Part shown: positions 1 through 41,995 of the stretch, in pieces
How positions within the stretch are numbered: position 1 is the stretch's first letter
Layout of the letters: the number at the start of each line of letters is the position of its first letter
Source of the DNA: Nitrospirota bacterium
GTDB taxonomy: Bacteria; Nitrospirota; UBA9217
DNA length: 41,995 nucleotides
Assembly (NCBI GenBank): GCA_035623825.1
Contig: DASPSR010000055.1
Location: 1-41,995 of the forward strand
Reading direction: 5' to 3'
Translations under genes and position numbers: made by a program
The notes under the pieces: generated by a model
What the model was told of the DNA's origin: nothing
The model's input: only the letters and a program-made list of their open reading frames with translations
The model's database searches: none

Positions 1-2256
1 CGAGAAGCATCCGTTCACTGCCCACGCCCAGGGGATGAGCCGGGGAGCGGTGGAGCCGAGGACCGATATGCCGAGGGGGAAAGGAATGCCCATGAGAACA
101 CCCGCAGGAAACACGACAATAAAGGAGAGCATGATCTTCACCGGCAGCGGATGATGGCTCATGGCTGCTATGACCACGGGCATAAGGAGGCTGTAGACAA
201 GAGCAAGACCCGCAAGGATGAGGAGGGCGGAGGGGCTTTTGAGCGCTCTGACGCGCCGGCTCAACAGACTCCCCGCACTGGAGCCGATCAGGACCGATGC
301 AATGACCGTGCTTGCGGCGTACGATGGGTTCTCGAGACCCAGGATCATTTTCTGAATGAATGCGATTTCGACGAACAGATACCCGATTCCGAGAAAGGCG
401 AAGTACGAGAGGAAGGGAACCGGATTCCGCACGGCGGGGGCAGCATCTCTTCTCTTCAGCGTTAGAAGCGGCAGAAGGATCAGGACTGCGCTGACGACGA
501 GGACCTGAAAAAAGAGGACCGGAAGGAGGTAACCCTCTTCGATGAAATACTGCCATTTTTCTCCCATCACCTGGTAGATCGTCTTGATGTTCTTCACCTT
601 GAGATAATAGTGGAAGAAGGGTTTCTCGTCGGTAGACGGCCGGATGTCAAAGAGGTAATCCTCCATGAACCGGCCCCTGGTCTCCCTGTTCATCAAACGC
701 TGAAAGGCTTCAAAATATTCATTGCCCTGCATTTTGATATGCACATTGCTCTCTTCCGGTCTGATGCCGGGGTAGTACACCGGATCGAACCTCATCTCTT
801 GTGTGAACGTCTTGATCCGTCGGATGTCCTCCACGGTCAGCGCTGATTTTTTCATGATTATGGTCAGAGTGTCCCAGCTCCGTATGGCCGCGACATGCCC
901 GGAGATGTCCCTGATGCCGTATGCCTCGGCGGATCTGGCGAGAGTGGCAAGCAGGCGAAGTTCCGTTCTCGGCGGCGGAATGATATAGATGTTAATGGAG
1001 AGGATACCTCCACGCTTCAGGTGAGCCAGATACTGCTCGAAGGCCTCAACAGTGAAACGGTAATCCTCTGCAAATCCGAAGGCCGCTGAGGGCACTGATC
1101 CCGTGAAGGATAGGTCGATGAGGTCGAACTCCATGCCCGACGCTGCAAGCCAGGTCCGCCCAAGTCCGGTCCACGTATTTTCTTCATAGATGCGAGATGA
1201 GCGCCCCCGTCCATATTCGCGCACAGCGCAAATGACCAGGGGATTTGAGTCTACGGCATATATGCTCTCCGCACCGAACTGCCGGGCCGTCAGGAGGGCG
1301 AGGCCAGCCCGCGGTTCGATGACGAGCACATCTTTGTCCCTGCCCAGACGATAGGCCAGGCTGGAGGGGAGGGAGCGGATGAAGGCGAGCCTGCCGCTGT
1401 CCGTCTCGTCGGTTATTGCGTAGATGTCGCCGGCATCAACTGCGATCCCTGTCTGCTCGGGCAGCGGCTCGAGGTACGTAAAGCTCAGGCCGGGTGCAAA
1501 CCTGACCGCGGGGCTCTTGAAGAGGTCGACACGCGAGTACGGGCTGTACTTCGTTCCAATTCGCTCTGCGCCAGGGAACTTCAAGGCGAGCTCATAAGGC
1601 TTGTAGGGAGATATCCTGGGCTGGGTAAACTCCGGATGCGTGATGAGGACGACGAGGTTCAAGGCGAGGAGCAGCATTGAGGCGGTTCTCATCCTCCAGC
1701 CGACCCAGGGCAGAAGCCCTGCGGCAAGGAGCGAGGACACGATGAACACGCTTTTCTCCGGTCCGCCAAGGGAGAGAAGCCAGACCATGGCGAGCGCTCC
1801 TGCGCCTGCTCCCGTGAGGTCCACGGCGTAGATCGTATTGGCCTCACGGGACATCGTGGAGTAGGAAACGGAGACGATCAATCCGAAGAAGAAGAACGGA
1901 ACAGAGAGAATGAAGTAGTAAAGGCTTATCGCGAGTATCTGCATCCGGTCCCAGGAAAGCCGTGCAGGATCGAAAGTGACGGCGTTGGCAAGGAGATAGG
2001 ATGCGGGGATGCTTACGGCGAGCATCAGTCCGTACCTGGGAACGCTTCGGATGTCATTGAGTCCTGTAAAAACCGCGAGCACGGTTCCGCTTGCGCCGAT
2101 GCCGAGCATGGCGATGCTGATGACCATGAAGGCGAAGTGATACCAGAGTGAAATTGAAAAGACCCGCATGAGCGCTATTTCGTAGGAGAGGCCCGATAGC
2201 GAAGCGATGAATATGAGCGACAGTATCATTCTGTCTTTGTTTCTCATTCCGCCCAT
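1..2256 (-). CDS. Spermidine-synthase-like (SAM-dependent methyltransferase fold) multi-pass membrane protein; 3' end runs off the window
   Basis: Manual translation from ATG 2256 gives MGGMRNKDRMILSLIFIASLSGLSYEIALMRVFSISLWYHFAFMVISIAMLGIGASG and the same frame reads LIPWAWAVNGCFS at position 1. Both are typical of this family. Absent from the ORF track, presumably because no stop lies in the window. Not every codon was checked for internal stops. Confidence 0.8.
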   Translation of the reverse strand, partial: MGGMRNKDRMILSLIFIASLSGLSYEIALMRVFSISLWYHFAFMVISIAMLGIGASGTVLAVFTGLNDIRSVPRYGLMLAVSIPASYLLANAVTFDPARLSWDRMQILAISLYYFILSVPFFFFGLIVSVSYSTMSREANTIYAVDLTGAGAGALAMVWLLSLGGPEKSVFIVSSLLAAGLLPWVGWRMRTASMLLLALNLVVLITHPEFTQPRISPYKPYELALKFPGAERIGTKYSPYSRVDLFKSPAVRFAPGLSFTYLEPLPEQTGIAVDAGDIYAITDETDSGRLAFIRSLPSSLAYRLGRDKDVLVIEPRAGLALLTARQFGAESIYAVDSNPLVICAVREYGRGRSSRIYEENTWTGLGRTWLAASGMEFDLIDLSFTGSVPSAAFGFAEDYRFTVEAFEQYLAHLKRGGILSINIYIIPPPRTELRLLATLARSAEAYGIRDISGHVAAIRSWDTLTIIMKKSALTVEDIRRIKTFTQEMRFDPVYYPGIRPEESNVHIKMQGNEYFEAFQRLMNRETRGRFMEDYLFDIRPSTDEKPFFHYYLKVKNIKTIYQVMGEKWQYFIEEGYLLPVLFFQVLVVSAVLILLPLLTLKRRDAAPAVRNPVPFLSYFAFLGIGYLFVEIAFIQKMILGLENPSYAASTVIASVLIGSSAGSLLSRRVRALKSPSALLILAGLALVYSLLMPVVIAAMSHHPLPVKIMLSFIVVFPAGVLMGIPFPLGISVLGSTAPRLIPWAWAVNGCFS

Positions 2257-2262
2257 GTGGTG

Positions 2263-2271
2263 ATTCTATCA
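2263..2271 (-). promoter_or_regulatory. Extended -10 element (TGaTAGAAT) 6 nt upstream of the ATG; probable leaderless transcript
   Basis: Minus strand reads TGATAGAAT-CACCAC-ATG, with no Shine-Dalgarno sequence before ATG 2256. Confidence 0.45.
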
Positions 2272-2437
2272 TACGGAGAAAGGACGAACGCTGGTTTGCT
2301 GCATTTTCCGCTCCCTCCAGTTCATGGCGGTAAGATGCGGAAGCCTGCCGGGAGACACATCGACCTATGGCAGGCATTCATGCAGGAAGCGTTCGTCGAT
2401 GGCGGTTCTCACTTCATGACCTTCGGCCTATGGAATA

Positions 2438-2644
2438 TCAGGGTTTTCTCCACTTTTTCTTGTTCTTCGAGAGATGCGTGTCGGCCTTTTGCAGGCCACC
2501 GATTCTGTTTGAGGTCTTCGGGTCTGGAAAGCAGACGGGACAGTATGGTTCCCCCTGGTCCAGGAGGCAGACATGGCCTCACTCGGGGCAGCAGAGGCAC
2601 TCCCGGATCGGCAATGTGCAGACAGGACAGATGTCGGTGCTCAT
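2438..2644 (-). CDS. Small Cys-rich candidate selenoprotein (68 aa, TGA at codon 22 read as Sec)
   Basis: MSTDICPVCTLPIRECLCCPE-U-GHVCLLDQGEPYCPVCFPDPKTSNRIGGLQKADTHLSKNKRKWRKP. TGA at 2579-2581 occupies the second Cys of a CPExGH knuckle, Cys-rich sequence continues past it, and a SECIS-like hairpin follows. Starts 7 nt after the stop of the upstream gene. Confidence 0.7.
2551..2581 (-). promoter_or_regulatory. Candidate bacterial SECIS element
   Basis: TGA, 11-nt spacer GGCCATGTCTG, then stem-loop CCTCCTG-GAC-CAGGGGG with G first in the loop. Confidence 0.6.
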
Positions 2645-2651
2645 GGTCTGT

Positions 2652-3050
2652 TCATTCCCCAAGCATGTCGAAGAGCAGCATCATTTCCTGAAGATGAGCG
2701 GACAACCGCCTTGCTTTTCGTTGCGGTCCCTGGTTCAGCGCCGCTAGGAGCGGTTCGCAGAAATACCATGTACACTTGAAAGGCCGGAGCCATCGCGGAT
2801 TTACGCAGCCGCGGGCTCCTATGAACTGGCAGGGTCCCTCCAACGGCCTCGAATCATCGCGCGGCGGGACCTCGACTCCCAGCGCTCGCAGGTAAAGAAT
2901 GTCCCGCTCCCGATACATCCCGTGCTTCTGCCTGCAGCAGACATCACTGCAGAACGGGCAGACTTCCCTTGTATATTCCTCAATGAGCGACGAGGACACG
3001 ATCAGGAGCTGCTTGAGTCTTTCTGCGGTCAGAACGCGGATATCCATCAT
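2652..3050 (-). CDS. YkgJ/FliB-like CxxCxxxCC Zn/Fe-chelating domain protein
   Basis: CPFCSDVCC...CQFIGARGC...RPFKCTWYFC motif pattern; ATGA start/stop overlap with ctaB at 3047-3050. Confidence 0.75.
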   Translation of the reverse strand: MMDIRVLTAERLKQLLIVSSSLIEEYTREVCPFCSDVCCRQKHGMYRERDILYLRALGVEVPPRDDSRPLEGPCQFIGARGCVNPRWLRPFKCTWYFCEPLLAALNQGPQRKARRLSAHLQEMMLLFDMLGE

Positions 3051-3928
3051 GGCACACGGAAGAAGATGTTCCCAATCGACATGAGGGACATGATTAAGAA
3101 GAGGTAGATGTTGATCTTTCTGAAAAGTCCGGAAGACAGAACCGCTGCCGACTGCCTTTGTGTGAGTTTCTGCCCGTGCCAGGCGAGCCACGCCGCGGGA
3201 GGGATGAGAGAAAAAGAAACCAGCGGTGACCTGATCGTCCCGTAGAGAGGAAGCATCAGGCAGGCGACGCTTGCTGCGAAGATCCAGACAAACGTCACAC
3301 GGGATATCTGTGCGGCGCTCATCACTCCGGCGAGCGACGGCAGACCGGCCCTACGATATTCGTCGCCGTGGCGGATGACCAGGAGCCAGAAGTGCGGTAT
3401 CTGCCACATGAAAAATACGAGGCAGAGGGGAAGGAGACGGACATCGACGGGAGCGCCTCCCGCAGCGCACCATCCGATGGCGGGAGGGATCGCACCGACG
3501 AAAGCCCCGGGTACCGATGCGTAGGCCGTGATCCTCTTGAGACGGGTATAGACGCCGTTGTACCAGAGAAGGGCGGAAAGCCCCAGGACAATTGTGGCCG
3601 CATTCCCGGCGATCACGAGCAGGAGCATCCCCGAGACCGTCAGCGTCAGGGCAAAAGACAATGCCTGCCGAGGCGTTATCATGCCTGCGGGGAGAGGCCT
3701 CCGCCGTGTACGCTCCATCTTTTCGTCGATGTCCCGTTCCTGGAACTGGTTCATTGCTGACGCCCCGCAGGCGAGCAGAAAGACCGCCGCAGCCGGGACC
3801 AGCGCGCCGGTGATCCTGTGATAGGGGCCGATGAAAAAACCGGTTGCCGCGGAACAGGCGGCAAAGAGGGAAATGTATCCCCGGCAGAGCGCAAGATATG
3901 GTTTTATCTCAGCCATGATAGGCAACAT
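3047..3928 (-). CDS. ctaB: Protoheme IX farnesyltransferase (heme O synthase)
   Basis: UbiA-type motif NQFQERDIDEKMERTRRRPLP, YNGVYTRLKR and WQIPHF; located in the cox operon. Start uncertain (3916-3973). Confidence 0.92.
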   Translation of the reverse strand: MLPIMAEIKPYLALCRGYISLFAACSAATGFFIGPYHRITGALVPAAAVFLLACGASAMNQFQERDIDEKMERTRRRPLPAGMITPRQALSFALTLTVSGMLLLVIAGNAATIVLGLSALLWYNGVYTRLKRITAYASVPGAFVGAIPPAIGWCAAGGAPVDVRLLPLCLVFFMWQIPHFWLLVIRHGDEYRRAGLPSLAGVMSAAQISRVTFVWIFAASVACLMLPLYGTIRSPLVSFSLIPPAAWLAWHGQKLTQRQSAAVLSSGLFRKINIYLFLIMSLMSIGNIFFRVP

Positions 3929-3990
3929 CTGCTCTCGTAGATACCGCAAAGATCTCAGCATGCAAATGCTCATGAGTTTGCATCGAGTCG

Positions 3991-4953
3991 CTACTTCAAG
4001 CTCTTAATAAACTCGATAATTTCATCCATCTCCTTGTCCGTCAGCAGTCCTTGCTGCGACGGCATCATTGGCGGGAACCCTTTGACACGGTCGAGCTCCG
4101 GATGCATCAGCGTCTGCTTGATGAAAGCCTCGTCAACCGTGATCTCCCGTTCCTTGCCGTCGCGTATCACGATCTCCTTTTTCCCGAGCAGTCCCTTGAA
4201 CGTCGGACCGATCTTCGGGGTCCCGTCCGTCGTATGGCACGCGACGCAGCCTTTTACCTGGAACAGCTTTGCCCCGTCAGGCGGGGCCATGACCCCTGTC
4301 GCAGCCGGCTGTTCGGCTTTTGCCATCGGCGCTGTCCGAGGCAGCTTGACCTCCTCGCCCTTGTACCAGGCATCGAAATCCTTCTCTGTCAGGACCTCGA
4401 CTTTCGTGATCATGGCGGAGTGGCCCATTCCGCAGTATTCGGTGCAGAAGAGGTCGTACGACCCGAGCTCGTCGGGCAGGAACCAGAGGTAGGTCTGCAT
4501 GCCGGGCACGCAATCCTCCTTGATCCGGTAGGCGGGGATGTAGAGGCTGTGGAGCACGTCTGCCGAGGTGATGAGGAGCTTCACCGGCTTGCGCACAGGG
4601 ACCCTGAGCACGGAGTACTGTTTCCCGTTCTCGTACTCGAAGAGCCATGACCACTGGCGGGCCGTGACCTTCACCGGCATGGCGTCGGGGGGGACCGTGC
4701 GCATATACTGGAAGCCCTTCCACCCGACAAAAAAAATGGCCAGCACGAGGATGGTGGGGATCACGGTCCACAGTATCTCGATGGGAAGATTCTCTCTTAC
4801 GTCTTCCGGATTGGGATTCCTCTTCCGGCTGTACCTGATCACAAAATAGATCATGACTGCCGTATTTAAAAAGAGAAAGGTGACCGAAATGCCCAGGATG
4901 AAGAAGAATACCTTGTCAGCAGGATTCGATAAATTCGTCCAACCGTTGATCAT
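3991..4953 (-). CDS. coxB: Cytochrome c oxidase subunit II with fused C-terminal cytochrome c
   Basis: Two N-terminal TM helices, QWSW, DVLHS, CuA motif CTEYCGMGHSAM, heme c motif CVACH and a distal Met. Confidence 0.96.
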   Translation of the reverse strand: MINGWTNLSNPADKVFFFILGISVTFLFLNTAVMIYFVIRYSRKRNPNPEDVRENLPIEILWTVIPTILVLAIFFVGWKGFQYMRTVPPDAMPVKVTARQWSWLFEYENGKQYSVLRVPVRKPVKLLITSADVLHSLYIPAYRIKEDCVPGMQTYLWFLPDELGSYDLFCTEYCGMGHSAMITKVEVLTEKDFDAWYKGEEVKLPRTAPMAKAEQPAATGVMAPPDGAKLFQVKGCVACHTTDGTPKIGPTFKGLLGKKEIVIRDGKEREITVDEAFIKQTLMHPELDRVKGFPPMMPSQQGLLTDKEMDEIIEFIKSLK

Positions 4954-4962
4954 AGCCCATTC

Positions 4963-5247
4963 TCACCTGTACCAGATATCGAAAAACGTAAGACCGATAA
5001 TGACCGTGATCGTCGCGACCGGGACGAAAAACAGTATTTTAAATAACTTATTTTCATACTTCAAGTGCATGAAGAACCAGAGCACGAGGCTGGCCTTGGT
5101 CGATGCGATCAGCAAATTGGCCAGCATGCTCCATTCCCCCATGCGCATCTCGGCAGCCTTGATCGTCACACCGGTGAGTACGAGCAGCGAGATCCAGATG
5201 AGAACGAATGTCTTTGGAGAAACGATGTGCTTGCTGCTTTCGGCCAT
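4963..5247 (-). CDS. coxD: Cytochrome c oxidase subunit IV
   Basis: Three TM segments; KASLVLWFFMHLKYE motif. Confidence 0.9.
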   Translation of the reverse strand: MAESSKHIVSPKTFVLIWISLLVLTGVTIKAAEMRMGEWSMLANLLIASTKASLVLWFFMHLKYENKLFKILFFVPVATITVIIGLTFFDIWYR

Positions 5248-5265
5248 AGGAACACACCCGCGAAA

Positions 5266-5568
5266 TTATTCGAGCATTTCACCGCAATGCCTGCACCGTT
5301 CCGGTGCGAGGATCGACCACGCATACAACTGCATCCCCAGTATCTTCGTCGGCTTGAGCAGGATCGGCAGCCCGCACCGGGGGCATCGGGACAAAAATGC
5401 ATAGCAACCGTACAGGATCACGCTCAACATGCAATACGCCAGTATCATAAGGTGGCCTGCCTGAAAGTTCCAGACTCCAAACCCCAAAAGAAAGAATAGC
5501 GTCAGCCAGAGTGCCAGCACGATCTTGTGTCTTGTTCGTCTGTCCACGGTAGCGTTTATGGCCCTCAC
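5266..5568 (-). CDS. Hypothetical 2-TM protein with C-terminal zinc ribbon (CPRC...CRHC)
   Basis: GTGA overlap with the coxC stop; two hydrophobic helices followed by two CxxC pairs. Confidence 0.7.
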   Translation of the reverse strand: MRAINATVDRRTRHKIVLALWLTLFFLLGFGVWNFQAGHLMILAYCMLSVILYGCYAFLSRCPRCGLPILLKPTKILGMQLYAWSILAPERCRHCGEMLE

Positions 5569-6179
5569 GTGATCAGATAGAACAACGGGAACAGATATAT
5601 CCAGATAACATCAACGAGATGCCAGAAAAGTCCCGTGTTCTCCAGTTTTACATAATCGTCGCTCGAGACCCTGCCGAGAAGAGTCAAGAGCAGCGTGAAA
5701 CAGATGATCCCGGCGCCGATCAAAACATGGAGGCCGTGGATGCCCGTCATGACGTAATAGAGGCCGAAATAGAGGATCTTCCCATGGCTCATGGCGAGGA
5801 GCTCGGGAGAACTCGGGTAGTAGCCATGCAAGATATGCCCTCGCCATTCGAAAACCTTATTCCCGAGGAAGGCGACGCCCAGGATGATGGTGGCGGCCTG
5901 ATACAGCACGGACCGGGCCGTTGCACCGCTCTTGATAGCCGAGATGGAAAGCGCCATCGTCAGGCTGCTCGTCAGCAGAATAACGGTGTTGACGGCGCCG
6001 AGCGTCAGGCTCATCTCCTTGGCGGCCTCGTGAAAGTCCGCCGTGTTGACCGTGCGATAGATGGCATAGAGCAGGAACATCCCCCCGAAGAGCAGGATTT
6101 CCGTGAAAAGGAACAGCCACATGCCGAGCTTCGCGCCGATGTAGTCGCGGTGTCCAGTATGTACGGTCTCTTCGCTCAT
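5565..6179 (-). CDS. coxC: Cytochrome c oxidase subunit III
   Basis: GMWLFLFTEILLF, NTVILLTSS, TGIHGLHV and FWHLVDVIWIYLFPL motifs. Confidence 0.95.
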   Translation of the reverse strand: MSEETVHTGHRDYIGAKLGMWLFLFTEILLFGGMFLLYAIYRTVNTADFHEAAKEMSLTLGAVNTVILLTSSLTMALSISAIKSGATARSVLYQAATIILGVAFLGNKVFEWRGHILHGYYPSSPELLAMSHGKILYFGLYYVMTGIHGLHVLIGAGIICFTLLLTLLGRVSSDDYVKLENTGLFWHLVDVIWIYLFPLFYLIT

Positions 6180-6281
6180 GAAAAGCTTATCCTTATCAGC
6201 GACATGTTCGAGATCCAAATGGAATCAACGCACAAGTTCAAGATTCATGACGGTCCATCCGAGCGTGGTCGCTTGCACGCT

Positions 6282-7868
6282 CTACCTGTAGGTGTACGGC
6301 CCCTTCGTGACCTCGGGGATCTTCTCGAAGTTCTCTGTTGGCGGCGGCGAGGACGTCTGCCACTCGAGCGTGGCGCCGCCCCAGGGGTTATCGGGCGCCT
6401 TCTCCCCCGCGAAGAGGGAGTGGATCAGGTTATAGAACATGACGAACAGGCCCATTGCGAGTATCCACGACCCGATCGTCGAGACCAGGTTCGGCCCGTT
6501 GAACTCGGGGAGGTAGTCGTAATAGCGCCGCGGCATCCCCATCCAGCCGAGGACGAACATGGAGAAATAGAGCATGTTGAAACCGATGAAGAGGAAGACC
6601 CACGCTAATTTGGCCAGATGTTCTTCATACATTCTCCCGAACATCTTGGGAAACCAGTAGTGGAGGCCGGCGAAAAAGCCGAAGGCGGCACCGCCGAACA
6701 TGACGTAGTGGAAATGGCCCACGATAAAGTACGTGCCGTGGACGTGCACATTCGTCGCAAGAGCGCCTTGCACGAGGCCGGTCAGGCCGCCGATGGAGAA
6801 AAGGAAAATGAAGCCGAGCGTGTAGAGGAGCGGCGCGTCCGTCTTGATCGAGCCCCGGTAGAGACTGGCGATCCAGTTGAACACCTTGATGCCGCTCGGG
6901 ACAGCGACCAGGAACGTGATAAATGAAAAGATGACCCGGGCCGTGTCGCTCATGCCGCTCGTGAACATATGATGGCCCCAGACGAGATAGCCCACGAAGG
7001 CGATGGCGAGACTCGATGCGGCGATCGCCGTGTACCCGAAGATGGTCCTGCGCGCGAACACGGGGATGATGTCGGTCACCGCTCCCATGGCCGGGAGAAT
7101 CATGATGTAGACCGCCGGGTGCGAGTAGATCCAGAACATGTGTTCGAAGAGAATCGGGTCCCCGCCTTTTGTCGGGTCGAAGAAACCAACCCCAAAGAAC
7201 CGTTCCACGATGACCAGAAGAAGCGTAATAGCGATTACCGGAGTGGCCAGGAGCTGGACCCACGACGTGGCGTAGATCGCCCAGGTGAAAAGGGGCAGGC
7301 GCCTCCACGTCATGCCCGGCGCCCTGAGCCGGTGGATCGTCGTAAGGAAATTCATGCCCGTGAGCGTGGACGAAAGCCCGATGAGAAAGACGCCGAAGAC
7401 CGCAAGCGAAACATTCGTGCCCGTTCGGATGCTGTAGGGCACATAGAACGTCCATCCCGTGTCCGGCGGGCCGCCGCCGGTGAAAAGCGACGTGACCGCG
7501 CAGGCCCCGCCCGTGATGAAGAGCCACCAGGAGAGGATGTTGATCTTGGGGAAGGCAACGTCGCGCGCGCCGATCTGAAGCGGCATGACGAAGTTCCCGA
7601 GCGACGACGGAATGCCGGGGATGATAAAGAGGAAGATCATGACCACGCCGTGGAGGGTGAAGATCGCGTTATAGGTCTGGGCGCTGTAAAAGTGCATGCC
7701 GGACCGGATGAGCTCGAGCCGCATGGTGAGCCCGAGAGACACGCCGACGAAGAAGAATGAGAGCGTCGACGCAAGGTAGAGGAGGCCGATCCGCTTATGA
7801 TCGGTCGTGAACAGCCAGCCCCAGATGCCCGGATATCTGCCCGGCGTATGATAGAAACTCGTTTCCAT
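6282..7868 (-). CDS. coxA: Cytochrome c oxidase subunit I, heme-copper oxidase type A2
   Basis: TTDHKRIG, TLHG, GWTFY, FWIYSHPAVY (YS motif marks A2), VWGHHM, GHFHY and GMPRRY; GGGGAG RBS before ATG 7868. Confidence 0.97.
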   Translation of the reverse strand: METSFYHTPGRYPGIWGWLFTTDHKRIGLLYLASTLSFFFVGVSLGLTMRLELIRSGMHFYSAQTYNAIFTLHGVVMIFLFIIPGIPSSLGNFVMPLQIGARDVAFPKINILSWWLFITGGACAVTSLFTGGGPPDTGWTFYVPYSIRTGTNVSLAVFGVFLIGLSSTLTGMNFLTTIHRLRAPGMTWRRLPLFTWAIYATSWVQLLATPVIAITLLLVIVERFFGVGFFDPTKGGDPILFEHMFWIYSHPAVYIMILPAMGAVTDIIPVFARRTIFGYTAIAASSLAIAFVGYLVWGHHMFTSGMSDTARVIFSFITFLVAVPSGIKVFNWIASLYRGSIKTDAPLLYTLGFIFLFSIGGLTGLVQGALATNVHVHGTYFIVGHFHYVMFGGAAFGFFAGLHYWFPKMFGRMYEEHLAKLAWVFLFIGFNMLYFSMFVLGWMGMPRRYYDYLPEFNGPNLVSTIGSWILAMGLFVMFYNLIHSLFAGEKAPDNPWGGATLEWQTSSPPPTENFEKIPEVTKGPYTYR

Positions 7869-8042
7869 ATGATGCTCCCCCCCGTAGTGCATACCGCTAT
7901 TTACTGCTCAGGACGCGGTCGGGGAAATGTAAGGACGATTCGGTGAAAAAGGGAACTTGGGAGAAAGGGAGAAACGAGAACCCGTCTTTTTACTGCCTCT
8001 CACCATTTTCATCCCCTTCTGCGATGCTTCGTATTCCTCCCT

Positions 8043-8834
8043 CTACGCTGCACCGCGTTTCTTCTTCGTCGATATCATAAGATACGCGAAGAACGATGCA
8101 ACGAACAGGACCATGACGGTCCCGGTTACTTTCAGGATATTGAATACATAGGACTTCTTGAGGGGGTCATAGCTGAAACAGTACATGAGCGCCTTTCGCG
8201 CCGGCGATCCCGTCTTGCCCTGGGCCGCTTCGCTCAATGCCATGGTAACGTCGAAGGGGAGAAAGCTTATGCCCTCAAGGTACCGGACGATCTTGCCCGC
8301 CGGAGACACTACGACCAGCGTGACGGGGTGGGAGAAGCTGTGTTCTCCGTCCCGTTGGAACTTGAAGCCGATGGAATCGGTGAACTTCTTGATGTTCGCC
8401 GCGTCACCGGTCACGAATTTCCACGAGTCTTCGGGAAAAGGCTTGCCGACCGCCTTGAGATAGTTGACCTTTTTCTCCGCCGCTGTCTTCGGCGTGTCTG
8501 TATCGTCGAAGCTTATTGCCATCACCTGAAAATCCCTGCCGGGTTTCACGAGTTCGAGTCTGCCGAGCACCTGTGCCAGGCCGGTCAAAAGCAGGGGACA
8601 CTCGTGAGTGCAGCCGAGGTAGACCGGTGCGATGATCGTTGGCTTGTCGATGAACGTTCCCAGGAGGATCTTTCGCCCGTTTTCGTCAATGAACGCGGCG
8701 TCCACCGGCAGGTACTGCCCCAGCTTTTCTTCGAGCGCGATGTCCGCCTTGGTTGCCGTCGTCTCGTGCCCGAAGGCCACGCTCGCCGCCAGCAGCGCTG
8801 CGTTAAAAAAAAGAGTTGGAAATAATCTGCTCAC
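8043..8834 (-). CDS. SCO1/SenC family copper chaperone for CuA assembly
   Basis: CxxxC motif (CTHEC), distal FSHP His, N-terminal signal and C-terminal TM; AAGGAG RBS before GTG 8834; first gene of the cox operon. Confidence 0.9.
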   Translation of the reverse strand: MSRLFPTLFFNAALLAASVAFGHETTATKADIALEEKLGQYLPVDAAFIDENGRKILLGTFIDKPTIIAPVYLGCTHECPLLLTGLAQVLGRLELVKPGRDFQVMAISFDDTDTPKTAAEKKVNYLKAVGKPFPEDSWKFVTGDAANIKKFTDSIGFKFQRDGEHSFSHPVTLVVVSPAGKIVRYLEGISFLPFDVTMALSEAAQGKTGSPARKALMYCFSYDPLKKSYVFNILKVTGTVMVLFVASFFAYLMISTKKKRGAA

Positions 8835-8910
8835 CCGCGACTCCTTTGGCAAGGGAGATGATATCTAAAGTATTATGCTGCAGGATTCAGGCTGGAAGTA
8901 GTACGGTGTA

Positions 8911-8939
8911 AGCATACGTAAGTGCATTGAAAAAGTCAA
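8911..8939 (-). promoter_or_regulatory. Sigma70-type promoter of the cox operon
   Basis: TTGACT-17 nt-TATGCT on the minus strand. Confidence 0.6.
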
Positions 8940-9039
8940 GCAAAGGCTCATTCGACGCGCAAGACCTTCCTTATGCTATATTATGTTATAAGATTCTACT
9001 TTCCGATGCTCCGTATCCGAACACACTAGAGCCTGTCCT

Positions 9040-10458
9040 ATGAATATTCTGATCATAAGCACCAACCGGAGCGCTTCCCCGGTGCCGGTTGTGCCGAATG
9101 GCGCATGTATGGTGGCAGAGGCCGTAGAGCGAGCCGGACATTCCGTGAAGGTGCTGGACCTGATGTTCGAACAGGATCCGGCACGTTCCATCGGGACGGA
9201 ACTCGGGAGAAGGGAATATGACGTCATCGGCCTTTCGATACGGAACATTGATAACAACGACATGCAGGCGCCGGTTTTTTTCATCAAAGACCTTCCACCC
9301 CTCATTGATGCCGTCCGCAAGAGCTCGGACGCGCCCATTGTCCTGGGCGGCGCGTCGCTTGCCGTCATGCCCGAGGAAATCCTGCGAGCGACCGGAGCGA
9401 CCTGCGCGGTGACCGGAAGCGGAGAGGTAGCGTTTCCCCGGCTGCTCGAGAGAATGGCGCGGCGCGATCCGTATGCGGACCTTCCGGGCGTGGCCGTGCT
9501 GGAAGGCGGGAAATGCAGTGCAAATCCGCCCCCTTCGCTTCCCGGAGCAGCGAGCGCTCCGGATTACGACCGGTGGTTGAACATGGGAGCATACCGCTCG
9601 CACTTATCGACGGTACCGCTCCAGAGCAAGCTCGGATGCCTCTTTCAGTGCGTTTACTGCACGTACCGGAAGATCGAAGGGAGCACGTACCGGCTGTTCG
9701 AACCCGAAGGCGTAGCAGAAGCGGCTTTGAGATTGGCGGCGGGGCTTAAGGACATCGAGTTTGTCGATAACGTGTTTAACGCGCCCTACGGCCATGCCCT
9801 GTCGGTATGCGAAGCTCTCATCCGCGCACGGCCCGGTGCGCGCTTTCAGAGCGTGGAGTTGAACCCCGCCCACTTCGATCACGAGCTGCTTTCGGCCATG
9901 GAGAGGGCGGGATTTGTGGCGATGGGGATAACCGTCGAGAGCGCGTCAGACCAGGTCCTCGCCGGGCTCAGAAAAGGATTCACGGCTGGCGAGGTCTATC
10001 GGACAGCCGAGATTGTTCGGAGCCACCGTCTGCCCTGTCTCTGGATCTTCCTGCTTGGGGGGCCCGGCGAAACGCATGACACCATCAGGGAAACACTTCG
10101 ATTTGCGGAGAAGTGCATCCGGCCGCAGGATGCGGCCTTCTTCAACATCGGCATACGCGTCTATCCCGGGACGGAACTCGAGACCGTCGCGAGAAGGCAG
10201 GGACTGCTCTCTGTCACCCCGGGCGAAATGCTTTCCCCTGTGTTTTACGCCTCGCCGGGAGTCGACGTCGCGTTGGCCAGGCGGCAGGTGAAGGATTCCC
10301 TTAATAATCACATGAATTTCATGAGCGGGGAATCCTTCAGATTCCCCCATCTTCCGCTTATTCATCAGATAGGACATCGGCTGGGGCTCAGAACTCCGCT
10401 CTGGCGATACACGCGCAGCATCCGGAGGGGACTTCGGTTCATTGGGATGGATGCATAG
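9040..10458 (+). CDS. Cobalamin-binding radical SAM protein (class B methylase-like; lipid-biosynthesis-associated type)
   Basis: N-terminal B12-binding domain (IGLSIRNIDN, IVLGG, GSGE), CxxxCxxC (CLFQCVYC), FVDNVFN and GGPGET. Confidence 0.9.
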   Translation: MNILIISTNRSASPVPVVPNGACMVAEAVERAGHSVKVLDLMFEQDPARSIGTELGRREYDVIGLSIRNIDNNDMQAPVFFIKDLPPLIDAVRKSSDAPIVLGGASLAVMPEEILRATGATCAVTGSGEVAFPRLLERMARRDPYADLPGVAVLEGGKCSANPPPSLPGAASAPDYDRWLNMGAYRSHLSTVPLQSKLGCLFQCVYCTYRKIEGSTYRLFEPEGVAEAALRLAAGLKDIEFVDNVFNAPYGHALSVCEALIRARPGARFQSVELNPAHFDHELLSAMERAGFVAMGITVESASDQVLAGLRKGFTAGEVYRTAEIVRSHRLPCLWIFLLGGPGETHDTIRETLRFAEKCIRPQDAAFFNIGIRVYPGTELETVARRQGLLSVTPGEMLSPVFYASPGVDVALARRQVKDSLNNHMNFMSGESFRFPHLPLIHQIGHRLGLRTPLWRYTRSIRRGLRFIGMDA

Positions 10459-10509
10459 GAGGGCAGGGGGCAATCAGCACTGAGAGGCCCTGGACCACAG
10501 GCACCTGTC

Positions 10510-11613
10510 ATGTCCTCCCTGCCCTATGCCGTTGGAGAGGAGCTTGTGCATACTCAGCATACAGGAACCGCACACATCGCCTCGGTCGCGGTCTCAACGC
10601 CGCCCTTTACCATCGACCAGATGGAGTGCGAAAGGCTTGTGCGGAAACATTATCAGGGAAAGCTGAACTCGCGCAGCCTGGCGCTCATTCGTACGCTTTT
10701 GTCTCATCCGAGCATCAAACGGAGGAGCTTTGCTCTCGATGATATCGAAAGCCTCGTAGACGAAGATCTGGACGCGAGGGTTGCCCGCTTCACGCGCTGG
10801 TCTCTGGAACTTTCGGCGCTGGCGATCAAGAGGTCGCTGGCACGGGCCGGCCTGGGTATCGGCGATATCGCCGGTCTGGTCGTGAACACCTGCACGGGCT
10901 ACATCTGCCCGGGCATCTCAACCTACCTGATCGAAAGGCTGGGCCTTTCACGCAGCGTGCATGTGTATGACCTCGTGGGGAGCGGATGCGGCGGCGCAAT
11001 ACCGAACCTTGAGATCGCTCAGTCCCTGCTCGCACGCAACGGAGACGCCGCCGTTGTGAGCGTTTCCGTCGAGATCTGCTCGGCGACCTTTCAGATGGAG
11101 AACGACCTCAGCCTGCTGCTGTCGAACACGCTGTTCGGCGATGGCGCCGCCGCTGCCGTGCTCTGGACGAGGCCCGTGGGATACGAGCTGGTGGCATCGG
11201 CCAGCCGGTATGTGCCTGAACAGCGCGACACCATCCGCTATGTTCACAGACGAGGGCAGCTCTACAATCAGCTTTCGCTCAAATTGCCTGACCTGGTGGC
11301 ACGGACTGCGGCGCAGGTCGTGGAAGATGTGCTGGAGCCGCAGACGCTCAAGCCCGCGGAAATCAGGCACTGGGCCCTCCACAGCGGCGGCGAGAAGGTC
11401 ATCAACGCCGTCCGCGATAAGATCGGGCTATCGGAAGAGCAGGTGCGCGCCACGCGCACGGTATTGGCCGAGCACGGCAACATGTCATCGCCAACGGTCT
11501 GGTTCGTGCTGAATGAGATCGAAAGGCAAGGGATCTCACCCGGCGAATGGTGCATCATGGTGGCCTTCGGTGCCGGTCTTTCGGCCCACGCCTTTCTCCT
11601 GCGGAAACGGTGA
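10510..11613 (+). CDS. Type III polyketide synthase (chalcone synthase-like)
   Basis: Catalytic triad motifs GSGCGG (Cys), ALHSGG (His) and GNMSS (Asn); also VEICS, LFGDGAAA and AFGAG. Confidence 0.93.
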   Translation: MSSLPYAVGEELVHTQHTGTAHIASVAVSTPPFTIDQMECERLVRKHYQGKLNSRSLALIRTLLSHPSIKRRSFALDDIESLVDEDLDARVARFTRWSLELSALAIKRSLARAGLGIGDIAGLVVNTCTGYICPGISTYLIERLGLSRSVHVYDLVGSGCGGAIPNLEIAQSLLARNGDAAVVSVSVEICSATFQMENDLSLLLSNTLFGDGAAAAVLWTRPVGYELVASASRYVPEQRDTIRYVHRRGQLYNQLSLKLPDLVARTAAQVVEDVLEPQTLKPAEIRHWALHSGGEKVINAVRDKIGLSEEQVRATRTVLAEHGNMSSPTVWFVLNEIERQGISPGEWCIMVAFGAGLSAHAFLLRKR

Positions 11614-11690
11614 TGCGAATATGAGCATTCGCCAGTGGGGGAGTCAAAGGGCGATGTCCGCTCGCCCCGCTAAAGACGCAGGCAACGGCC

Positions 11691-11719
11691 TTGTAACGGA
11701 TGCAGGAAAAGGGTATAAT
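11691..11719 (+). promoter_or_regulatory. Sigma70-type promoter for the DUF5714-like gene
   Basis: TTGTAA-17 nt-TATAAT, ending 10 nt before ATG 11730. Confidence 0.55.
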
Positions 11720-11729
11720 TGAGTCCACG

Positions 11730-12512
11730 ATGAACGCGAAGAGGACCGAACACTGCATGGTCTGCGGATCCCGCCTTGAGTATCTGCGGCATTCCGTGGG
11801 GCAGACCTGCACCTATTGCGGCAAGAATGAAAGAGGGGCAATCAAGTGCCCCGCAGGGCACTTTATCTGTGAGGCGTGCCATGCCCTGGATGCCCGGAAG
11901 ACGATCGAGGAAATCGCGCTCACGACGCAGCTCAAGGATCCTGCTGCGATAGCCGAACTCATGATGAGCCACCCCCTGCTCCCCATGCTCGGCTGCGAAC
12001 ATGCCTTCATCGCCGCTGGAGCGCTGCTCGCGGCGCTCAAGAACTCACCATACGCAAAAGTCACCGATCAGGACATGCGGGAAGCCTTCGACCGGACCGC
12101 CAAGCAGGCCAGAGGCGGATACTGCGGCCTTACCGGGGTGTGCGGCATAGCGCCCGCCATCGGCGCCTGCTTCTCGGTGTTCCTGGGAACGCGGTGCGGC
12201 TCAGACACAGAGCAGAAGATCACGATGGACGCCGTGGTCAAGGTTTCGCAGGGCATCGCTGATCTCACGGGGCCAAGCTGCTGCAAGGCCTACGTGCGAT
12301 CGGCGCTCTCGGCCGCCGTGGCCATCTTCGCCGAGCGGTTCGGGATCGTGCTTCCCGTTGCGAGAGCTTCGGCCGTCTGCAGAGACAGCGACAGGCACCC
12401 GCACGGTTGCCGCGAAGAGAAGTGCCCCTATTATCAGAAGCCGAGCAGAGATATATTTACCGACCCCGCCAATACGAAGGATACCATCTGTCGCTCCTGA
12501 AAGCCCGTCTGA
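11730..12512 (+). CDS. DUF5714-like Cys-rich protein; candidate selenoprotein ending CRS-U-KPV (ends at 12500 if TGA is a stop)
   Basis: N-terminal CxxC knuckles, GCEH, GGYCGLTGVCG and GPSCCK motifs; TGA 12498-12500 completes CxxU and is followed by a SECIS-like hairpin. Confidence 0.8.
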
Positions 12513-12531
12513 TCCGTCCGGTCCGGACGGA
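12498..12531 (+). promoter_or_regulatory. Candidate bacterial SECIS element
   Basis: TGA, 12-nt spacer AAGCCCGTCTGA, then perfect stem TCCGTCCG-GTC-CGGACGGA. No U-tract follows, so it is not a typical intrinsic terminator. Confidence 0.55.
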
Positions 12532-12590
12532 GATATGGGACATCGATGCGGCCCCTTTTCCCTGAATCAAAAAATTGCAGTAAATAAAAC

Positions 12591-12620
12591 TTGACAAAAA
12601 CACTCCTATTTTATTATAAT
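12591..12620 (+). promoter_or_regulatory. Consensus sigma70 promoter of the rubrerythrin operon
   Basis: TTGACA-18 nt-TATAAT with an A-rich upstream region. Confidence 0.8.
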
Positions 12621-12630
12621 CCTCGATATG

Positions 12631-12645
12631 TTGGAATCATTCTAG
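12631..12645 (+). promoter_or_regulatory. Putative PerR/Fur-family operator (7-1-7 inverted repeat)
   Basis: TTGGAAT-C-ATTCTAG just downstream of the -10 box, ahead of rubredoxin and rubrerythrin genes. Confidence 0.55.
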
Positions 12646-12675
12646 ACTGTAAGATGCATGGCAGGGAGGCCGTCT

Positions 12676-13131
12676 ATGTGTATGGATTATGCAAAACAAT
12701 GCAAGTGCGGGGCCCATTCCGCGAGTTTTAATTTCAGGGATTCACTCTTGCCCGGGGAAGTCATCAACGCACTATATTGTCCAGTGTGCTCGTCCGGTCT
12801 GCAGTATGATCCCCAGTCCATGGTACGGGACAACGGCTGGATCCTGCAGTTCGAGATGGACGTGGCGAGGTTCATGCTCAACACGCTCCCGGCAGGGTCA
12901 GCCGGGATCACCCCCGAGTACCTCTTTGATGAGGGGTACTGCACCTGGCGCGGGGTCACGCCGACGGACCACATTGATTCGCTCCGCGAGCGGCAGGAGA
13001 TCCTCAAACTCGCGAAAACCGAGCCGAAAAGATACTTTGCGGAACTCAAGACGTGGGGCAACAGGAGAATGGAGCGTCTGGCGCAGGAAGGCTGGCGAAA
13101 GGCCCGTGAAGGGGCGCCTGCTCATTCATAG
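12676..13131 (+). CDS. Hypothetical Cys-motif protein (CKC...YCPVC)
   Basis: GGAGG RBS before ATG 12676; first gene after a strong promoter. Confidence 0.8.
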   Translation: MCMDYAKQCKCGAHSASFNFRDSLLPGEVINALYCPVCSSGLQYDPQSMVRDNGWILQFEMDVARFMLNTLPAGSAGITPEYLFDEGYCTWRGVTPTDHIDSLRERQEILKLAKTEPKRYFAELKTWGNRRMERLAQEGWRKAREGAPAHS

Positions 13132-13169
13132 GGGGTCAACAGCCCGGAAAGGCACAGAGGACACTTGAA

Positions 13170-13649
13170 ATGGAAATCACCGTGGAGAAGATTCCGGGCG
13201 GCTTCAGCGTAGATGGGCTGGAGTTGAAGAACGGGAAGTGCGGATGCACGACGGTACTGCCGTGCTGCTACAGCTGGTCGAAGATCAAACGGTCAGGGAA
13301 TGCTTTCACCTTTGCCGGGAAAGCGACGAGCCCGGACAGCAAGGAAAATTTTACCTGGAGCTATGCCGTCAGAAAGGGAGATTATACCGTCGAGGTCCGC
13401 ATGGAGGATGCACAGGACAAGAAAATATTCTCCGGGTATTATCCTCCGCGCATCGAGGAATGGACGGAAAAAGGCTGGGACGTCGTGAGGAAGGACGGCG
13501 AGCGCCGGGATTTCGGCATGTGGCGCTGCTCGGCCTGCCGGTGGCTGTACAAAGAGCAGGAGCAAGGGGTCCCCTTTGAAAACCTTCCCGATGACTGGAA
13601 GTGCCCTTTGTGCAAGGTGGGTAAGGGATCATTCGAAAAGGTCGCGTAG
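13170..13649 (+). CDS. Rubredoxin-domain protein with an uncharacterised N-terminal Cys-rich domain
   Basis: C-terminal WRCSACRWLY...FENLPDDWKCPLCKVGK rubredoxin; N-terminal CGC-x5-CC. Confidence 0.85.
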   Translation: MEITVEKIPGGFSVDGLELKNGKCGCTTVLPCCYSWSKIKRSGNAFTFAGKATSPDSKENFTWSYAVRKGDYTVEVRMEDAQDKKIFSGYYPPRIEEWTEKGWDVVRKDGERRDFGMWRCSACRWLYKEQEQGVPFENLPDDWKCPLCKVGKGSFEKVA

Positions 13650-13695
13650 TCAGCAGGATTCTCCAAACCCGAAGATCATACGAGGAGGATGTCTC

Positions 13696-14190
13696 ATGTC
13701 AAAGACAGAACAGAATTTGCAGGATGCTTTTGCCGGCGAGTCCCAGGCCAACAGGAAGTACCTCGCTTTCGCCCAAAAGGCCGAGGCCGAGGGGCACAGG
13801 CAGGTCGCGAAGCTTTTCAGGGCCGCGGCGGAGGCCGAGACGGTCCATGCCATCAATCACTTGCGGGAGCTCGGCGGCATCCAGTCGACGGACAAAAATC
13901 TGCACGTGGCGCTATCAGGTGAGTCCTACGAATTTCAGAAGATGTATCCCCGGATGATCGAGGATGCCAAGGCGGAAGGAGTGCAAGGCGCGCTGCGGTC
14001 ATTCAGCTTAGCGAACGAAGTTGAAAAGGTCCACGCCGCGCTCTACGACAAGGCCATCAAGAACCTCGGCCAGAGCGTAGATACCGATTACTTCGTCTGC
14101 CAGGTCTGCGGCTACACGGCCGAGGGCGAGGCGCCCGACAATTGTCCCGTGTGCAAAGCGAAAAAACAGGCCTTCAAAAGGGTAAACTAA
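13696..14190 (+). CDS. rbr: Rubrerythrin
   Basis: AFAGESQA, EAETVHA, GESYE, EKVHA, and C-terminal CQVCGY...CPVC; GGAGG RBS. Confidence 0.95.
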   Translation: MSKTEQNLQDAFAGESQANRKYLAFAQKAEAEGHRQVAKLFRAAAEAETVHAINHLRELGGIQSTDKNLHVALSGESYEFQKMYPRMIEDAKAEGVQGALRSFSLANEVEKVHAALYDKAIKNLGQSVDTDYFVCQVCGYTAEGEAPDNCPVCKAKKQAFKRVN

Positions 14191-14192
14191 AC

Positions 14193-14378
14193 GTGGAGAA
14201 CGACAGGAAGACAGGCGTCGCTCTCGTTTGCCCAGATGCCCTGATACGGGAACAGCTCCGCATGTTGGCTCCGGACCGGCAGGACGCGCGCGGAGCTCAT
14301 GCAGGACCGGCATGTATCCAGACCCGGCATATCTTAAGCTTCATCGAGAAGGCCTCCGGAACAAAAAAGGAGGCGTAA
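14193..14378 (+). CDS. Possible small hypothetical protein (61 aa)
   Basis: Open frame that exactly fills the gap between rbr and the flavoprotein gene; no recognisable motif and no clear RBS. Confidence 0.3.
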   Translation: MENDRKTGVALVCPDALIREQLRMLAPDRQDARGAHAGPACIQTRHILSFIEKASGTKKEA

Positions 14379-14381
14379 GCC

Positions 14382-14966
14382 GTGAAGGTGCTCGCGTTCA
14401 ACGGCAGCCCGCGCAAGGGCGGAAATTCACAGACTCTCCTCGCCGAGGCGATCCGGGGGGTCCAGGCGCAGGGTGCGGAAGTCACAGTCTACAATCTGAA
14501 CGAGACGAAAATCCGGCCCTGCCAGAACTGCGGTTCCTGCGCCCGTGAATCAGTATGCCCAGTACAGGACGAGATGCAGACGGTCTACCGGGACATCCGC
14601 TCCGCCGACCGGATCATCCTGGCATCGCCCATATTCTTCTTCGGCTTGAGCGCGCAGACCAAAGCCATGGTGGACCGATGCCAGGCCTTCTGGGCCGAGA
14701 AATACATCTACAAGAAGCCGATCCCGCCCGGCGAGTTCGGGCGGAAGGGACTGCTCTTCCTCGTCGGCGGCATGAAGCGGGATTCGAAGAACAGCGGATA
14801 TCAGTGCGCCGAGACGGTGGCACGGGCTTTTTTCAGGACCGTCAATGTCCGGGAACATGTTACGTTGTCCTACGACGCAGTCGATGAGAAAGGTGCGATC
14901 GTAAGGCATCCCACAGCGCTCAAAGAGGCCTTTGATGCGGGGACTGAACTCGTAAAACCCCAGTGA
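14382..14966 (+). CDS. Flavodoxin-fold iron-sulfur flavoprotein / NADPH-dependent FMN reductase family
   Basis: NGSPRKGGNS, CQNCGSC...C...D and ASPIFF motifs; AGGAGG RBS. Confidence 0.9.
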   Translation: MKVLAFNGSPRKGGNSQTLLAEAIRGVQAQGAEVTVYNLNETKIRPCQNCGSCARESVCPVQDEMQTVYRDIRSADRIILASPIFFFGLSAQTKAMVDRCQAFWAEKYIYKKPIPPGEFGRKGLLFLVGGMKRDSKNSGYQCAETVARAFFRTVNVREHVTLSYDAVDEKGAIVRHPTALKEAFDAGTELVKPQ

Positions 14967-15547
14967 CGGTCAACCAGAAACGCGATGATCATTGAGGCGC
15001 CTCTCCTTCCGGGGGGAATGCTCACGCTGATTTAACCCGACCCCTCTTCCCCCCTCTTTCCCGGTCCGCTCAGCCTTATAGCCTGTCAGACAACCTCCAA
15101 GAAGCAGCCCATAGCGTCAACGACTGCGCGGTTTTGCCCGCCCATCCTGCACAGGAGGGATAAAATGAGGCATAGCGCTCGGCACGAGGCGTCCAGAACC
15201 GTCGAGCAGGCTCGCTTCGTAGACTTTGATCTGCACCCGCTCCCCGGGGGTGCAGAGAACCGATCCCCCCGCCAGAAAGGAGAAGCAGCCGAACTTCACT
15301 TTCCTCGTAACAGATGCGGTCGCTGCTCACAGGATGGCCGCTTTCCACGAAACAGGATATAAAAGATCCTCTTAAAATTATATCCCCTTGACAGGGGACC
15401 TTTGCGCCGCCAAAGAGACCAGGAAGAGCACAGGCCCGATCGGGTTCTCCAATAGAATGGCTGGGGGTCGACTCCTATCTATGTCCTGGGAAGAGTGTCG
15501 GGATCGTGAAGCGGGGGATCGTCATGCGGCTTTTTGATGCGGCGTGT

Positions 15548-15925
15548 TTAGATGAGAACGAGGAGCAGCACGATGAGCAGCAAGATGATTATGACATCGC
15601 TGGTTCTCATTCCTCCTGCCTGAAGAGCATCGATGTGTGTTGCAAGCATGTGAACCTGTTCGTCCGAAAGGCCGTTTATTTTATCGAGGGCACCCTCAGG
15701 GGAAAGCCCGTAGTCCACGAGACGCTGCTGAAGGGTCTTGGATTCAAGCATCTTCTGGATTTTGGCCATATCGGCTGCCCGGTCGCTGAGCGGCGTCTGA
15801 GAATCAGGAGCGGAAGGCACAAACATCGCCTCTGCGGGCCCTGCAATGATAAAAATGGCGAGCAGCGCTGTGATGAGGGAGATCCGGGGCTGCATTTTGA
15901 CGACCGGGGGAATCATGCATTTCAT
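15548..15925 (-). CDS. PA2779-family-like exported protein
   Basis: Signal peptide, LVDYGLSPEGALDKINGLSDEQ, then AGG followed by a hydrophobic C-terminal tail. Confidence 0.7.
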   Translation of the reverse strand: MKCMIPPVVKMQPRISLITALLAIFIIAGPAEAMFVPSAPDSQTPLSDRAADMAKIQKMLESKTLQQRLVDYGLSPEGALDKINGLSDEQVHMLATHIDALQAGGMRTSDVIIILLLIVLLLVLI

Positions 15926-16088
15926 TGGATATTCCTTCACTCTCAGAGGAAAGTATAGGGGAAATCCCCGGATTAATCTGTGATTATGATTACATTTTAG
16001 ATGTCCCGTTTCATCATACGCTCGAACTTGTAATAATGAATTTAGACTGATTCAGCCCGCGAGCCTGGTGATCGGCCCATGACCCCGT

Positions 16089-16973
16089 TTACCGCACCTG
16101 ACGAGTGCGCCGCTGCACCTGGATGCGCATCCCCATCGCATGCCCGCTCGCCATGTAATCGGTAGTGTGCAAAATGGCGTGACGGCCCTTCCGGTCGAGA
16201 GCAATGAGGCCGGCATGACCGTGAATTCGAAGAAGGGCCCGTAAGGCCGCACGTGCTGCTGAAGCGGGCGTCCCATTCGCCATCAGCATGCAGGTCTCTT
16301 TCGCGAGCGATCTTCTCAGGATGTGCTCTCCTGACCCGGTGCAGGAAACGGCGCCGCTTTCGTTCTCCGCATATGTTCCCGCGCCGATGATAGGAGAGTC
16401 CCCCACCCGGCCGGGGAGCATGGCGTAGGTCCCGCAGGTGGATGTTCCTGCCGCCAGATTCCCTCTTTCGTCCAGCGCAACAGCCCCTACGGTCGAAAAA
16501 TATTCCCGGTAGAGCCGGACGACCTCGTTTCCCTTACGCAGGAGCCTTTTCAATTTCTCCCGCGATTCCTTTGCCGGGCCGGGGAGGCGCGTAAGGCCTC
16601 TCGCGATCCTGCGCGCCCCGATATCCGTCATGAGCACGTGCGGGGTGCCCATCATCCTTCTCGCCGCCTGGATGGGATTGCGAAAGCCTTCAAGACCGGC
16701 AACTGCACCGGCCTTCATTTCCGCCCCTTCCATGAGCGAGGCATCTGACCGCTGCACACCATCGAGCTGCAGAACCCCGCCTCGTCCGGCATTGAACATG
16801 CCCGAGTTCTCCATGACGGTCACTGCCGTGACAACAGCGTCAAGACTTGAGCCCCCGTTCAGGAGGATCGTGTAGCCCCGTGCAAGAGCTTCTGCCAGGA
16901 CATCGAGAGAGGCTTTTGGGGGCGGTTTGTGCCCGGCACCGCCGTGCACGAGGAGTACGGTATTCGCTTTCAT
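16089..16973 (-). CDS. iaaA: Isoaspartyl peptidase / L-asparaginase (Ntn hydrolase)
   Basis: VHGGAG, FNAGRG, STVGAVALD (nucleophilic Thr), GRVGDSPIIGAG and SCTGSGE. Confidence 0.92.
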   Translation of the reverse strand: MKANTVLLVHGGAGHKPPPKASLDVLAEALARGYTILLNGGSSLDAVVTAVTVMENSGMFNAGRGGVLQLDGVQRSDASLMEGAEMKAGAVAGLEGFRNPIQAARRMMGTPHVLMTDIGARRIARGLTRLPGPAKESREKLKRLLRKGNEVVRLYREYFSTVGAVALDERGNLAAGTSTCGTYAMLPGRVGDSPIIGAGTYAENESGAVSCTGSGEHILRRSLAKETCMLMANGTPASAARAALRALLRIHGHAGLIALDRKGRHAILHTTDYMASGHAMGMRIQVQRRTRQVR

Positions 16974-17143
16974 GGCCTGAGCGTACAGCACAGCATTCGG
17001 ATGCCTGTCGGACCCGCCTGCGAGCTTTCATTTTTGGTCAATACGGATAGTGATTATATCATGCTGAGAACAGCATTTGTCAAATCTTCCAACGGCATTT
17101 TATGCTGGAAGAAAATGCTCCGCAAGCGTATACTTGGCCATAT

Positions 17144-17584
17144 ATGGCAATCACCGTGGAGACAAATGAGGGATGGTATGGCGCCTTCAAGGCCACTGAC
17201 AAGTCAAGGCCCTGCCATGTCAAATTCGGTATTACAGCATTGACCGCTTCCTTGGCGGCCGTTCTTGCGCTAACCATCAATGCATACGCTCACGCCTACC
17301 CAGACCACGCTGACCCGAAAGTGGGTTCGACAATAAGCGTTTCTCCTTCCATCGTCCGCATCTGGTTCGACAGCGCTTTGGAACCGGCCTTTTCCTCGAT
17401 TATGGTCCACAATGTAAACGGCGAGATGGTGGACAAAAGGGATGGGCAGGTGGACCCATCCGATCCGACACTGCTGAAAATCAGCGTGCCGCCGCTACCT
17501 CCAGGCACCTACCGAGTCATCTGGAATGTTGTGGCCCGGGACACGCACCAGACTTCGGGAAGCTTTACCTTCACGATCAAATAA
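17144..17584 (+). CDS. copC: Copper resistance protein CopC
   Basis: Signal peptide ending AYA, mature N-terminal His (HAYP), and YRVIWNVVARDTH. Start codon uncertain. Confidence 0.88.
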   Translation: MAITVETNEGWYGAFKATDKSRPCHVKFGITALTASLAAVLALTINAYAHAYPDHADPKVGSTISVSPSIVRIWFDSALEPAFSSIMVHNVNGEMVDKRDGQVDPSDPTLLKISVPPLPPGTYRVIWNVVARDTHQTSGSFTFTIK

Positions 17585-17599
17585 GGAGATGAGAAACCG

Positions 17600-19414
17600 G
17601 TGGCTGAATTTCTACACGCCTTCCCTGCATGGTTCCAGCTGGTCTTCCTCGCGATCTGCAGCGGAACCATCATCTGCCGTCTCTGGCTGTTCGACGCATC
17701 AGCAGGCGAGCCTTCCTTTCAGGTAAACATGACCGCCCGATTGTGGCGGCTGTTCAACGCCGGAGTGGCAGTGATTCTCGCATGCAGCGTTGCCGATCTT
17801 TTGATCGGCACCGCGGAAATGAGTGGCAGCACGATCCAGACGCTTTTTCCGCTGCTGCCCACGGTCATGCTGAAGACACACTTTGGGCGCGTCTGGCTCA
17901 TCCGCATGGTGAGTCTTGTGGTGCTCTCGCTGGCTGCAAATGCATGGAAAAAACGCCGCAGTTCACGGCTGCGGTTGTATCTGCTGCTGGGCATCTTGGC
18001 CATTATTGCGATGACCGAGAGCGCCTCCGGACATGCCGCGGACAAAGGAGATTTCAGCTTTGCCGAAATAGCGGACTGGTTCCACCTCCTTGGCGCATCC
18101 GTGTGGGGTGGCGGCCTTTTCGTACTGGCCGGCATCGTTCTCCCGGAACTTACTCGATCTGAGGAAACGTCCTCTCTGCTCGCTTACATGGCGCGCAGAT
18201 TCTCAACTCTTGCGGCTTTCGCCGTCGGCATTGTCGCGCTTACTGCGCTGTGTAATGCGTGGCTATACGTCGGCAGTTTAGAAGCCCTCTGGACAACGCT
18301 CTACGGCTGGATCGTATTCGCCAAGGCCGTCCTATTCCTGCTCCTCATCGCTTTCGGCGTCTTCAACCGCTACGTGAACGTCCCCCTCTTGCTGGACAGG
18401 GCAGGGACTCCTCCGGAGAAGCATCGGACCGTCGAAATCGCCCCGGCTCGTCTTTTCGCCCCCTCGCGGGAAGATCGCGAGGAGAATAGGACCGCGGCAC
18501 GTTTCGTGACCACTGTAAGATTTGAGGCGTTTCTGATGGCGCTGGTACTGCTTGGTGCAGCCTTGCTCAGGCACGAGGCGCCCGCACGCCATGTCCTTCA
18601 TATCGGGCATGCCCTTGCAGGCCCTGATCACGGGATGCACATGCATTATGCCCCCCATCCCGATTCGGCCGTAGTGCGCATTAAAACGGACGCCGCGATA
18701 ATCACTGCCGGGGTCCCCGTCTCGATTAGTATCCGCCTCGAAGACCGGGCAGGCAAGCCCCTCCAGAACCTTACGACCCATCATGAACGCGCGATTCATG
18801 CCGTGATCATCGGCCGGGACCTCTCCGTCTTCGCCCATATTCACCCGGAGGACCTGGGTACGATTACCGGTGAAATGCTGGATACGGCAACGTTCCCGCT
18901 GCGGTACACGTTCCCGAAAGCGGGGACTTATCTTCTGGGGATCGACTTTGCGACGAAAGACGGGATCTACAGCAAAACGGCGAAGCTCAGGGTCTTCGGT
19001 CAGCCCCATATGGGCGAGCCTCAAATCGATTTCTCGACAACGAAGAACTTCGGGCCATACCAGGTAACGCTCAGGACTGCGCCGGAAAGGATCAGGGCAG
19101 GCGAGGAAACGACTCTCAACTATTTTATCCGAATGAGCGGAAAACCGCTGACAGACCTGGGTCCCTACCTGGGCGCAGCCATGCACCTGGCCATCGTTCG
19201 CTCAGACCTCACGCAGTTCATCCATGCTCACGGAGATGTCCCGGAAGGGTCTCAAGATCAAAAGGGCCATATGCACGCCATGCTACCCGAGCAGTTCGGG
19301 CCGGTCATAGATTGCGTTGTTATCTTCCCGGTCAAGGGGACGTATAGAATCTTCAGCCAAGTCAATCACGGAGGAGAGATCCTTCATTTAGACTTCACGG
19401 TGAACGTGGAGTAA
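17600..19414 (+). CDS. copD: CopD-family copper transport membrane protein fused to His-rich soluble domains
   Basis: SGHA, HLLGASVWGGGL, RFS and YG..K motifs; C-terminal HGMHMH, HIHP, YLGAAMH and HAH. Confidence 0.85.
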   Translation: MAEFLHAFPAWFQLVFLAICSGTIICRLWLFDASAGEPSFQVNMTARLWRLFNAGVAVILACSVADLLIGTAEMSGSTIQTLFPLLPTVMLKTHFGRVWLIRMVSLVVLSLAANAWKKRRSSRLRLYLLLGILAIIAMTESASGHAADKGDFSFAEIADWFHLLGASVWGGGLFVLAGIVLPELTRSEETSSLLAYMARRFSTLAAFAVGIVALTALCNAWLYVGSLEALWTTLYGWIVFAKAVLFLLLIAFGVFNRYVNVPLLLDRAGTPPEKHRTVEIAPARLFAPSREDREENRTAARFVTTVRFEAFLMALVLLGAALLRHEAPARHVLHIGHALAGPDHGMHMHYAPHPDSAVVRIKTDAAIITAGVPVSISIRLEDRAGKPLQNLTTHHERAIHAVIIGRDLSVFAHIHPEDLGTITGEMLDTATFPLRYTFPKAGTYLLGIDFATKDGIYSKTAKLRVFGQPHMGEPQIDFSTTKNFGPYQVTLRTAPERIRAGEETTLNYFIRMSGKPLTDLGPYLGAAMHLAIVRSDLTQFIHAHGDVPEGSQDQKGHMHAMLPEQFGPVIDCVVIFPVKGTYRIFSQVNHGGEILHLDFTVNVE

Positions 19415-19473
19415 TTGACCAGATAGTCCGGCCCGGGAAGATGACCTGTGCCGCGGTGAGGTTTCGACGATTT

Positions 19474-19722
19474 TCACTCCTGCTTTTTTTGCACATAAAA
19501 CCATGCCGAGGTCTGCTCATCGTGATAAATCTGATGGGCGCGCCCGTCGCTCCCTCTGACCTTGAAAAATCTTTTTCGCGCCCTGTTCCCCGGGTCTTCT
19601 TCGGTCCATGCGCTGGCGATCTCAACAACCTCGGTTCTCTTCCCATGGAGGGAAAATGTACGCGGGATCTCTTCCCCCCGATACCCGGCATACGCGATTA
19701 CTTCAATCATTTCATCCATCAT
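19474..19722 (-). CDS. Small conserved hypothetical protein
   Basis: AYAGYRGEEIPRTF...FFKVRGSDG...W pattern; GAGGA RBS; follows the radical SAM gene. Confidence 0.75.
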   Translation of the reverse strand: MMDEMIEVIAYAGYRGEEIPRTFSLHGKRTEVVEIASAWTEEDPGNRARKRFFKVRGSDGRAHQIYHDEQTSAWFYVQKKQE

Positions 19723-19751
19723 CTCAGTTCCTCGCGTCTGGTCCTCCCGGT

Positions 19752-20696
19752 TTACACCGTCACGCCGTCAAGCCTGGTAAGGCCGGCCTTCAGCGCGAGA
19801 CTGGCAGCCTCGGTGAATTCCTTGCTTGTTATCCTCCTGCCCAGAGGGGGATGCTCATTCGCCTGATAGCACGGGTGATATTGGTCCATGATGTTGATGT
19901 AGGTACTTTTTGATATCTCCTCGGCGATAAAGCGCACGACCTCCGCGGTCCCGGCAACGTTGTCCGGGAGTACGAGGTGGCGTACGAGAAGACCCCTCGT
20001 CGCGATCCCTCTCGCGTCCATGACAAGGTCTCCGACCTGCCGGTGCATCTCTCTGATCACAGCCTTTGCGACCGCGGGGTAGTCCTTTGCCTTCGAATAT
20101 CTGAATGCCATCGCGGGGTCAGCATACTTGAAGTCCGGCATGTAAATATCGACCACGCCGTCCAGGAGCTGTATCGCCTCGAGCGATTCGTACCCTCCGC
20201 AGTTATAGACGATCGGGATCCTGAGCCCCTTCCCGGCAGCCATGGCGAGCGAACGGAGTATCACCGGCATCTGATGCGTCGGCGTGACAAGGTTGACATT
20301 GTGGCAGCCCATTCCCTGGAGATCGAGCATCACATCCGCAAGCGCCTCGAATGTCATCAAGGCGCCTTCGCCAAGGTGGCTGATGGTCCAGTTCTGGCAG
20401 AAGACGCAGCCGAGGTTGCAGTATCCGAAGAATATCGTTCCGGAGCCGAACATACCCACCAGGGGCCGCTCCTCTCCGAAATGCGGATTCCAGCTCGATA
20501 TGAAAGGCCTGTCGCCCGTTCTGCAGAACCCCCTTTTGCCCGCGGTTCTGTCGACCCGGCAGTTCCTTGGGCACAGGGTGCAGTTCTTGAGGATCGCTTC
20601 CGCCTTTCTGGCCTTGCCGGACAGCACATCGGGAGGAAGCCGGAGATAGGCGGGGATGAAATTTTCCCTTGGTTTGCTGTTGCCTGTTGTATGCAT
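19752..20696 (-). CDS. PflX-like radical SAM protein (putative PFL-activating enzyme family)
   Basis: CTLCPRNC, HFGEE, GSGTIFF, CNLGCVFCQN, NLVTPTH and RHLVLP. Confidence 0.9.
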   Translation of the reverse strand: MHTTGNSKPRENFIPAYLRLPPDVLSGKARKAEAILKNCTLCPRNCRVDRTAGKRGFCRTGDRPFISSWNPHFGEERPLVGMFGSGTIFFGYCNLGCVFCQNWTISHLGEGALMTFEALADVMLDLQGMGCHNVNLVTPTHQMPVILRSLAMAAGKGLRIPIVYNCGGYESLEAIQLLDGVVDIYMPDFKYADPAMAFRYSKAKDYPAVAKAVIREMHRQVGDLVMDARGIATRGLLVRHLVLPDNVAGTAEVVRFIAEEISKSTYINIMDQYHPCYQANEHPPLGRRITSKEFTEAASLALKAGLTRLDGVTV

Positions 20697-20868
20697 GTCC
20701 ACCACTGCGGCGCGTTATCGCGGTACGTTGTATAATTATACATATGAATGATGACATGCTGTCCCGGAAATTGCAAGGGGGAAGGGGAACCTTGTGTTCC
20801 TGACAATTTGTGCGGGTTGTGCGGAGGAGATCTGGTAAGCGGGGCCTCATGGCGGCGGGAGCTGTGTG

Positions 20869-21047
20869 ATGATCAGGACCGGGTGTTGCGGGTTTCCCGT
20901 GTCACGAAACCGGCATTTCGGGCTTTTTCCAGCGATCGAGATCCAGCAGACTATCAGCCCCCGAGGGTCAAATTGGCGGAGAAGCGGAAACGGGAAGCCC
21001 CGGCGGATTTTGAATACGCGATGAAGGCATGGCAGCTCAAGGCGTAA
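20869..21047 (+). pseudogene. DUF72-family N-terminal remnant (frameshifted and truncated)
   Basis: MIRTGCCGFPVSRNRHFGLFPAIEIQQ in one frame continues as YQPPRVKLAEKRKREAPADFEYAMKAWQL in another, with the junction near 20951, then stops at 21047. Confidence 0.75.
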
Positions 21048-21059
21048 GGGAGGTGCTTC

Positions 21060-21305
21060 GTGATCGTATCAAATGAAGAAGTAAAAGAGTTGACCGCCGA
21101 AATACCCGAAGGGCACAAACATGTGAGGACCACGATCGTACTCCGGGACGGACAGGAGATCACGTTCCAGGAAGCCACGATGGCGAACCTCGTTCGGGCC
21201 TACATTTCCGTCAAGACCCATCCGCAGTTGACGAAGATGCGGCTGACAGGCAAGAGATTGCAGGCGAAAAAAGACGGCTACGCGGAATGGCAGCTGGTGG
21301 AATGA
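21060..21305 (+). CDS. Conserved hypothetical protein (81 aa)
   Basis: GGAGGT RBS; EIPEGHKHVRT...FQEAT...HP...GYAEWQL reads as a compact protein. Confidence 0.8.
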   Translation: MIVSNEEVKELTAEIPEGHKHVRTTIVLRDGQEITFQEATMANLVRAYISVKTHPQLTKMRLTGKRLQAKKDGYAEWQLVE

Positions 21306-21473
21306 AGCCAGTGAAGGATGAGAGGCGGCTTTCGTTCCGTATCTCGATGCCTGCCCAGGGTCCGATGGCCTGTCTCATCGCTGCCCCTCATCAATCACCT
21401 TGCCATCGGCATCGGACATCTGATATCATGGACCCGGAACATGCATCATACATCCTGCAAAAGGAGCCGGACC

Positions 21474-22061
21474 ATGGAACCTATCGGAAAGCTTCTCGAG
21501 AAAATCATAACGCATTACGAAAAAAGGGACTACGGCACTGCCGAAAAGGCGGCAGATGCATTGCTCGCCACTCATCCGGACCTTCACCGCGCACAGTTCC
21601 TGAAGGCGGTGATCCTTGAAGAGACCGGGAGGGCCGATGAGGCGGAAATGCACTACGCCAAGGCAGGGAACAAGTTCACCCTCTGGGTCCGCCTTGCCCT
21701 GCAGCTTCACGACGTTGACCCAGAGAGGGCGCTCACGTATTACGATCGGGTGAGCAGGATCGATCCGCAGAACAACCTGGTCTGGTTCAACCTGGGGAGC
21801 CTGTATGAAAAGATGGGCCGCATCGACAAAGCGCGGGCGTGCTTCAGAAACCTTTCCCCGGCGAGGGAAATCCTCTCGAGGATATTCATCCCCCTGGGCT
21901 TCATGATCTTCCTGGTCAGCGGCGCGATCATGATGATTCATCGGGGCGAAAAGGCCCTCGCCTCGCTGGTGGCGGCCTCAGCGGTCTTCTGTCTTTTCTG
22001 GCTGAAACGGGATGCAGGCAAGGCCGTTCAGATGGCGGTGAAGAAGAACAAGTATAAATAG
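21474..22061 (+). CDS. TPR-repeat protein with two C-terminal TM helices
   Basis: AAGGAG RBS; TPR pattern (DPQNNLVWFNLGSLYEKMG). Confidence 0.8.
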   Translation: MEPIGKLLEKIITHYEKRDYGTAEKAADALLATHPDLHRAQFLKAVILEETGRADEAEMHYAKAGNKFTLWVRLALQLHDVDPERALTYYDRVSRIDPQNNLVWFNLGSLYEKMGRIDKARACFRNLSPAREILSRIFIPLGFMIFLVSGAIMMIHRGEKALASLVAASAVFCLFWLKRDAGKAVQMAVKKNKYK

Positions 22062-22094
22062 AAGCTGCTGATGAAGCGGACTGACAATTGACGC

Positions 22095-22658
22095 ATGACG
22101 GACAAGGGCAAGAGACTCCAGGACATCGCTGAAGAAATCGAGCGCTGCCCCCTCTGCAAGAAAGGCGGCACAGGGAAGGCGGTGCCGGGCGAAGGGGATC
22201 CCGATGCAAGGGTCGTTCTTGTCGGCGAGGCGCCGGGGAGCGCGGAGGCGAAGAGCGGCCGGCCCTTTGTCGGGAGGTCTGGAAAGTTCCTTCGGCAGAT
22301 GATTAAAGAGGCGGGGCTGGACGAGAACGAGTTCTTTATCACCAGTCCGGTCCACTATCTTCCGCTCGCCGGCACCCCCTCAAGTGGATCGGTCATTCAC
22401 GGCAAAGAGCATTTATCCAAGCAGCTTTCCATCATCGATCCGGACATCGTTGTCCTTCTCGGGAACACGGCATGCCGCGCCCTCCTCGACCAGAAGGTTG
22501 AAACGACAAGGGAGCACGGCAGGACCGTTCAGAAAGACAGAAGAACATATCTTATTACCGTTCATCCCGCCTATGCAATGCGCTTCCCGGGCGGGAAGGA
22601 GAAGTTCATTCGCGACTTCGAGAAGTTACGAGGGATGATGAAATCCTTGCGTTCTTGA
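22095..22658 (+). CDS. Uracil-DNA glycosylase family 4-like protein (variant motifs)
   Basis: CPLC, GEAPG, GRPFVGRSG, LLGNTA and HPAY. Confidence 0.88.
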   Translation: MTDKGKRLQDIAEEIERCPLCKKGGTGKAVPGEGDPDARVVLVGEAPGSAEAKSGRPFVGRSGKFLRQMIKEAGLDENEFFITSPVHYLPLAGTPSSGSVIHGKEHLSKQLSIIDPDIVVLLGNTACRALLDQKVETTREHGRTVQKDRRTYLITVHPAYAMRFPGGKEKFIRDFEKLRGMMKSLRS

Positions 22659-22765
22659 CCTTTCCCTGCGCGCTGTATGGTTTGTATTGTCCGGCGGAAT
22701 ACAGATCTGGAGCTCATCGCTCTGCTTGAGGTCACCTCATTGGAAGAACTTGTTTCAGACGAGGG

Positions 22766-23161
22766 TCATTTCTTCGGCGTGGACAGATGGAAGAAGCGGG
22801 CGATGTCGTATCGCCGATCGGCGAACCAGCGGTAAAAGACTCGCCCCAGCGTTTCCGCGCCCGGCAGCTTGAAGAGAACCGCCGCGGCCCGGTACCGCCT
22901 GAGTCGCTTGAAAATCTCCGGCAGGGCTTTTTCGCCCGCAAGCACGGTCCCATCGGGAAGCACGAGGTGCATCGCCCGCATGCACGCATCACGTTCCACC
23001 GAGGGGAACCGCTTCAGGCCTTCAGATTGACAGGGCAAGAGCTCGAAGGAACCTTCCTTCTCATTTTCTTCGATCCATGCCACGGTCGATGAGCATATCG
23101 GGCAGCTGCCGTCATAGATCAGAGCTGCTTTCCTCTTCCCGGCGTTCTCCGCGTGTGTCAT
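22766..23161 (-). CDS. DCC1-like thiol-disulfide oxidoreductase (DUF393)
   Basis: YDGSCPIC (DxxCxxC) and YRWFADRRY. Confidence 0.88.
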   Translation of the reverse strand: MTHAENAGKRKAALIYDGSCPICSSTVAWIEENEKEGSFELLPCQSEGLKRFPSVERDACMRAMHLVLPDGTVLAGEKALPEIFKRLRRYRAAAVLFKLPGAETLGRVFYRWFADRRYDIARFFHLSTPKK

Positions 23162-23258
23162 GCTTGTGCCTCCGGGTCATATTTCCCATGCGGCGGCTTC
23201 TGCACATCCCGAACGAGCCTCAGGGTGCCGCATACCCCGCAACTCTGCATCACGGTCC

Positions 23259-23720
23259 TCACCGTTTTTCATATGCGGCGAGGGACAGAGCGCGTTTCCC
23301 CTGCCATCGGCAGATGTTTTCTGCCGCGATTTCCGCATTCTTGCGCTGCGCCGTCTTTGTTCTCGTGAACCCGAGACTCGTAAAATACCGGTGCATTCCC
23401 GCCTCGGTATATACTGTCCTCAGCGGAGCATATTCGATCAGATGACGGACTATGGAGGCGCCGATGCCGCGCCGCCTGCCATCCTCGACGATCGTTGCGC
23501 AGCCTGCGTTGCCATCAGGCGTTTTTTCCAGAATGCCGAAGCCGATGATCCGGTCTTCTTCGGCGGCAACAACGACGTCGGACTTCGCGAGGTCGCGCTC
23601 CTCCCTCCTGCTCCGTTTCAGATAGGACCATACATCTACCAGGTCAGACTCCGTTGCATGCCGGATGTAAACGGTCTTTCCGGTGATGATCGAAATTCCT
23701 GTGACGCGGGGATTCGGCAT
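23259..23720 (-). CDS. GNAT-family N-acetyltransferase (ArgA-like fold)
   Basis: RRRGIG acetyl-CoA motif and YFTSLGF; GGAGG RBS. Confidence 0.8.
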   Translation of the reverse strand: MPNPRVTGISIITGKTVYIRHATESDLVDVWSYLKRSRREERDLAKSDVVVAAEEDRIIGFGILEKTPDGNAGCATIVEDGRRRGIGASIVRHLIEYAPLRTVYTEAGMHRYFTSLGFTRTKTAQRKNAEIAAENICRWQGKRALSLAAYEKR

Positions 23721-23868
23721 GCCGACCTCCCTCCCCCCCTGCCTTCGTCCGGGCCTTTCGCGAGAAAGAGAACATGATTACGGACAGCGGACAAGGACAT
23801 CAGAAAGTGACATTATTTGGGATCGTCATTTTCTTCTTGCCCGCTGTCATTTACAGGCCGCGGTGAAA

Positions 23869-23965
23869 GCGAGGAAAGCCGAGACCCTCGCAAGGAACCG
23901 TTTCCTTCGTCAGTTCGGCCGTCCCCTGCCGGCCGAAAACCCGTCCTTGTGGAGGGTTTGGCTTT
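23869..23965 (-). other. Densely structured leader region (candidate cis-regulatory RNA)
   Basis: Three adjacent hairpins closed by AAAGCC/GGCTTT, plus a competing GCGAGG/CCTCGC stem; lies between a promoter and the GNAT gene. Confidence 0.4.
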
Positions 23966-23991
23966 AACGGGACAAATTTAATCCTCTTTTA

Positions 23992-24020
23992 TATATAGCT
24001 CCATCCGGACATAATGTCAA
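23992..24020 (-). promoter_or_regulatory. Sigma70-type promoter
   Basis: TTGACA-17 nt-TATATA on the minus strand. Confidence 0.6.
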
Positions 24021-24329
24021 GGAACAGGGGCCGTATCCGGCAGGAGAAGATAAAAGAGTCGGGCTCGGAACGGAACAGAGGAAAGGCTCCGTCATGTAAA
24101 ACGGCGCTTGGGACGCGCGAACGATCATCTATATCCTTGATTTTGCCCAGGACTTGTAGTACTTTCATCAGGGAACCGGCAAGCTGAGAACGTGGTTAGC
24201 GCACTGCGCCTGCGACGCACGCGGGACGGCACATCATCAATTCCCGGATTGATACGGACAGTGACAGACGGACCGGTTGTACGGGAGACCGCAAAGAGCC
24301 GTTTGGAGAAGGGAGTGGGGATCCGAGCC

Positions 24330-26195
24330 ATGAAACAGGAGCCTGTGAGTGGGGAAATACGGCCTCATGTGGTATCGGCCGTTGTCCTCGTCGTCGCCGT
24401 TTTCGCCGTCTATGCCAAAGCCCTGGGGCATGATTTTCTCCTCAATCTGGACGATGGCAATTATGTGGTCGGGAATGATGCCGTACGCGGATTCACCCTC
24501 GATCACCTGAGGGAAGCTTTCACCCGCTTCTACGTCGGTAACTACGCGCCCCTGCACATCGTCTCCTACATGGCTGACTACACTCTGTGGGGCCTTCGCC
24601 CGGCAGGATTTCTCTTTACCAATGTGCTCCTCCATGCCCTAAACGGCATGCTTTTCTATCTCTTCCTGGAGCGCCTGAGCGGGAGGAAACTCTGGGGGTT
24701 CCTTGCTGCGTTCATATTTCTATTCCATCCCGTGCAGGTAGAATCGGTAGCCTGGATATCTCAACGCAAGAATCTTTTGGCGATGTTCTTCTTCCTGGCC
24801 GCCTTTCATTCCTACTTGTCCTATCGAAACAAGGGGACAGGGCAGGGAAGGCTGTTCTACGTCATCTCTGTGGCAACTTTTGTCTTGTCACTTCTCTCAA
24901 AATCCGTCGCTGTGATCCTGCCCGTCGTTCTTTTGCTGTTCGACCTTTGTTATGTGAAAAAGGACGAACGCGGCAGATGGCTGGCGGACAAGATCCCCTA
25001 CGGGATTGCCGCGGCTGCCATTGCCGTGATCGCCGTCATAAGTCAATCGCCCGCATTGGGCGGCGGACGGGTATCCTATTACGGGGGAACCCCGATCTAC
25101 ACCGCGCTTACAATGCCCACGGTCTTCGTCCGTTATCTGGCGCTGCTGCTCTGGCCGGCGCGTCTGAGCGCGCTTTACCTGCCGCCGCTCAAGACCGGCA
25201 TTGATTTAGCGGTCCTGTTGTCTGCCTCCGTGCTCGTTCTCCTGGCCGTTCTGGGTTGGGGTCTGTATCGCCGGAAGAAGGAGCTCTTCTTCTGGTTCGG
25301 CCTGTTCTTTATCGGGTTCCTGCCGGTTTCCCAGATCGTTCCCCTGGTCACGCTGATGAACGACCGCTATATGTATTTCCCGATGCTTGGGGCGGCCGCA
25401 TGCTTAAGCGCCATGGCGCTCTCCGTCATCGACGGACTCACCGGCTATCGGCGTGCAGTGGCCGCGGGAGCCCTTTCCCTCCTGCTTGTTTCCCTTCCCT
25501 GGCGTTCGTGGGAACGTCTTGCGGTATGGCGCAACGACGTGACCCTCTGGACCGATACCGTTGCCAAGGAGCCTGATTCCGAGGACGCCTGGTATAATCT
25601 CGGGAAGTCCTACAGCGACGCCGGTCAGAAGGATAGCGCGCTCGCAGCCTATTCCCGGGCGCTTTCGATCAATCCGACCGCGAAGGACATCTTGAACAAT
25701 ATCGGCGGTATCTACATGGACAGGGGGGAAATTCTCACGGCCAGGCCCTTTCTCATGGAGGCCGTATCGTATGACCCCGGGTATTTTCCAGGTCTCATGA
25801 ACCTCGGGAAGAACTATTATCTCTCGGGAGAGCTCAAGAACGCAGAGGCGACCTTTAAGAGGGCCTTGGCGCTCCAACCGCGATCAGCGCGCGTACTGGC
25901 CTCTCTGGGCGACGTATACCTCGGCATGAGAATGCTCGACGCCGCGGCTCTGTATTATCAAAGGGCCGCTGAACAGGGCGGATGGAACGCATATCTTGAA
26001 TTCAGGCGGGCCGGCCTGGAAGCGCTCTCGGGCCATTCCGCTGAAGCGCTGATGCACCTCGAAGCCGCTCTTCAAATGGGCTATAGGGATCTGGAGAACA
26101 TCAAGAGGGATCCCGCGCTTGCGTCGCTGCGGCCGCTTCCGGCTTTCCGCCGGCTCTTGAAGGCCTATTTCGGAGAAGCTGCCAGCGAAAGATGA
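24330..26195 (+). CDS. TMTC-like GT-C membrane glycosyltransferase with C-terminal TPR repeats
   Basis: NLDD, YAPL, HPVQVESVAWISQRK, DRYMYFP and W.....LW motifs, followed by TPRs. Confidence 0.87.
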   Translation: MKQEPVSGEIRPHVVSAVVLVVAVFAVYAKALGHDFLLNLDDGNYVVGNDAVRGFTLDHLREAFTRFYVGNYAPLHIVSYMADYTLWGLRPAGFLFTNVLLHALNGMLFYLFLERLSGRKLWGFLAAFIFLFHPVQVESVAWISQRKNLLAMFFFLAAFHSYLSYRNKGTGQGRLFYVISVATFVLSLLSKSVAVILPVVLLLFDLCYVKKDERGRWLADKIPYGIAAAAIAVIAVISQSPALGGGRVSYYGGTPIYTALTMPTVFVRYLALLLWPARLSALYLPPLKTGIDLAVLLSASVLVLLAVLGWGLYRRKKELFFWFGLFFIGFLPVSQIVPLVTLMNDRYMYFPMLGAAACLSAMALSVIDGLTGYRRAVAAGALSLLLVSLPWRSWERLAVWRNDVTLWTDTVAKEPDSEDAWYNLGKSYSDAGQKDSALAAYSRALSINPTAKDILNNIGGIYMDRGEILTARPFLMEAVSYDPGYFPGLMNLGKNYYLSGELKNAEATFKRALALQPRSARVLASLGDVYLGMRMLDAAALYYQRAAEQGGWNAYLEFRRAGLEALSGHSAEALMHLEAALQMGYRDLENIKRDPALASLRPLPAFRRLLKAYFGEAASER

Positions 26196-26331
26196 TCCGC
26201 GCAGGGGGGACATGCTCGCGTCTGCCCGATCTTCTCGATTCCAAAGACCGGCGGGCCACGGTCGCCCTGGAGCCGTCCGCCCATAATCCGTCAGCTGCCG
26301 GTCTGGACTCGGGTTCACCGGAGCACGTCAA

Positions 26332-27243
26332 TCAGGAGCTCGCCGTTTGTTCCTTCGGGATGGCCACGCTCCTGAGCGCGTTCATGGGGCCAAAGGCTTT
26401 AAGTCGCGCGAGCTGCCGTCCATCCCGGACATAGAGGGATCCGGCAAAGGCGAGGGAGTTGAATGAAATATCCTCGAAATGCTCCCTCGACCGCGGGACG
26501 AGCATCATCCACTCGCGCGTCACGAGGAGGCAGTAGGGCATGGATTGGCGAATGAGGCCGGTTTCCGCTGGAGCCGTCATGCCGACTCTCTTCAGCATGG
26601 CAGAGTAGAGTTTGAAGGTCTCTTGTGCTGCGCGCCCCGGGTTGGAAACAAGATCCCGGTCCAGGCGTACAAAGGCATGGAGGAAGGGAAATCCCGGCAC
26701 GAGGCCCGGGTCGCCCGCTTCGGCAAGCAAGGGCTCGATCGGGACTGACGGACCGACCGGAGCCATGGGGAGGGGCACCATCTGGAGGTGCTTGTGCTGC
26801 TGGCTTGCTCCAGCCTCGCGGCCGCCGTTGTAGAAGCCGAGACCGTCGTATTCGGCCATGCAGAGCCAGAGAGCCTCGAGGTCTTTCAGGTTCAGCAGGG
26901 TGTCCTGATCCTCGAAATGCCGGGTGATGATGAGCAGGTGGCGTTCCATCACATTGAACTTGTTCAGGATCGCCTGGTGCGTATCCGTGATGGAGGCGAC
27001 GACGAGGTCGTCCTCAGGCGGGAGAAAAACGTTCGCATTCTTCCCTGACACGGTCGCCGCCTCTTGCGCCTTCCGCGCCTCGTCTTTAAGCCGCAGACTC
27101 GCCAGGACCCTGACGAAGAACCGGATCCCGCCGTCCTCGATGAACGTATAGTCCGTGGGGACCGGCCTCAGCGCGCCGGTTCCAAGCGCGTGATCCGTGG
27201 CCCTCTCGATGCTCCTAAGCAATGTCCCTTTCACGAGAAGCAT
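26332..27243 (-). CDS. ATP adenylyltransferase / Ap4A phosphorylase
   Basis: LNKF, FYNGGREAGASQQHKHLQ (HxHxQ), VPRS and NSLAFAG. Confidence 0.9.
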   Translation of the reverse strand: MLLVKGTLLRSIERATDHALGTGALRPVPTDYTFIEDGGIRFFVRVLASLRLKDEARKAQEAATVSGKNANVFLPPEDDLVVASITDTHQAILNKFNVMERHLLIITRHFEDQDTLLNLKDLEALWLCMAEYDGLGFYNGGREAGASQQHKHLQMVPLPMAPVGPSVPIEPLLAEAGDPGLVPGFPFLHAFVRLDRDLVSNPGRAAQETFKLYSAMLKRVGMTAPAETGLIRQSMPYCLLVTREWMMLVPRSREHFEDISFNSLAFAGSLYVRDGRQLARLKAFGPMNALRSVAIPKEQTASS

Positions 27244-27428
27244 GGTTGAACTCCCGGTGGAGCGCAGATGAACAACAGGAATGTGAAAACGTACAGAGAA
27301 GGGGATTATAGCATACGATGGGGAAAAAGCGAACAGGGCGACGCGCGAATCAGATGCATGGCCCTACTGAGGATCCCCGGAGCGGCCGGACAGGCGTCGG
27401 GCTCAATGGAGAGATTTGCCATCTTTTG

Positions 27429-29549
27429 TCATGCGTAAAATCCCTTGCCGCCTTTGGCCATCTCCACCAGGCATCTCGGCGGCTCGAACCGTTCCCCGTG
27501 TTTTTTCGCGTTTCCTTCGAGCTTCTCGACGATGATCTTCGAACCGATCATGTCCGCATACTTGAGAAGACCGCCGCGGAAGGGCGGGAAGCCGATGCCG
27601 AAAATAAGCGCCGCATCGAGCAGGTCGGGCCGGTCGACGATCTTGTCTTCGAGGCAGAGCGCGGCCTCTTTGATCATGCGCAGTATTGCCCGGTCGACAA
27701 CCTCCTCAGGGCCGATCCTTTCTTTGCCCCTTGCTTCCGCCGAAATCCTGCGAGCGAGAGATATGTCCGGCCCGACCCGTCTTCCGCCTTGGTATTCATA
27801 GAAGCCCCTGCCGTTCTTCCTGCCGTAATAGCCGTCCCTGTAGAGCGCGCCGAGAAGACCGGAAGGCCTCACGCGCGCCCCCAATCCCTGATGCAGGATC
27901 TCGGAGACCTTGTGCGCAATGTCGATGCCGATCTCATCGAGCAGGATGAAGGCGCCCATGGGCATGCCGAACTGGAGGAGCGCCCAGTCGATTTCCTCGA
28001 TCGCCGCGCCCTGCTCGAGCATCGCGACTGCTTCGCCGAGGTAGGGCATGAGGATACGGTTCACGAGAAATCCGGGGCCGTCGTTCACGACGACCGGCAG
28101 CTTCCCGAGCTTGCGTGAGAGCGTCGCGATGGCCGAGACGGTCGGGTCCGATGTTTTTTCGCCCCGCACCACTTCAACGAGCGGCATCCTCTCCACGGGG
28201 TTGAAGAAATGCATGCCGACGACGCGGTCGGGACGTTTCGATGCCGTCGCCATCTCTGTGATCGAAAGCGACGACGTGTTCGAGGCAAAGATCGCATCCT
28301 CCCGTGCCACAGCCTCGAAATCACGGAGCACGTTCTTTTTGATGTTCATGTCCTCGACCACAGCCTCGACGGCAAGGTCGGCCGTGCCGAAGCCGGTGTA
28401 ATCCGCGGCTCCGGTGATCCGGTCGAAGCCGTCACGCGCCTGGAGCGCGGTCAGGATCCCCTTCTTCTGCCGCTTGCTGAATATCTGCCAGGCCTCTTTG
28501 AGTCCGGCACCCACGGCCTTGGTACTCACGTCCTTCATCCTGACGGCGACGCCTCTTTCAGCAAGGAGCTGGGCAATGCCGCCGCCCATGACGCCGGCGC
28601 CGAGGACTCCCGCACGCGATATTCCGTAGTGAGAAGGATGCGGGTCTCTCTTGAGCGTCTCGTTCAAGTAGAAGACGGAGATGAGGTTCTTCGTCACCTC
28701 GGTCGGGGCCAGCCGCCCGATCATCTTGGCTTCATTGACATACCCCGCTTCCTTGCCGTGTGCCATCCCGTAGCGGATGGATTCGAGCGCTGCGAGCGGG
28801 GCGGGGTAGTTGCCGCGCGTCTCCTTGAGCGCGCTCTTCCTCGCCATCCGGTAGACGAGGGGTCTCGTCAGCGGACTGCCCTCGATCAGCCTGTTGGTGA
28901 GCGGATGGCTCGTCCGGACCCTCGCGGGACGTGGTCTCCCGATCGCCTTCTTGGCCGTCGCAAGGGCGACGCTGAGCAGCGTTTCTCTATATGTCACTTC
29001 ATCGGCAAGCCCTATCTTCCGCGCTTGCTTCGGATAGACCGACTTTCCGCTCAGGATCATGTCGATCGCGTTCGCAAGTCCCACGAGGCGCGGCAGCCTC
29101 TGGGTGCCGCCGAATCCGGGGATGATGCCGAGCCTTACCTCAGGCAGCGCGAGAGCGGTCCTCTGGTCGTTGCTGATGACCCGATAGGTACAGGCGAGGG
29201 CAAGCTCCAGCCCTCCGCCCATGCACGGGCCGTGGATGGCGGCCACCGTGGGAAAGGGGAGCGCTTCCAGTTTGCTCAAGGTCGCCTGGCCATGGCGCGC
29301 GAGCCGTTCGCCCTTCCCGGCGTCGGCAATATCTCGTATCTCGCCGATATCGGCGCCGGCAATGAAGCTTTCCTTTTTGCCGCTCCGGAACACGAGCGCC
29401 TTGATCTCCTTCTTCGCGGCAAGTTCGTCGAGCAGGGCGTCGAGCTCAGCCATCACCGACGCGGTGAGCTTGTTGACCTTCTCTCCCGGCAGATCGAAGG
29501 TGAGGACCGCGATCCCATCGGTGTTTATCACATAGCTGAAGGCCGACAT
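27429..29549 (-). CDS. fadJ: Fatty acid oxidation complex alpha subunit (enoyl-CoA hydratase / 3-hydroxyacyl-CoA dehydrogenase)
   Basis: [45 protein letters not shown] and PGFLVNR. Confidence 0.93.
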
Positions 29550-29647
29550 TGTAGATCCCCTTGACGAGATGTACAGGATAACGCGGCGGTCGGCCGATCC
29601 CGGGCTCTCCCCGGATTATCCTGTGACCCCGTCCACTCTCCTTCGCG

Positions 29648-30931
29648 CTATCGTCTCTCGACGATCATCGCGCCTCCCTGTCCGCCGCCGACGCACATGG
29701 TTGCGAGCCCCACGGTCAGGCCGCGGCGCTCCATCTCCTTGAGGAGCGTGAGCACGATCCGGAGTCCCGACGACCCCACGGGATGGCCCACGGCAATGGC
29801 GCCCCCGTTCACGTTCATGATGTCACGCCTGAACTCGCCGATCGGCTCCTCGCCCGGCAGATGCTCGGCGAAATACTCCCGGGATACCGCAGCACGCTCC
29901 ACGGCGATGACCTGCGCGGCAAAGGCCTCGTTCAGCTCGATGAGCTCGATGTCCGTCATCTTCATTCCGGCCAGCTTCAGCACCTTGTGCGTCGCATAGA
30001 GCGGGGTGATCCCCATGCGCGAGGGATCGAACGCCGCGAAAGCAACGGCCTTTATGTACCCGAGAGGCTTGTACCCCAGTTCCCTGGCCCTGTCCGCGCT
30101 CATGATGAGGGCCGCGGCGGCGCCGTCCGTGACAGGTGACGAGTTTCCCGCCGTGACCGTCCCGTTTTTTCTGTCGAAATAGGGTTTCAGCTTTTCGAGC
30201 GCCTCCATGGTCTCGTCCTTCCGAGGCCCGACGTCTTTTTCCAGCGGCTCGAACTTCGGCGGCACATAGAGGGGAATCACCTCATTCTTGAACTTTCCGG
30301 CCTCGAAGGCGCGCGTCCAGCGCCGATGGCTTTCGAGGGCGAACTCGTCCTGTTCTCTGCGCGCAATGCCGAAATCCCGTACGAGCACTTCTGCGGTGAG
30401 GCCCATGATCAGGCCGGAGATGGGGTCGGTGAGGCCTTCCAGGAGGCCGACGACCGGCAGCAGGTCGCGCGGCCTGAGCGAGACGACGGCTTTGAGCCCT
30501 GCGCCGAAGGTCTTTGAGCGCCTGAAAGCGGTGATCGCGTTCTGAAGCCTCTTCGTCATCTGGAAGGAGTAATTCGACATGGACTCCACGCCGCCCACAA
30601 GCACGATCTCATTCATGCCGGCGATGATCTGGGCGTAGGCGCTCGCTGCCGCCTGCATGCCTGAGGCGCAGTTCCGCTGCACGCTATAGGCCGGAATGCG
30701 TTCTGACAGGCCGGCGCGCAACGCGATGACCCGGGCGATGTTTGCGGCCTCGGCAGGCATTCCCGCATTGCCGACGATCACCTCGTCGATCGCCAGCGGA
30801 TCGACGCCGGTCCGCATGATGACCTCTTTCACGACGGCAGCTCCGAGATCCACGGCCGGAACGTCCTTGAGCACCGTGCCGGCCTTGGCGTAGGGAGTGC
30901 GGAATCCTTCAATGATGACGATGTCTTTCAC
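29648..30931 (-). CDS. fadI: Acetyl-CoA C-acyltransferase (3-ketoacyl-CoA thiolase)
   Basis: NCASG, NEAFA, GHPVG and CVGGG. Confidence 0.93.
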   Translation of the reverse strand: MKDIVIIEGFRTPYAKAGTVLKDVPAVDLGAAVVKEVIMRTGVDPLAIDEVIVGNAGMPAEAANIARVIALRAGLSERIPAYSVQRNCASGMQAAASAYAQIIAGMNEIVLVGGVESMSNYSFQMTKRLQNAITAFRRSKTFGAGLKAVVSLRPRDLLPVVGLLEGLTDPISGLIMGLTAEVLVRDFGIARREQDEFALESHRRWTRAFEAGKFKNEVIPLYVPPKFEPLEKDVGPRKDETMEALEKLKPYFDRKNGTVTAGNSSPVTDGAAAALIMSADRARELGYKPLGYIKAVAFAAFDPSRMGITPLYATHKVLKLAGMKMTDIELIELNEAFAAQVIAVERAAVSREYFAEHLPGEEPIGEFRRDIMNVNGGAIAVGHPVGSSGLRIVLTLLKEMERRGLTVGLATMCVGGGQGGAMIVERR

Positions 30932-31054
30932 TTGTTACCTCATCCTTTTTCGATCGATGAACGGATGCGGCCGGTAAACGTCAACCGGTGATCCAGTTTC
31001 AAGTCGAGACGTTTGAAATTCGTCATTCACCATCATTAGCTCGGCGCTGCGGGT

Positions 31055-32749
31055 TCAGGTCTTTATTTTTTTCATCTCCTCATCCCTCAGCACGCGCCTC
31101 AATACCTTGCCCACGAGCGTCTTCGGGAGCCGGTCGCGGAACTCGACCTCCTTCGGCACCTTGAACTTCGAGAGCAGCTGCTGGCAGAACTGTATGATTT
31201 CCTCGGCGGTCGCGGTCTCGCCTTCCTTGAGCACGATGTACGCTTTGATCTCCTCACCCAGGAACTCCTGCGGGATCCCGACGACGACGGCTTCCTTGAC
31301 CTTACGGTGCATGAAAAGGACCTCTTCGACTTCCCTCGGGTACACGTTCTCGCCTGCGGTCTTTATCATGTCCTTGATCCGGTCCACGATGGTGAAGTAG
31401 CCATCTTCGTCCATCGTGGCGATATCGCCGGTATGGAGCCACCCGCCGCGAAGCGCGTCCGCCGTCTCCTCGGGTTTATTCCAGTACCCTTTCATGACCT
31501 GCGGGCCCCTTATGACGAGTTCCCCGGCCTCGCCCACAGGCAGGTTTTTTCGGCCGGTCTCGATGTCCACGATCCGGGCCTCCGTGTCCGGCCAGGGCAG
31601 GCCGATGGTGCCGCTCTTCCGCCTGCCGAAGATGGGGTTGGCATGGGTGACGGGCGACGCCTCGGACAGGCCGTAGCCTTCGACGATCCTGGCGTTGGTC
31701 AGGCGTTCGAACCGCTCCTGCACTTCGTGCATGAGCGGGCCAGCGCCGCTGATGGCCACCTTCAGGGACGTCAGGTCATGCCTGCGGATCGTGGGGTAGT
31801 TGCCGATCGCGAGGTACATGGCCTGGACGCCGGGGAATATCTCCGGCCGGTACTTCTCGATGAAGCGGAGCACCTCCCTGGTATGGAACTTCGGGAGGAG
31901 GATCAGTTTCGCCCCGATAAGAATGCCGAGATTCATGGCTATGGTCATTCCGTAGACATGGAAGAAGGGAATGACGCCGAGGATGACCACTTCTCCTTCA
32001 TTGTGGAGCGTGAGCCAGGCCTTGCTCTGCACCGCGTTCACGACCAGGTTCCGGTGGGTGAGCGCGGCCCCCTTCGGCACTCCCGTTGTTCCTCCGGTGT
32101 ACTGGAGGAGCGCGGTATCGTCAGGCGAGATGGCCGCGTTTACGGCTGCAGTTGATTCAGGCCTCATGATGGCCCTGAAATCGTAAACCGGGGGGACCCT
32201 CCTTACGCTGACCCACTGTTTGTCAATTTTCGCTTTCAGGGGGTACAGCACATTCAGCGGAAACGGCAGAAAATCCCTGATGCCGCAGAGGATCAGGCGC
32301 CTGACGCCGGTCCTCGGCAGGACAGCGGAAATGACGGGATAGAACATATCGACGGCCACGAGCGTCTCCGCGCCGCAGTCCCTGAGCTGGACCTCCAGCT
32401 CATGCTCGTGGTAGAGGGGGTTTGTCGGGACGGCGACCGCGCCCACGCGAAGCGTCCCGTAGTAGGCGATGACCATCTGCGGGATGTTCGGCAGCATGAG
32501 CGCCACCCGGTCTCCCTTCCCGACCCCCAGGCGCGAGAGGGCATGAGCGAAGCGGTTCGCGAGCGCATCGAGCTCCGAATAGACGATCTTCTTCCCGTAG
32601 AACAGGAGCGCCGTGTGGTCCGGGAATTTCAGTGCGGTTTGGTGGAGGACCGTCCCCAGCGTTACGTCGGGGTACTTGAGGGTAGGCGGGACGCCTGCTT
32701 CGTAGAAACTGATCCAAGGGTGTTCGGTGTAGGACATAACGGCTGCCAT
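31055..32749 (-). CDS. fadD: Long-chain fatty acid-CoA ligase
   Basis: YTGGTTGVPKG, EGYGLSE, HTGD and PKTLVGK; GGAGGT RBS before ATG 32749. Confidence 0.93.
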   Translation of the reverse strand: MAAVMSYTEHPWISFYEAGVPPTLKYPDVTLGTVLHQTALKFPDHTALLFYGKKIVYSELDALANRFAHALSRLGVGKGDRVALMLPNIPQMVIAYYGTLRVGAVAVPTNPLYHEHELEVQLRDCGAETLVAVDMFYPVISAVLPRTGVRRLILCGIRDFLPFPLNVLYPLKAKIDKQWVSVRRVPPVYDFRAIMRPESTAAVNAAISPDDTALLQYTGGTTGVPKGAALTHRNLVVNAVQSKAWLTLHNEGEVVILGVIPFFHVYGMTIAMNLGILIGAKLILLPKFHTREVLRFIEKYRPEIFPGVQAMYLAIGNYPTIRRHDLTSLKVAISGAGPLMHEVQERFERLTNARIVEGYGLSEASPVTHANPIFGRRKSGTIGLPWPDTEARIVDIETGRKNLPVGEAGELVIRGPQVMKGYWNKPEETADALRGGWLHTGDIATMDEDGYFTIVDRIKDMIKTAGENVYPREVEEVLFMHRKVKEAVVVGIPQEFLGEEIKAYIVLKEGETATAEEIIQFCQQLLSKFKVPKEVEFRDRLPKTLVGKVLRRVLRDEEMKKIKT

Positions 32750-32879
32750 GCGGCACCTCCACAGGCGCCACTGATGTCCCCCATGCTCGGTAGACAGGCA
32801 TACCGGGTATTTCGGACAAGACAGGTCTTCAATTTCTCCTGATTTTATTATAGCATAACCGGACAACGTCCGTTCGGGC

Positions 32880-34130
32880 CTAGCTCGCCCGGGAGTGGAA
32901 ACGGCGTCTGTGAGGATTTGGATGGCGGGGCGCGGCGAGTCGTTCCCTGTCGCTCTTCTGCTTCTCTTCGGCGGTCCTCCGGATCTCCCGGACGTACATG
33001 CTCTCGTCGGCCCACTCGACGGGGATCTTCTGGCCGATGTACTTTTCGATGTCCTCCAGTGAATAGACGTACTCCTCGTCCGCGAGGCTCATGGCCTTGC
33101 CGGTCGCTCCGGCGCGGCCGGTTCGGCCGATGCGGTGCACGTAGTCTTCGGCGTCCTGGGGCAGGTCGTAGTTGATCACATGGGTCACGCTTTCCACGTG
33201 AATGCCGCGGCTCGCCACGTCGGTGGCGACAAGGACCGGGAGCTTGCCTTCTTTGAAGTCCGCGAGCAGCCGCAGCCGCTTCTTCTGCACGATGTCGCCG
33301 GTGATGGCCGCTGCTCTCCATCCGTTGCGGCTCAGGCGCTCGACGACCATGTCGGCGGCGCGGCGGGTGTTCACGAAGATGAGGCTGCGCTCCGGCGCTT
33401 CGTGTTTGAGGATGCCGAGCAGGAGGGATATCTTCTCATGCTTCCCCACGTGATAGAGGACCTGTTCCACGCGCTCCACGGTGACCTTCTCGGGCGTGAT
33501 CGAGATCTTTTCAGGGAGGTTCATGTGCTCGTAGGCGAGTTCCATGACGCGGTATGACAGCGTTGCGGAGAAGAGCATGGACTGGCGCTTGGTGTAGGGC
33601 GGCATCTTCCTGATGAGGTACCGAAGGTCGTCAATGAACCCCATGTCGAACATGCGGTCCGCCTCATCGATGATCAGGTAGCGGGTCTTCTTGAGGCTGT
33701 AGATGCGCTGCTTGTAGTAGTCGATCAGCCTACCCGGGGTGCCGATCAGAACGTCGACCCCCTTTTGAAGGGTGACCATCTGCTTCTGGTAGTCGATGCC
33801 CCCGTAAACGGCGAGGAAGCGGAAGCCCGTGAACCTGCCGAGCCGTTCTGCTTCGTGGTAGATCTGGTCCGCGAGCTCGCGGGTCGGCGCGATGATGAGG
33901 GCCTGCGGAGAGTTCCCCAGGTCTTGGACCGGGTTTCTGATCATCCTGGCGAAGAGCGAGATGAGAAAGGCCGCGGTCTTGCCCGTGCCCGTTTGCGCCT
34001 GCGCTGCTATATCTTCACCGCGTACGGCGCGGGGTATCACCGCTTCCTGCACCGGGGTGCACACGGTGAACCCCGCGTGGTCGATGCCCTGTCTCACTTC
34101 GTAGGGCAGATCCAATTCACTGAAGTTCAT
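32880..34130 (-). CDS. rhlB: DEAD-box RNA helicase (RhlB-like)
   Basis: Q motif, AQTGTGKT, PTRELA, TPGRL, DEAD, SAT and HRIGRTGR. Confidence 0.9.
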   Translation of the reverse strand: MNFSELDLPYEVRQGIDHAGFTVCTPVQEAVIPRAVRGEDIAAQAQTGTGKTAAFLISLFARMIRNPVQDLGNSPQALIIAPTRELADQIYHEAERLGRFTGFRFLAVYGGIDYQKQMVTLQKGVDVLIGTPGRLIDYYKQRIYSLKKTRYLIIDEADRMFDMGFIDDLRYLIRKMPPYTKRQSMLFSATLSYRVMELAYEHMNLPEKISITPEKVTVERVEQVLYHVGKHEKISLLLGILKHEAPERSLIFVNTRRAADMVVERLSRNGWRAAAITGDIVQKKRLRLLADFKEGKLPVLVATDVASRGIHVESVTHVINYDLPQDAEDYVHRIGRTGRAGATGKAMSLADEEYVYSLEDIEKYIGQKIPVEWADESMYVREIRRTAEEKQKSDRERLAAPRHPNPHRRRFHSRAS

Positions 34131-34605
34131 ACATCTCCGATCGTTGTTGAGGACAATATGTCAACGAACTGTGTGGCCTAGTATACCATAAGTGTCATGG
34201 CGAGACAAAGAGAAATTATGTCCCGCCGTCCTTGTGGAGCGGCGCAGGCGTTCGAAGGTTGACTTTTTAGTCGCATGCTCGAACAGAAAAACATGAATTC
34301 TCCAAAAGGGAAGCAGAGCGCCGCGGCGCCCGAGCCGGCCGGTCGTCCGGAAGATACAGGCAGGGAGAGGAAATATGCCGCCTTTTGAAGGGAAATTCTC
34401 AAAAAAGTAATTTGGGTATCACCATTTATTTTTTGATGCATTTTTCCTGCTGCTGTTTGGTCTCCACCCGGTCCCGGACGGTGTACCAATAAAAATTGGA
34501 AATGCCATAGATTAACCATTAATTTTTTGACCACTATTATTTGCGTCGATTCTGCTGTTGATAAATTGTCTAACCCATCGAAAAATAATTTTTTAATTTT
34601 TCCTG

Positions 34606-34635
34606 TTGACAAAACATACACTCTTGTTGTATATT
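34606..34635 (+). promoter_or_regulatory. Sigma70 promoter with AT-rich upstream region
   Basis: TTGACA-18 nt-TATATT. Confidence 0.7.
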
Positions 34636-34654
34636 TGTCCACGAGGTGAACAAA
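34634..34654 (+). promoter_or_regulatory. Putative autoregulatory operator overlapping the start site and RBS
   Basis: Inverted repeat TTTGTCCAC-GAG-GTGAACAAA (one mismatch) directly before the GTG of a wHTH protein. Confidence 0.55.
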
Positions 34655-34655
34655 A

Positions 34656-35222
34656 GTGCTGACAAAACTCTTCTCTTCTACGAGAGCGGAGCTTTTAGGC
34701 CTGTTCTTTAACAATCCGGATGACAAGTTCTACTTAAGAGAGATCGCGCGTCACATCGGAAAAGATGCGGCGGGGATCAAGCGGGAACTGGACAACCTGG
34801 TCAAGATCGGGCTTCTGGCAAAAGAGAAGCGGGGAGTGCAGAAATACTACTTCGCGAATAAAAGCTCTCCCATCTTCTCGGAGATGAAGGGGCTCATCTT
34901 CAAGACCACGGGAGTGCAGGGCGCAATGAAGACGTCGCTGTCCCGGTTGAAGGGCGTCAAGACAGCGTTCATCTACGGTTCATTCGCGAAAGGATCGGAA
35001 AAAGAGGACAGCAACATCAATCTCATGGTGATCGGCCAGGCGAACATCACGGAACTGAATGACATGGTGATGGGGCTGGAAGAAAAGCTGAAGAGGGAGA
35101 TCGATTATCTGGTCTTCGACGAGCTGGAATACCGGAAACGCAAGGACTCCAAGGACCCGTTCATCCGAGAGTTACTGAAAGGCAAGAAGATTTTCCTGGT
35201 AGGCAGGGAAGATGAATTATAA
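34656..35222 (+). CDS. ArsR-like wHTH fused to a minimal nucleotidyltransferase (MNT) domain, with catalytic DxD replaced by NxN
   Basis: LFSSTRA...YLREIAR...IKRELDNL wHTH; YGSFAKG...SNINLMVIG where the family has SDIDL. Confidence 0.88.
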   Translation: MLTKLFSSTRAELLGLFFNNPDDKFYLREIARHIGKDAAGIKRELDNLVKIGLLAKEKRGVQKYYFANKSSPIFSEMKGLIFKTTGVQGAMKTSLSRLKGVKTAFIYGSFAKGSEKEDSNINLMVIGQANITELNDMVMGLEEKLKREIDYLVFDELEYRKRKDSKDPFIRELLKGKKIFLVGREDEL

Positions 35223-35697
35223 TGCGCTCAAAGAAATGGGGATCGTTGAGGAACGTACCGCCGAGATCGCCGAGGTCATCGCGCTGGTGACGCGGGCGGA
35301 ACGGGACTTGGCAACAAGCAGGCTTCTGCTGGACAAGGATGTTGAGTGGGCGTTTGTTGCCTCCTATCAGGCAATGGCCCGTTCAGCGAGGGCGCTCATC
35401 CTGTCCGAGGGGTTCAGGCCCAAGGGGGTCAGGAGCAGGGATGCGCACAAGACCGTGGTAACGGCGTCGGGCGTCATCCTCGGGGAACAGCACAAGAGCA
35501 TGATCAACAAATTCGACCGCATGCGCAGAAAATACCAAAGCTTCATGGAAGAGGCAGGACGCGTCATATCCAAGTACGAGGCAGGACAGGCGATAAAGGA
35601 CGCCGAGGAGTTCCTCGCCTTGGTGAACGGCAGGATCAAGGAAAAGTACTCGCAGATGTCCTTGCTGAATGATGTCCCTCAGCTTGTTTCAAGATAA
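35212..35697 (+). CDS. HEPN-domain protein
   Basis: AERDL, YQAMARSARAL...GFRP...H, DRMRRK and AEEF pattern; overlaps the MNT gene. Confidence 0.85.
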   Translation: MNYNALKEMGIVEERTAEIAEVIALVTRAERDLATSRLLLDKDVEWAFVASYQAMARSARALILSEGFRPKGVRSRDAHKTVVTASGVILGEQHKSMINKFDRMRRKYQSFMEEAGRVISKYEAGQAIKDAEEFLALVNGRIKEKYSQMSLLNDVPQLVSR

Positions 35698-35744
35698 GGC
35701 CGCTTGAGTAAAAACGCGGTATGCCGAAAGGGGGTGGACAAATA

Positions 35745-35804
35745 ATGGCAGCCAAGAAGAAGGCCAAGAAGAAGGCAAAGAAGAAAGCCACCAAGAAGAA
35801 GTAG
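35745..35804 (+). CDS. Lysine-rich microprotein 1 (MAAKKKAKKKAKKKATKKK, 19 aa)
   Basis: GAAAGGGGGTG RBS 8 nt before ATG; 12 Lys; TAG stop. Confidence 0.75.
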   Translation: MAAKKKAKKKAKKKATKKK

Positions 35805-35833
35805 CTTTCATACGGTGTCCCAAGACGCGGGAC

Positions 35834-35863
35834 CGCCGGGGGCTTGATGCCCCCGGCGTATTT
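35834..35863 (+). terminator. GC-rich hairpin after microprotein 1 (weak terminator, attenuator or stabiliser)
   Basis: CGCCGGGGGC-TTGAT-GCCCCCGGCG followed by TATTT. Confidence 0.55.
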
Positions 35864-35953
35864 AAGACAACCCATCACCACGACCGATGTGCGGGCTTCA
35901 TACATAATCTCATTTTCATCCTTATATCCCATGATGAAAGGGGGTGAAGATAC

Positions 35954-36010
35954 ATGGCGACGAAGAAAGCCCCGGCAAAAAAGGCGAAAAAGACCACAAA
36001 GAAGAAATAA
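35954..36010 (+). CDS. Lysine-rich microprotein 2 (MATKKAPAKKAKKTTKKK, 18 aa)
   Basis: Same GAAAGGGGGTG RBS 7 nt before ATG; 9 Lys; TAA stop. Confidence 0.75.
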   Translation: MATKKAPAKKAKKTTKKK

Positions 36011-36061
36011 CTTGGCCCGGCCCTCACAGGTCATAGAGTCCGATGATGGCATTGAAGCTCT

Positions 36062-36093
36062 ACCACGAAGAAGGTCTTCGTGGTTTTGTTTTT
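36062..36093 (+). terminator. Rho-independent terminator
   Basis: ACCACGAAGA-AGG-TCTTCGTGGT followed by TTTGTTTTT. Confidence 0.85.
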
Positions 36094-36163
36094 GAGAAGC
36101 GGATATACGGATGCGGCGCATTCTCCCTGCAGGAGGGCCTGCGCGGCGAAAGAAGACAGCACC

Positions 36164-36490
36164 ATGCGTAAACGGAACTACATGAAGGTTCAGCGCAGTC
36201 GCAGGACCGTGGGCAGGAAAAGAGTGCTCTTCGCGGCAGGTATCCTTCTTGCCCTCTATCTTCTGACGTCGTACACCCTGGGCGAAATGGGGCTGGTGAA
36301 GTATTACCGGATGAAGGTGCAGTATAACGCTCTCACCGAAGAGATCGCGACGCTCAGGCAGGATAACGCCAGACTGATTCGCGACGTCCACGCCCTCAAG
36401 ACCGACCCCGCCTGCATCGAGAGGATCGCACGGGATGAACTGGGACTTGCGCGGCAGGGGGAGATAGTGTACTATTACGACAAGCCCTGA
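36164..36490 (+). CDS. ftsB: Septum formation initiator FtsB/DivIC family
   Basis: One TM, GEMG, a coiled coil, and IERIARDELGLARQGE. Confidence 0.85.
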   Translation: MRKRNYMKVQRSRRTVGRKRVLFAAGILLALYLLTSYTLGEMGLVKYYRMKVQYNALTEEIATLRQDNARLIRDVHALKTDPACIERIARDELGLARQGEIVYYYDKP

Positions 36491-36631
36491 AGGGAATAAC
36501 CCCAAACCGTAAGTTCCAGGGTGCTAATAATCAATGAGGAGGAGCGCACGGGCGCGTTCCGGCGACAGTTTACTGGTGCTTTGGGACTGCCTGCAATCTG
36601 ATTCCTTAAGCGTGATCATTCTCCTTAGGCC

Positions 36632-38836
36632 ATGTCCGACTATCCCCTCTCCATAGCCTTCGTCTGGCATATGCACCAGCCCTATTATAAGGATGATATC
36701 ACCGGCTCCTACATCCTCCCCTGGGTGCGCATGCACGGGATCAAGGACTATTACGACATGCCCGCGCTCCTGAACGATTTCCCCGACATTCATCAGACCT
36801 TCAATCTCGTCCCGTCCCTGCTGAAGCAGATCCAGGACTACGTGGACAATGACGCCACGGACAAGTTCCTCGACCTCGCGCTCAAGCCGGCAGACGACCT
36901 CACGCATGACGAAAAGATTTTCTTGCTTCGAAACTCCTTCATGGCCAACTGGGACACCATGATCAGGCCGTACCACGGATACTGGCAGCTGCTCGACCGG
37001 CGCGGCACCAGCGTCTCGCCCATCGACCTCCAGAACGCAACACGGTATTTCACGACACAGGACTACCTCGACCTCCAGGTCTGGTTCAACCTGACCTGGT
37101 TTGACCCGCTCTTCAAGCAGACCGATCCATTCCTCAAGGGGCTCATCGAGAAGGGGACGGAGTTCACCGAGGAGGAGAAGGCCCTGCTCATCCAGAAGCA
37201 GCGCGAAATCATGGCCCTCATCATCCCGGGATACCGCCGGCTCGCGGAGCTGGGCAGGATCGAGCTCACGACCACGCCCTTCTATCATCCCATCTTGCCG
37301 CTCCTGTACGATACGGACATCGCGAAGGAGGCCTCGCCGGACATCCGCCTCCCCAGCGCCCGCTTTGCCCATCCTGAAGACGCCAAGGCACAGACCGATC
37401 GCGCGATCCAGTACCACGAGAAGCTTTTCGGCTCACGGCCCGCGGGCATGTGGCCCGCGGAAGGGTCTGTGGCGGAGGAGATCATCCCGCTCCTCGCCGG
37501 CGCGGGTATCAGGTGGATCGGGACGGACGAGGGGGTGCTCGCCCGCTCGCTCGGTATTCACATTGATAGGGACTTTGGCGGAGTGATGAAGAACCCGGAG
37601 GTACTCTACACGCCGTATCTTGCGGGAAAGGGCGAGACGCGCCTCTCCGTTGTGTTCCGCGATCACACGCTCTCGGATCTCATGGGATTCGTGTACTCCA
37701 AATGGGATTACAAAAACGCCGTGCACGACCTCATCGCCCGGCTCCAGCGCGTGCGGAAAAGCGTCGCCGACGCACCGCACCTGGTCTCTATCATCCTTGA
37801 CGGCGAGAACGCCTGGGAGTACTACCAGAACGACGGCAGGGATTTTTTCCTGTACCTCTATGAACGCCTGAGCGGGGAGCCGGGCCTCCGTTGTGTGACC
37901 GTGGGAGAGTACCTCAAGGAGCACCCGGCGCGGGCGAGGATCGAACGGCTCCACGCGGGCTCATGGATAAACGCGAATTTCCGGATATGGATCGGCCATG
38001 AAGAGGACAACCGGGCGTGGGACCTGCTCTCGCAGACCAGGGACGCCCTCACGGATTATGCATCACGGGACGGCGATCCTGAAAAGATCGCCAAGGCATG
38101 GGAAGAGATCTATATCGCCGAGGGCAGCGACTGGTGCTGGTGGTACGGGGATGATCACTTCTCCGAGAACGACGAGGAGTTCGACCTTCTGTTCAGGACG
38201 CACCTGATGAACGTCTACCACATGATCGGCCAGGATGTGCCGGACGAGCTCCAGATATCCATCCTGCGCGAGGACCGGCAGGCGCTGCCCACGGTGGAGC
38301 TCACCGCGTTCATCACCCCCACGATCGACGGACAGGTGACCAACTATTTTGAATGGCTTTCCGCGGGATTCTACGACGTGAGCCAAGGCGGGGAGACCAT
38401 GCACCGCGGCACCTCCATCATCCAGCACATCTATTACGGCTTCGACCTGAAGAACATGTTCATCAGGCTCGACCCGAGCCAGAGCCTCAAGGACGAAAAG
38501 GTGTCGGACCTGGCGTTCTTTATCAATTTTTTGAACCCCAAGGGGATGGACGTGGAAATAAGGGTCGTGCCGCAGGAAAGGCGCGTGAGCGCCGTGCTTT
38601 TCCGCGGGGAGAACAGCTCGCGGAAGCAGGCCGCCGTGATTCACACTGTGGCCGCCAACGAGATCCTCGAGCTCGCGCTGCCCTTCGATCTGCTCGGTAT
38701 GAGGCCGAACGACGAGATCCAGATGTTCGTGACCGTGGAGCGTTCAGGTTCCGAGGTCGAGAAGTGGCCGTTCCGCGGGTATATTCAGTTCAAAGTGCCG
38801 ACCGATGATTTCGAAGCCATGATGTGGCAGGTGTGA
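36632..38836 (+). CDS. Glycoside hydrolase family 57 (amylopullulanase-like)
   Basis: WHMHQP, HPILPLL, GMWPAE, ILDGENAWE, GSWI and AEGSDWCWW. Confidence 0.93.
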   Translation: MSDYPLSIAFVWHMHQPYYKDDITGSYILPWVRMHGIKDYYDMPALLNDFPDIHQTFNLVPSLLKQIQDYVDNDATDKFLDLALKPADDLTHDEKIFLLRNSFMANWDTMIRPYHGYWQLLDRRGTSVSPIDLQNATRYFTTQDYLDLQVWFNLTWFDPLFKQTDPFLKGLIEKGTEFTEEEKALLIQKQREIMALIIPGYRRLAELGRIELTTTPFYHPILPLLYDTDIAKEASPDIRLPSARFAHPEDAKAQTDRAIQYHEKLFGSRPAGMWPAEGSVAEEIIPLLAGAGIRWIGTDEGVLARSLGIHIDRDFGGVMKNPEVLYTPYLAGKGETRLSVVFRDHTLSDLMGFVYSKWDYKNAVHDLIARLQRVRKSVADAPHLVSIILDGENAWEYYQNDGRDFFLYLYERLSGEPGLRCVTVGEYLKEHPARARIERLHAGSWINANFRIWIGHEEDNRAWDLLSQTRDALTDYASRDGDPEKIAKAWEEIYIAEGSDWCWWYGDDHFSENDEEFDLLFRTHLMNVYHMIGQDVPDELQISILREDRQALPTVELTAFITPTIDGQVTNYFEWLSAGFYDVSQGGETMHRGTSIIQHIYYGFDLKNMFIRLDPSQSLKDEKVSDLAFFINFLNPKGMDVEIRVVPQERRVSAVLFRGENSSRKQAAVIHTVAANEILELALPFDLLGMRPNDEIQMFVTVERSGSEVEKWPFRGYIQFKVPTDDFEAMMWQV

Positions 38837-38900
38837 CCGGATCGCTGCGGAGCGCAGCTCGTTTTGATTTCAATCATCATCATAGAGAGGGGACGAATAC

Positions 38901-40352
38901 ATGCTGAACAGGCCCTGGCCATGGATCGTTGCGGTAAGTGTCGCCCTACTCGCGGCAGCAGGTTGCAAGGTTTACGAGCAAAATCCCCCGGCCCCGGTCC
39001 CCTTGGTATCTCTCTCGGTGTCGCCGGCCGACTCGAGCGTCGCTCCGGGGACGACCGTGCAGTTCACAGCCACCGGGACATTCGCGGACAACAGCAAGCG
39101 GAACGTGACAACATCGGTTGCCTGGGATTCATCGGATAAGGGGATCGCCACCATAAACACACAGGGGCTGGCAACGGCCGTGACCATGACCACCGGTTCC
39201 ACCGTGATCAGTGCCGTTTCAGGCGGCATTACGGGAACAACCACGCTTACCACCTCTCATGTCGCTTCGATCGCGGTCACGCCGGCAGCGCCGCCCTGCA
39301 TCGCTCCGGGGACGACCCAGCAGTTTGCCGCCGGGGGGACCCTCAATGACGGCGCGCAACAGGACCTGACGTCATTCGCGACATGGACCTCGCTGGATAC
39401 CTCGGTCGCCACGGTCAGCGATACGACGGGTTCAAAAGGTCTGGCCACCGCAGTTGCTCCAGGTACGGCCAATATTCAGGCGACGTATGATTCTGTCTCC
39501 AGTTCAGCATCACTCAGTTCGTCCGCGGTGGCGTCAATCGTAACATCACCGACCGGCACGTCTATCCCCAAAGGGATAACGGAGCAATTCACCGCGATCG
39601 GGACGTTATCGGGCGGCTGCAACATACAGGACGTCACGTCGTTGGCAACGTGGGGCACATCGAGTACGGCGGTCGCCACGGTGAGTGATAAACCGGGTTC
39701 AAAGGGACTGGTCACAGCCGTCGATATCGGCACTGCCACCATTTCGGCGACCATTGATGCGGTCCCCTCTACTTCAGCGACGCTCACGGTCACCCAGCCG
39801 GTACTCGAGTCGATTGAGGTGACGCCGTCGAACCAGAGCGTTGCCCTCGGGCTGACCCAGCAATTTATCGCGACGGGGATCTTTTCGGACGGCACCAAGC
39901 TGAATATCACCTCATCGGTTACCTGGAATTCTACGGACACCGTGGTTGCGATCGTCAGCAATGCAACAGGATCAAACGGGCTTGCCACGTCTCAGTCCGA
40001 GGGAACGACCACCATTACGGCAAGCTTTTCAGGAATTACCTCAAATAACGCAGCTCTGACGATAACCCCGGCTGAGCTGAGATCCATCATGGTAACACCC
40101 GCGTCCGCCAACGTTCCCCTTGGGACAACCTTCTCATTTCAGTTCTCGGCAACGGGAACTTTTACCGACTCGAGTACGCAGAATTTGACAACATCGGTCA
40201 CGTGGTCTTCTTCGAATGTATTTGTTGCAAGCATCAGCAATACGTCTGGCTTTCAGGGTCAGGCCAATCCCTTAAACATCGGAACGACGACGATCACCGC
40301 CACTTCAGGGAGCATCTCCGGTACCGCTGTGCTTAATGTCACGTCATTTTAG
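38901..40352 (+). CDS. Lipoprotein with about five tandem bacterial Ig-like (Big_2) domains
   Basis: Lipobox AAGC; repeats of SIxVTP...QFxATGxFxD...VTWxSS...GxTTITAT. Confidence 0.88.
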   Translation: MLNRPWPWIVAVSVALLAAAGCKVYEQNPPAPVPLVSLSVSPADSSVAPGTTVQFTATGTFADNSKRNVTTSVAWDSSDKGIATINTQGLATAVTMTTGSTVISAVSGGITGTTTLTTSHVASIAVTPAAPPCIAPGTTQQFAAGGTLNDGAQQDLTSFATWTSLDTSVATVSDTTGSKGLATAVAPGTANIQATYDSVSSSASLSSSAVASIVTSPTGTSIPKGITEQFTAIGTLSGGCNIQDVTSLATWGTSSTAVATVSDKPGSKGLVTAVDIGTATISATIDAVPSTSATLTVTQPVLESIEVTPSNQSVALGLTQQFIATGIFSDGTKLNITSSVTWNSTDTVVAIVSNATGSNGLATSQSEGTTTITASFSGITSNNAALTITPAELRSIMVTPASANVPLGTTFSFQFSATGTFTDSSTQNLTTSVTWSSSNVFVASISNTSGFQGQANPLNIGTTTITATSGSISGTAVLNVTSF

Positions 40353-40527
40353 TGCACCTTTTCCGGCATGATAAGTGTGCCTTGCTGCTCTCGCGCAGTC
40401 CCTATGGCCATATCGCCGGGGACCTGTTCGGTCTGAGCAAAACTGCAAAGTGGCTGGTTCCTTCCCATCCCCCCTCACGGGGCTGATTTTTATCTGTCTT
40501 TAGATTCAAAACTTCCCCGATATTTTC

Positions 40528-40555
40528 TTGACAAGATAAAGGGTTTTTGTATAAT
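40528..40555 (+). promoter_or_regulatory. Sigma70 promoter of glyQS
   Basis: TTGACA-16 nt-TATAAT. Confidence 0.7.
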
Positions 40556-40607
40556 AGCACTCTATTTTTCTATCCTTCTTTCCGATTTGTCCGGGCAGGG
40601 GCAATCA

Positions 40608-41534
40608 TTGACATTTCAGGAGCTTATACTCACCTTACAGCAGTTCTGGGCCTCGAAGGGCTGCGTCATTCACCAGCCCTATGACACCGAGGTCGGAGCC
40701 GGGACTTTCCACCCGGCAACGTTCCTTCGCGTCTTAGGACCCGAGCCGTGGAAAACAGCCTATGTCCAGCCTTCACGCAGGCCCACGGACGGCCGCTACG
40801 GCGAAAACCCGAACCGCATGCAGCACTACTACCAGTTCCAGGTGATCCTCAAACCCCACCCGGAAAACGTCCAGGATCTGTACCTCGAAAGCCTCGTCAG
40901 CCTTGGCATCAATCCCCGGAAACACGACATTCGCTTTGTCGAGGATGACTGGGAGTCGCCGACGCTCGGCGCCTGGGGGCTCGGATGGGAGGTCTGGCTC
41001 AACGGCATGGAAGTCACCCAGTTCACCTATTTTCAGCAGGTGGGCGGCATCGACCTCAAACCCGTTTCCGCCGAACTCACCTACGGCATCGAGCGGCTCG
41101 CCATGTATCTTCAGGGTGTGAACAATGTCTTTGATCTTGAGTGGGCGAGAGGCGTGAAGTACGGCGATATCCACCACGATACTGAAGTGCAATTCTCGAG
41201 GTACAATTTTGAGCTGTCGGACCGGGAGATGCTCTTCCGCCAGTTCGAGTCCTATGAACGGGAGTGCGAGAAGCTCATCGGGGCCGGCGTCGTGCTGCCC
41301 GCCTATGACTACTGCCTCAAGTGCTCGCACACGTTCAACCTGCTCGACGCGGCGGGTGCGATCAGCGTGACCGAGCGCACGGGCTACATCGCCCGCGTGC
41401 GGAAGCTGGCCCGCGCCTGCGCGCACGCGTACCTGGCCGAGCGGGAGGCAATGGGGTTCCCCTTGCTGAAGAACAGGGGCGGGGAAAAGGCGGAAAAGAT
41501 CCCGGTCTCGGGCAAAGACAGGTATGAGACTTAG
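40608..41534 (+). CDS. glyQ: Glycine-tRNA ligase alpha subunit
   Basis: [31 protein letters not shown] and ELTYGIERL. Confidence 0.97.
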
Positions 41535-41630
41535 CGTAAGAACGATCATGGCTCCGGGCGCCGGTCTTTCTCGTGCGCTCGTTGCGCCTCTCTCGGCTGG
41601 GAACTGGGCATCGGATTAGTGGGGTGTCTT

Positions 41631-41995
41631 TTGGCGAAGGAATTCTTATTAGAGATCGGGACGGAGGAGATTCCGTCCCGGTTCATTGCTCCGGCTCTGG
41701 AGCAGATGAAGGAGCTCTTTGCCGCGCTCCTGGCCTCGGGCCGCATTGCGGCCGAGAACGGCGCGATCCAGACTTTCGGGACGCCCCGACGCCTCGTGCT
41801 CTTTGCGCCGCAGCTCGCCGAGCGGCAGCAGGACATCTCGAAAGAGGTCGTCGGCCCGCCCAAGAAGGTTGCCTTCGGCGCTGACGGCAGTCCCACGAAG
41901 GCGGCGATGGTCTTTGCCGAGAAGAACGGCATCCCCGTCAATGCACTTTCGGTCAAGACCACGGACAAGGGCGAGTACATGGTCGCCCGCATCGA
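41631..41995 (+). CDS. glyS: Glycine-tRNA ligase beta subunit (5' part)
   Basis: TTG start, then AKEFLLEIGTEEIPSR...TPRRL...GPP; runs off the window. Confidence 0.95.
   Translation, partial: MAKEFLLEIGTEEIPSRFIAPALEQMKELFAALLASGRIAAENGAIQTFGTPRRLVLFAPQLAERQQDISKEVVGPPKKVAFGADGSPTKAAMVFAEKNGIPVNALSVKTTDKGEYMVARI

What the first reader, a model, noticed from the sequence alone, without database searches (positions are those of the whole stretch)
2438..2644. Hidden 68-aa Cys-rich candidate selenoprotein closing the cytochrome c oxidase operon
Seen: an ORF missed by the track starts 7 nt after the previous gene and reads CPVC..CLCCPE-TGA-GHVC..YCPVC. The TGA sits where the second Cys of a CPECGH zinc knuckle is expected, coding-like Cys-rich sequence continues for 46 codons, and a hairpin with a G-first loop begins 11 nt downstream. 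Established: this spacing matches the bacterial SECIS geometry (E. coli fdhF type). Inference: a small CxxU metal-binding or redox selenoprotein co-transcribed with sco, cox and ctaB, possibly handling Cu or thiols during oxidase assembly. I do not recognise the family.
Basis: partly seen in the sequence, partly recalled or inferred. Interest (0 to 1): 0.88.

Follow-up and report, generated by a model that had tools for sequence, protein, structure and literature searches.

The report
Unannotated small cysteine-rich selenoprotein gene family
The hidden 68-codon gene is very likely a real selenoprotein from a small metal-binding-type family, found here only in Nitrospirota-type genomes and matching no catalogued family that I could check, but its tie to cytochrome oxidase holds in only some lineages.

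Summary
On the minus strand, 2644-2438 reads MSTDICPVCTLPIRECLCCPE-TGA-GHVCLLDQGEPYCPVCFPDP..., and it starts 7 nt after the preceding gene.

The reading as a selenoprotein is strongly supported:
- A profile of the peptide found the gene in 89 of 401 genomes of the phylum, which record titles name as Nitrospirota.
- Of 87 copies, 67 have TGA at the same codon and 20 have TGC or TGT.
- 102 database proteins, all Cys-containing in the rows shown, carry CCPECGH or a close variant.
- Downstream of the TGA, variation is concentrated at third codon positions.
- A hairpin fitting the published bacterial SECIS model follows the TGA. It is more stable in Sec forms than in Cys forms or in synonymous-codon controls.

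The own genome encodes a Sec-containing SelD and a second known small selenoprotein. selA, selB and tRNA-Sec were not found in this 89.65%-complete assembly.

No Pfam or NCBIfam family matches, and the 2026 list of 119 selenoprotein families has no evident match.

The oxidase link is partial. It holds in 6 genomes, is missing in the same genus, and the family also occurs in genomes without COX1. The protein's function is inferred only.

The parts
2438..2644 (-). Small selenoprotein ORF: ATG, 21 codons, TGA (Sec), 46 codons, TGA stop. The conserved core is residues about 4-42; the tail from residue 43 is not conserved.
2579..2581 (-). In-frame TGA, codon 22, read as selenocysteine. The aligned codon is TGA in 67 and TGC/TGT in 20 of 87 copies.
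2538..2578 (-). SECIS-like stem-loop directly after the UGA. It has lower stems plus an apical hairpin at 2567-2551 (7 bp, loop GAC, 18 nt from the UGA).
   Evidence: model criteria from PMC13188914, Fig. 2 legend
2652..3050 (-). 132-aa Cys-rich protein (CPFCSDVCC...) with no Pfam family. Its start overlaps the ctaB stop (ATGA), and it ends 7 nt before the small gene. It is the conserved upstream neighbour in part of the taxonomic family and is in one frame with the small ORF in G030.
3047..3973 (-). CtaB-like haem O synthase (UbiA family)
3991..4953 (-). Cytochrome oxidase subunit II with a cytochrome c domain
4963..8852 (-). Rest of the oxidase cluster: COX4_pro 4963-5247, COX3 5565-6218, COX1 6282-7892, SCO1/SenC 8043-8852

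Best explanation
Window 2644-2438 (minus strand) is a real protein-coding gene missed by gene callers because codon 22 is a UGA decoded as selenocysteine.

Inferred from the established bacterial mechanism: SelB with Sec-tRNA(Sec) is recruited by the stem-loop that begins right after the UGA. Its apical hairpin lies 18 nt downstream and its loop starts with G.

Shown by comparison: the product belongs to an uncharacterised family of 45-80-residue proteins found here mainly in Nitrospirota. The core is C-P-x-C ... C-x-C-C-P-E-[U/C]-G-H-x-C ... C-P-x-C.

Inferred, not shown: the conserved Cys/Sec residues and one His bind one or two metal ions. Two CPxC knuckles sit at the ends, and the central site contains the Sec. 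The Sec would serve as a ligand or as the redox-active partner of a CxxU pair. This would make the protein a small redox or metal-handling factor.

In this genome the gene is very likely co-transcribed with ctaB and a 132-aa Cys-rich protein at the end of the aa3-type oxidase cluster. That placement is specific to some lineages and is not a property of the family.
For: 1. Conserved TGA. With the single protein, 16 of 61 related genomes matched at E <= 1.2e-8. 14 of these have one TGA at the same codon and 2 have Cys. With the profile, 89 of 401 genomes of the phylum matched.
2. Sec/Cys tally. In 89 fetched loci, 87 copies were found: 67 TGA, 17 TGC and 3 TGT at the aligned codon.
3. Cys forms in databases. 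102 proteins match at E <= 1e-3. The rows displayed (about one in four) carry CCPECGH or a close variant.
4. Switches between forms. Cys and Sec forms occur together in taxonomic families f1, f11, f20, f23, f24 and f27. This implies repeated switches.
5. Coding after the TGA. H24, C26, D29, G31, C35, P36, C38 and P40 are invariant in 16 sequences. Mean column entropy at codon positions 1/2/3 is 0.36/0.40/1.11.
6. SECIS in the own sequence. It meets all four published criteria: loop 3 nt, stem 7 bp, G first in the loop, spacing 18 nt, energy -9.0 to -12.2 kcal/mol.
7. SECIS across the family.
   - Whole-structure energy <= -14 kcal/mol in 54 of 67 Sec forms, 5 of 20 Cys forms and 144 of 670 synonymous-codon resamples.
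   - Mean fold z-score -1.16 for Sec forms against +0.22 for Cys forms.
   - The Gly codon that pairs in the stem is GGG in 55 of 67 Sec forms and 0 of 20 Cys forms.
8. Sec use in the own genome.
   - SelD carries a TGA at the canonical GAG-U-ACK site.
   - A member of NF041197 with an in-frame TGA lies on another contig.
   - Same-genus genomes G001 and G002 have selB.
   - selA and selB are adjacent in G002 and G012, so one missing contig would remove both.
9. Sec trait across genomes. 82 of the 89 genomes with the gene have selB at E <= 1e-60. The single Cys-form genome without selB lies in a family where selB was found in 0 of 11.
10. Metal-site resemblance. The best PDB match is the C-terminal zinc ribbon of archaeal RNA polymerase subunit B, aligning CC-PE-C-GH...YCPVCG (E = 6e-4).
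Against: - selA, selB and tRNA-Sec were not found in the own genome. The assembly is 89.65% complete, and its tRNA set also lacks Ile and Phe.
- Five other TGA-form genomes also showed no selB. They are 71-91% complete.
- The structure test gave no significant compensatory covariation. 126 of 500 shuffles reached the observed score, RNAalifold did not recover the hairpin, and the own sequence alone folds no better than shuffles.
- Part of the hairpin follows from Pro (CCN) and Gly (GGN) codons. Accordingly, 14 of 20 Cys forms and 446 of 670 resamples also pass the loose -7.5 kcal/mol criterion.
- Two TGA forms (L073, L092) lack the hairpin.
- Sequences are related, so the group comparisons overstate significance.
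- For the function there is no direct evidence. The AlphaFold model is only moderately confident (mean pLDDT 68.5, core blocks 73-84), and Foldseek found nothing.
- C19 of the CxxU pair is replaced in some TGA forms (CVCFCGU, CTCFLGU). This weakens the CxxU redox-pair reading.
Confidence: 0.8

Rival explanations
1. One reading: a copper- or thiol-handling selenoprotein dedicated to assembly of the aa3-type cytochrome oxidase, acting with Sco, CtaB and the 132-aa Cys-rich protein.
For: - In the window the gene closes a cluster of SCO1, COX1, COX3, COX4, COX2, CtaB and the 132-aa protein. It starts 7 nt after the last of these.
- The same order, with or without an O-methyltransferase, occurs in 6 genomes: G000, G012, G025, G030, G036 and G135.
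- In G030 the 132-aa ORF and the small ORF are in one frame without a stop.
- All 26 genomes of family f1 that have the gene also have COX1.
Against: - Same-genus genomes G001-G003 keep the 132-aa gene (73-77% identity). It is followed directly by the membrane-protein gene, with no small gene.
- 26 of the 89 genomes with the gene are not among the 195 COX1-positive genomes. For example, in family f26 COX1 was found in 0 of 13 and the small gene in 3 of 13 (the two lists were compared by hand).
- Elsewhere the neighbour is YajQ-like (21 of 58 loci) or a TadA-like deaminase (7 of 58 loci).
- There is no similarity to known copper chaperones in Pfam or NCBIfam.
Confidence: 0.15
2. A selenium-ligated iron centre. 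The central C16-x2-C19-x2-U22-x3-C26(-P) stretch has the spacing of a ferredoxin [4Fe-4S] motif, and the two CPxC knuckles resemble rubredoxin. The protein would then be a miniature electron carrier.
For: - The spacing is read directly from the sequence. Pro follows C26 in many homologues; the own sequence has Leu.
- There are weak profile matches to the PsaC iron-sulfur motif (E = 0.14), to rubredoxin (E = 0.14) and to rubrerythrin (E = 1).
- One source names 2 of the 102 database relatives 'rubrerythrin'.
- Table 1 of the 2026 review lists several families whose Sec lies in or beside an iron-sulfur-protein motif.
Against: - None of these matches is significant, and no Fer4 or rubredoxin Pfam model matched at E <= 1.
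- C19 is lost in some TGA forms.
- The best match is a zinc ribbon.
Confidence: 0.2
3. A zinc-ribbon module that works with RNA or tRNA-related proteins. The Sec would sit in a structural or regulatory zinc site.
For: - Cys forms are fused in frame to the N-terminus of a TadA-like deaminase in 2 loci (L086, L105). A deaminase gene lies directly downstream in 5 more loci of 58.
- A YajQ-like DUF520 gene follows in 21 of 58 loci.
- The best structural relative is a zinc ribbon of RNA polymerase, and ribosomal protein bL32 ribbons match weakly.
Against: - Neighbourhood differs between lineages, and these neighbours are absent in the window.
- From general knowledge, selenocysteine is mostly used at redox-active sites and seldom in purely structural ones.
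- No binding was tested.
Confidence: 0.15
4. Not a selenoprotein in this organism. The TGA would be a true stop giving a 21-residue peptide, or the gene would be a relic that cannot be read through because the Sec machinery is missing.
For: - No selA, selB or tRNA-Sec was found in the own assembly.
- The gene is missing from the three same-genus genomes.
Against: - The own SelD itself needs Sec decoding, with TGA at the catalytic site.
- A second TGA-containing selenoprotein gene is present.
- The assembly is incomplete, and selA and selB are one locus in relatives.
- The own copy keeps every conserved residue after the TGA and keeps the hairpin.
- The TGA stands unchanged in contigs of 4 runs.
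Confidence: 0.05

Closest known systems
Dual CXXC motif small (seleno)protein, NCBIfam NF041197 (OS_HP3 / hypothetical protein DW in the 2026 review table)
   Same: A protein of about 50 residues with two CxxC knuckles and one Sec between them, with Cys-containing relatives. The own genome has a member with an in-frame TGA on another contig.
   Different: - The model does not match the window's gene even at E <= 10.
- Profile comparison gives probability 1%.
- That family has 4 Cys and a GxU or RxU motif.
- This one has 8 Cys, one His and CCPEUGH.
CC/Se motif family selenoprotein, NCBIfam NF041239
   Same: It is listed with a CxxU motif after a Cys-Cys pair (review Table 1).
   Different: There is no match in the own genome at E <= 10, and no NCBIfam match for the protein at E <= 1.
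Zinc ribbons, e.g. the C-terminal ribbon of archaeal RNA polymerase subunit B (3qqc_A, 4qiw_B) and FmdB-family ribbons with UxxU forms
   Same: The pattern CxxCGH ... YCPVCG aligns over about 30 residues at E = 6e-4 to 4e-3. This puts the Sec at the second ligand of a knuckle. FmdB-family Sec forms are listed in the review.
   Different: - The similarity is short and marginal.
- This family has an extra N-terminal CPxC knuckle and a CxC pair.
- The fold is not confirmed.
- No NCBIfam match at E <= 1. That library should include the FmdB model, but I know this only from recall.
Bacterial SECIS elements of the consensus model (bSECISearch model; E. coli fdhF type)
   Same: A stem-loop right after the UGA, an apical loop of 3-9 nt with G in its first two positions, 16-37 nt spacing and energy <= -7.5 kcal/mol. 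All four criteria are met by the own sequence and by 65 of 67 Sec forms.
   Different: - No Rfam family matches.
- The stem is built largely from Pro/Leu and Gly codons, so it is partly tied to the peptide.
- Compensatory covariation is not significant.

Membership tests
Bacterial selenoprotein gene (UGA decoded as Sec) | In-frame TGA conserved at the same codon in orthologues | tested here: met
   67 of 87 copies have TGA at the same codon. With the single protein, 14 of the 16 matches at E <= 1.2e-8 have it.
Bacterial selenoprotein gene (UGA decoded as Sec) | Homologues with Cys at the aligned position | tested here: met
   20 of 87 copies have TGC or TGT. 102 database proteins match; the displayed rows show CCPECGH or a close variant.
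Bacterial selenoprotein gene (UGA decoded as Sec) | Protein-level conservation continues in frame after the TGA | tested here: met
   There are invariant residues after codon 22. Entropy by codon position is 0.36/0.40/1.11.
Bacterial selenoprotein gene (UGA decoded as Sec) | SECIS stem-loop fitting the bacterial consensus model | tested here: met
   The own sequence has spacing 18 nt, stem 7 bp, loop GAC and -9.0 to -12.2 kcal/mol. 65 of 67 Sec forms pass. At <= -14 kcal/mol, 54 of 67 Sec forms pass against 5 of 20 Cys forms and 144 of 670 controls. Covariation is not significant.
Bacterial selenoprotein gene (UGA decoded as Sec) | selA, selB, selC and selD in the same genome | tested here: inconclusive
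   selD is present and contains Sec. selA, selB and tRNA-Sec were not found in an 89.65%-complete assembly. Sister genomes G001 and G002 have selB, and selA lies next to it in G002.
Bacterial selenoprotein gene (UGA decoded as Sec) | Selenium shown in the protein | not testable with these tools
   This needs 75Se labelling or mass spectrometry.
NF041197 dual CXXC motif small selenoprotein | Match to the family model above its cut-off | tested here: not met
   The model hits C17:19690-19845 (51.6 bits) but not the window's gene at E <= 10. hhalign probability is 1%.
NF041239 CC/Se motif selenoprotein | Match to the family model | tested here: not met
   No match in the own genome at E <= 10, and no NCBIfam match for the protein.
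Zinc-ribbon fold | Two knuckles binding one zinc, with fold similarity to solved ribbons | tested here: inconclusive
   Sequence match E = 6e-4 to an RNA polymerase subunit B ribbon. The model has mean pLDDT 68.5. Foldseek against the PDB gave 0 matches.
Ferredoxin-type [4Fe-4S] site | CxxCxxCxxxCP motif and a match to Fer4 models | tested here: inconclusive
   The spacing C16-x2-C19-x2-U22-x3-C26 is present. No Fer4 Pfam match at E <= 1. The PsaC match has E = 0.14.
Known oxidase assembly factors (Sco, Cox11, Cox17, PCuAC) | Homology to one of these families | tested here: not met
   No Pfam or NCBIfam match at E <= 1. The gene is present in genomes without COX1.

The most novel reading that the evidence does not exclude
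The selenocysteine is a direct ligand of a metal centre in a 45-residue miniprotein. That centre could be an iron-sulfur-like C-x2-C-x2-U-x3-C site or a Zn/Cu site. The protein would then be a selenium-ligated mini-ferredoxin, rubredoxin or metal-transfer factor. In this lineage it would have been recruited, together with an uncharacterised 132-aa Cys-rich partner, to the biogenesis of the aa3-type oxidase.
Probability: 0.3. Interest if true: 0.75.

Novelty: new member of a known kind. Interest (0 to 1): 0.55.

Why it matters
- Annotation: gene callers either miss the Sec forms or cut them to 21 residues. The gene occurred in 89 of 401 sampled genomes of the phylum.
- Selenoproteome: recognising it adds a family to the bacterial selenoproteome. 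The family comes from a mostly uncultured group, and I found no matching entry in the lists I could check.
- Chemistry: the Sec sits in a knuckle of metal-binding type and not in a thioredoxin-like fold. The family could therefore be a compact model for selenium as a metal ligand or as a redox partner beside a metal.
- Natural comparison: the many Cys counterparts give a ready Sec-versus-Cys comparison.
- Oxidase biology: the finding flags an uncharacterised 132-aa Cys-rich protein that follows ctaB in several oxidase clusters.

Tried and rejected
- Single-sequence folding of the own 91 nt gave z = +0.43, which is not informative.
- RNAalifold on the 67 Sec forms did not recover the hairpin.
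- Rfam at E <= 10 gave only a chance microRNA match.
- The first search of the protein database with the single protein found nothing. The profile search worked.
- AlphaFold with 16 sequences gave pLDDT 63.9, and with 115 sequences 68.5.
- Foldseek against the PDB found 0 matches.
- The protein atlas, queried with a natural Cys form, returned only unnamed clusters scoring about 0.9.
- Full-text searches:
  - The motif strings CCPEU, CPEUGH, CCPECGH and CPECGH gave one unrelated paper.
  - Selenoprotein with Nitrospirota or Thermodesulfovibrionia gave nothing on this family.
  - Selenoprotein with zinc ribbon gave nothing on this family.
- What I saw of each paper:
  - PMC13188914: Table 1 (section 7, parts 1-2) and passages.
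  - PMC12013277, PMC13326102 and the 2022 bioRxiv preprint: passages only.
  - Supplements are closed. Table S2 of the BSepDB paper lists its families, and I could not see it. It may bear on the novelty claim.
- No RNA holder was listed among the sequencing runs, so expression and co-transcription could not be examined.
- I did not run complex prediction for the 132-aa protein with the small protein. The read-through protein is not a table-11 product, and one in-frame fusion plus neighbourhood did not seem reason enough.
- Three of the 89 loci (L056, L123, L127) did not fit my search pattern and were left out of the 87-copy count.
- The list comparisons (89 genomes with the gene against the selB-positive and the COX1-positive genomes) were made by hand.
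Full report
**The observation**

On the minus strand an ORF starts at ATG 2644 and ends at the stop TGA 2440-2438. It reads MSTDICPVCTLPIRECLCCPE, then TGA at 2581-2579, then GHVCLLDQGEPYCPVCFPDP and a 26-residue hydrophilic tail. The preceding ORF ends at 2652, leaving 7 nt between the genes.

After the UGA come 11 nt, then the hairpin CCUCCUG-GAC-CAGGGGG at 2567-2551. Folding the own sequence alone is not better than shuffles (z = +0.43), so the case rests on comparison.

**Is it a conserved gene read through the TGA?**

- Searching whole genomes in six frames with the read-through peptide gave 16 of 61 related genomes with matches at E <= 1.2e-8. 14 have one in-frame TGA and 2 have none.
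- Translation showed a shared core, CPVCxLPxxDCICCPE-U-GHVCPLDxGEPYCPVCFPEP. The two exceptions have Cys at the Sec position.
- A profile of these 16 sequences found the gene in 89 of 401 genomes sampled from the phylum.
- I fetched all 89 loci. A pattern anchored on the C-terminal half found 87 copies in 86 loci. The aligned codon is TGA in 67, TGC in 17 and TGT in 3. Three loci did not fit the pattern and are left out.
- The protein database holds 102 relatives at E <= 1e-3. Almost all are unnamed or called hypothetical, and almost none has a Pfam domain. The displayed rows carry CCPECGH or a close variant.
- Downstream of the TGA, mean column entropy at codon positions 1, 2 and 3 is 0.36, 0.40 and 1.11 in the 67 Sec forms. 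This is the signature of a translated frame.
- Sec and Cys forms occur side by side in several taxonomic families (f1, f11, f20, f23, f24, f27). The switch has therefore happened repeatedly.

**The RNA element**

The 2026 review gives the bacterial SECIS model in its Fig. 2 legend, which I saw as a passage (PMC13188914). The criteria are:
- an apical loop of 3-9 nt;
- an upper stem of 4-16 bp;
- G in one of the first two loop positions;
- 16-37 nt between the UGA and the loop;
- energy <= -7.5 kcal/mol.

The own sequence meets all of them: loop GAC, 7 bp, 18 nt spacing, -9.0 kcal/mol for the hairpin alone and -12.2 with the lower stems.

| Test | Sec forms | Cys forms | Synonymous-codon resamples |
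|---|---|---|---|
| Loose criterion (whole structure <= -7.5) | 65 of 67 | 14 of 20 | 446 of 670 |
| Whole structure <= -14 kcal/mol | 54 of 67 | 5 of 20 | 144 of 670 |
| Upper stem alone <= -7.5 kcal/mol | 38 of 67 | 2 of 20 | 145 of 1340 |
| Mean fold z-score against synonymous nulls | -1.16 | +0.22 | n/a |
| Cells paired in the proposed structure | 80.2% | 64.7% | n/a |
| Gly codon GGG (supplies a stem G) | 55 of 67 | 0 of 20 | n/a |

Results against the element:
- Compensatory covariation is not significant. 126 of 500 shuffles reach the observed score.
- RNAalifold does not find the hairpin.
- Rfam has no match.
- Two TGA forms (L073, L092) lack the hairpin.
- Part of the stem follows from Pro and Gly codons.
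- The sequences are related, so the group tests overstate significance.

**Sec machinery**

- In the own genome (67 contigs, 89.65% complete) selD is present with one in-frame TGA at the catalytic GAG-U-ACK site.
- NF041197, a known small selenoprotein family, matches another contig with an in-frame TGA (51.6 bits).
- selA, selB and tRNA-Sec were not found.
- The assembly also lacks tRNA-Ile and tRNA-Phe. Its matches to the elongation-factor-type GTPase part of the selB model include two short ones at contig ends.
- Same-genus genomes G001 and G002 have selB.
- selA lies next to selB in G002 and G012, so one missing contig would explain the gap.
- Of the 89 genomes with the gene, 82 have selB at E <= 1e-60.
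- Six of the seven without selB are TGA-form genomes of family f1 that are 71-91% complete, the own genome among them. The seventh is a Cys-form genome from a family with selB in 0 of 11.
- Contigs of four DNA runs cover the TGA without any difference. Two of these runs may be the source of the window.

**What kind of protein**

- Neither Pfam nor NCBIfam (release of June 2026) matches at E <= 1.
- Two catalogued small Sec families were tested and rejected:
  - NF041197: no hit on this gene at E <= 10, and hhalign probability 1%.
  - NF041239: no hit.
- Table 1 of the 2026 review lists 119 families. None has this motif or an evident match.
- A profile search of solved structures gave its best match to the C-terminal zinc ribbon of archaeal RNA polymerase subunit B. 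It aligns CCpeCGH...YCPVCgP (E = 6e-4). Weaker, non-significant matches are to RING fingers, PsaC, rubredoxin, rubrerythrin and bL32.
- In 115 sequences C6, C9, C18, H24, C26 and C38 are invariant. C16, C19, residue 22 and C35 are nearly so.
- From this I infer one or two metal sites. The terminal CPxC knuckles would clasp the fold, and the central CxCCxxUxHxC stretch would hold the Sec.
- The stretch C16-x2-C19-x2-U22-x3-C26 also has ferredoxin-like spacing.
- The structure model is only moderately confident (pLDDT 68.5 overall, 73-84 in the core), and Foldseek found nothing.
- Some TGA forms lack C19, so a strict CxxU redox pair is not universal.
- Which metal binds, if any, and what the Sec does remain inference.

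**Genomic context**

- In the window the minus-strand cluster runs in this order:
  - SCO1 (8043-8852);
  - COX1 (6282-7892);
  - COX3 (5565-6218);
  - COX4 (4963-5247);
  - COX2 with cytochrome c (3991-4953);
  - CtaB (3047-3973);
  - the 132-aa Cys-rich protein (2652-3050), whose start overlaps the ctaB stop;
  - the small gene.
- No terminator-like site on the gene's strand and no promoter-like site lies in 1800-3300. The only terminator-like site there is on the opposite strand.
- The order coxII-ctaB-132 aa-(O-methyltransferase)-small gene recurs in six genomes: G000, G012, G025, G030, G036 and G135. G172 has 132 aa-methyltransferase-small gene without cox nearby.
- In G030 the 132-aa ORF runs into the small ORF in one frame.
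- The three same-genus genomes keep the 132-aa gene (73-77% identity), followed directly by the membrane-protein gene, with no small gene.
- Among 58 loci with 5-kb flanks, the gene directly downstream is a DUF520/YajQ-like protein in 21. It is a TadA-like deaminase in 7, two of them in-frame fusions with Cys forms.
- 26 of the 89 genomes with the gene are not among the 195 COX1-positive genomes. In family f26, COX1 was found in 0 of 13 and the small gene in 3 of 13.
- The oxidase link is therefore real in one group of genomes but is not a property of the family.

**Distribution**

Record titles of 80 named loci are almost all Nitrospirota, Thermodesulfovibrionia or Nitrospiraceae metagenome-assembled genomes. 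These are the best 80 of 198 confirmed matches. Database names add Thermodesulfobacteriota and Deltaproteobacteria bins for Cys forms. Near-identical DNA stands in contigs of peat metagenome runs.

**Verdict**

This is a genuine, previously unannotated selenoprotein gene of a family that matches no model or list I could check. Bacterial selenoproteins with a SECIS and with Cys homologues are a well-known kind, so I file it as a new member of a known kind. Confidence in Sec decoding is high, and confidence in any particular function is low.

Noticed in passing
own genome contig C17:19690-19845 (locus L130:1498-1662, minus strand): A second small selenoprotein gene with an in-frame TGA: MKCKICGKKVELRIG-U-RTVTLRCTACGKDF... 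It matches NF041197 at 51.6 bits, above the cut-off.
   Followed up: partly
own genome contig C48:65582-66493 (locus L016): SelD is itself a selenoprotein here, with TGA at the GAG-U-ACK site. selA, selB and tRNA-Sec are missing from the assembly.
   Followed up: partly
window 2652-3050 (minus strand): A 132-aa Cys-rich protein (CPFCSDVCCRQKHG..., CQF..GC..., CTWYFC) with no Pfam family. It follows ctaB with an ATGA overlap. It is conserved at 57-77% identity in G001-G003, G030 and G172, and at about 40% near the small gene in two genomes of another family (L090, L095).
   Followed up: partly
L086:3821-4399 (+) and locus L105: Cys forms of the small protein are fused in frame to the N-terminus of a TadA-like deaminase (193 aa; PF14437 and PF00383 from residue 45).
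   Followed up: partly
L041 (G036 contig C501), about 880 nt downstream of the Sec form: A second copy in the same locus is a Cys form with a central motif one residue shorter (CICCGCEHIC).
   Followed up: no
L073 and L092 (G265, G299): Two TGA forms (U-SH-x-C-[SN]-LDNGEYYCPVC, with a deaminase gene downstream) lack the conserved hairpin. Their best structures are -5.6 and -2.2 kcal/mol, although both genomes have selB.
   Followed up: no
L124 (G031 contig C4): A second copy has lost the first CxxC knuckle. It shows another TGA where the second Cys of that knuckle stands in its relatives. It may be a decaying copy or a second Sec site.
   Followed up: no
window 9040-11613 (+): A B12-binding radical SAM gene and a type III polyketide synthase gene lie beyond the oxidase cluster on the opposite strand. 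Homologues of both lie near the small gene in G172 and G228.
   Followed up: no
window 1-2256 (minus strand): A large multi-pass membrane protein, over 752 aa and running off the window, has no Pfam match at E <= 1. It follows the small gene and is conserved in the same genus.
   Followed up: no

Follow-up and report, generated by a model that had tools for sequence, protein, structure and literature searches.

The window analysed here covers positions 1–41,995 of contig DASPSR010000055.1, and the loci numbered with an L below are GTDB relatives of its open reading frame at 11730–12512. Frame and homologue comparison predict that this frame is a full coding sequence on the forward strand for a protein of 260 amino acids ending in CRS-U-KPV-stop. 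Read from 11730, the frame runs for 256 codons, ending DTICRS, up to a TGA at 12498–12500. The codon for C254 lies at 12489–12491, C-R-S stands directly before the TGA, and AAG CCC GTC and a second TGA at 12510–12512 follow.

The N-terminal part of the protein (11754–11879, forward strand) is a Cys/His zinc-ribbon region containing C9, C12, C27, C30, C40, H44, C47 and C50. It gives a weak match to PF07191, with the weak Pfam zinc ribbon spanning residues 5–60, and its Cys and His residues are invariant or nearly invariant in the homologue alignment (A1). The helical DUF5714 core lies at 11904–12434 on the same strand (PF18978, residues 59–235, E = 6e-49), and a score of 166.3 bits over the full model, against a gathering score of 26.2, qualifies the window protein as a member of this family. 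Model pLDDT and the alignment mark the rest of the protein (12435–12509, forward strand) as a low-confidence linker and a tail carrying C254-x-x-U257-K-P-V.

One scan of GTDB genomes yielded 152 related stretches, 80 of which were kept for all locus counts. The tail with its Cys motif is present in 35 sequences, namely the window and 34 of the 80 loci, and nearly all of these are from Nitrospirota. A 36th sequence, L012, shares the tail but lacks its Cys and is counted apart. From the last core Cys motif to the end of the tail there are 30–31 amino acids in the main tail clade.

A promoter scan placed a sigma70-type promoter (TTGTAA-17-TATAAT) at 11691–11719 on the forward strand with its –10 box 10 nt upstream of the ATG, and the transcript of the DUF5714 gene appears to be near-leaderless. 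The start at 11730 is supported because the –10 box of this promoter falls after the ATG at 11700; the latter, which would open a longer reading frame, was rejected as lying upstream of the –10 box. There is an in-frame TAA at 11694–11696 and no Sec codon upstream in the window gene. Among the 34 tail loci tested, 32 have a –10-like hexamer 4–12 nt 5' of an in-frame ATG, a count made without a shuffle control. Most of the tail genes have no Shine–Dalgarno motif, as would be expected of leaderless or near-leaderless transcription, and many database homologues carry false N-terminal extensions that pass through the promoter.

Upstream of the DUF5714 gene are a gene for a B12-binding radical SAM protein (9040–10458; TIGR04072-like, below cutoff) and, between the two, a type III PKS gene (10510–11613). 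The DUF5714 gene adjoins a divergent sco-cox operon. Downstream is a separately promoted rubredoxin/rubrerythrin/flavodoxin cluster. At 12591–13649 a perfect sigma70 consensus promoter (12591–12620) precedes a Cys-rich ORF of 157 amino acids (12658–13131) that has no Pfam or NCBIfam match. Next comes a 159-amino-acid protein in which an N-terminal part with CGC-x4-CC is fused to rubredoxin, and rubrerythrin and flavodoxin-like genes follow. Neighbours in the 36 tail loci include PKS (17), radical SAM (15) and cox2 (13) genes and a downstream HD-GYP gene (14), and the rubrerythrin cluster is found in only 3 of the 36. Roughly half of the tail loci have the radical SAM and PKS genes as a pair between sco-cox and the DUF5714 gene; this pair is likely to belong to an alkyl-resorcinol/pyrone-type lipid pathway. 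In L025 (694–5272) the neighbours of the tail gene are, by motif, presumably a heavy-metal ATPase, a YHS-fused thioredoxin reductase and a TlpA-type protein.

The TGA codon and the hairpin behind it

The earlier note had proposed that the apparent stop conceals a tail reading CRS-U-KPV. Comparison bears this out. At the position aligned with 12498–12500 (forward strand; U257) the codon is TGA in 35 of 35 tail sequences, with no TAA or TAG among them, and the next stop is free to vary: found 1–4 codons further on, it is TGA in 26, TAA in 7 and TAG in 2. The first codon after the TGA encodes K (25), R (7) or T (3) through six different codons. The second encodes Pro in 30 of the 35, and all four Pro codons are used. 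The codons past the TGA thus seem to behave as coding sequence, with one to four codons only to judge by. A C-U in place of CxxU occurs in L011, L079 and L080 and in 3 of 120 protein matches. In L012 (6112–6166) the end reads S-P-S-TGA-TAG with the hairpin intact and the Cys lost, which could mean that the Sec is terminal or that the site is decaying.

As a comparison, the 23 short family members without the tail (L012 set apart) end in TGA (12), TAG (8) or TAA (3), and TGA is the commonest stop in the loci, where it closes 135 of 252 long ORFs in a count that takes in the family genes. In a core-only tree, 34 tail sequences form one clade with support of 100/99. Since the tail sequences form one clade and probably share one origin, the 35 of 35 TGA codons do not amount to 35 independent trials. 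The best control is the second stop, which changes freely inside the same clade. We also considered the second TGA as a second Sec codon and rejected it: stops at this place lie 6–15 nt from the hairpin loop, and it is not taken to be recoded because it is nearer to the loop than the 16–37 nt model permits. The TGA at 12510–12512 (forward strand), which is 7 nt before the loop and gives way to TAA or TAG in 9 of the 35 tail sequences, is the candidate true stop.

A perfect 8-bp hairpin beginning 12 nt past the first TGA and having no U-tract had also been described in the earlier note, and it is present at 12513–12531 on the forward strand. Fold, covariation and published criteria mark it as a putative bacterial SECIS (bSECIS) wholly in the 3' UTR. 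It reads TCCGTCCG-GTC-CGGACGGA and is followed directly by GATATGGGAC. G-G-U stands at its loop, which is about 19–20 nt after the Sec codon. The local fold of the window has z = –2.59, with 3 of 200 shuffles equally stable. The bSECIS criteria given in the legend to Fig. 2 of PMC13188914 are a loop of 3–9 nt, a stem of 4–16 bp, a G in the first two loop positions, a spacing of 16–37 nt and an energy of –7.5 kcal/mol or lower. The window hairpin, with 8 bp, loop GTC, 20 nt and –12.5 kcal/mol, lies within all of these limits. Of the tail sequences, 33 of 36 pass the same filter. Among the other stops of these loci 24 of 536 pass (for TGA stops, 10 of 231), and for the terminal stops of family members lacking the tail the figure is 0 of 23. 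In the three failing tail sequences the hairpin is the same but has a 5-bp stem and –6.2 kcal/mol, and they miss on energy only. A loose filter was also passed by 11 other TGA-plus-hairpin sites among the 141 TGA-ending ORFs of the window, none of them behind a Cys motif at a recognised gene end.

Homologues keep the hairpin, as the proposal in the earlier note demanded, and its stem shows compensatory changes. When 34 of the 36 tail sequences are aligned (L020 and L021 were omitted as near-copies of L019), the 6-bp stem is 97.1% paired, and three of its six pairs have changed on both sides. The covariation score was reached by 0 of 500 shuffles, and slid controls all scored lower. In the 34 sequences measured the loop starts 16–22 nt after the first TGA and 6–15 nt after the second stop. 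A U-run (at least 5 T in 8 nt) follows the hairpin in 1 of 36 tail sequences, L011, and the terminator scan of the window did not score 12513–12531 as an intrinsic terminator. A covariance model (R1) found the window and two held-out tail loci at 48–55 bits. A search with R1 did not recover the MbdU and SelD SECIS elements, a result that says nothing on SECIS class because the model spans coding flank.

Annotation pipelines had been expected to truncate the protein, and they have: the best 120 of 1129 protein matches all stop at the aligned Sec position, ending in Cxx (113), Cxxx (4) or C (3). Of the two homologue endings to look for according to the earlier note, CxxTGA is found with the conserved hairpin and CxxC did not turn up. 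No Cys form (CxxC-KP) occurs among the best 120 of 1129 protein matches or in the 80 of 152 GTDB loci, and 0 of 14 matches of a search with the tail region read beyond the Sec position. The usual evidence of a Sec/Cys pair is thus missing from the sequences searched, which counts against recoding. A search for longer fused forms scored none, which is weak evidence, and known long fusions are present in a separate homologue list. No selA, selB, selC or selD was found in the window (ARAGORN, no tRNA; Rfam, no match; NCBIfam, 30 ORFs), and the SelD motif is absent from all tail loci. Nitrospirae have selB and selC according to the review PMC13188914. The comparisons of codon, hairpin and second stop strongly support the idea that the TGA at 12498–12500 is recoded as Sec in a SelB-dependent manner, and we regard this as very probable.

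The core and the relatives with an N-terminal arm

In an alignment of 79 diverse family sequences C184, C217, C227 and C232 are invariant, and C185 (78), C138 (77), C132 (75), R122 (73), E90 (67), H91 (66) and K186 (65) are nearly or largely so. The GCEH motif singled out in the earlier note is therefore conserved in part: E90 and H91 hold up across the family, whereas C89 is clade-specific, being Cys in 22 of the 79. The predicted model has a mean pLDDT of 81 in full and 95 for the core alone, with about 50–60 for residues 241–260, and it leaves the tail unplaced.

Structure searches with both models gave matches whose agreement is suggestive of a weak resemblance to the Fe-S domains of CyuA and serine dehydratase. 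CyuA was the top VIA-align match of the full model (Z 7.7, rmsd 4.0, 140 aligned) and of the core model (Z 6.9, rmsd 4.5, 136 aligned). The top nine for the core also hold cis-aconitate decarboxylase (5.4), the split-Soret cytochrome 1H21 (Z 5.2), IDS epimerase, PrpD and serine dehydratase 4RQO (Z 4.5). All VIA-align Z-scores are below 8, a range that the tool calls common. Foldseek returned nothing at E ≤ 0.001 with either model, a sequence search of the PDB gave only weak zinc-finger-type matches, and HMM searches gave no match to the CyuA/serine dehydratase fold. The ESM Atlas has the truncated sequence of 256 amino acids and no usable look-alike outside PF18978. PF09719 (C_GCAxxG_C_C), the Pfam family of which we take 1H21 to be a member, is matched by 21 of the 79 family sequences at E ≤ 0.1 (best 1.2e-4), and DUF5714 (PF18978) would accordingly be distant kin of PF09719 and split-Soret cytochrome c, with a Pfam model that stops short of the tail. 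A fusion scan of 34 of 150 listed matches, picked mostly by length, found distant DUF5714 members joined to radical SAM plus methyltransferase, to TusA, to LMWPc, to DUF2284 and to other domains.

According to section 18 of PMC12647591, CyuA, serine dehydratase, cis-aconitate decarboxylase and IDS epimerase share one fold. According to the same paper, three Cys bind a [4Fe-4S] cluster in CyuA and serine dehydratase. The three-Cys site of these enzymes and their catalytic Cys-x-Glu, which lies close to the N-terminus of the domain, would resemble C132/C138/C184 and C89-E90-H91 of the window protein only loosely. The window protein differs from them in being much smaller and in having extra zinc modules, with 8–9% identity and an rmsd of 4.5–5.5 Å.

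One predicted selenoprotein, MbdU, is already known in the DUF5714 family, and its Sec lies at other positions. It is listed with motif CU and two Sec in a table of PMC13188914, which gives Haft & Tolstoy 2025 as the source. MbdU, the metal-binding double selenoprotein (NF045648), is the sole NCBIfam match of the window protein, at 362.8 bits against a cutoff of 600 (E = 2.8e-108; residues 3–241 on model positions 35–272 of 468). A C-terminal DUF2284 domain with a second Sec is absent from the window protein, the reading of which ends at 12512, and the ORF at 12658 has no Pfam or NCBIfam match.

Read through their TGA codons, 43 of the 45 other loci have an N-terminal arm with C-U, given as G-U or U-D-U in 3 of the 43. 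The exceptions are L059, cut by a contig edge, and L039, which has no arm and has its U in a fused AhpD-like part. A GG-type hairpin lies 17–24 nt behind the U of the arm in 40 of 43, and 21 also have a second TGA inside a DUF2284 domain, which is the MbdU layout. In L058 and L067, where the arm reads U-D-U, one hairpin lies at SECIS distance from both Sec (24 and 18 nt). Neighbours in the 45 loci are ArsR (24), TauE (6) and Sec-type SelD (4); ArsR is absent from 36 of 36 tail loci. Several single loci stand out. L039 (5781–6990) has DUF5714 fused to an AhpD/CMD-like domain with C-Q-P-U and also ends D-C-U-T-P, L077 has a DUF5714 gene and then an AhpD/CMD-like gene with C-Q-P-U, and in L078 (6709–6808) a Sec-containing selD comes directly after an N-arm DUF5714 gene.

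By contrast with the 43 of 45, the N-terminal arm is present in 0 of 36 tail sequences (L040 is cut and L018 frameshifted). Both kinds of gene occur in assembly JAJYKN01, which has the tail gene L019 and the MbdU-like gene L059 with TGA and hairpin. In the core-only tree L079 and L080, which end G-x-C-U-[RK]-stop, fall apart from the 34-sequence clade on a long branch. We dropped the idea that the C-terminal Sec arose twice independently because a tree with all 36 tail sequences together is better by 4.67 lnL (p-AU 0.61). This leaves one independent pair, so the exclusion between N-terminal arm and C-terminal tail has no statistical weight as co-evolution. The best reading may be that the arm changed position once, in either direction. 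Among the tail loci themselves, L022 has at 4679–4966 a partial duplicate of the tail gene's 5' end, and the copy in L018 (6001–6781) is frameshifted near its start. L003 has a tail gene with radical SAM and PKS neighbours on a contig labelled Betaproteobacteria and is nested among Nitrospirota, which is probably mis-binning or transfer.

What the tail may do

We propose that SelB, acting on the GG(U)-loop hairpin behind the real stop, would recode the TGA at 12498–12500 as Sec. Three residues, K-P-V, would be added after U257 and translation would end at the second TGA to give a selenoprotein of 260 amino acids. In this protein zinc-ribbon modules would surround a helical core in which Cys, Glu and His form a metal site, and the weak fold match and the conserved Cys suggest that this site is probably Fe-S like that of CyuA and serine dehydratase. 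A flexible tail of about 25 residues could swing the CxxU pair to the core site or to a partner, where the pair might pass electrons, or might deliver or take away a thiophilic ligand (sulfur, metal or metalloid). The tail would correspond, at the other end of the protein, to the N-terminal C-U arm found in MbdU-type relatives. We consider this model as a whole, a selenoprotein whose mobile Cys/Sec arm serves a metal site, to be likely. For the narrower claim that the arm works on the protein's own core metal site, in redox or ligand transfer, we put the chances at about even. Metal/metalloid or sulfur handling is the most likely substrate class.

A protein ending in C-x-S/T at an ordinary stop, with the hairpin a conserved 3' UTR element such as a terminator or RNase barrier, would fit the frequency of TGA among the stops of these loci, the relatedness of the tail sequences, the place of the hairpin directly behind the second stop, the U-run in L011 and the lack of a Cys form among the homologues searched. 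It does not easily account for a first stop that is fixed while the second varies, for K/R-P kept through synonymous changes, for a U-tract confined to one locus, for loop Gs and a spacing that fit bSECIS, or for the missing hairpin at the stops of tail-less relatives, and we hold it to be very improbable. Alternatively, Sec may be inserted and the tail may serve another protein, the core holding structural zinc only; the tail could act in Sco/cytochrome c oxidase assembly, for example, as thiol reductant or copper ligand, or serve the B12 radical SAM enzyme. The tail gene keeps its place by the divergent sco-cox operon or behind the B12-radical SAM/PKS pair, and CxxU tails are typically redox motifs according to PMC3281104. 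However, a promoter of its own precedes the DUF5714 gene, shared gene order inside a single clade may simply have been inherited, L025, L029, L038, L079 and L080 have no PKS, radical SAM or cox neighbours, and the conserved E-H, R, C, C and CC-K of the core look like an active site. A partner outside the protein thus seems to us rather doubtful.

The fold neighbours CyuA and 4RQO raise the idea that the Sec tail caps a catalytic Fe-S cluster, either inhibiting or protecting it, with selenium supply tuning the enzyme and with full-length and UGA-terminated forms differing in activity. In the Legionella serine dehydratase the C-terminal Cys458 binds and caps the fourth Fe, as section 18 of PMC12647591 describes, and termination at the first TGA would leave the core of the window protein intact. 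Against a cap stand the weak Z-scores, a cluster that is itself putative, a CxxU pair that exceeds what a cap needs, and the N-terminal arm of the relatives, which would need the same role; we judge it improbable. A broader reading, in which the arm moved from the N- to the C-terminus and the core is a minimal CyuA-like Fe-S enzyme serviced or capped by the selenolate and made in two UGA-dependent forms, is possible and on balance unlikely. If it were true, there would be a selenoprotein subfamily free of Cys forms and undescribed so far, in which one UGA, by termination or recoding, gives two functional forms.

With recoding as the preferred reading, a selenoprotein subfamily of Nitrospirota that the database proteins miss would be added. 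Searches for Cys/Sec pairs would miss it because no Cys form turned up. Its SECIS would lie outside the coding sequence and would thus show an unconstrained Nitrospirota SECIS, CCGTCC-GGT(C)-GGACGG, convenient for reporter work. The N-arm and C-tail proteins would form a natural experiment on the role of a mobile Sec arm, and the tail protein would offer a way into DUF5714, a domain that is widespread and uncharacterised.

Comparison with known selenoproteins

Our literature search under the name DUF5714 found no papers and no described function. The C-terminal form does not appear in the portion of the review PMC13188914 available to us, which lists only the two-Sec MbdU with CU, or in the accessible text on deep-Sep (PMC12013277) and BSepDB (PMC13326102); Haft & Tolstoy 2025 may mention it. 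Similar ends are known elsewhere. The SELENOO-type motif Cxx[CU]xx> and the tails of TrxR, SelK and SelS have C-x-x-U 2–4 residues from the end, as here, and several tail homologues end C-V-T-U-K-P, close to the human CVTUSS cited in PMC3281104. The fold is unrelated to that of SELENOO and the motif would be convergent; SELO has many CxxC forms, unlike the tail family as found here.

The closest known system is within DUF5714 itself. MbdU has the same zinc ribbon and DUF5714 core as the window protein, and MbdU-type loci, which are 50–62% identical, have the N-terminal C-U, a Sec in DUF2284 and the same GG-loop kind of SECIS. The window protein has neither the N-terminal C-U arm nor the DUF2284 domain, and it has one Sec rather than two. 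Its neighbourhood is different (no ArsR) and it belongs to a separate clade. Its Sec is in a C-terminal CxxU-KP(x) tail with the SECIS in the 3' UTR, whereas the SECIS for the N-terminal C-U of MbdU is inside the coding sequence. On these comparisons the window protein appears to be a DUF5714 selenoprotein other than MbdU, with its Sec at the opposite end.

Follow-up and report, generated by a model that had tools for sequence, protein, structure and literature searches.

What holds a gene pair of the toxin-antitoxin type in place between two housekeeping genes, directly ahead of two minute lysine-rich reading frames? The question is raised by an uncultured Nitrospirota bacterium in which the window (the whole 41,995-nucleotide stretch of DNA that was analysed) carries, on the + strand at 34556-36094, a compact unit made up of a strong promoter, a winged-helix minimal nucleotidyltransferase gene (wHTH-MNT), a HEPN gene, a small ORF (smORF1), hairpins, a second small ORF (smORF2), and a strong terminator (Table 1). 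Every element listed for this unit in the initial annotation is present, and the described setting between rhlB and ftsB without mobility genes is borne out as well: mobility genes are absent within 10 kb of the unit, and the genes between 24 kb and 42 kb have metabolic or housekeeping roles. No Rfam family reaches its gathering score anywhere in the window, positions 34100-36300 give only three chance-level matches (E up to 5), and a search for tRNA and tmRNA found none, so that the smORF region corresponds to no known RNA. The explanation favored here, with a probability of roughly 55%, is that a domesticated pseudo-toxin-antitoxin pair acts as an autoregulator and is co-transcribed with free-standing polycations that resemble histone H1 tails or PAKKA repeats.

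Table 1. Features of the unit and its flanking genes, with positions in the window.
Feature	Position	Strand	Details
RhlB-like DEAD-box helicase gene	32880-34130	-	Flank of the unit
Upstream box	34556-34574	+	TGTTGATAAATTGTCTAAC; possible second operator site; GTTGAYAAA / TTGTC half-sites repeated
Promoter and candidate operator	34605-34642	+	Inverted repeat GTTGACAAA-N20-TTTGTCCAC encloses -35 and -10
-35 element	34606-34611	+	TTGACA
-10 element	34630-34635	+	TATATT
Shine-Dalgarno site of wHTH-MNT gene	34643-34649	+	GAGGTGA; non-ATG start follows: GTG, or TTG in some relatives
wHTH-MNT ORF	34656-35222	+	GTG start, 188 aa
HEPN ORF	35212-35697	+	161 aa; UPF0332/PF05168 type (1.2e-11); start overlaps MNT stop by 11 nt
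Hairpin	35699-35720	+	GCCGC-loop-GCGGT, two bases past HEPN stop; stem conserved, loop variable
smORF1 leader and Shine-Dalgarno site	35724-35738	+	CCGAAAGGGGGTGGA; invariant in alignment
smORF1	35745-35804	+	MAAKKKAKKKAKKKATKKK; 19 aa, pI 11.0
Two hairpins past smORF1	35817-35864	+	GTCCC..GGGAC and CGCCGGGGGC-loop-GCCCCCGGCG (35834-35858); short TATTTA tail
smORF2 Shine-Dalgarno site	35936-35947	+	GAAAGGGGGTGA
smORF2	35954-36010	+	MATKKAPAKKAKKTTKKK; 18 aa, pI 10.9; PAKKA unit inside
Intrinsic terminator	36062-36094	+	ACCACGAAG-loop-CTTCGTGGT + TTTTGTTTTT; stem 36062-36084 plus T-run; stem invariant across family
FtsB gene	36164-36490	+	Other flank, downstream of terminator

The first protein of the unit matches the Pfam models Polbeta (2e-08) and NTP_transf_2 (9e-06), while its HTH matches in Pfam and NCBIfam all fall under the cut-offs, and sequence searches of the PDB with the single proteins yield weak matches only. 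The AlphaFold model has a pLDDT of 86.4, and Foldseek aligns its N-terminal half with the ArsR/SmtB-type proteins SqrR, SmtB, and HlyU (E ~1e-3, TM(target) 0.6-0.7) and its C-terminal half with MntA (6m6u, 7bxo, 8xeh). As modeled, the protein is an ArsR/SmtB-like winged helix (approximately residues 1-90) joined to a minimal nucleotidyltransferase fold whose catalytic residues are dead, and its most conserved residues fall within the winged helix. The MNT motif, GSFAKGSEKEDSNINL, keeps the GS of the nucleotide loop, and the DxD has been replaced by NIN, which aligns with the DID of PDB 2rff. The window protein thus reads GS..SNINL, compared with GS..SD[IV]DL in homologues from outside the phylum (n=8), and the carboxylates of the type VII signature GS-x(9-13)-DxD are absent. 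This replacement is general in the family: of 50 family loci, two (L071 and L079) have matches that end before the motif, and the remaining 48 read SN[IV]N[LI] in 47 cases and GNINL in one. Other Nitrospirota families carry SDVNL, NEIDL (with GS lost), or xVDL.

The HEPN protein is altered at the corresponding place. Its YQSFME (or AQALD, TENFIK) aligns with RNISAY or RNLAEY of the outgroups, a position at which PDB 9xbd and 2hsb read RNRSDY and REESDY; these two structures come from a HEPN profile search, in which they match weakly (E ~0.008), and served only to place the motif. The Rx4-6H motif of type VII HEPN proteins, which takes the form R[NE]xxxY in this subfamily, is therefore missing. 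An RSRDAH segment elsewhere in the protein fits Rx4H by eye, but was rejected as the catalytic motif because it lies within an insertion specific to the lineage and Gln stands in place of its His in 7 of the 16 aligned family orthologues. Both active sites, which the initial annotation had called altered, have thus been lost, with SNINL in the MNT protein against SDIDI in 2rff and YQSFME in the HEPN protein against RNxxxY. Prediction of the two proteins together gives a score of 0.68, compared with 0.53 and 0.54 for two unrelated control partners, and is taken neither as support for a complex nor as evidence against one.

The promoter ahead of the wHTH-MNT gene has 11/12 matches at 18-nt spacing, and a GACAAA-N20-TTTGTC inverted repeat overlies it, covering both -35 and -10 in the manner of a palindromic operator of an ArsR/SmtB-type autorepressor. 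The 38-nt repeat GTTGACAAA...TTTGTCCAC occurs only once in the 3.24-Mb genome. In an alignment of 45 unique family sequences, the promoter and inverted repeat stand out as invariant blocks, and the upstream box, whose 14-nt core is likewise unique in the genome, is nearly invariant. Another family has a perfect GTTGACAA-N23-TTGTCAAC repeat, and GTTGACAAA is retained in all families shown. Among known ArsR/SmtB repressors (SmtB, SqrR, HlyU, NolR), the fold of the N-terminal ~85 residues and an inverted repeat over the promoter are shared features, whereas the partner domain in the present protein is a pseudo-nucleotidyltransferase. On this sequence evidence, the wHTH-MNT protein probably binds the candidate operator, and the conservation of this repeat across an invariant promoter is compatible with an autoregulating winged helix, in line with the transcriptional regulator that had been proposed earlier.

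Both smORFs have very strong Shine-Dalgarno sites, and both encode low-complexity K/A/P repeats. When 42 sequences are aligned without constraint, variation at codon positions 1, 2, and 3 amounts to 0.016, 0.001, and 0.219 for smORF1 and 0.051, 0.005, and 0.290 for smORF2. Changes are thus almost confined to third codon positions, a pattern that points to translation of both smORFs; all four ORFs of the unit are under purifying selection. The RNA around smORF1 is also conserved, since other families have hairpins comparable to the one past the HEPN stop ahead of the smORF leader, this leader (CGAAGGGGGGTGGAG) is also found in front of the stand-alone smORFs in another family, and 5 of the 10 predicted pairs in the hairpins past smORF1 show compensatory double changes (33 sequences). 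These latter hairpins may be either a leaky terminator or an mRNA stabilizer. Two features would speak against a single transcription unit, namely the short U-tail of the hairpin past smORF1, which may terminate, and the AT-rich, unconserved spacer upstream of smORF2, which could hide a weak promoter. RNA-library contigs all come from relatives, and one of them (~95% identical) covers 35335-35761, from HEPN into the smORF1 leader; the run behind these contigs had 7% of the sampled words, the contigs are uninformative on transcript ends, strand, and level, and stretches without coverage carry no weight. This is a weak hint of co-transcription. In the favored reading, the four ORFs would be co-transcribed. 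In an exact look-up against a collection of 15 billion proteins, which covered K-rich ORFs of 26-74 aa, none of six such ORFs was present. A RiPP precursor was considered and rejected, no modifying enzymes being found nearby, as was an amphipathic antimicrobial peptide, given that the smORF peptides have no hydrophobic residues.

The MNT-HEPN pair occurs in 27 of 27 sampled family genomes, in one full-length copy each and at 80-96% identity; its conservation across the compared loci exceeds that of FtsB (52-79%) and equals or exceeds that of RhlB (76-93%). In one genome of the same genus the MNT gene is split in two pieces. Sequence comparison supports the view that the pair is vertically inherited, core-like, single-copy, and syntenic, and this inheritance, along with the lost residues, supports the earlier description of a domesticated degenerate module as opposed to a mobile active one. 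The synteny search that had been suggested as a check reveals that Lys-rich smORFs remain linked to the pair far outside the genus. A same-strand Lys/Ala-rich ORF of 14-87 aa lies downstream in 51 of the 52 Nitrospirota genomes with an MNT orthologue, spanning 11 families, and in the 52nd the locus stops at a contig edge. Counted by locus, such an ORF follows in 70/72 Nitrospirota loci from genome contigs, the remaining 2 being truncated where the contig stops, which indicates that the arrangement is not due to chance. The smORFs number one to three, with 14-30 residues, and reach 54-87 aa in some lineages. The linkage persists with other flanks (lpxC in place of ftsB) and also without HEPN in 14/14 Thermodesulfovibrionales-type loci, where the gap measures 39-71 nt; in the window, with HEPN present, the gap before smORF1 is 47 nt. 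The absence of HEPN from these loci indicates that it is dispensable. No such ORF was found beside the homologues from outside the phylum (0/8) or beside the canonical-motif paralogues L023, L024, and L138-L140 (0/5), and smORFs are present exactly where the catalytic residues have been lost. Since the pairing is kept across much of Nitrospirota, the operon is probably a working unit.

How such a unit might operate can be outlined in two parts. In the first, an MNT-HEPN pair without either catalytic center would survive as a DNA-binding wHTH/pseudo-MntA, with a pseudo-HEPN partner in this lineage. The second would comprise one to three genes for Lys/Ala/Pro-rich peptides of 14-30 residues, akin to detached histone H1 tails or PAKKA repeats. 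A dimer of the wHTH-MNT protein would bind the inverted GTTGACAA/TTGTCAAC half-sites that bracket its own -35 and -10, and would thereby govern how the entire unit is transcribed. Translation of the regulator genes, with a GTG or TTG start and overlapping ORFs, would be weak, while the smORFs have near-perfect Shine-Dalgarno sites and flanking GC hairpins that may stabilize or partly terminate the message; it is proposed that the peptides are made in large excess as a result. They would be soluble polycations whose target is nucleic acid or some other polyanion.

A different account, which is possible although not the one favored, holds that the two halves of the locus are adjacent but independent. 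The smORFs would then be autonomous and highly expressed, the pseudo-toxin-antitoxin pair would be an unrelated neighbor that regulates only itself or something else, and the adjacency would be ancestral and not selected. Family f9 speaks for this account, as an MNT orthologue is found in 0/18 of its genomes, yet the smORF pattern matches in 12/18. Of seven f9 loci inspected, six have smORFs of 18-27 aa that follow the same leader, in settings that vary, and these six stand alone with a TTTACT-17-TATACA-like upstream block and their own 3′ hairpin; judging from its conservation, the block may be the promoter of these stand-alone copies. Similarly, the Thermodesulfovibrionales-type genome L116 has a smORF beside lpxC and no MNT gene, and both smORFs of the window come with a Shine-Dalgarno site of their own and are followed by a hairpin. 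The smORF family is therefore older or wider than the MNT-HEPN pair. Furthermore, the initial proposal that the smORFs are the output of the regulator stands with regard to their linkage, but they are not merely its output, because stand-alone copies exist in f9, which lacks MNT. Independence is nevertheless difficult to reconcile with an adjacency, strand, and order that outlast changes of flank, loss of HEPN, and changes in smORF copy number throughout the 11 families, with the short gap that separates the genes with or without HEPN, and with a catalytic loss that tracks smORF presence so exactly. A promoter scan of the coding strand, applied to the window and to locus L115, identifies the MNT promoter as the sole promoter-like site from that point downstream (the window has two weaker ones upstream of it) and flags none directly before the smORFs, although the same scan also missed the MNT promoter of L072 and the conserved block upstream of the stand-alone smORFs.

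The favored reading of an autoregulated, co-transcribed unit can be extended, tentatively and with a rather low probability, to one in which free H1-tail-like microproteins are a major component of Nitrospirota cells, most lineages have brought their synthesis under the dead toxin-antitoxin pair, and this pair is a feedback sensor of polycation or nucleotide, the peptide having replaced the toxin. The complex of wHTH-MNT and HEPN proteins would in that case sense how much polycation is present, or else a nucleotide signal, and adjust the shared promoter accordingly. A related explanation at the protein level, in which this complex binds the peptides as a chaperone, buffer, or sensor and the peptide takes the place of the toxin in operator feedback, appears improbable. 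A DNA-binding "antitoxin" encoded first, a small partner encoded next, and tight linkage between them do resemble toxin-antitoxin logic, and the GS nucleotide-loop residues kept in the family, together with the conserved C-terminal tail of HEPN (KYSQMSLLNDVPQLVSR), suggest a surviving binding pocket. However, both proteins are basic (pI 9.5 for wHTH-MNT and 9.4 for HEPN), which speaks against the peptides being sequestered simply by charge. Moreover, family f2 has lost the GS loop (YGISAKV), and the peptides can be anywhere between 14 and 87 aa long, unlike a specific ligand.

It is very improbable that the pair is a conventional, active toxin-antitoxin of type VII or a defence module of the PDC-M05 kind, beside which the small ORFs happen to lie. 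The type VII system HepT/MntA of Shewanella oneidensis (PDB 6m6u, 7bxo, 7aer; HEPN-MNT 8xeh) likewise consists of an MNT-fold gene and an overlapping HEPN gene, and the Pfam matches, the overlap of the two ORFs, and the Foldseek matches to MntA all place the present pair in this architecture. The PADLOC phage-defence candidate PDC-M05 (M05A nucleotidyltransferase and M05B HEPN) is close as well, with both subunit models matched over their full length (M05A, 9.1e-55, residues 3-188; M05B, 3.8e-17, residues 1-149). Yet the window protein scores 26.6 bits against the NCBIfam MntA_antitoxin equivalog, for which the cut-off is 60, and the catalytic residues of both proteins are lost throughout the clade. 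In comparison with HepT/MntA, the present pair lacks DxD and R..H/Y, has a winged helix fused at the N-terminus and Lys-rich smORFs next to it, and occurs as a vertical, single-copy element in a housekeeping setting, with HEPN missing in some lineages. PDC-M05 is described as toxin-antitoxin-like, archaeal-enriched, and of unconfirmed antiviral role (PMC12988326). It differs from the pair studied here, in which catalysis is degenerate, polycationic smORFs are linked, and presence is universal in the family; in place of the defence-island or mobile context and patchy spread of defence genes, all 27 family genomes carry the pair in synteny.

These matches also qualify the remark in the initial annotation that no such system had been described. 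The architecture of wHTH-MNT plus HEPN is already catalogued, as both proteins match the PDC-M05 models, whereas the remark holds for its combination with degeneracy and smORFs: searches of the literature, which covered main texts, found no description of a degenerate wHTH-MNT/HEPN pair linked to Lys-rich smORFs or of Lys-rich microproteins in Nitrospirota. If the favored reading is correct, the locus would be a clear example from nature of a pair of toxin-antitoxin or defence-candidate type (PDC-M05 / type VII) that lost both its active sites and went on to become a fixed part of the core genome. An automatic "defence system" label would then mislead for such genes, given that PADLOC matches this pair at 9e-55.

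The smORFs are hardly likely to be poly-Lys stalling leader peptides that attenuate ftsB, for although Lys-codon runs slow ribosomes (PMC9207662) and the hairpins and terminator come after the ORFs, the hairpins lie past the stop codons and form no alternative structures over the ORFs, the downstream gene varies by family (ftsB, convergent lpxC, or unrelated genes), non-Lys residues such as those of APAKKAKK are conserved, and the ORF grows to 54-87 aa in some lineages.

The peptides themselves have their nearest counterparts in proteins with PAKKA or H1-like tails (mycobacterial Hlp/HupB and Ku, Deinococcus HU, AlgP, and chlamydial Hc2), which share their composition and repeat unit. Coxiella ScvA, adenovirus mu, and the ribosomal proteins bTHX, bS22, and bL37 are tiny, extremely basic structural peptides with specific sequences instead of repeats. 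Like ScvA, mu, and bTHX, the smORF peptides are tiny and extremely basic, and they are presumably abundant nucleic-acid binders; a fixed ribosomal site is argued against by the variation of the Nitrospirota peptides from 14 to 87 aa through repeat number. To our knowledge, the control of free polycations in bacteria is almost wholly unexplored. The Lys-rich tails of mycobacterial Ku and Hlp are reported to bind and bridge DNA (PMC3553676), and AlgP is reported to associate with polyphosphate granules (PMC9239181). By analogy, the smORF peptides would be expected to bind nucleic acid or another polyanion, and they may be abundant counter-ions of the nucleoid, RNA, or polyphosphate in Nitrospirota. 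They differ from PAKKA tails in being free-standing, 18-19 aa long, with their own Shine-Dalgarno site and stop codon and no attached folded domain, as well as in being unannotated and encoded by genes coupled to a pseudo-toxin-antitoxin regulator. The locus thereby exposes a conserved family of lysine-rich proteins of 14-30 residues that gene callers miss entirely, and the tight genomic coupling offers three handles for study, namely the operator, the regulator, and peptides amenable to synthesis. In other lineages, longer Lys-rich versions of 54-87 aa occupy the same place downstream of MNT.

Every element of the putative transcription unit described in the initial annotation is present within 34556-36094 (see table). 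The wHTH-MNT and HEPN ORFs, whose products form the degenerate MNT-HEPN pair, overlap by 11 nt, and the inverted repeat around the promoter, in its 38-nt form, occurs only once in the 3.24-Mb genome. The housekeeping-type flanks without mobility genes were likewise borne out by annotation of the surrounding 18 kb, which encodes a TPR protein, Ap4A phosphorylase, beta-oxidation enzymes, an acyl-CoA synthetase, a GH57 enzyme, a Big_2 protein and GlyQ, and in which no mobility genes were found. Searches of the unit's region identified no Rfam family, tRNA or tmRNA. The divergent helicase and wHTH-MNT genes are separated by 525 nt of AT-rich intergenic DNA (34131-34655), in which several promoter-like sites occur on both strands. 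A minus-strand cluster in the window (26332-32866) comprises genes for Ap4A phosphorylase, a FadB-like protein, thiolase and acyl-CoA synthetase; two plus-strand ORFs without Pfam hits (27318-28118 and 28209-29564) are probably shadows of the FadB-like enoyl-CoA hydratase/3-hydroxyacyl-CoA dehydrogenase gene (27429-29549).

Elements of the wHTH-MNT/HEPN/smORF unit and its flanking genes
Feature	Position	Strand	Remarks
Promoter, sigma-70-type, TTGACA-18-TATATT	34606-34635	+	11/12 matches
Inverted repeat GTTGACAAA-N20-TTTGTCCAC, candidate operator	encloses promoter		38-nt form
wHTH-MNT ORF	34656-35222	+	GTG start, 188 aa
HEPN ORF	35212-35697	+	161 aa; Pfam HEPN 1.2e-11
Small hairpin	between HEPN ORF and smORF1 leader		
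smORF1 leader CCGAAAGGGGGTGGA	after small hairpin		invariant
smORF1 MAAKKKAKKKAKKKATKKK	35745-35804	+	
Two hairpins, then second strong Shine-Dalgarno site	between smORF1 and smORF2		
smORF2 MATKKAPAKKAKKTTKKK	35954-36010	+	
Terminator	36062-36094	+	10-bp stem and T-run
RhlB-like DEAD-box helicase gene	flank	-	
ftsB	opposite flank		

The main result, from comparison of sequences, is a conserved linkage between the wHTH-MNT gene and Lys-rich smORFs. A synteny search in relatives, as had been suggested at the outset, found a Lys-rich ORF downstream in 51 of 52 genomes and 70 of 72 Nitrospirota loci from genome contigs, counts that are descriptive rather than statistical since the two sets share members and the genomes are relatives of one another. 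The 52 genomes are those with a wHTH-MNT orthologue (E <= 1e-15) in an even sample of 151 from the phylum; the ORF is Lys/Ala-rich, 14-87 aa long and just downstream on the same strand, and in the 52nd genome (G086) the sequence stops 9 nt past the wHTH-MNT gene. The 70 loci include one (L076) whose smORF was missed by the ORF filter and found on separate inspection, and the contigs of the other two (L040, L071) stop too early. A smORF was found in 0/8 loci from outside Nitrospirota and with 0/5 canonical-DxD paralogues in the same genomes (L023, L024, L138, L139, L140). In other families, where the orthologues share 55-60% identity, the neighbourhood differs and the downstream gene is often a convergent lpxC, yet one to three Lys-rich smORFs still come after the wHTH-MNT gene. 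At 44-47% identity, the orthologues of Thermodesulfovibrionales-type genomes lack a HEPN gene, and the smORF starts 39-71 nt past the wHTH-MNT stop in 14/14 loci. Copy number varies from one to three through tandem duplication (three in L060, L063, L069 and L072-L074); the first of the three peptides in L072-L074 ends in ..KKGKC, and two families have peptides with a single terminal Cys (..KKKKC, ..KKKRC, ..KKGKC).

The smORFs themselves appear to be translated genes, judging from their pattern of variation. When 42 distinct family sequences were aligned with MAFFT without constraint, the fraction differing from the majority base at the three codon positions was 0.016, 0.001 and 0.219 for smORF1 and 0.051, 0.005 and 0.290 for smORF2. 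The KKAPAKKAKK core is invariant in 47 smORF2 sequences, a result that is partly circular for a pattern-based collection. Public protein sets lack the peptides, as judged from six K-rich ORFs (26-74 aa), 0/6 of which were found in a 15-billion-sequence protein collection; that collection does contain wHTH-MNT, named only 'nucleotidyltransferase domain-containing protein' or 'predicted transcriptional regulator with HTH domain'.

The initial annotation interpreted the unit as a domesticated TA module serving as a transcriptional regulator, with tiny basic nucleic-acid-binding peptides as its output. The observation itself is confirmed, and the interpretation finds support in part: the linkage of peptides to pair is conserved, but the smORF family also occurs outside the pair, in the Nitrospirota family f9 and at L116, where a smORF lies beside lpxC without a wHTH-MNT gene. 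Family f9 has a wHTH-MNT orthologue in 0/18 genomes and smORF pattern hits in 12/18; 6/7 of the loci inspected hold smORFs of 18-27 aa (e.g., MATKKAAKKPAKKAAKKK), and the seventh a 155-aa Lys/Ala-rich protein. These f9 smORFs (L105-L108, L123 and L124; at ~2501, with the smORF oriented to the plus strand) have the same leader as the pair-linked smORFs, CGAAGGGGGGTGGAG, a conserved upstream block, AATTTTACTCGCCGCTCAAACTCTGATATAC, unrelated neighbourhoods, and a GC hairpin without a U-run after the stop. One f9 genome has two smORF copies. The window's own genome has a third Lys-rich smORF, MACGKKCGTKKTTTKKTAKKK, which stands alone outside the window (contig C67, 3314-3379, minus strand) and has two Cys, a strong Shine-Dalgarno site (GAGGAGGTGA), a clean intrinsic terminator and no adjoining MNT gene. 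Longer Lys/Ala-rich proteins also occur in the phylum (L111 2501.., L119 2501.., L109, L117, L120); these are H1-like and of 155-198 aa, apart from two of 124 and 140 aa in which a Lys-rich N-terminal tail precedes a conserved C-terminal region, ..PEFMKPLNVSPALARVVG... The special feature here is the capture of Lys-rich peptides by an apparently dead TA module. We favour, at a rough probability of 0.55, a domesticated pseudo-TA autoregulator co-expressed with polycationic microproteins. Weighed between the stand-alone smORFs on one side and the retained linkage on the other, the idea that pair and smORFs are conserved but functionally independent neighbours is unlikely, and it is the rival that survives best.

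Domestication of the pair agrees with both its motifs and its inheritance. The wHTH-MNT protein matches Pfam Polbeta (2e-08) and NTP_transf_2 (9e-06), and several HTH families score under their cut-offs. In an AlphaFold model built from 13 relatives (mean pLDDT 86.4), the N-terminal half resembles the ArsR/SmtB-type repressors SqrR, SmtB and HlyU, and the C-terminal half the MntA antitoxins 6m6u, 7bxo and 8xeh. The NCBIfam MntA equivalog scores 26.6, below its cut-off of 60. Both active sites are altered, as had been noticed, with NIN for DID in MNT and YQSFME for the RNxxxY-type motif in HEPN, and by these substitutions both are predicted to be dead. HMMER places the NIN of the MNT motif, YGSFAKGSEKEDSNINL, on the catalytic DID of the Sulfolobus nucleotidyltransferase 2rff. 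In a census of 80 related loci (one genome per species, 50 from the window's family), family loci whose match covers the motif have SN[IV]N[LI] (47/48) or GNINL (1/48); the remaining Nitrospirota families have SDVNL, NEIDL or NDIDL with loss of the GS loop, or xVDL, and the eight homologues outside Nitrospirota (Terriglobia, Acidobacteriaceae, Elusimicrobiota, Gemmatimonadota) keep GS..SD[IV]DL. The canonical HEPN place reads RNISAY or RNLAEY in these outgroups, RNRSDY and REESDY in the solved relatives 9xbd and 2hsb, YQSFME in the window's family, and AQALD or TENFIK in other Nitrospirota families. RSRDAH was rejected as a HEPN Rx4H motif; it falls within an insertion of three residues that is specific to the lineage, and 7/16 aligned orthologues have Gln in place of its His.

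The wHTH-MNT gene was found in 22/24 sampled family genomes plus the window's own, and in 27/27 of a second, evenly drawn sample, with one full-length copy per genome and 80-96% identity. Across the compared loci, its conservation exceeds that of FtsB (52-79%) and equals or exceeds that of RhlB (76-93%) and the GH57 enzyme (76-78%). The order rhlB / wHTH-MNT-HEPN-smORFs / ftsB-GH57 is maintained family-wide. In copy number, identity and gene order it behaves as a core gene does, and unlike a mobile TA. An active TA, which the altered motifs and this inheritance speak against, a protein-level partnership and leader peptides are jointly left with a small remainder and are each improbable. A same-genus genome (G001:C6:919389-919953) has the wHTH-MNT gene in two frames that overlap, through a frameshift or an error of assembly. 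At L079, a locus not shown to be from G001, the MNT match reaches only residue ~116, and HEPN and both smORFs are still there. A 4.9-kb contig labelled Betaproteobacteria (L027, JBLMWN010000264.1) carries the whole unit at 94% identity and is probably a mis-binned Nitrospirota contig.

Among known systems, PADLOC PDC-M05 has the same wHTH-MNT plus HEPN architecture (M05A 9.1e-55, M05B 3.8e-17); parts of a 2026 survey describe it as TA-like and Archaea-enriched, with an unconfirmed antiviral role (PMC12988326). HEPN domains without conserved polar residues were proposed as binding domains in portions of Anantharaman et al. (2013; PMC3710099) that make no mention of a wHTH-MNT/HEPN/smORF arrangement. 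Literature searches, supplementary files aside, turned up no account of Lys-rich microproteins coupled to a degenerate MNT-HEPN pair. In mycobacterial Hlp and Ku and in Deinococcus HU, PAKKA-type Lys-rich tails that are similar to the peptides bind DNA and bridge it (PMC3553676); the peptides are also similar to the H1-like protein AlgP, which associates with polyphosphate granules (PMC9239181). The unit deserves experimental follow-up.

Regulation of the proposed pseudo-TA autoregulator can be approached from its upstream region. In 45 distinct family sequences, the -35, the -10 and the TTTGTC arm are nearly invariant, as is a fourth element, the box TGTTGATAAATTGTCTAAC, ~45 nt further upstream. 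Another family has a perfect repeat, GTTGACAA-N23-TTGTCAAC, and Thermodesulfovibrionales-type loci keep TTTTTTGTTGACAAA with two or three upstream CGTTCACAAAA repeats. Within wHTH-MNT, 15 of the 19 invariant residues fall in the first 86 residues, the wHTH half; this and the conserved upstream elements would fit autoregulation via the wHTH. Past the wHTH-MNT promoter, a promoter scanner found no promoter-like sites on the coding strand of the window or L115; it found two weaker sites upstream of that promoter in the window (34512 and 34558). A peat metatranscriptome contig from a relative (21 differences in 427 nt) spans 35335-35761, extending 64 nt beyond the HEPN stop and 17 nt beyond the smORF1 start; it is only a weak hint at co-transcription, since the run is stored in contig form and RNA libraries can contain DNA. 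Of 10 predicted pairs in the hairpin after smORF1, five show compensatory double changes (33 sequences), and because only TATTTA follows, this hairpin could act as a leaky terminator or as a stabiliser. The spacer ahead of smORF2 is unconserved except for the Shine-Dalgarno site. In the final terminator of the window and 41 family loci, the stem CCACGAAG..CTTCGTGG and the tail TTTTGTTTTT are invariant across genera around a variable loop, a conservation that would seem to exceed the needs of termination alone.

What the first reader, a model, noticed from the sequence alone, without database searches (positions are those of the whole stretch)
35726..36010. Tandem histone-H1-tail-like microproteins (19 and 18 aa) with identical strong RBS
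Seen: both ORFs are preceded by the same 11-mer GAAAGGGGGTG at 7-8 nt spacing, begin MA, end TKKK, use only K/A/T/P after Met, and are each followed by a hairpin. They differ at the DNA level (11 AAG + 1 AAA versus 5 AAG + 4 AAA), which argues for selection on the peptide and not a simple DNA repeat. Established: AKK/PAKK repeats bind DNA in histone H1, Hc1/Hc2, AlgP and HupB tails. Inference: stand-alone minimal DNA/RNA or polyphosphate-condensing peptides, or small ribosome-associated basic peptides, below gene-caller size limits.
Basis: partly seen in the sequence, partly recalled or inferred. Interest (0 to 1): 0.8.

Follow-up and report, generated by a model that had tools for sequence, protein, structure and literature searches.

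The report
Conserved tandem lysine-rich microprotein genes
Two tiny genes (19 and 18 codons) in an uncultured Nitrospirota genome encode lysine-rich peptides kept by selection, and they look like shrunken versions of a histone-H1-tail-like protein gene that always sits beside one regulator-like gene.

Summary
ORF1 (35745-35804, MAAKKKAKKKAKKKATKKK) and ORF2 (35954-36010, MATKKAPAKKAKKTTKKK) each follow GAAAGGGGGTG, an 11-mer found only twice in the 3.24 Mb genome. Both ORFs, with ribosome-binding site, ATG and stop, are kept in every uncut syntenic locus of the family. Variation is codon-periodic: variable sites at positions 1/2/3 are 4/17, 1/17, 17/17 for ORF2 and 1/19, 1/19, 13/19 for ORF1. 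So the peptides are under purifying selection. RNA-library contigs of four studies hold them.

New here: a K/A/T-rich ORF of 13 to over 100 codons with a strong ribosome-binding site follows the homologous wHTH-nucleotidyltransferase-like gene. This holds in 20 of 20 loci from 13 other families, and in G257. The microgenes are therefore miniaturised, duplicated positional orthologues of a variable-length H1/HC2-like low-complexity protein. Relatives of a long orthologue are almost all PF07382 (HC2) tails on HU, topoisomerase, SWIB and some ribosomal proteins.

Function (polyanion binding and condensation) remains inferred. Ribosomal, module-component and leader-peptide readings are less likely. 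I rate it a new variant of a known kind.

The parts
34656..35222 (+). wHTH + nucleotidyltransferase-like gene (188 aa; PDC-M05A-like). It is the conserved upstream partner of the K-rich ORFs.
   Evidence: Pfam Polbeta/NTP_transf_2 and HVO_A0114 wHTH. PADLOC PDC-M05A E 9.1e-55. Single-copy homologue in 83 of 201 phylum genomes. The G257 homologue is 41% identical, E 3e-44. The window protein has SNINL where the family's carboxylate motif would lie.
35212..35697 (+). HEPN-domain gene (161 aa; PDC-M05B-like), lying between the NTase-like gene and ORF1.
   Evidence: Pfam HEPN E 1.2e-11. PADLOC PDC-M05B E 3.8e-17. Present at this position in f1, f2, f6 and f14 loci and absent in the other families examined.
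35726..35736 (+). Shine-Dalgarno region of ORF1 (GAAAGGGGGTG).
   Evidence: Invariant (0.000 bits) over positions -19..-9 in 18 distinct sequences.
35745..35804 (+). Micro-ORF 1: 19 codons plus TAG, MAAKKKAKKKAKKKATKKK.
35817..35858 (+). Double hairpin after ORF1: GTCCC-loop-GGGAC, then CGCCGGGGGC-loop-GCCCCCGGCG, with a weak T tract.
   Evidence: Fold -33.1 kcal/mol, z -4.28. Stems kept with variable loops across loci. RNA contigs join ORF1 to ORF2 across it (table 5).
35936..35946 (+). Shine-Dalgarno region of ORF2 (GAAAGGGGGTG).
   Evidence: GGGGGTG or GGAGGTG variants in relatives.
35954..36010 (+). Micro-ORF 2: 18 codons plus TAA, MATKKAPAKKAKKTTKKK.
36062..36094 (+). Intrinsic-terminator-like hairpin: ACCACGAAGAAGGTCTTCGTGGT followed by TTTGTTTTTG.
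   Evidence: CCACGAAG-loop-CTTCGTGGTTTT found by regex in 19 of the 23 full-flank genome-contig loci and visible in all 18 loci printed.

Best explanation
These are two real, translated, paralogous microprotein genes. Each has a very strong ribosome-binding site. They are probably transcribed together, possibly with the upstream HEPN gene, and the transcript ends at the strong terminator after ORF2. The products would be 18 and 17 residues if the initiator Met is removed. They carry 12 and 9 lysines and no acidic residue. I read them as intrinsically disordered polycations that bind cellular polyanions electrostatically: chiefly DNA and/or RNA, possibly polyphosphate. They would neutralise or condense these like the C-terminal tail of histone H1 or the lysine-rich tails of bacterial HU and Hc2. 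In evolutionary terms they are miniaturised, tandemly duplicated versions of one variable-length K/A/T/P-rich low-complexity protein gene. That gene sits immediately downstream of a wHTH-nucleotidyltransferase-like gene in at least 15 families of Nitrospirota. Shown: existence, conservation, peptide-level purifying selection, presence in RNA libraries, positional orthology to long H1/HC2-like proteins. Inferred: translation itself, the binding targets, and any regulatory tie to the wHTH protein.
For: Conservation:
- Both ORFs with SD, ATG and stop are present in 19 of 20 family loci; L005 is cut at its contig end.
- They are present in 23 of 25 named MAG loci; the other two are cut.
- They are present in 56 of 80 metagenome loci; most of the rest end too early.
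- The KKAPAKKAKK coding pattern occurs exactly once per genome in 59 of 64 family genomes, in 0 of 337 genomes of 43 other families, and 0 times as a reversed control.

Coding selection:
- Variable sites at codon positions 1/2/3 are 4/17, 1/17, 17/17 (ORF2 type) and 1/19, 1/19, 13/19 (ORF1 type).
- Entropy in ORF2-type sequences is 0.11, 0.02 and 0.74 bits, against about 1.7 bits in their flanks.
- Twelve distinct DNAs encode the identical ORF2 peptide and 15 the identical 20-aa ORF1-type peptide.
- All 669 Lys codons are AAG or AAA, while Ala third positions use all four bases (A 88, C 102, G 77, T 19).

Expression signals:
- The 11-mer SD is unique to these two genes in the genome.
- RNA-library contigs of 4 of 4 laid runs cover ORF1, and 3 of 4 cover ORF2.
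- Some contigs run from the HEPN 3' end into ORF1, and some join ORF1 to ORF2.

Orthology to long forms:
- In 20 of 20 loci from 13 other families, and in G257, the homologous wHTH-NTase-like gene is followed by one to three K/A/T-rich ORFs.
- These are 13 to 108 aa (157 aa in f12), with strong SDs, often the same AAAGGGGGTGA.

Kinship of the long form:
- 60 of 61 hits to the 108-aa orthologue carry PF07382 (HC2).
- About 25 of them are HU tails. Others are on topoisomerase I, SWIB and ribosomal proteins.
- One 70-aa stand-alone protein is named 'histone H1-like repetitive region-containing protein'.
- The nearest named ESM Atlas cluster is HC2, but at 0.84 it is a lead only.
Against: There is no direct evidence of translation: no Ribo-seq and no mass spectrometry. 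RNA contigs cannot exclude DNA carry-over, cannot rank expression, and sum lysine-rich sequences of other organisms (tool cautions). No profile match: Pfam and NCBIfam return nothing for the 20-, 30- and 74-aa forms even at E up to 10, and PDB sequence searches return nothing. Kinship to H1/HC2 therefore rests on composition and position, and low-complexity similarity may be convergent. The genome already has HU, spermidine synthase and a longer protein with an AKKK tail, so no missing function points to these peptides. K-rich tails also occur on ribosomal proteins, so RNA or the ribosome could be the target rather than DNA.
Confidence: 0.5

Rival explanations
1. The K-rich peptides are a functional part or target of the wHTH-nucleotidyltransferase-like (plus HEPN) module. 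One version: the wHTH protein controls their transcription. Another: the peptides act with or against the HEPN or NTase-like proteins as a third component of a PDC-M05-like, type VII toxin-antitoxin-like cassette. This can coexist with polyanion binding.
For: The gene pair wHTH-NTase-like then K-rich ORF is kept in f1, in G257 and in 20 of 20 loci from 13 other families, while other neighbours differ. The NTase-like gene is single copy and vertically distributed. RNA contigs run from the HEPN 3' end into ORF1. The proteins match PDC-M05A and PDC-M05B.
Against: Linkage alone does not show a shared function. PDC-M05 is described as two genes with its antiviral role unconfirmed (passages read in PMC12988326). 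The NTase-like domain lacks conserved carboxylates: SNINL in the window protein, and only one acidic residue in most relatives. An enzymatic modification of the peptides is therefore unlikely. HEPN is absent from most families that keep the pair.
Confidence: 0.15
2. They are lineage-specific ribosome-associated microproteins, analogous to bS22, bL37 or Thx, which fill rRNA grooves.
For: Size, extreme basicity, very strong SD and terminators are typical of such genes. Tiny basic ribosomal proteins were long overlooked in other phyla (search listing and abstracts). K-rich tails occur on bL17-like, bL21 and uL30 proteins.
Against: Positional orthologues range from 13 to 108 aa, with one to three copies per locus and repeat-number changes. 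That does not fit one fixed rRNA pocket. There is no arginine or aromatic residue. No sequence match to any PDB chain.
Confidence: 0.12
3. They are regulatory leader ORFs whose translation, not product, matters. Examples: Lys-tRNA sensing or attenuation of downstream genes.
For: They are short and Lys-codon-rich, and each is followed by a hairpin.
Against: Non-Lys residues and peptide termini are conserved. The stretch between the ORF2 stop and its terminator is not conserved. The Thr codon that could pair with the terminator's 3' arm varies at its third base. Downstream genes differ between families: ftsB here, other genes elsewhere. Orthologues reach 108 aa.
Confidence: 0.05
4. The conserved element is a non-coding RNA, for example an A-R-N-rich Hfq-binding sRNA, and the ORFs are incidental.
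For: AAG/AAA repeats followed by a U-tailed terminator resemble Hfq-binding features. That resemblance is recalled knowledge, not tested here.
Against: Variation has a 3-nt period. Lys third positions are only A or G, while Ala third positions vary freely. ATG, SD and stop are kept throughout. No Hfq (PF17209) was found in the genome, which is 89.65% complete. There is no Rfam match at E up to 1.
Confidence: 0.03

Closest known systems
Bacterial histone-H1-like lysine-rich repeat proteins and tails (Pfam PF07382 HC2; Chlamydia Hc2, lysine-rich C-terminal tails of HU, Pseudomonas AlgP)
   Same: The K/A/P/T low-complexity composition with AKK/PAKK-type repeats is shared. So is repeat-number plasticity (Hc2 size variation: abstract of PMC2848022). 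Hits to a long positional orthologue almost all carry PF07382, including a stand-alone 70-aa 'histone H1-like repetitive region-containing protein'. AlgP ties such tails to polyphosphate granules (title and abstract of PMC9239181).
   Different: Here the protein is nothing but the tail, only 13-22 residues long in f1, f2, f4, f6 and f14. It occurs in one to three tandem copies, each with its own strong SD. It is absent from annotation, gives no profile match, and is always next to a wHTH-NTase-like gene.
Small basic ribosomal proteins bS22 / bL37 / Thx
   Same: They are very short, very basic, long overlooked, and highly expressed as stand-alone genes (listing and abstracts; sequence features recalled).
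   Different: Those have fixed lengths and specific, Arg-containing sequences. These are Lys/Ala/Thr repeats of variable length and copy number, with no PDB match.
PDC-M05 / type VII toxin-antitoxin-like nucleotidyltransferase + HEPN pairs
   Same: The two genes directly upstream match PDC-M05A (E 9.1e-55) and PDC-M05B (E 3.8e-17). The architecture is as described in PMC12988326 (passages).
   Different: No K-rich third gene is part of that description. In this phylum the A-like gene is single copy and vertically kept, often without HEPN. Its NTase motif is degenerate.

Membership tests
Histone H1-like repetitive / HC2 (PF07382) | Lys/Ala/Pro/Thr-rich low-complexity repeats (AKK, PAKK, TKKK) | tested here: met
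   Read directly from the peptides. After Met the residues are only K, A, T, P, with rare S or V in relatives.
Histone H1-like repetitive / HC2 (PF07382) | Significant match to the family profile | tested here: inconclusive
   Pfam returns 0 families at E up to 10 for the 20-, 30- and 74-aa forms. The window's 18/19-aa peptides are below the tool's 20-aa minimum. However, 60 of 61 hits to the 108-aa positional orthologue carry PF07382.
Histone H1-like repetitive / HC2 (PF07382) | Binds and condenses DNA (or other polyanions) | not testable with these tools
   Needs synthetic peptides or in vivo work.
Ribosomal microproteins (bS22, bL37, Thx) | Fixed-length, sequence-specific peptide conserved across the lineage | tested here: not met
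   Positional orthologues are 13 to 108 aa, with one to three copies per locus.
Ribosomal microproteins (bS22, bL37, Thx) | Sequence similarity to a chain of a solved ribosome | tested here: not met
   phmmer against all PDB chains gave 0 matches at E up to 10 for 20-aa and 30-aa forms. Low complexity limits this test.
Ribosomal microproteins (bS22, bL37, Thx) | Physical presence in purified ribosomes | not testable with these tools
   No cultured member and no structure.
Leader-peptide attenuators | Alternative terminator/antiterminator pairing overlapping the ORF, and a conserved regulated gene downstream | tested here: not met
   The spacer between the stop and the terminator is not conserved, and the candidate pairing codon varies at its third base. 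Downstream genes differ between families.
Type VII TA MntA/HepT (PDC-M05-like) module, for the two upstream genes | Adjacent nucleotidyltransferase and HEPN genes | tested here: met
   Pfam and PADLOC PDC-M05A/B. NCBIfam MntA scores only 26.6 bits against a cut-off of 60.
Type VII TA MntA/HepT (PDC-M05-like) module, for the two upstream genes | Catalytic G[SG]...DxD carboxylates of the nucleotidyltransferase (motif recalled, not from a call) | tested here: not met
   The window protein reads YGSFAKGSEKEDSNINL. Of 14 aligned homologues, only one has two acidic residues at the DxD-equivalent positions.
Hfq-dependent sRNA | Hfq present in the genome | tested here: not met
   PF17209 was not found in G000, which is 89.65% complete. 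The control rang in 5 of 14 genomes.

The most novel reading that the evidence does not exclude
Stand-alone oligolysine-like peptides of 13-22 residues are a genuine, selected class of bacterial nucleoid or RNA counter-ions ('encoded polyamines'). Their dose is set by tandem gene copies. Together with the catalytically degenerate wHTH-nucleotidyltransferase-like protein (and HEPN where present) they form one conserved functional cassette: the wHTH protein senses or controls the polycation supply, or the peptides modulate the HEPN RNase.
Probability: 0.15. Interest if true: 0.85.

Novelty: new variant of a known kind. Interest (0 to 1): 0.62.

Why it matters
If made, these would be among the shortest conserved, non-hydrophobic bacterial gene products: pure polycations of 13-22 residues under clear purifying selection. 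They escape gene callers and profile libraries. They would show that the histone-H1-tail principle (unstructured Lys/Ala/Pro/Thr repeats that neutralise polyanions) can be encoded as a free-standing micro-gene whose length and copy number evolve quickly. That gives a simple, synthesisable system for testing how cells use encoded polycations alongside polyamines, HU and polyphosphate. The conserved pairing with a wHTH-nucleotidyltransferase-like gene, classed as a candidate defence or toxin-antitoxin component, is an unexpected lead for both fields. It is also a clean benchmark for small-ORF discovery by codon-periodic conservation.

Tried and rejected
- Rfam on 34000-37500 at E up to 1: no family.
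- Sigma-70 promoter scan of 35300-36500: 0 sites. Anchored comparison of 110 nt upstream of ORF2 in 33 distinct sequences: no conserved promoter. Only a recurrent GGCTTCATA in some.
- Attenuator model: rejected, see rivals.
- Antisense 289-codon frame at 35636-36505: an open frame on the opposite strand spans the region in only 5 of 19 loci. The ORF1-ORF2 span varies by non-multiples of three. I treat it as a by-product of CTT-rich sequence.
- Upstream in-frame starts (MPKGGGQIM..., MMKGGE...): not conserved across loci.
- Phyletic complementarity: spermidine synthase PF01564 is in 23 of 24 family genomes and 12 of 16 others; HU PF00216 is in 41 of 41. No loss could be offset by the peptides.
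- Hfq/sRNA idea: no Hfq in G000.
- Profile and structure-sequence libraries: nothing.
- The search for homologous proteins with the 74-aa G257 protein, 'shorter': 4155 word candidates, none at E <= 0.01.
- Exact look-ups: of 8 family forms, only a mis-started 26-aa form is on record. Of 10 longer orthologues, none is on record.
- ESM Atlas: the 30-aa form is held letter for letter. The nearest clusters are unnamed 22-, 31- and 40-aa 'hypothetical proteins' with 721, 114 and 53 members. I treat these as leads only.
- Complex prediction of the G257 wHTH-NTase-like protein with its 74-aa K-rich neighbour: verdict 'no answer', score 0.00. This is not evidence either way.
- Viral-contig scan with the NTase alignment: no relative.
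- The metagenome scan returned almost only family-f1-like loci (79-99% identical), so it did not extend the linkage beyond the phylum. Of its 80 loci, 16 showed no ORF and 8 only one. Most of these end less than about 700 nt after the NTase gene. L170 has full flank but my filter required ATG.
- Parts of the stretch without RNA-contig cover (35873-35914, 36020-36040): no conclusion drawn.
- Literature: searches found no description of stand-alone 13-22-aa lysine-rich bacterial microproteins. Search 65 and the passages mention no K-rich partner of PDC-M05. Supplements were closed and might hold such lists, for example small-ORF catalogues.

Full report
**What is there**

The window (contig C37 of a 3.24 Mb, 53% G+C, 89.65%-complete genome) carries the two ORFs exactly as described.
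- ORF1 is at 35745-35804, MAAKKKAKKKAKKKATKKK, stop TAG.
- ORF2 is at 35954-36010, MATKKAPAKKAKKTTKKK, stop TAA.
- Each ORF is preceded by GAAAGGGGGTG, 8 and 7 nt upstream of its ATG.
- That 11-mer occurs only twice in the whole genome, both times here. The shorter AAGGGGGTG occurs 24 times and AAGGAGGTG 42 times.
- From general knowledge, AAGGGGGTGA can pair with the conserved anti-SD over about ten positions with one G-U pair. The 16S 3' end is not in this assembly, so I could not check this.

Structures downstream:
- ORF1 is followed by a very stable double hairpin at 35817-35858 (-33.1 kcal/mol, z -4.28) with a poor T tract.
- ORF2 is followed by a classical terminator-like hairpin at 36062-36084 plus TTTGTTTTTG.
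- No Rfam family matches.

Neighbours:
- Upstream lie a wHTH + nucleotidyltransferase-like gene (34656-35222) and a HEPN gene (35212-35697).
- Downstream lie an FtsB/DivIC-like gene (36164-36490) and a GH57-like ORF.
- A DEAD-box helicase gene lies on the other strand.

**Whose genome**

Homologous loci in the species-representative collection are titled as uncultured Nitrospirota/Nitrospirae MAGs. One, labelled Betaproteobacteria, is 80% identical and is probably a mis-binned contig.

**Conservation**

- The locus is syntenic in 24 of 24 other genomes of the same family, f1.
- In 19 of the 20 loci fetched, both micro-ORFs are present with SD, ATG and stop. L005 is cut at its contig end after ORF1.
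- Both are present in 23 of 25 named MAG loci; the other two are cut.
- Both are present in 56 of 80 metagenome loci; most others end too soon.
- The DNA pattern for KKAPAKKAKK occurs exactly once in 59 of 64 f1 genomes. It occurs in none of 337 genomes from 43 other families of the phylum, and the reversed control gives none.
- In-frame upstream starts are not conserved, so the starts are 35745 and 35954.
- A long open frame on the opposite strand is present in only 5 of 19 loci and is an artefact of CTT-rich sequence.

**Selection is on the peptide**

Anchored comparisons:
- ORF2 type (18 distinct sequences): variable sites at codon positions 1/2/3 are 4/17, 1/17, 17/17. Entropy is 0.108, 0.018 and 0.740 bits. 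The flanks, outside the SD, are at about 1.7 bits.
- ORF1 type (18 distinct 20-codon sequences): variable sites are 1/19, 1/19, 13/19.

Codon usage:
- Twelve distinct DNAs encode the identical ORF2 peptide, and fifteen the identical MAAKKKAKKKATKKKATKKK.
- In 61 distinct sequences all 669 Lys codons are AAG (451) or AAA (218). Ala codons use all four third bases (88 A, 102 C, 77 G, 19 T).
- The filter in that script allowed only M, A, K, T, P, S and V. The looser lysine-fraction filters returned the same sets.

This pattern excludes a mere DNA repeat and a purine-repeat RNA motif.

**Expression**

Twenty-one RNA-library runs from many studies held a small share of the stretch's sampled words. 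I laid four runs from four studies.
- RNA contigs cover about 35621-35810 in all four runs and about 35930-36015 in three.
- Some contigs run from the HEPN 3' end into ORF1. Examples: an 89-nt contig at 35677-35764 with 2 other letters, and a 427-nt contig covering 35600-35761.
- Some contigs join the end of ORF1 to the start of ORF2. These are two X1 contigs at depths 31 and 86.9, and one X7 contig.

This fits transcription of ORF1 and ORF2 on one RNA that reads through the first hairpin. The caveats are the tool's own: contigs cannot rank expression, DNA carry-over is possible, and lysine-rich sequences of other organisms are summed.

**Annotation status**

- Of 8 forms of 20 aa or more from this locus and its relatives, 7 are absent from a 15-billion-protein collection. 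The eighth is a mis-started, unnamed 26-aa form.
- Pfam, NCBIfam and PDB sequence searches give nothing.
- The ESM Atlas holds a 30-aa relative letter for letter. Its nearest clusters are unnamed peptides of 22, 31 and 40 aa (721, 114 and 53 members). The nearest named cluster is HC2 at 0.84, which is a lead only.

**The wider family and a conserved neighbour**

- The KKKAKKKA coding pattern is almost confined to f1: 48 of 64 genomes, against 1 of 337 elsewhere.
- The exception, G257, has a stand-alone 74-aa pure (A/T)KKK protein. It has the same SD (GAAAGGGGGTGAAG) and a strong terminator.
- That gene lies 109 nt downstream of a 180-aa protein that is 41% identical over its full length (E 3e-44) to the window's wHTH-NTase-like protein. 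There is no HEPN gene between them, and the other neighbours are unrelated.
- The wHTH-NTase-like gene is single copy in 83 of 201 phylum genomes. It is present in f1 (44/44), f2, f4, f6, f11-f15, f20 and f22-f26. It was not found in f3, f5, f8, f9, f10, f16 or f17.
- I fetched the downstream DNA of 20 non-f1 homologues from 13 families. All 20 have one to three K/A/T(P)-rich ORFs with strong SDs directly after the gene, or after a HEPN gene in f2, f6 and f14.
- Their sizes are 13 and 14 aa (f4), 15+16 (f14), three of 17-18 (f6), 19-29, 34, 54, 66, 74 and 108 aa, and a 157-aa form in f12. Nearly all begin MA(T/A/V)KK and end in a lysine run.

So the window's two ORFs are the miniaturised, duplicated state of one fast-evolving low-complexity gene whose only constant neighbour is the wHTH-NTase-like gene.

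**What the long forms resemble**

The 108-aa orthologue finds 61 proteins at E <= 0.001.
- 60 carry PF07382 (histone H1-like HC2).
- About 25 are tails on HU.
- Others are on topoisomerase I zinc-finger regions, SWIB, ribosomal bL21 and uL30, phasin and MetJ.
- One is a 70-aa stand-alone 'histone H1-like repetitive region-containing protein'.

The genome itself has a Cys-rich protein with an approximately 50-aa AKKK tail.

**The upstream pair**

- The two upstream genes match PADLOC PDC-M05A (E 9.1e-55) and PDC-M05B (E 3.8e-17).
- PDC-M05 is described as a nucleotidyltransferase + HEPN candidate defence or TA-like pair whose antiviral role is unconfirmed (passages of PMC12988326).
- The NTase-like domain here lacks the usual carboxylates: SNINL in the window protein (the motif is recalled). 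It is more likely a DNA-binding or scaffold protein than an enzyme.

**Interpretation**

- Best reading (0.5): translated polycationic microproteins that bind DNA and/or RNA (possibly polyphosphate) electrostatically. They are the H1/HC2-tail principle reduced to a free peptide.
- A tie to the wHTH(/HEPN) module is a compatible and more novel layer (0.15).
- A ribosomal role (0.12) fits poorly with the length and copy-number variation.
- Leader-peptide (0.05) and non-coding RNA (0.03) readings are contradicted by the conservation pattern. Hfq was also not found.
- HU and spermidine synthase are present as in other families, so there is no complementary loss.

**Verdict**

This is a real and unannotated feature, and a new variant of a known kind. 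Interest is 0.62. Function is still inferred.

Noticed in passing
G000:C67:3314-3379 (-), outside the window; relatives L046-L057: A third lysine-rich micro-ORF, MACGKKCGTKKTTTKKTAKKK (21 aa). It has a perfect SD (GAGGAGGTGA) and a strong terminator. The MACGKKCG start, with synonymous changes, is found in 24 of 64 family genomes (8 of 19 genera). A similar KKCGG/KKCGC motif opens the 157-aa K-rich gene beside the NTase-like gene in f12 (L090).
   Followed up: partly
G000:C13 about 280900-281400 (+); L061-L069: A conserved Cys-rich protein (...RVCGRKIDVTRTGDVYEEPVYCCG...) carries an approximately 50-residue AKKK/AAKK C-terminal tail ending in RR. It accounts for most extra KKKAKKKA hits in family genomes.
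   Followed up: partly
window 34656-35222: The nucleotidyltransferase-like domain of the wHTH protein has SNINL where the DxD-type carboxylates are expected. Only one of 14 aligned homologues has two acidic residues there. This suggests a catalytically inactive fold in a single-copy, vertically inherited gene that PADLOC classes as PDC-M05A.
   Followed up: partly
window 36062-36094 and relatives: The terminator stem sequence CCACGAAG / CTTCGTGG plus TTTTGTTTTT is nearly invariant across genera, while its loop and both flanks vary freely. The same holds for CGCCGGGGGC / GCCCCCGGCG after ORF1. Such sequence-level conservation of stems is more than a terminator needs.
   Followed up: no
window 35802-35804 and 36008-36010: Stop codon choice is conserved by type: TAG in 29 of 31 distinct ORF1-type sequences, TAA in 25 of 30 ORF2-type sequences.
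   Followed up: no
window 35677-35682: RNA-library contigs of three studies (X1, X7, X17) begin at 35677-35682, inside the last codons of the HEPN gene. The DNA there (CAGCTTGTTTCAAGATAA) is unusually conserved. This could be a transcript 5' end or merely an assembly break.
   Followed up: no
L059, L060 (G257): In another family, a SWIB-like protein has an N-terminal AKKK/VKKK run, and a bL17-like protein has a long K-rich C-terminal extension.
   Followed up: no
G000:C53 about 20069 (-), G000:C13 about 260016 (+): Other very short ORFs sit behind perfect AAGGAGGTG sites: MTIRKVSKKMATTCKCKSSC (20 aa) and a 34-aa ORF. Their conservation was not examined.
   Followed up: no
L042: A contig titled Betaproteobacteria carries this Nitrospirota-type locus (HEPN 80% identical, both micro-ORFs present). 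It is probably a binning error.
   Followed up: no
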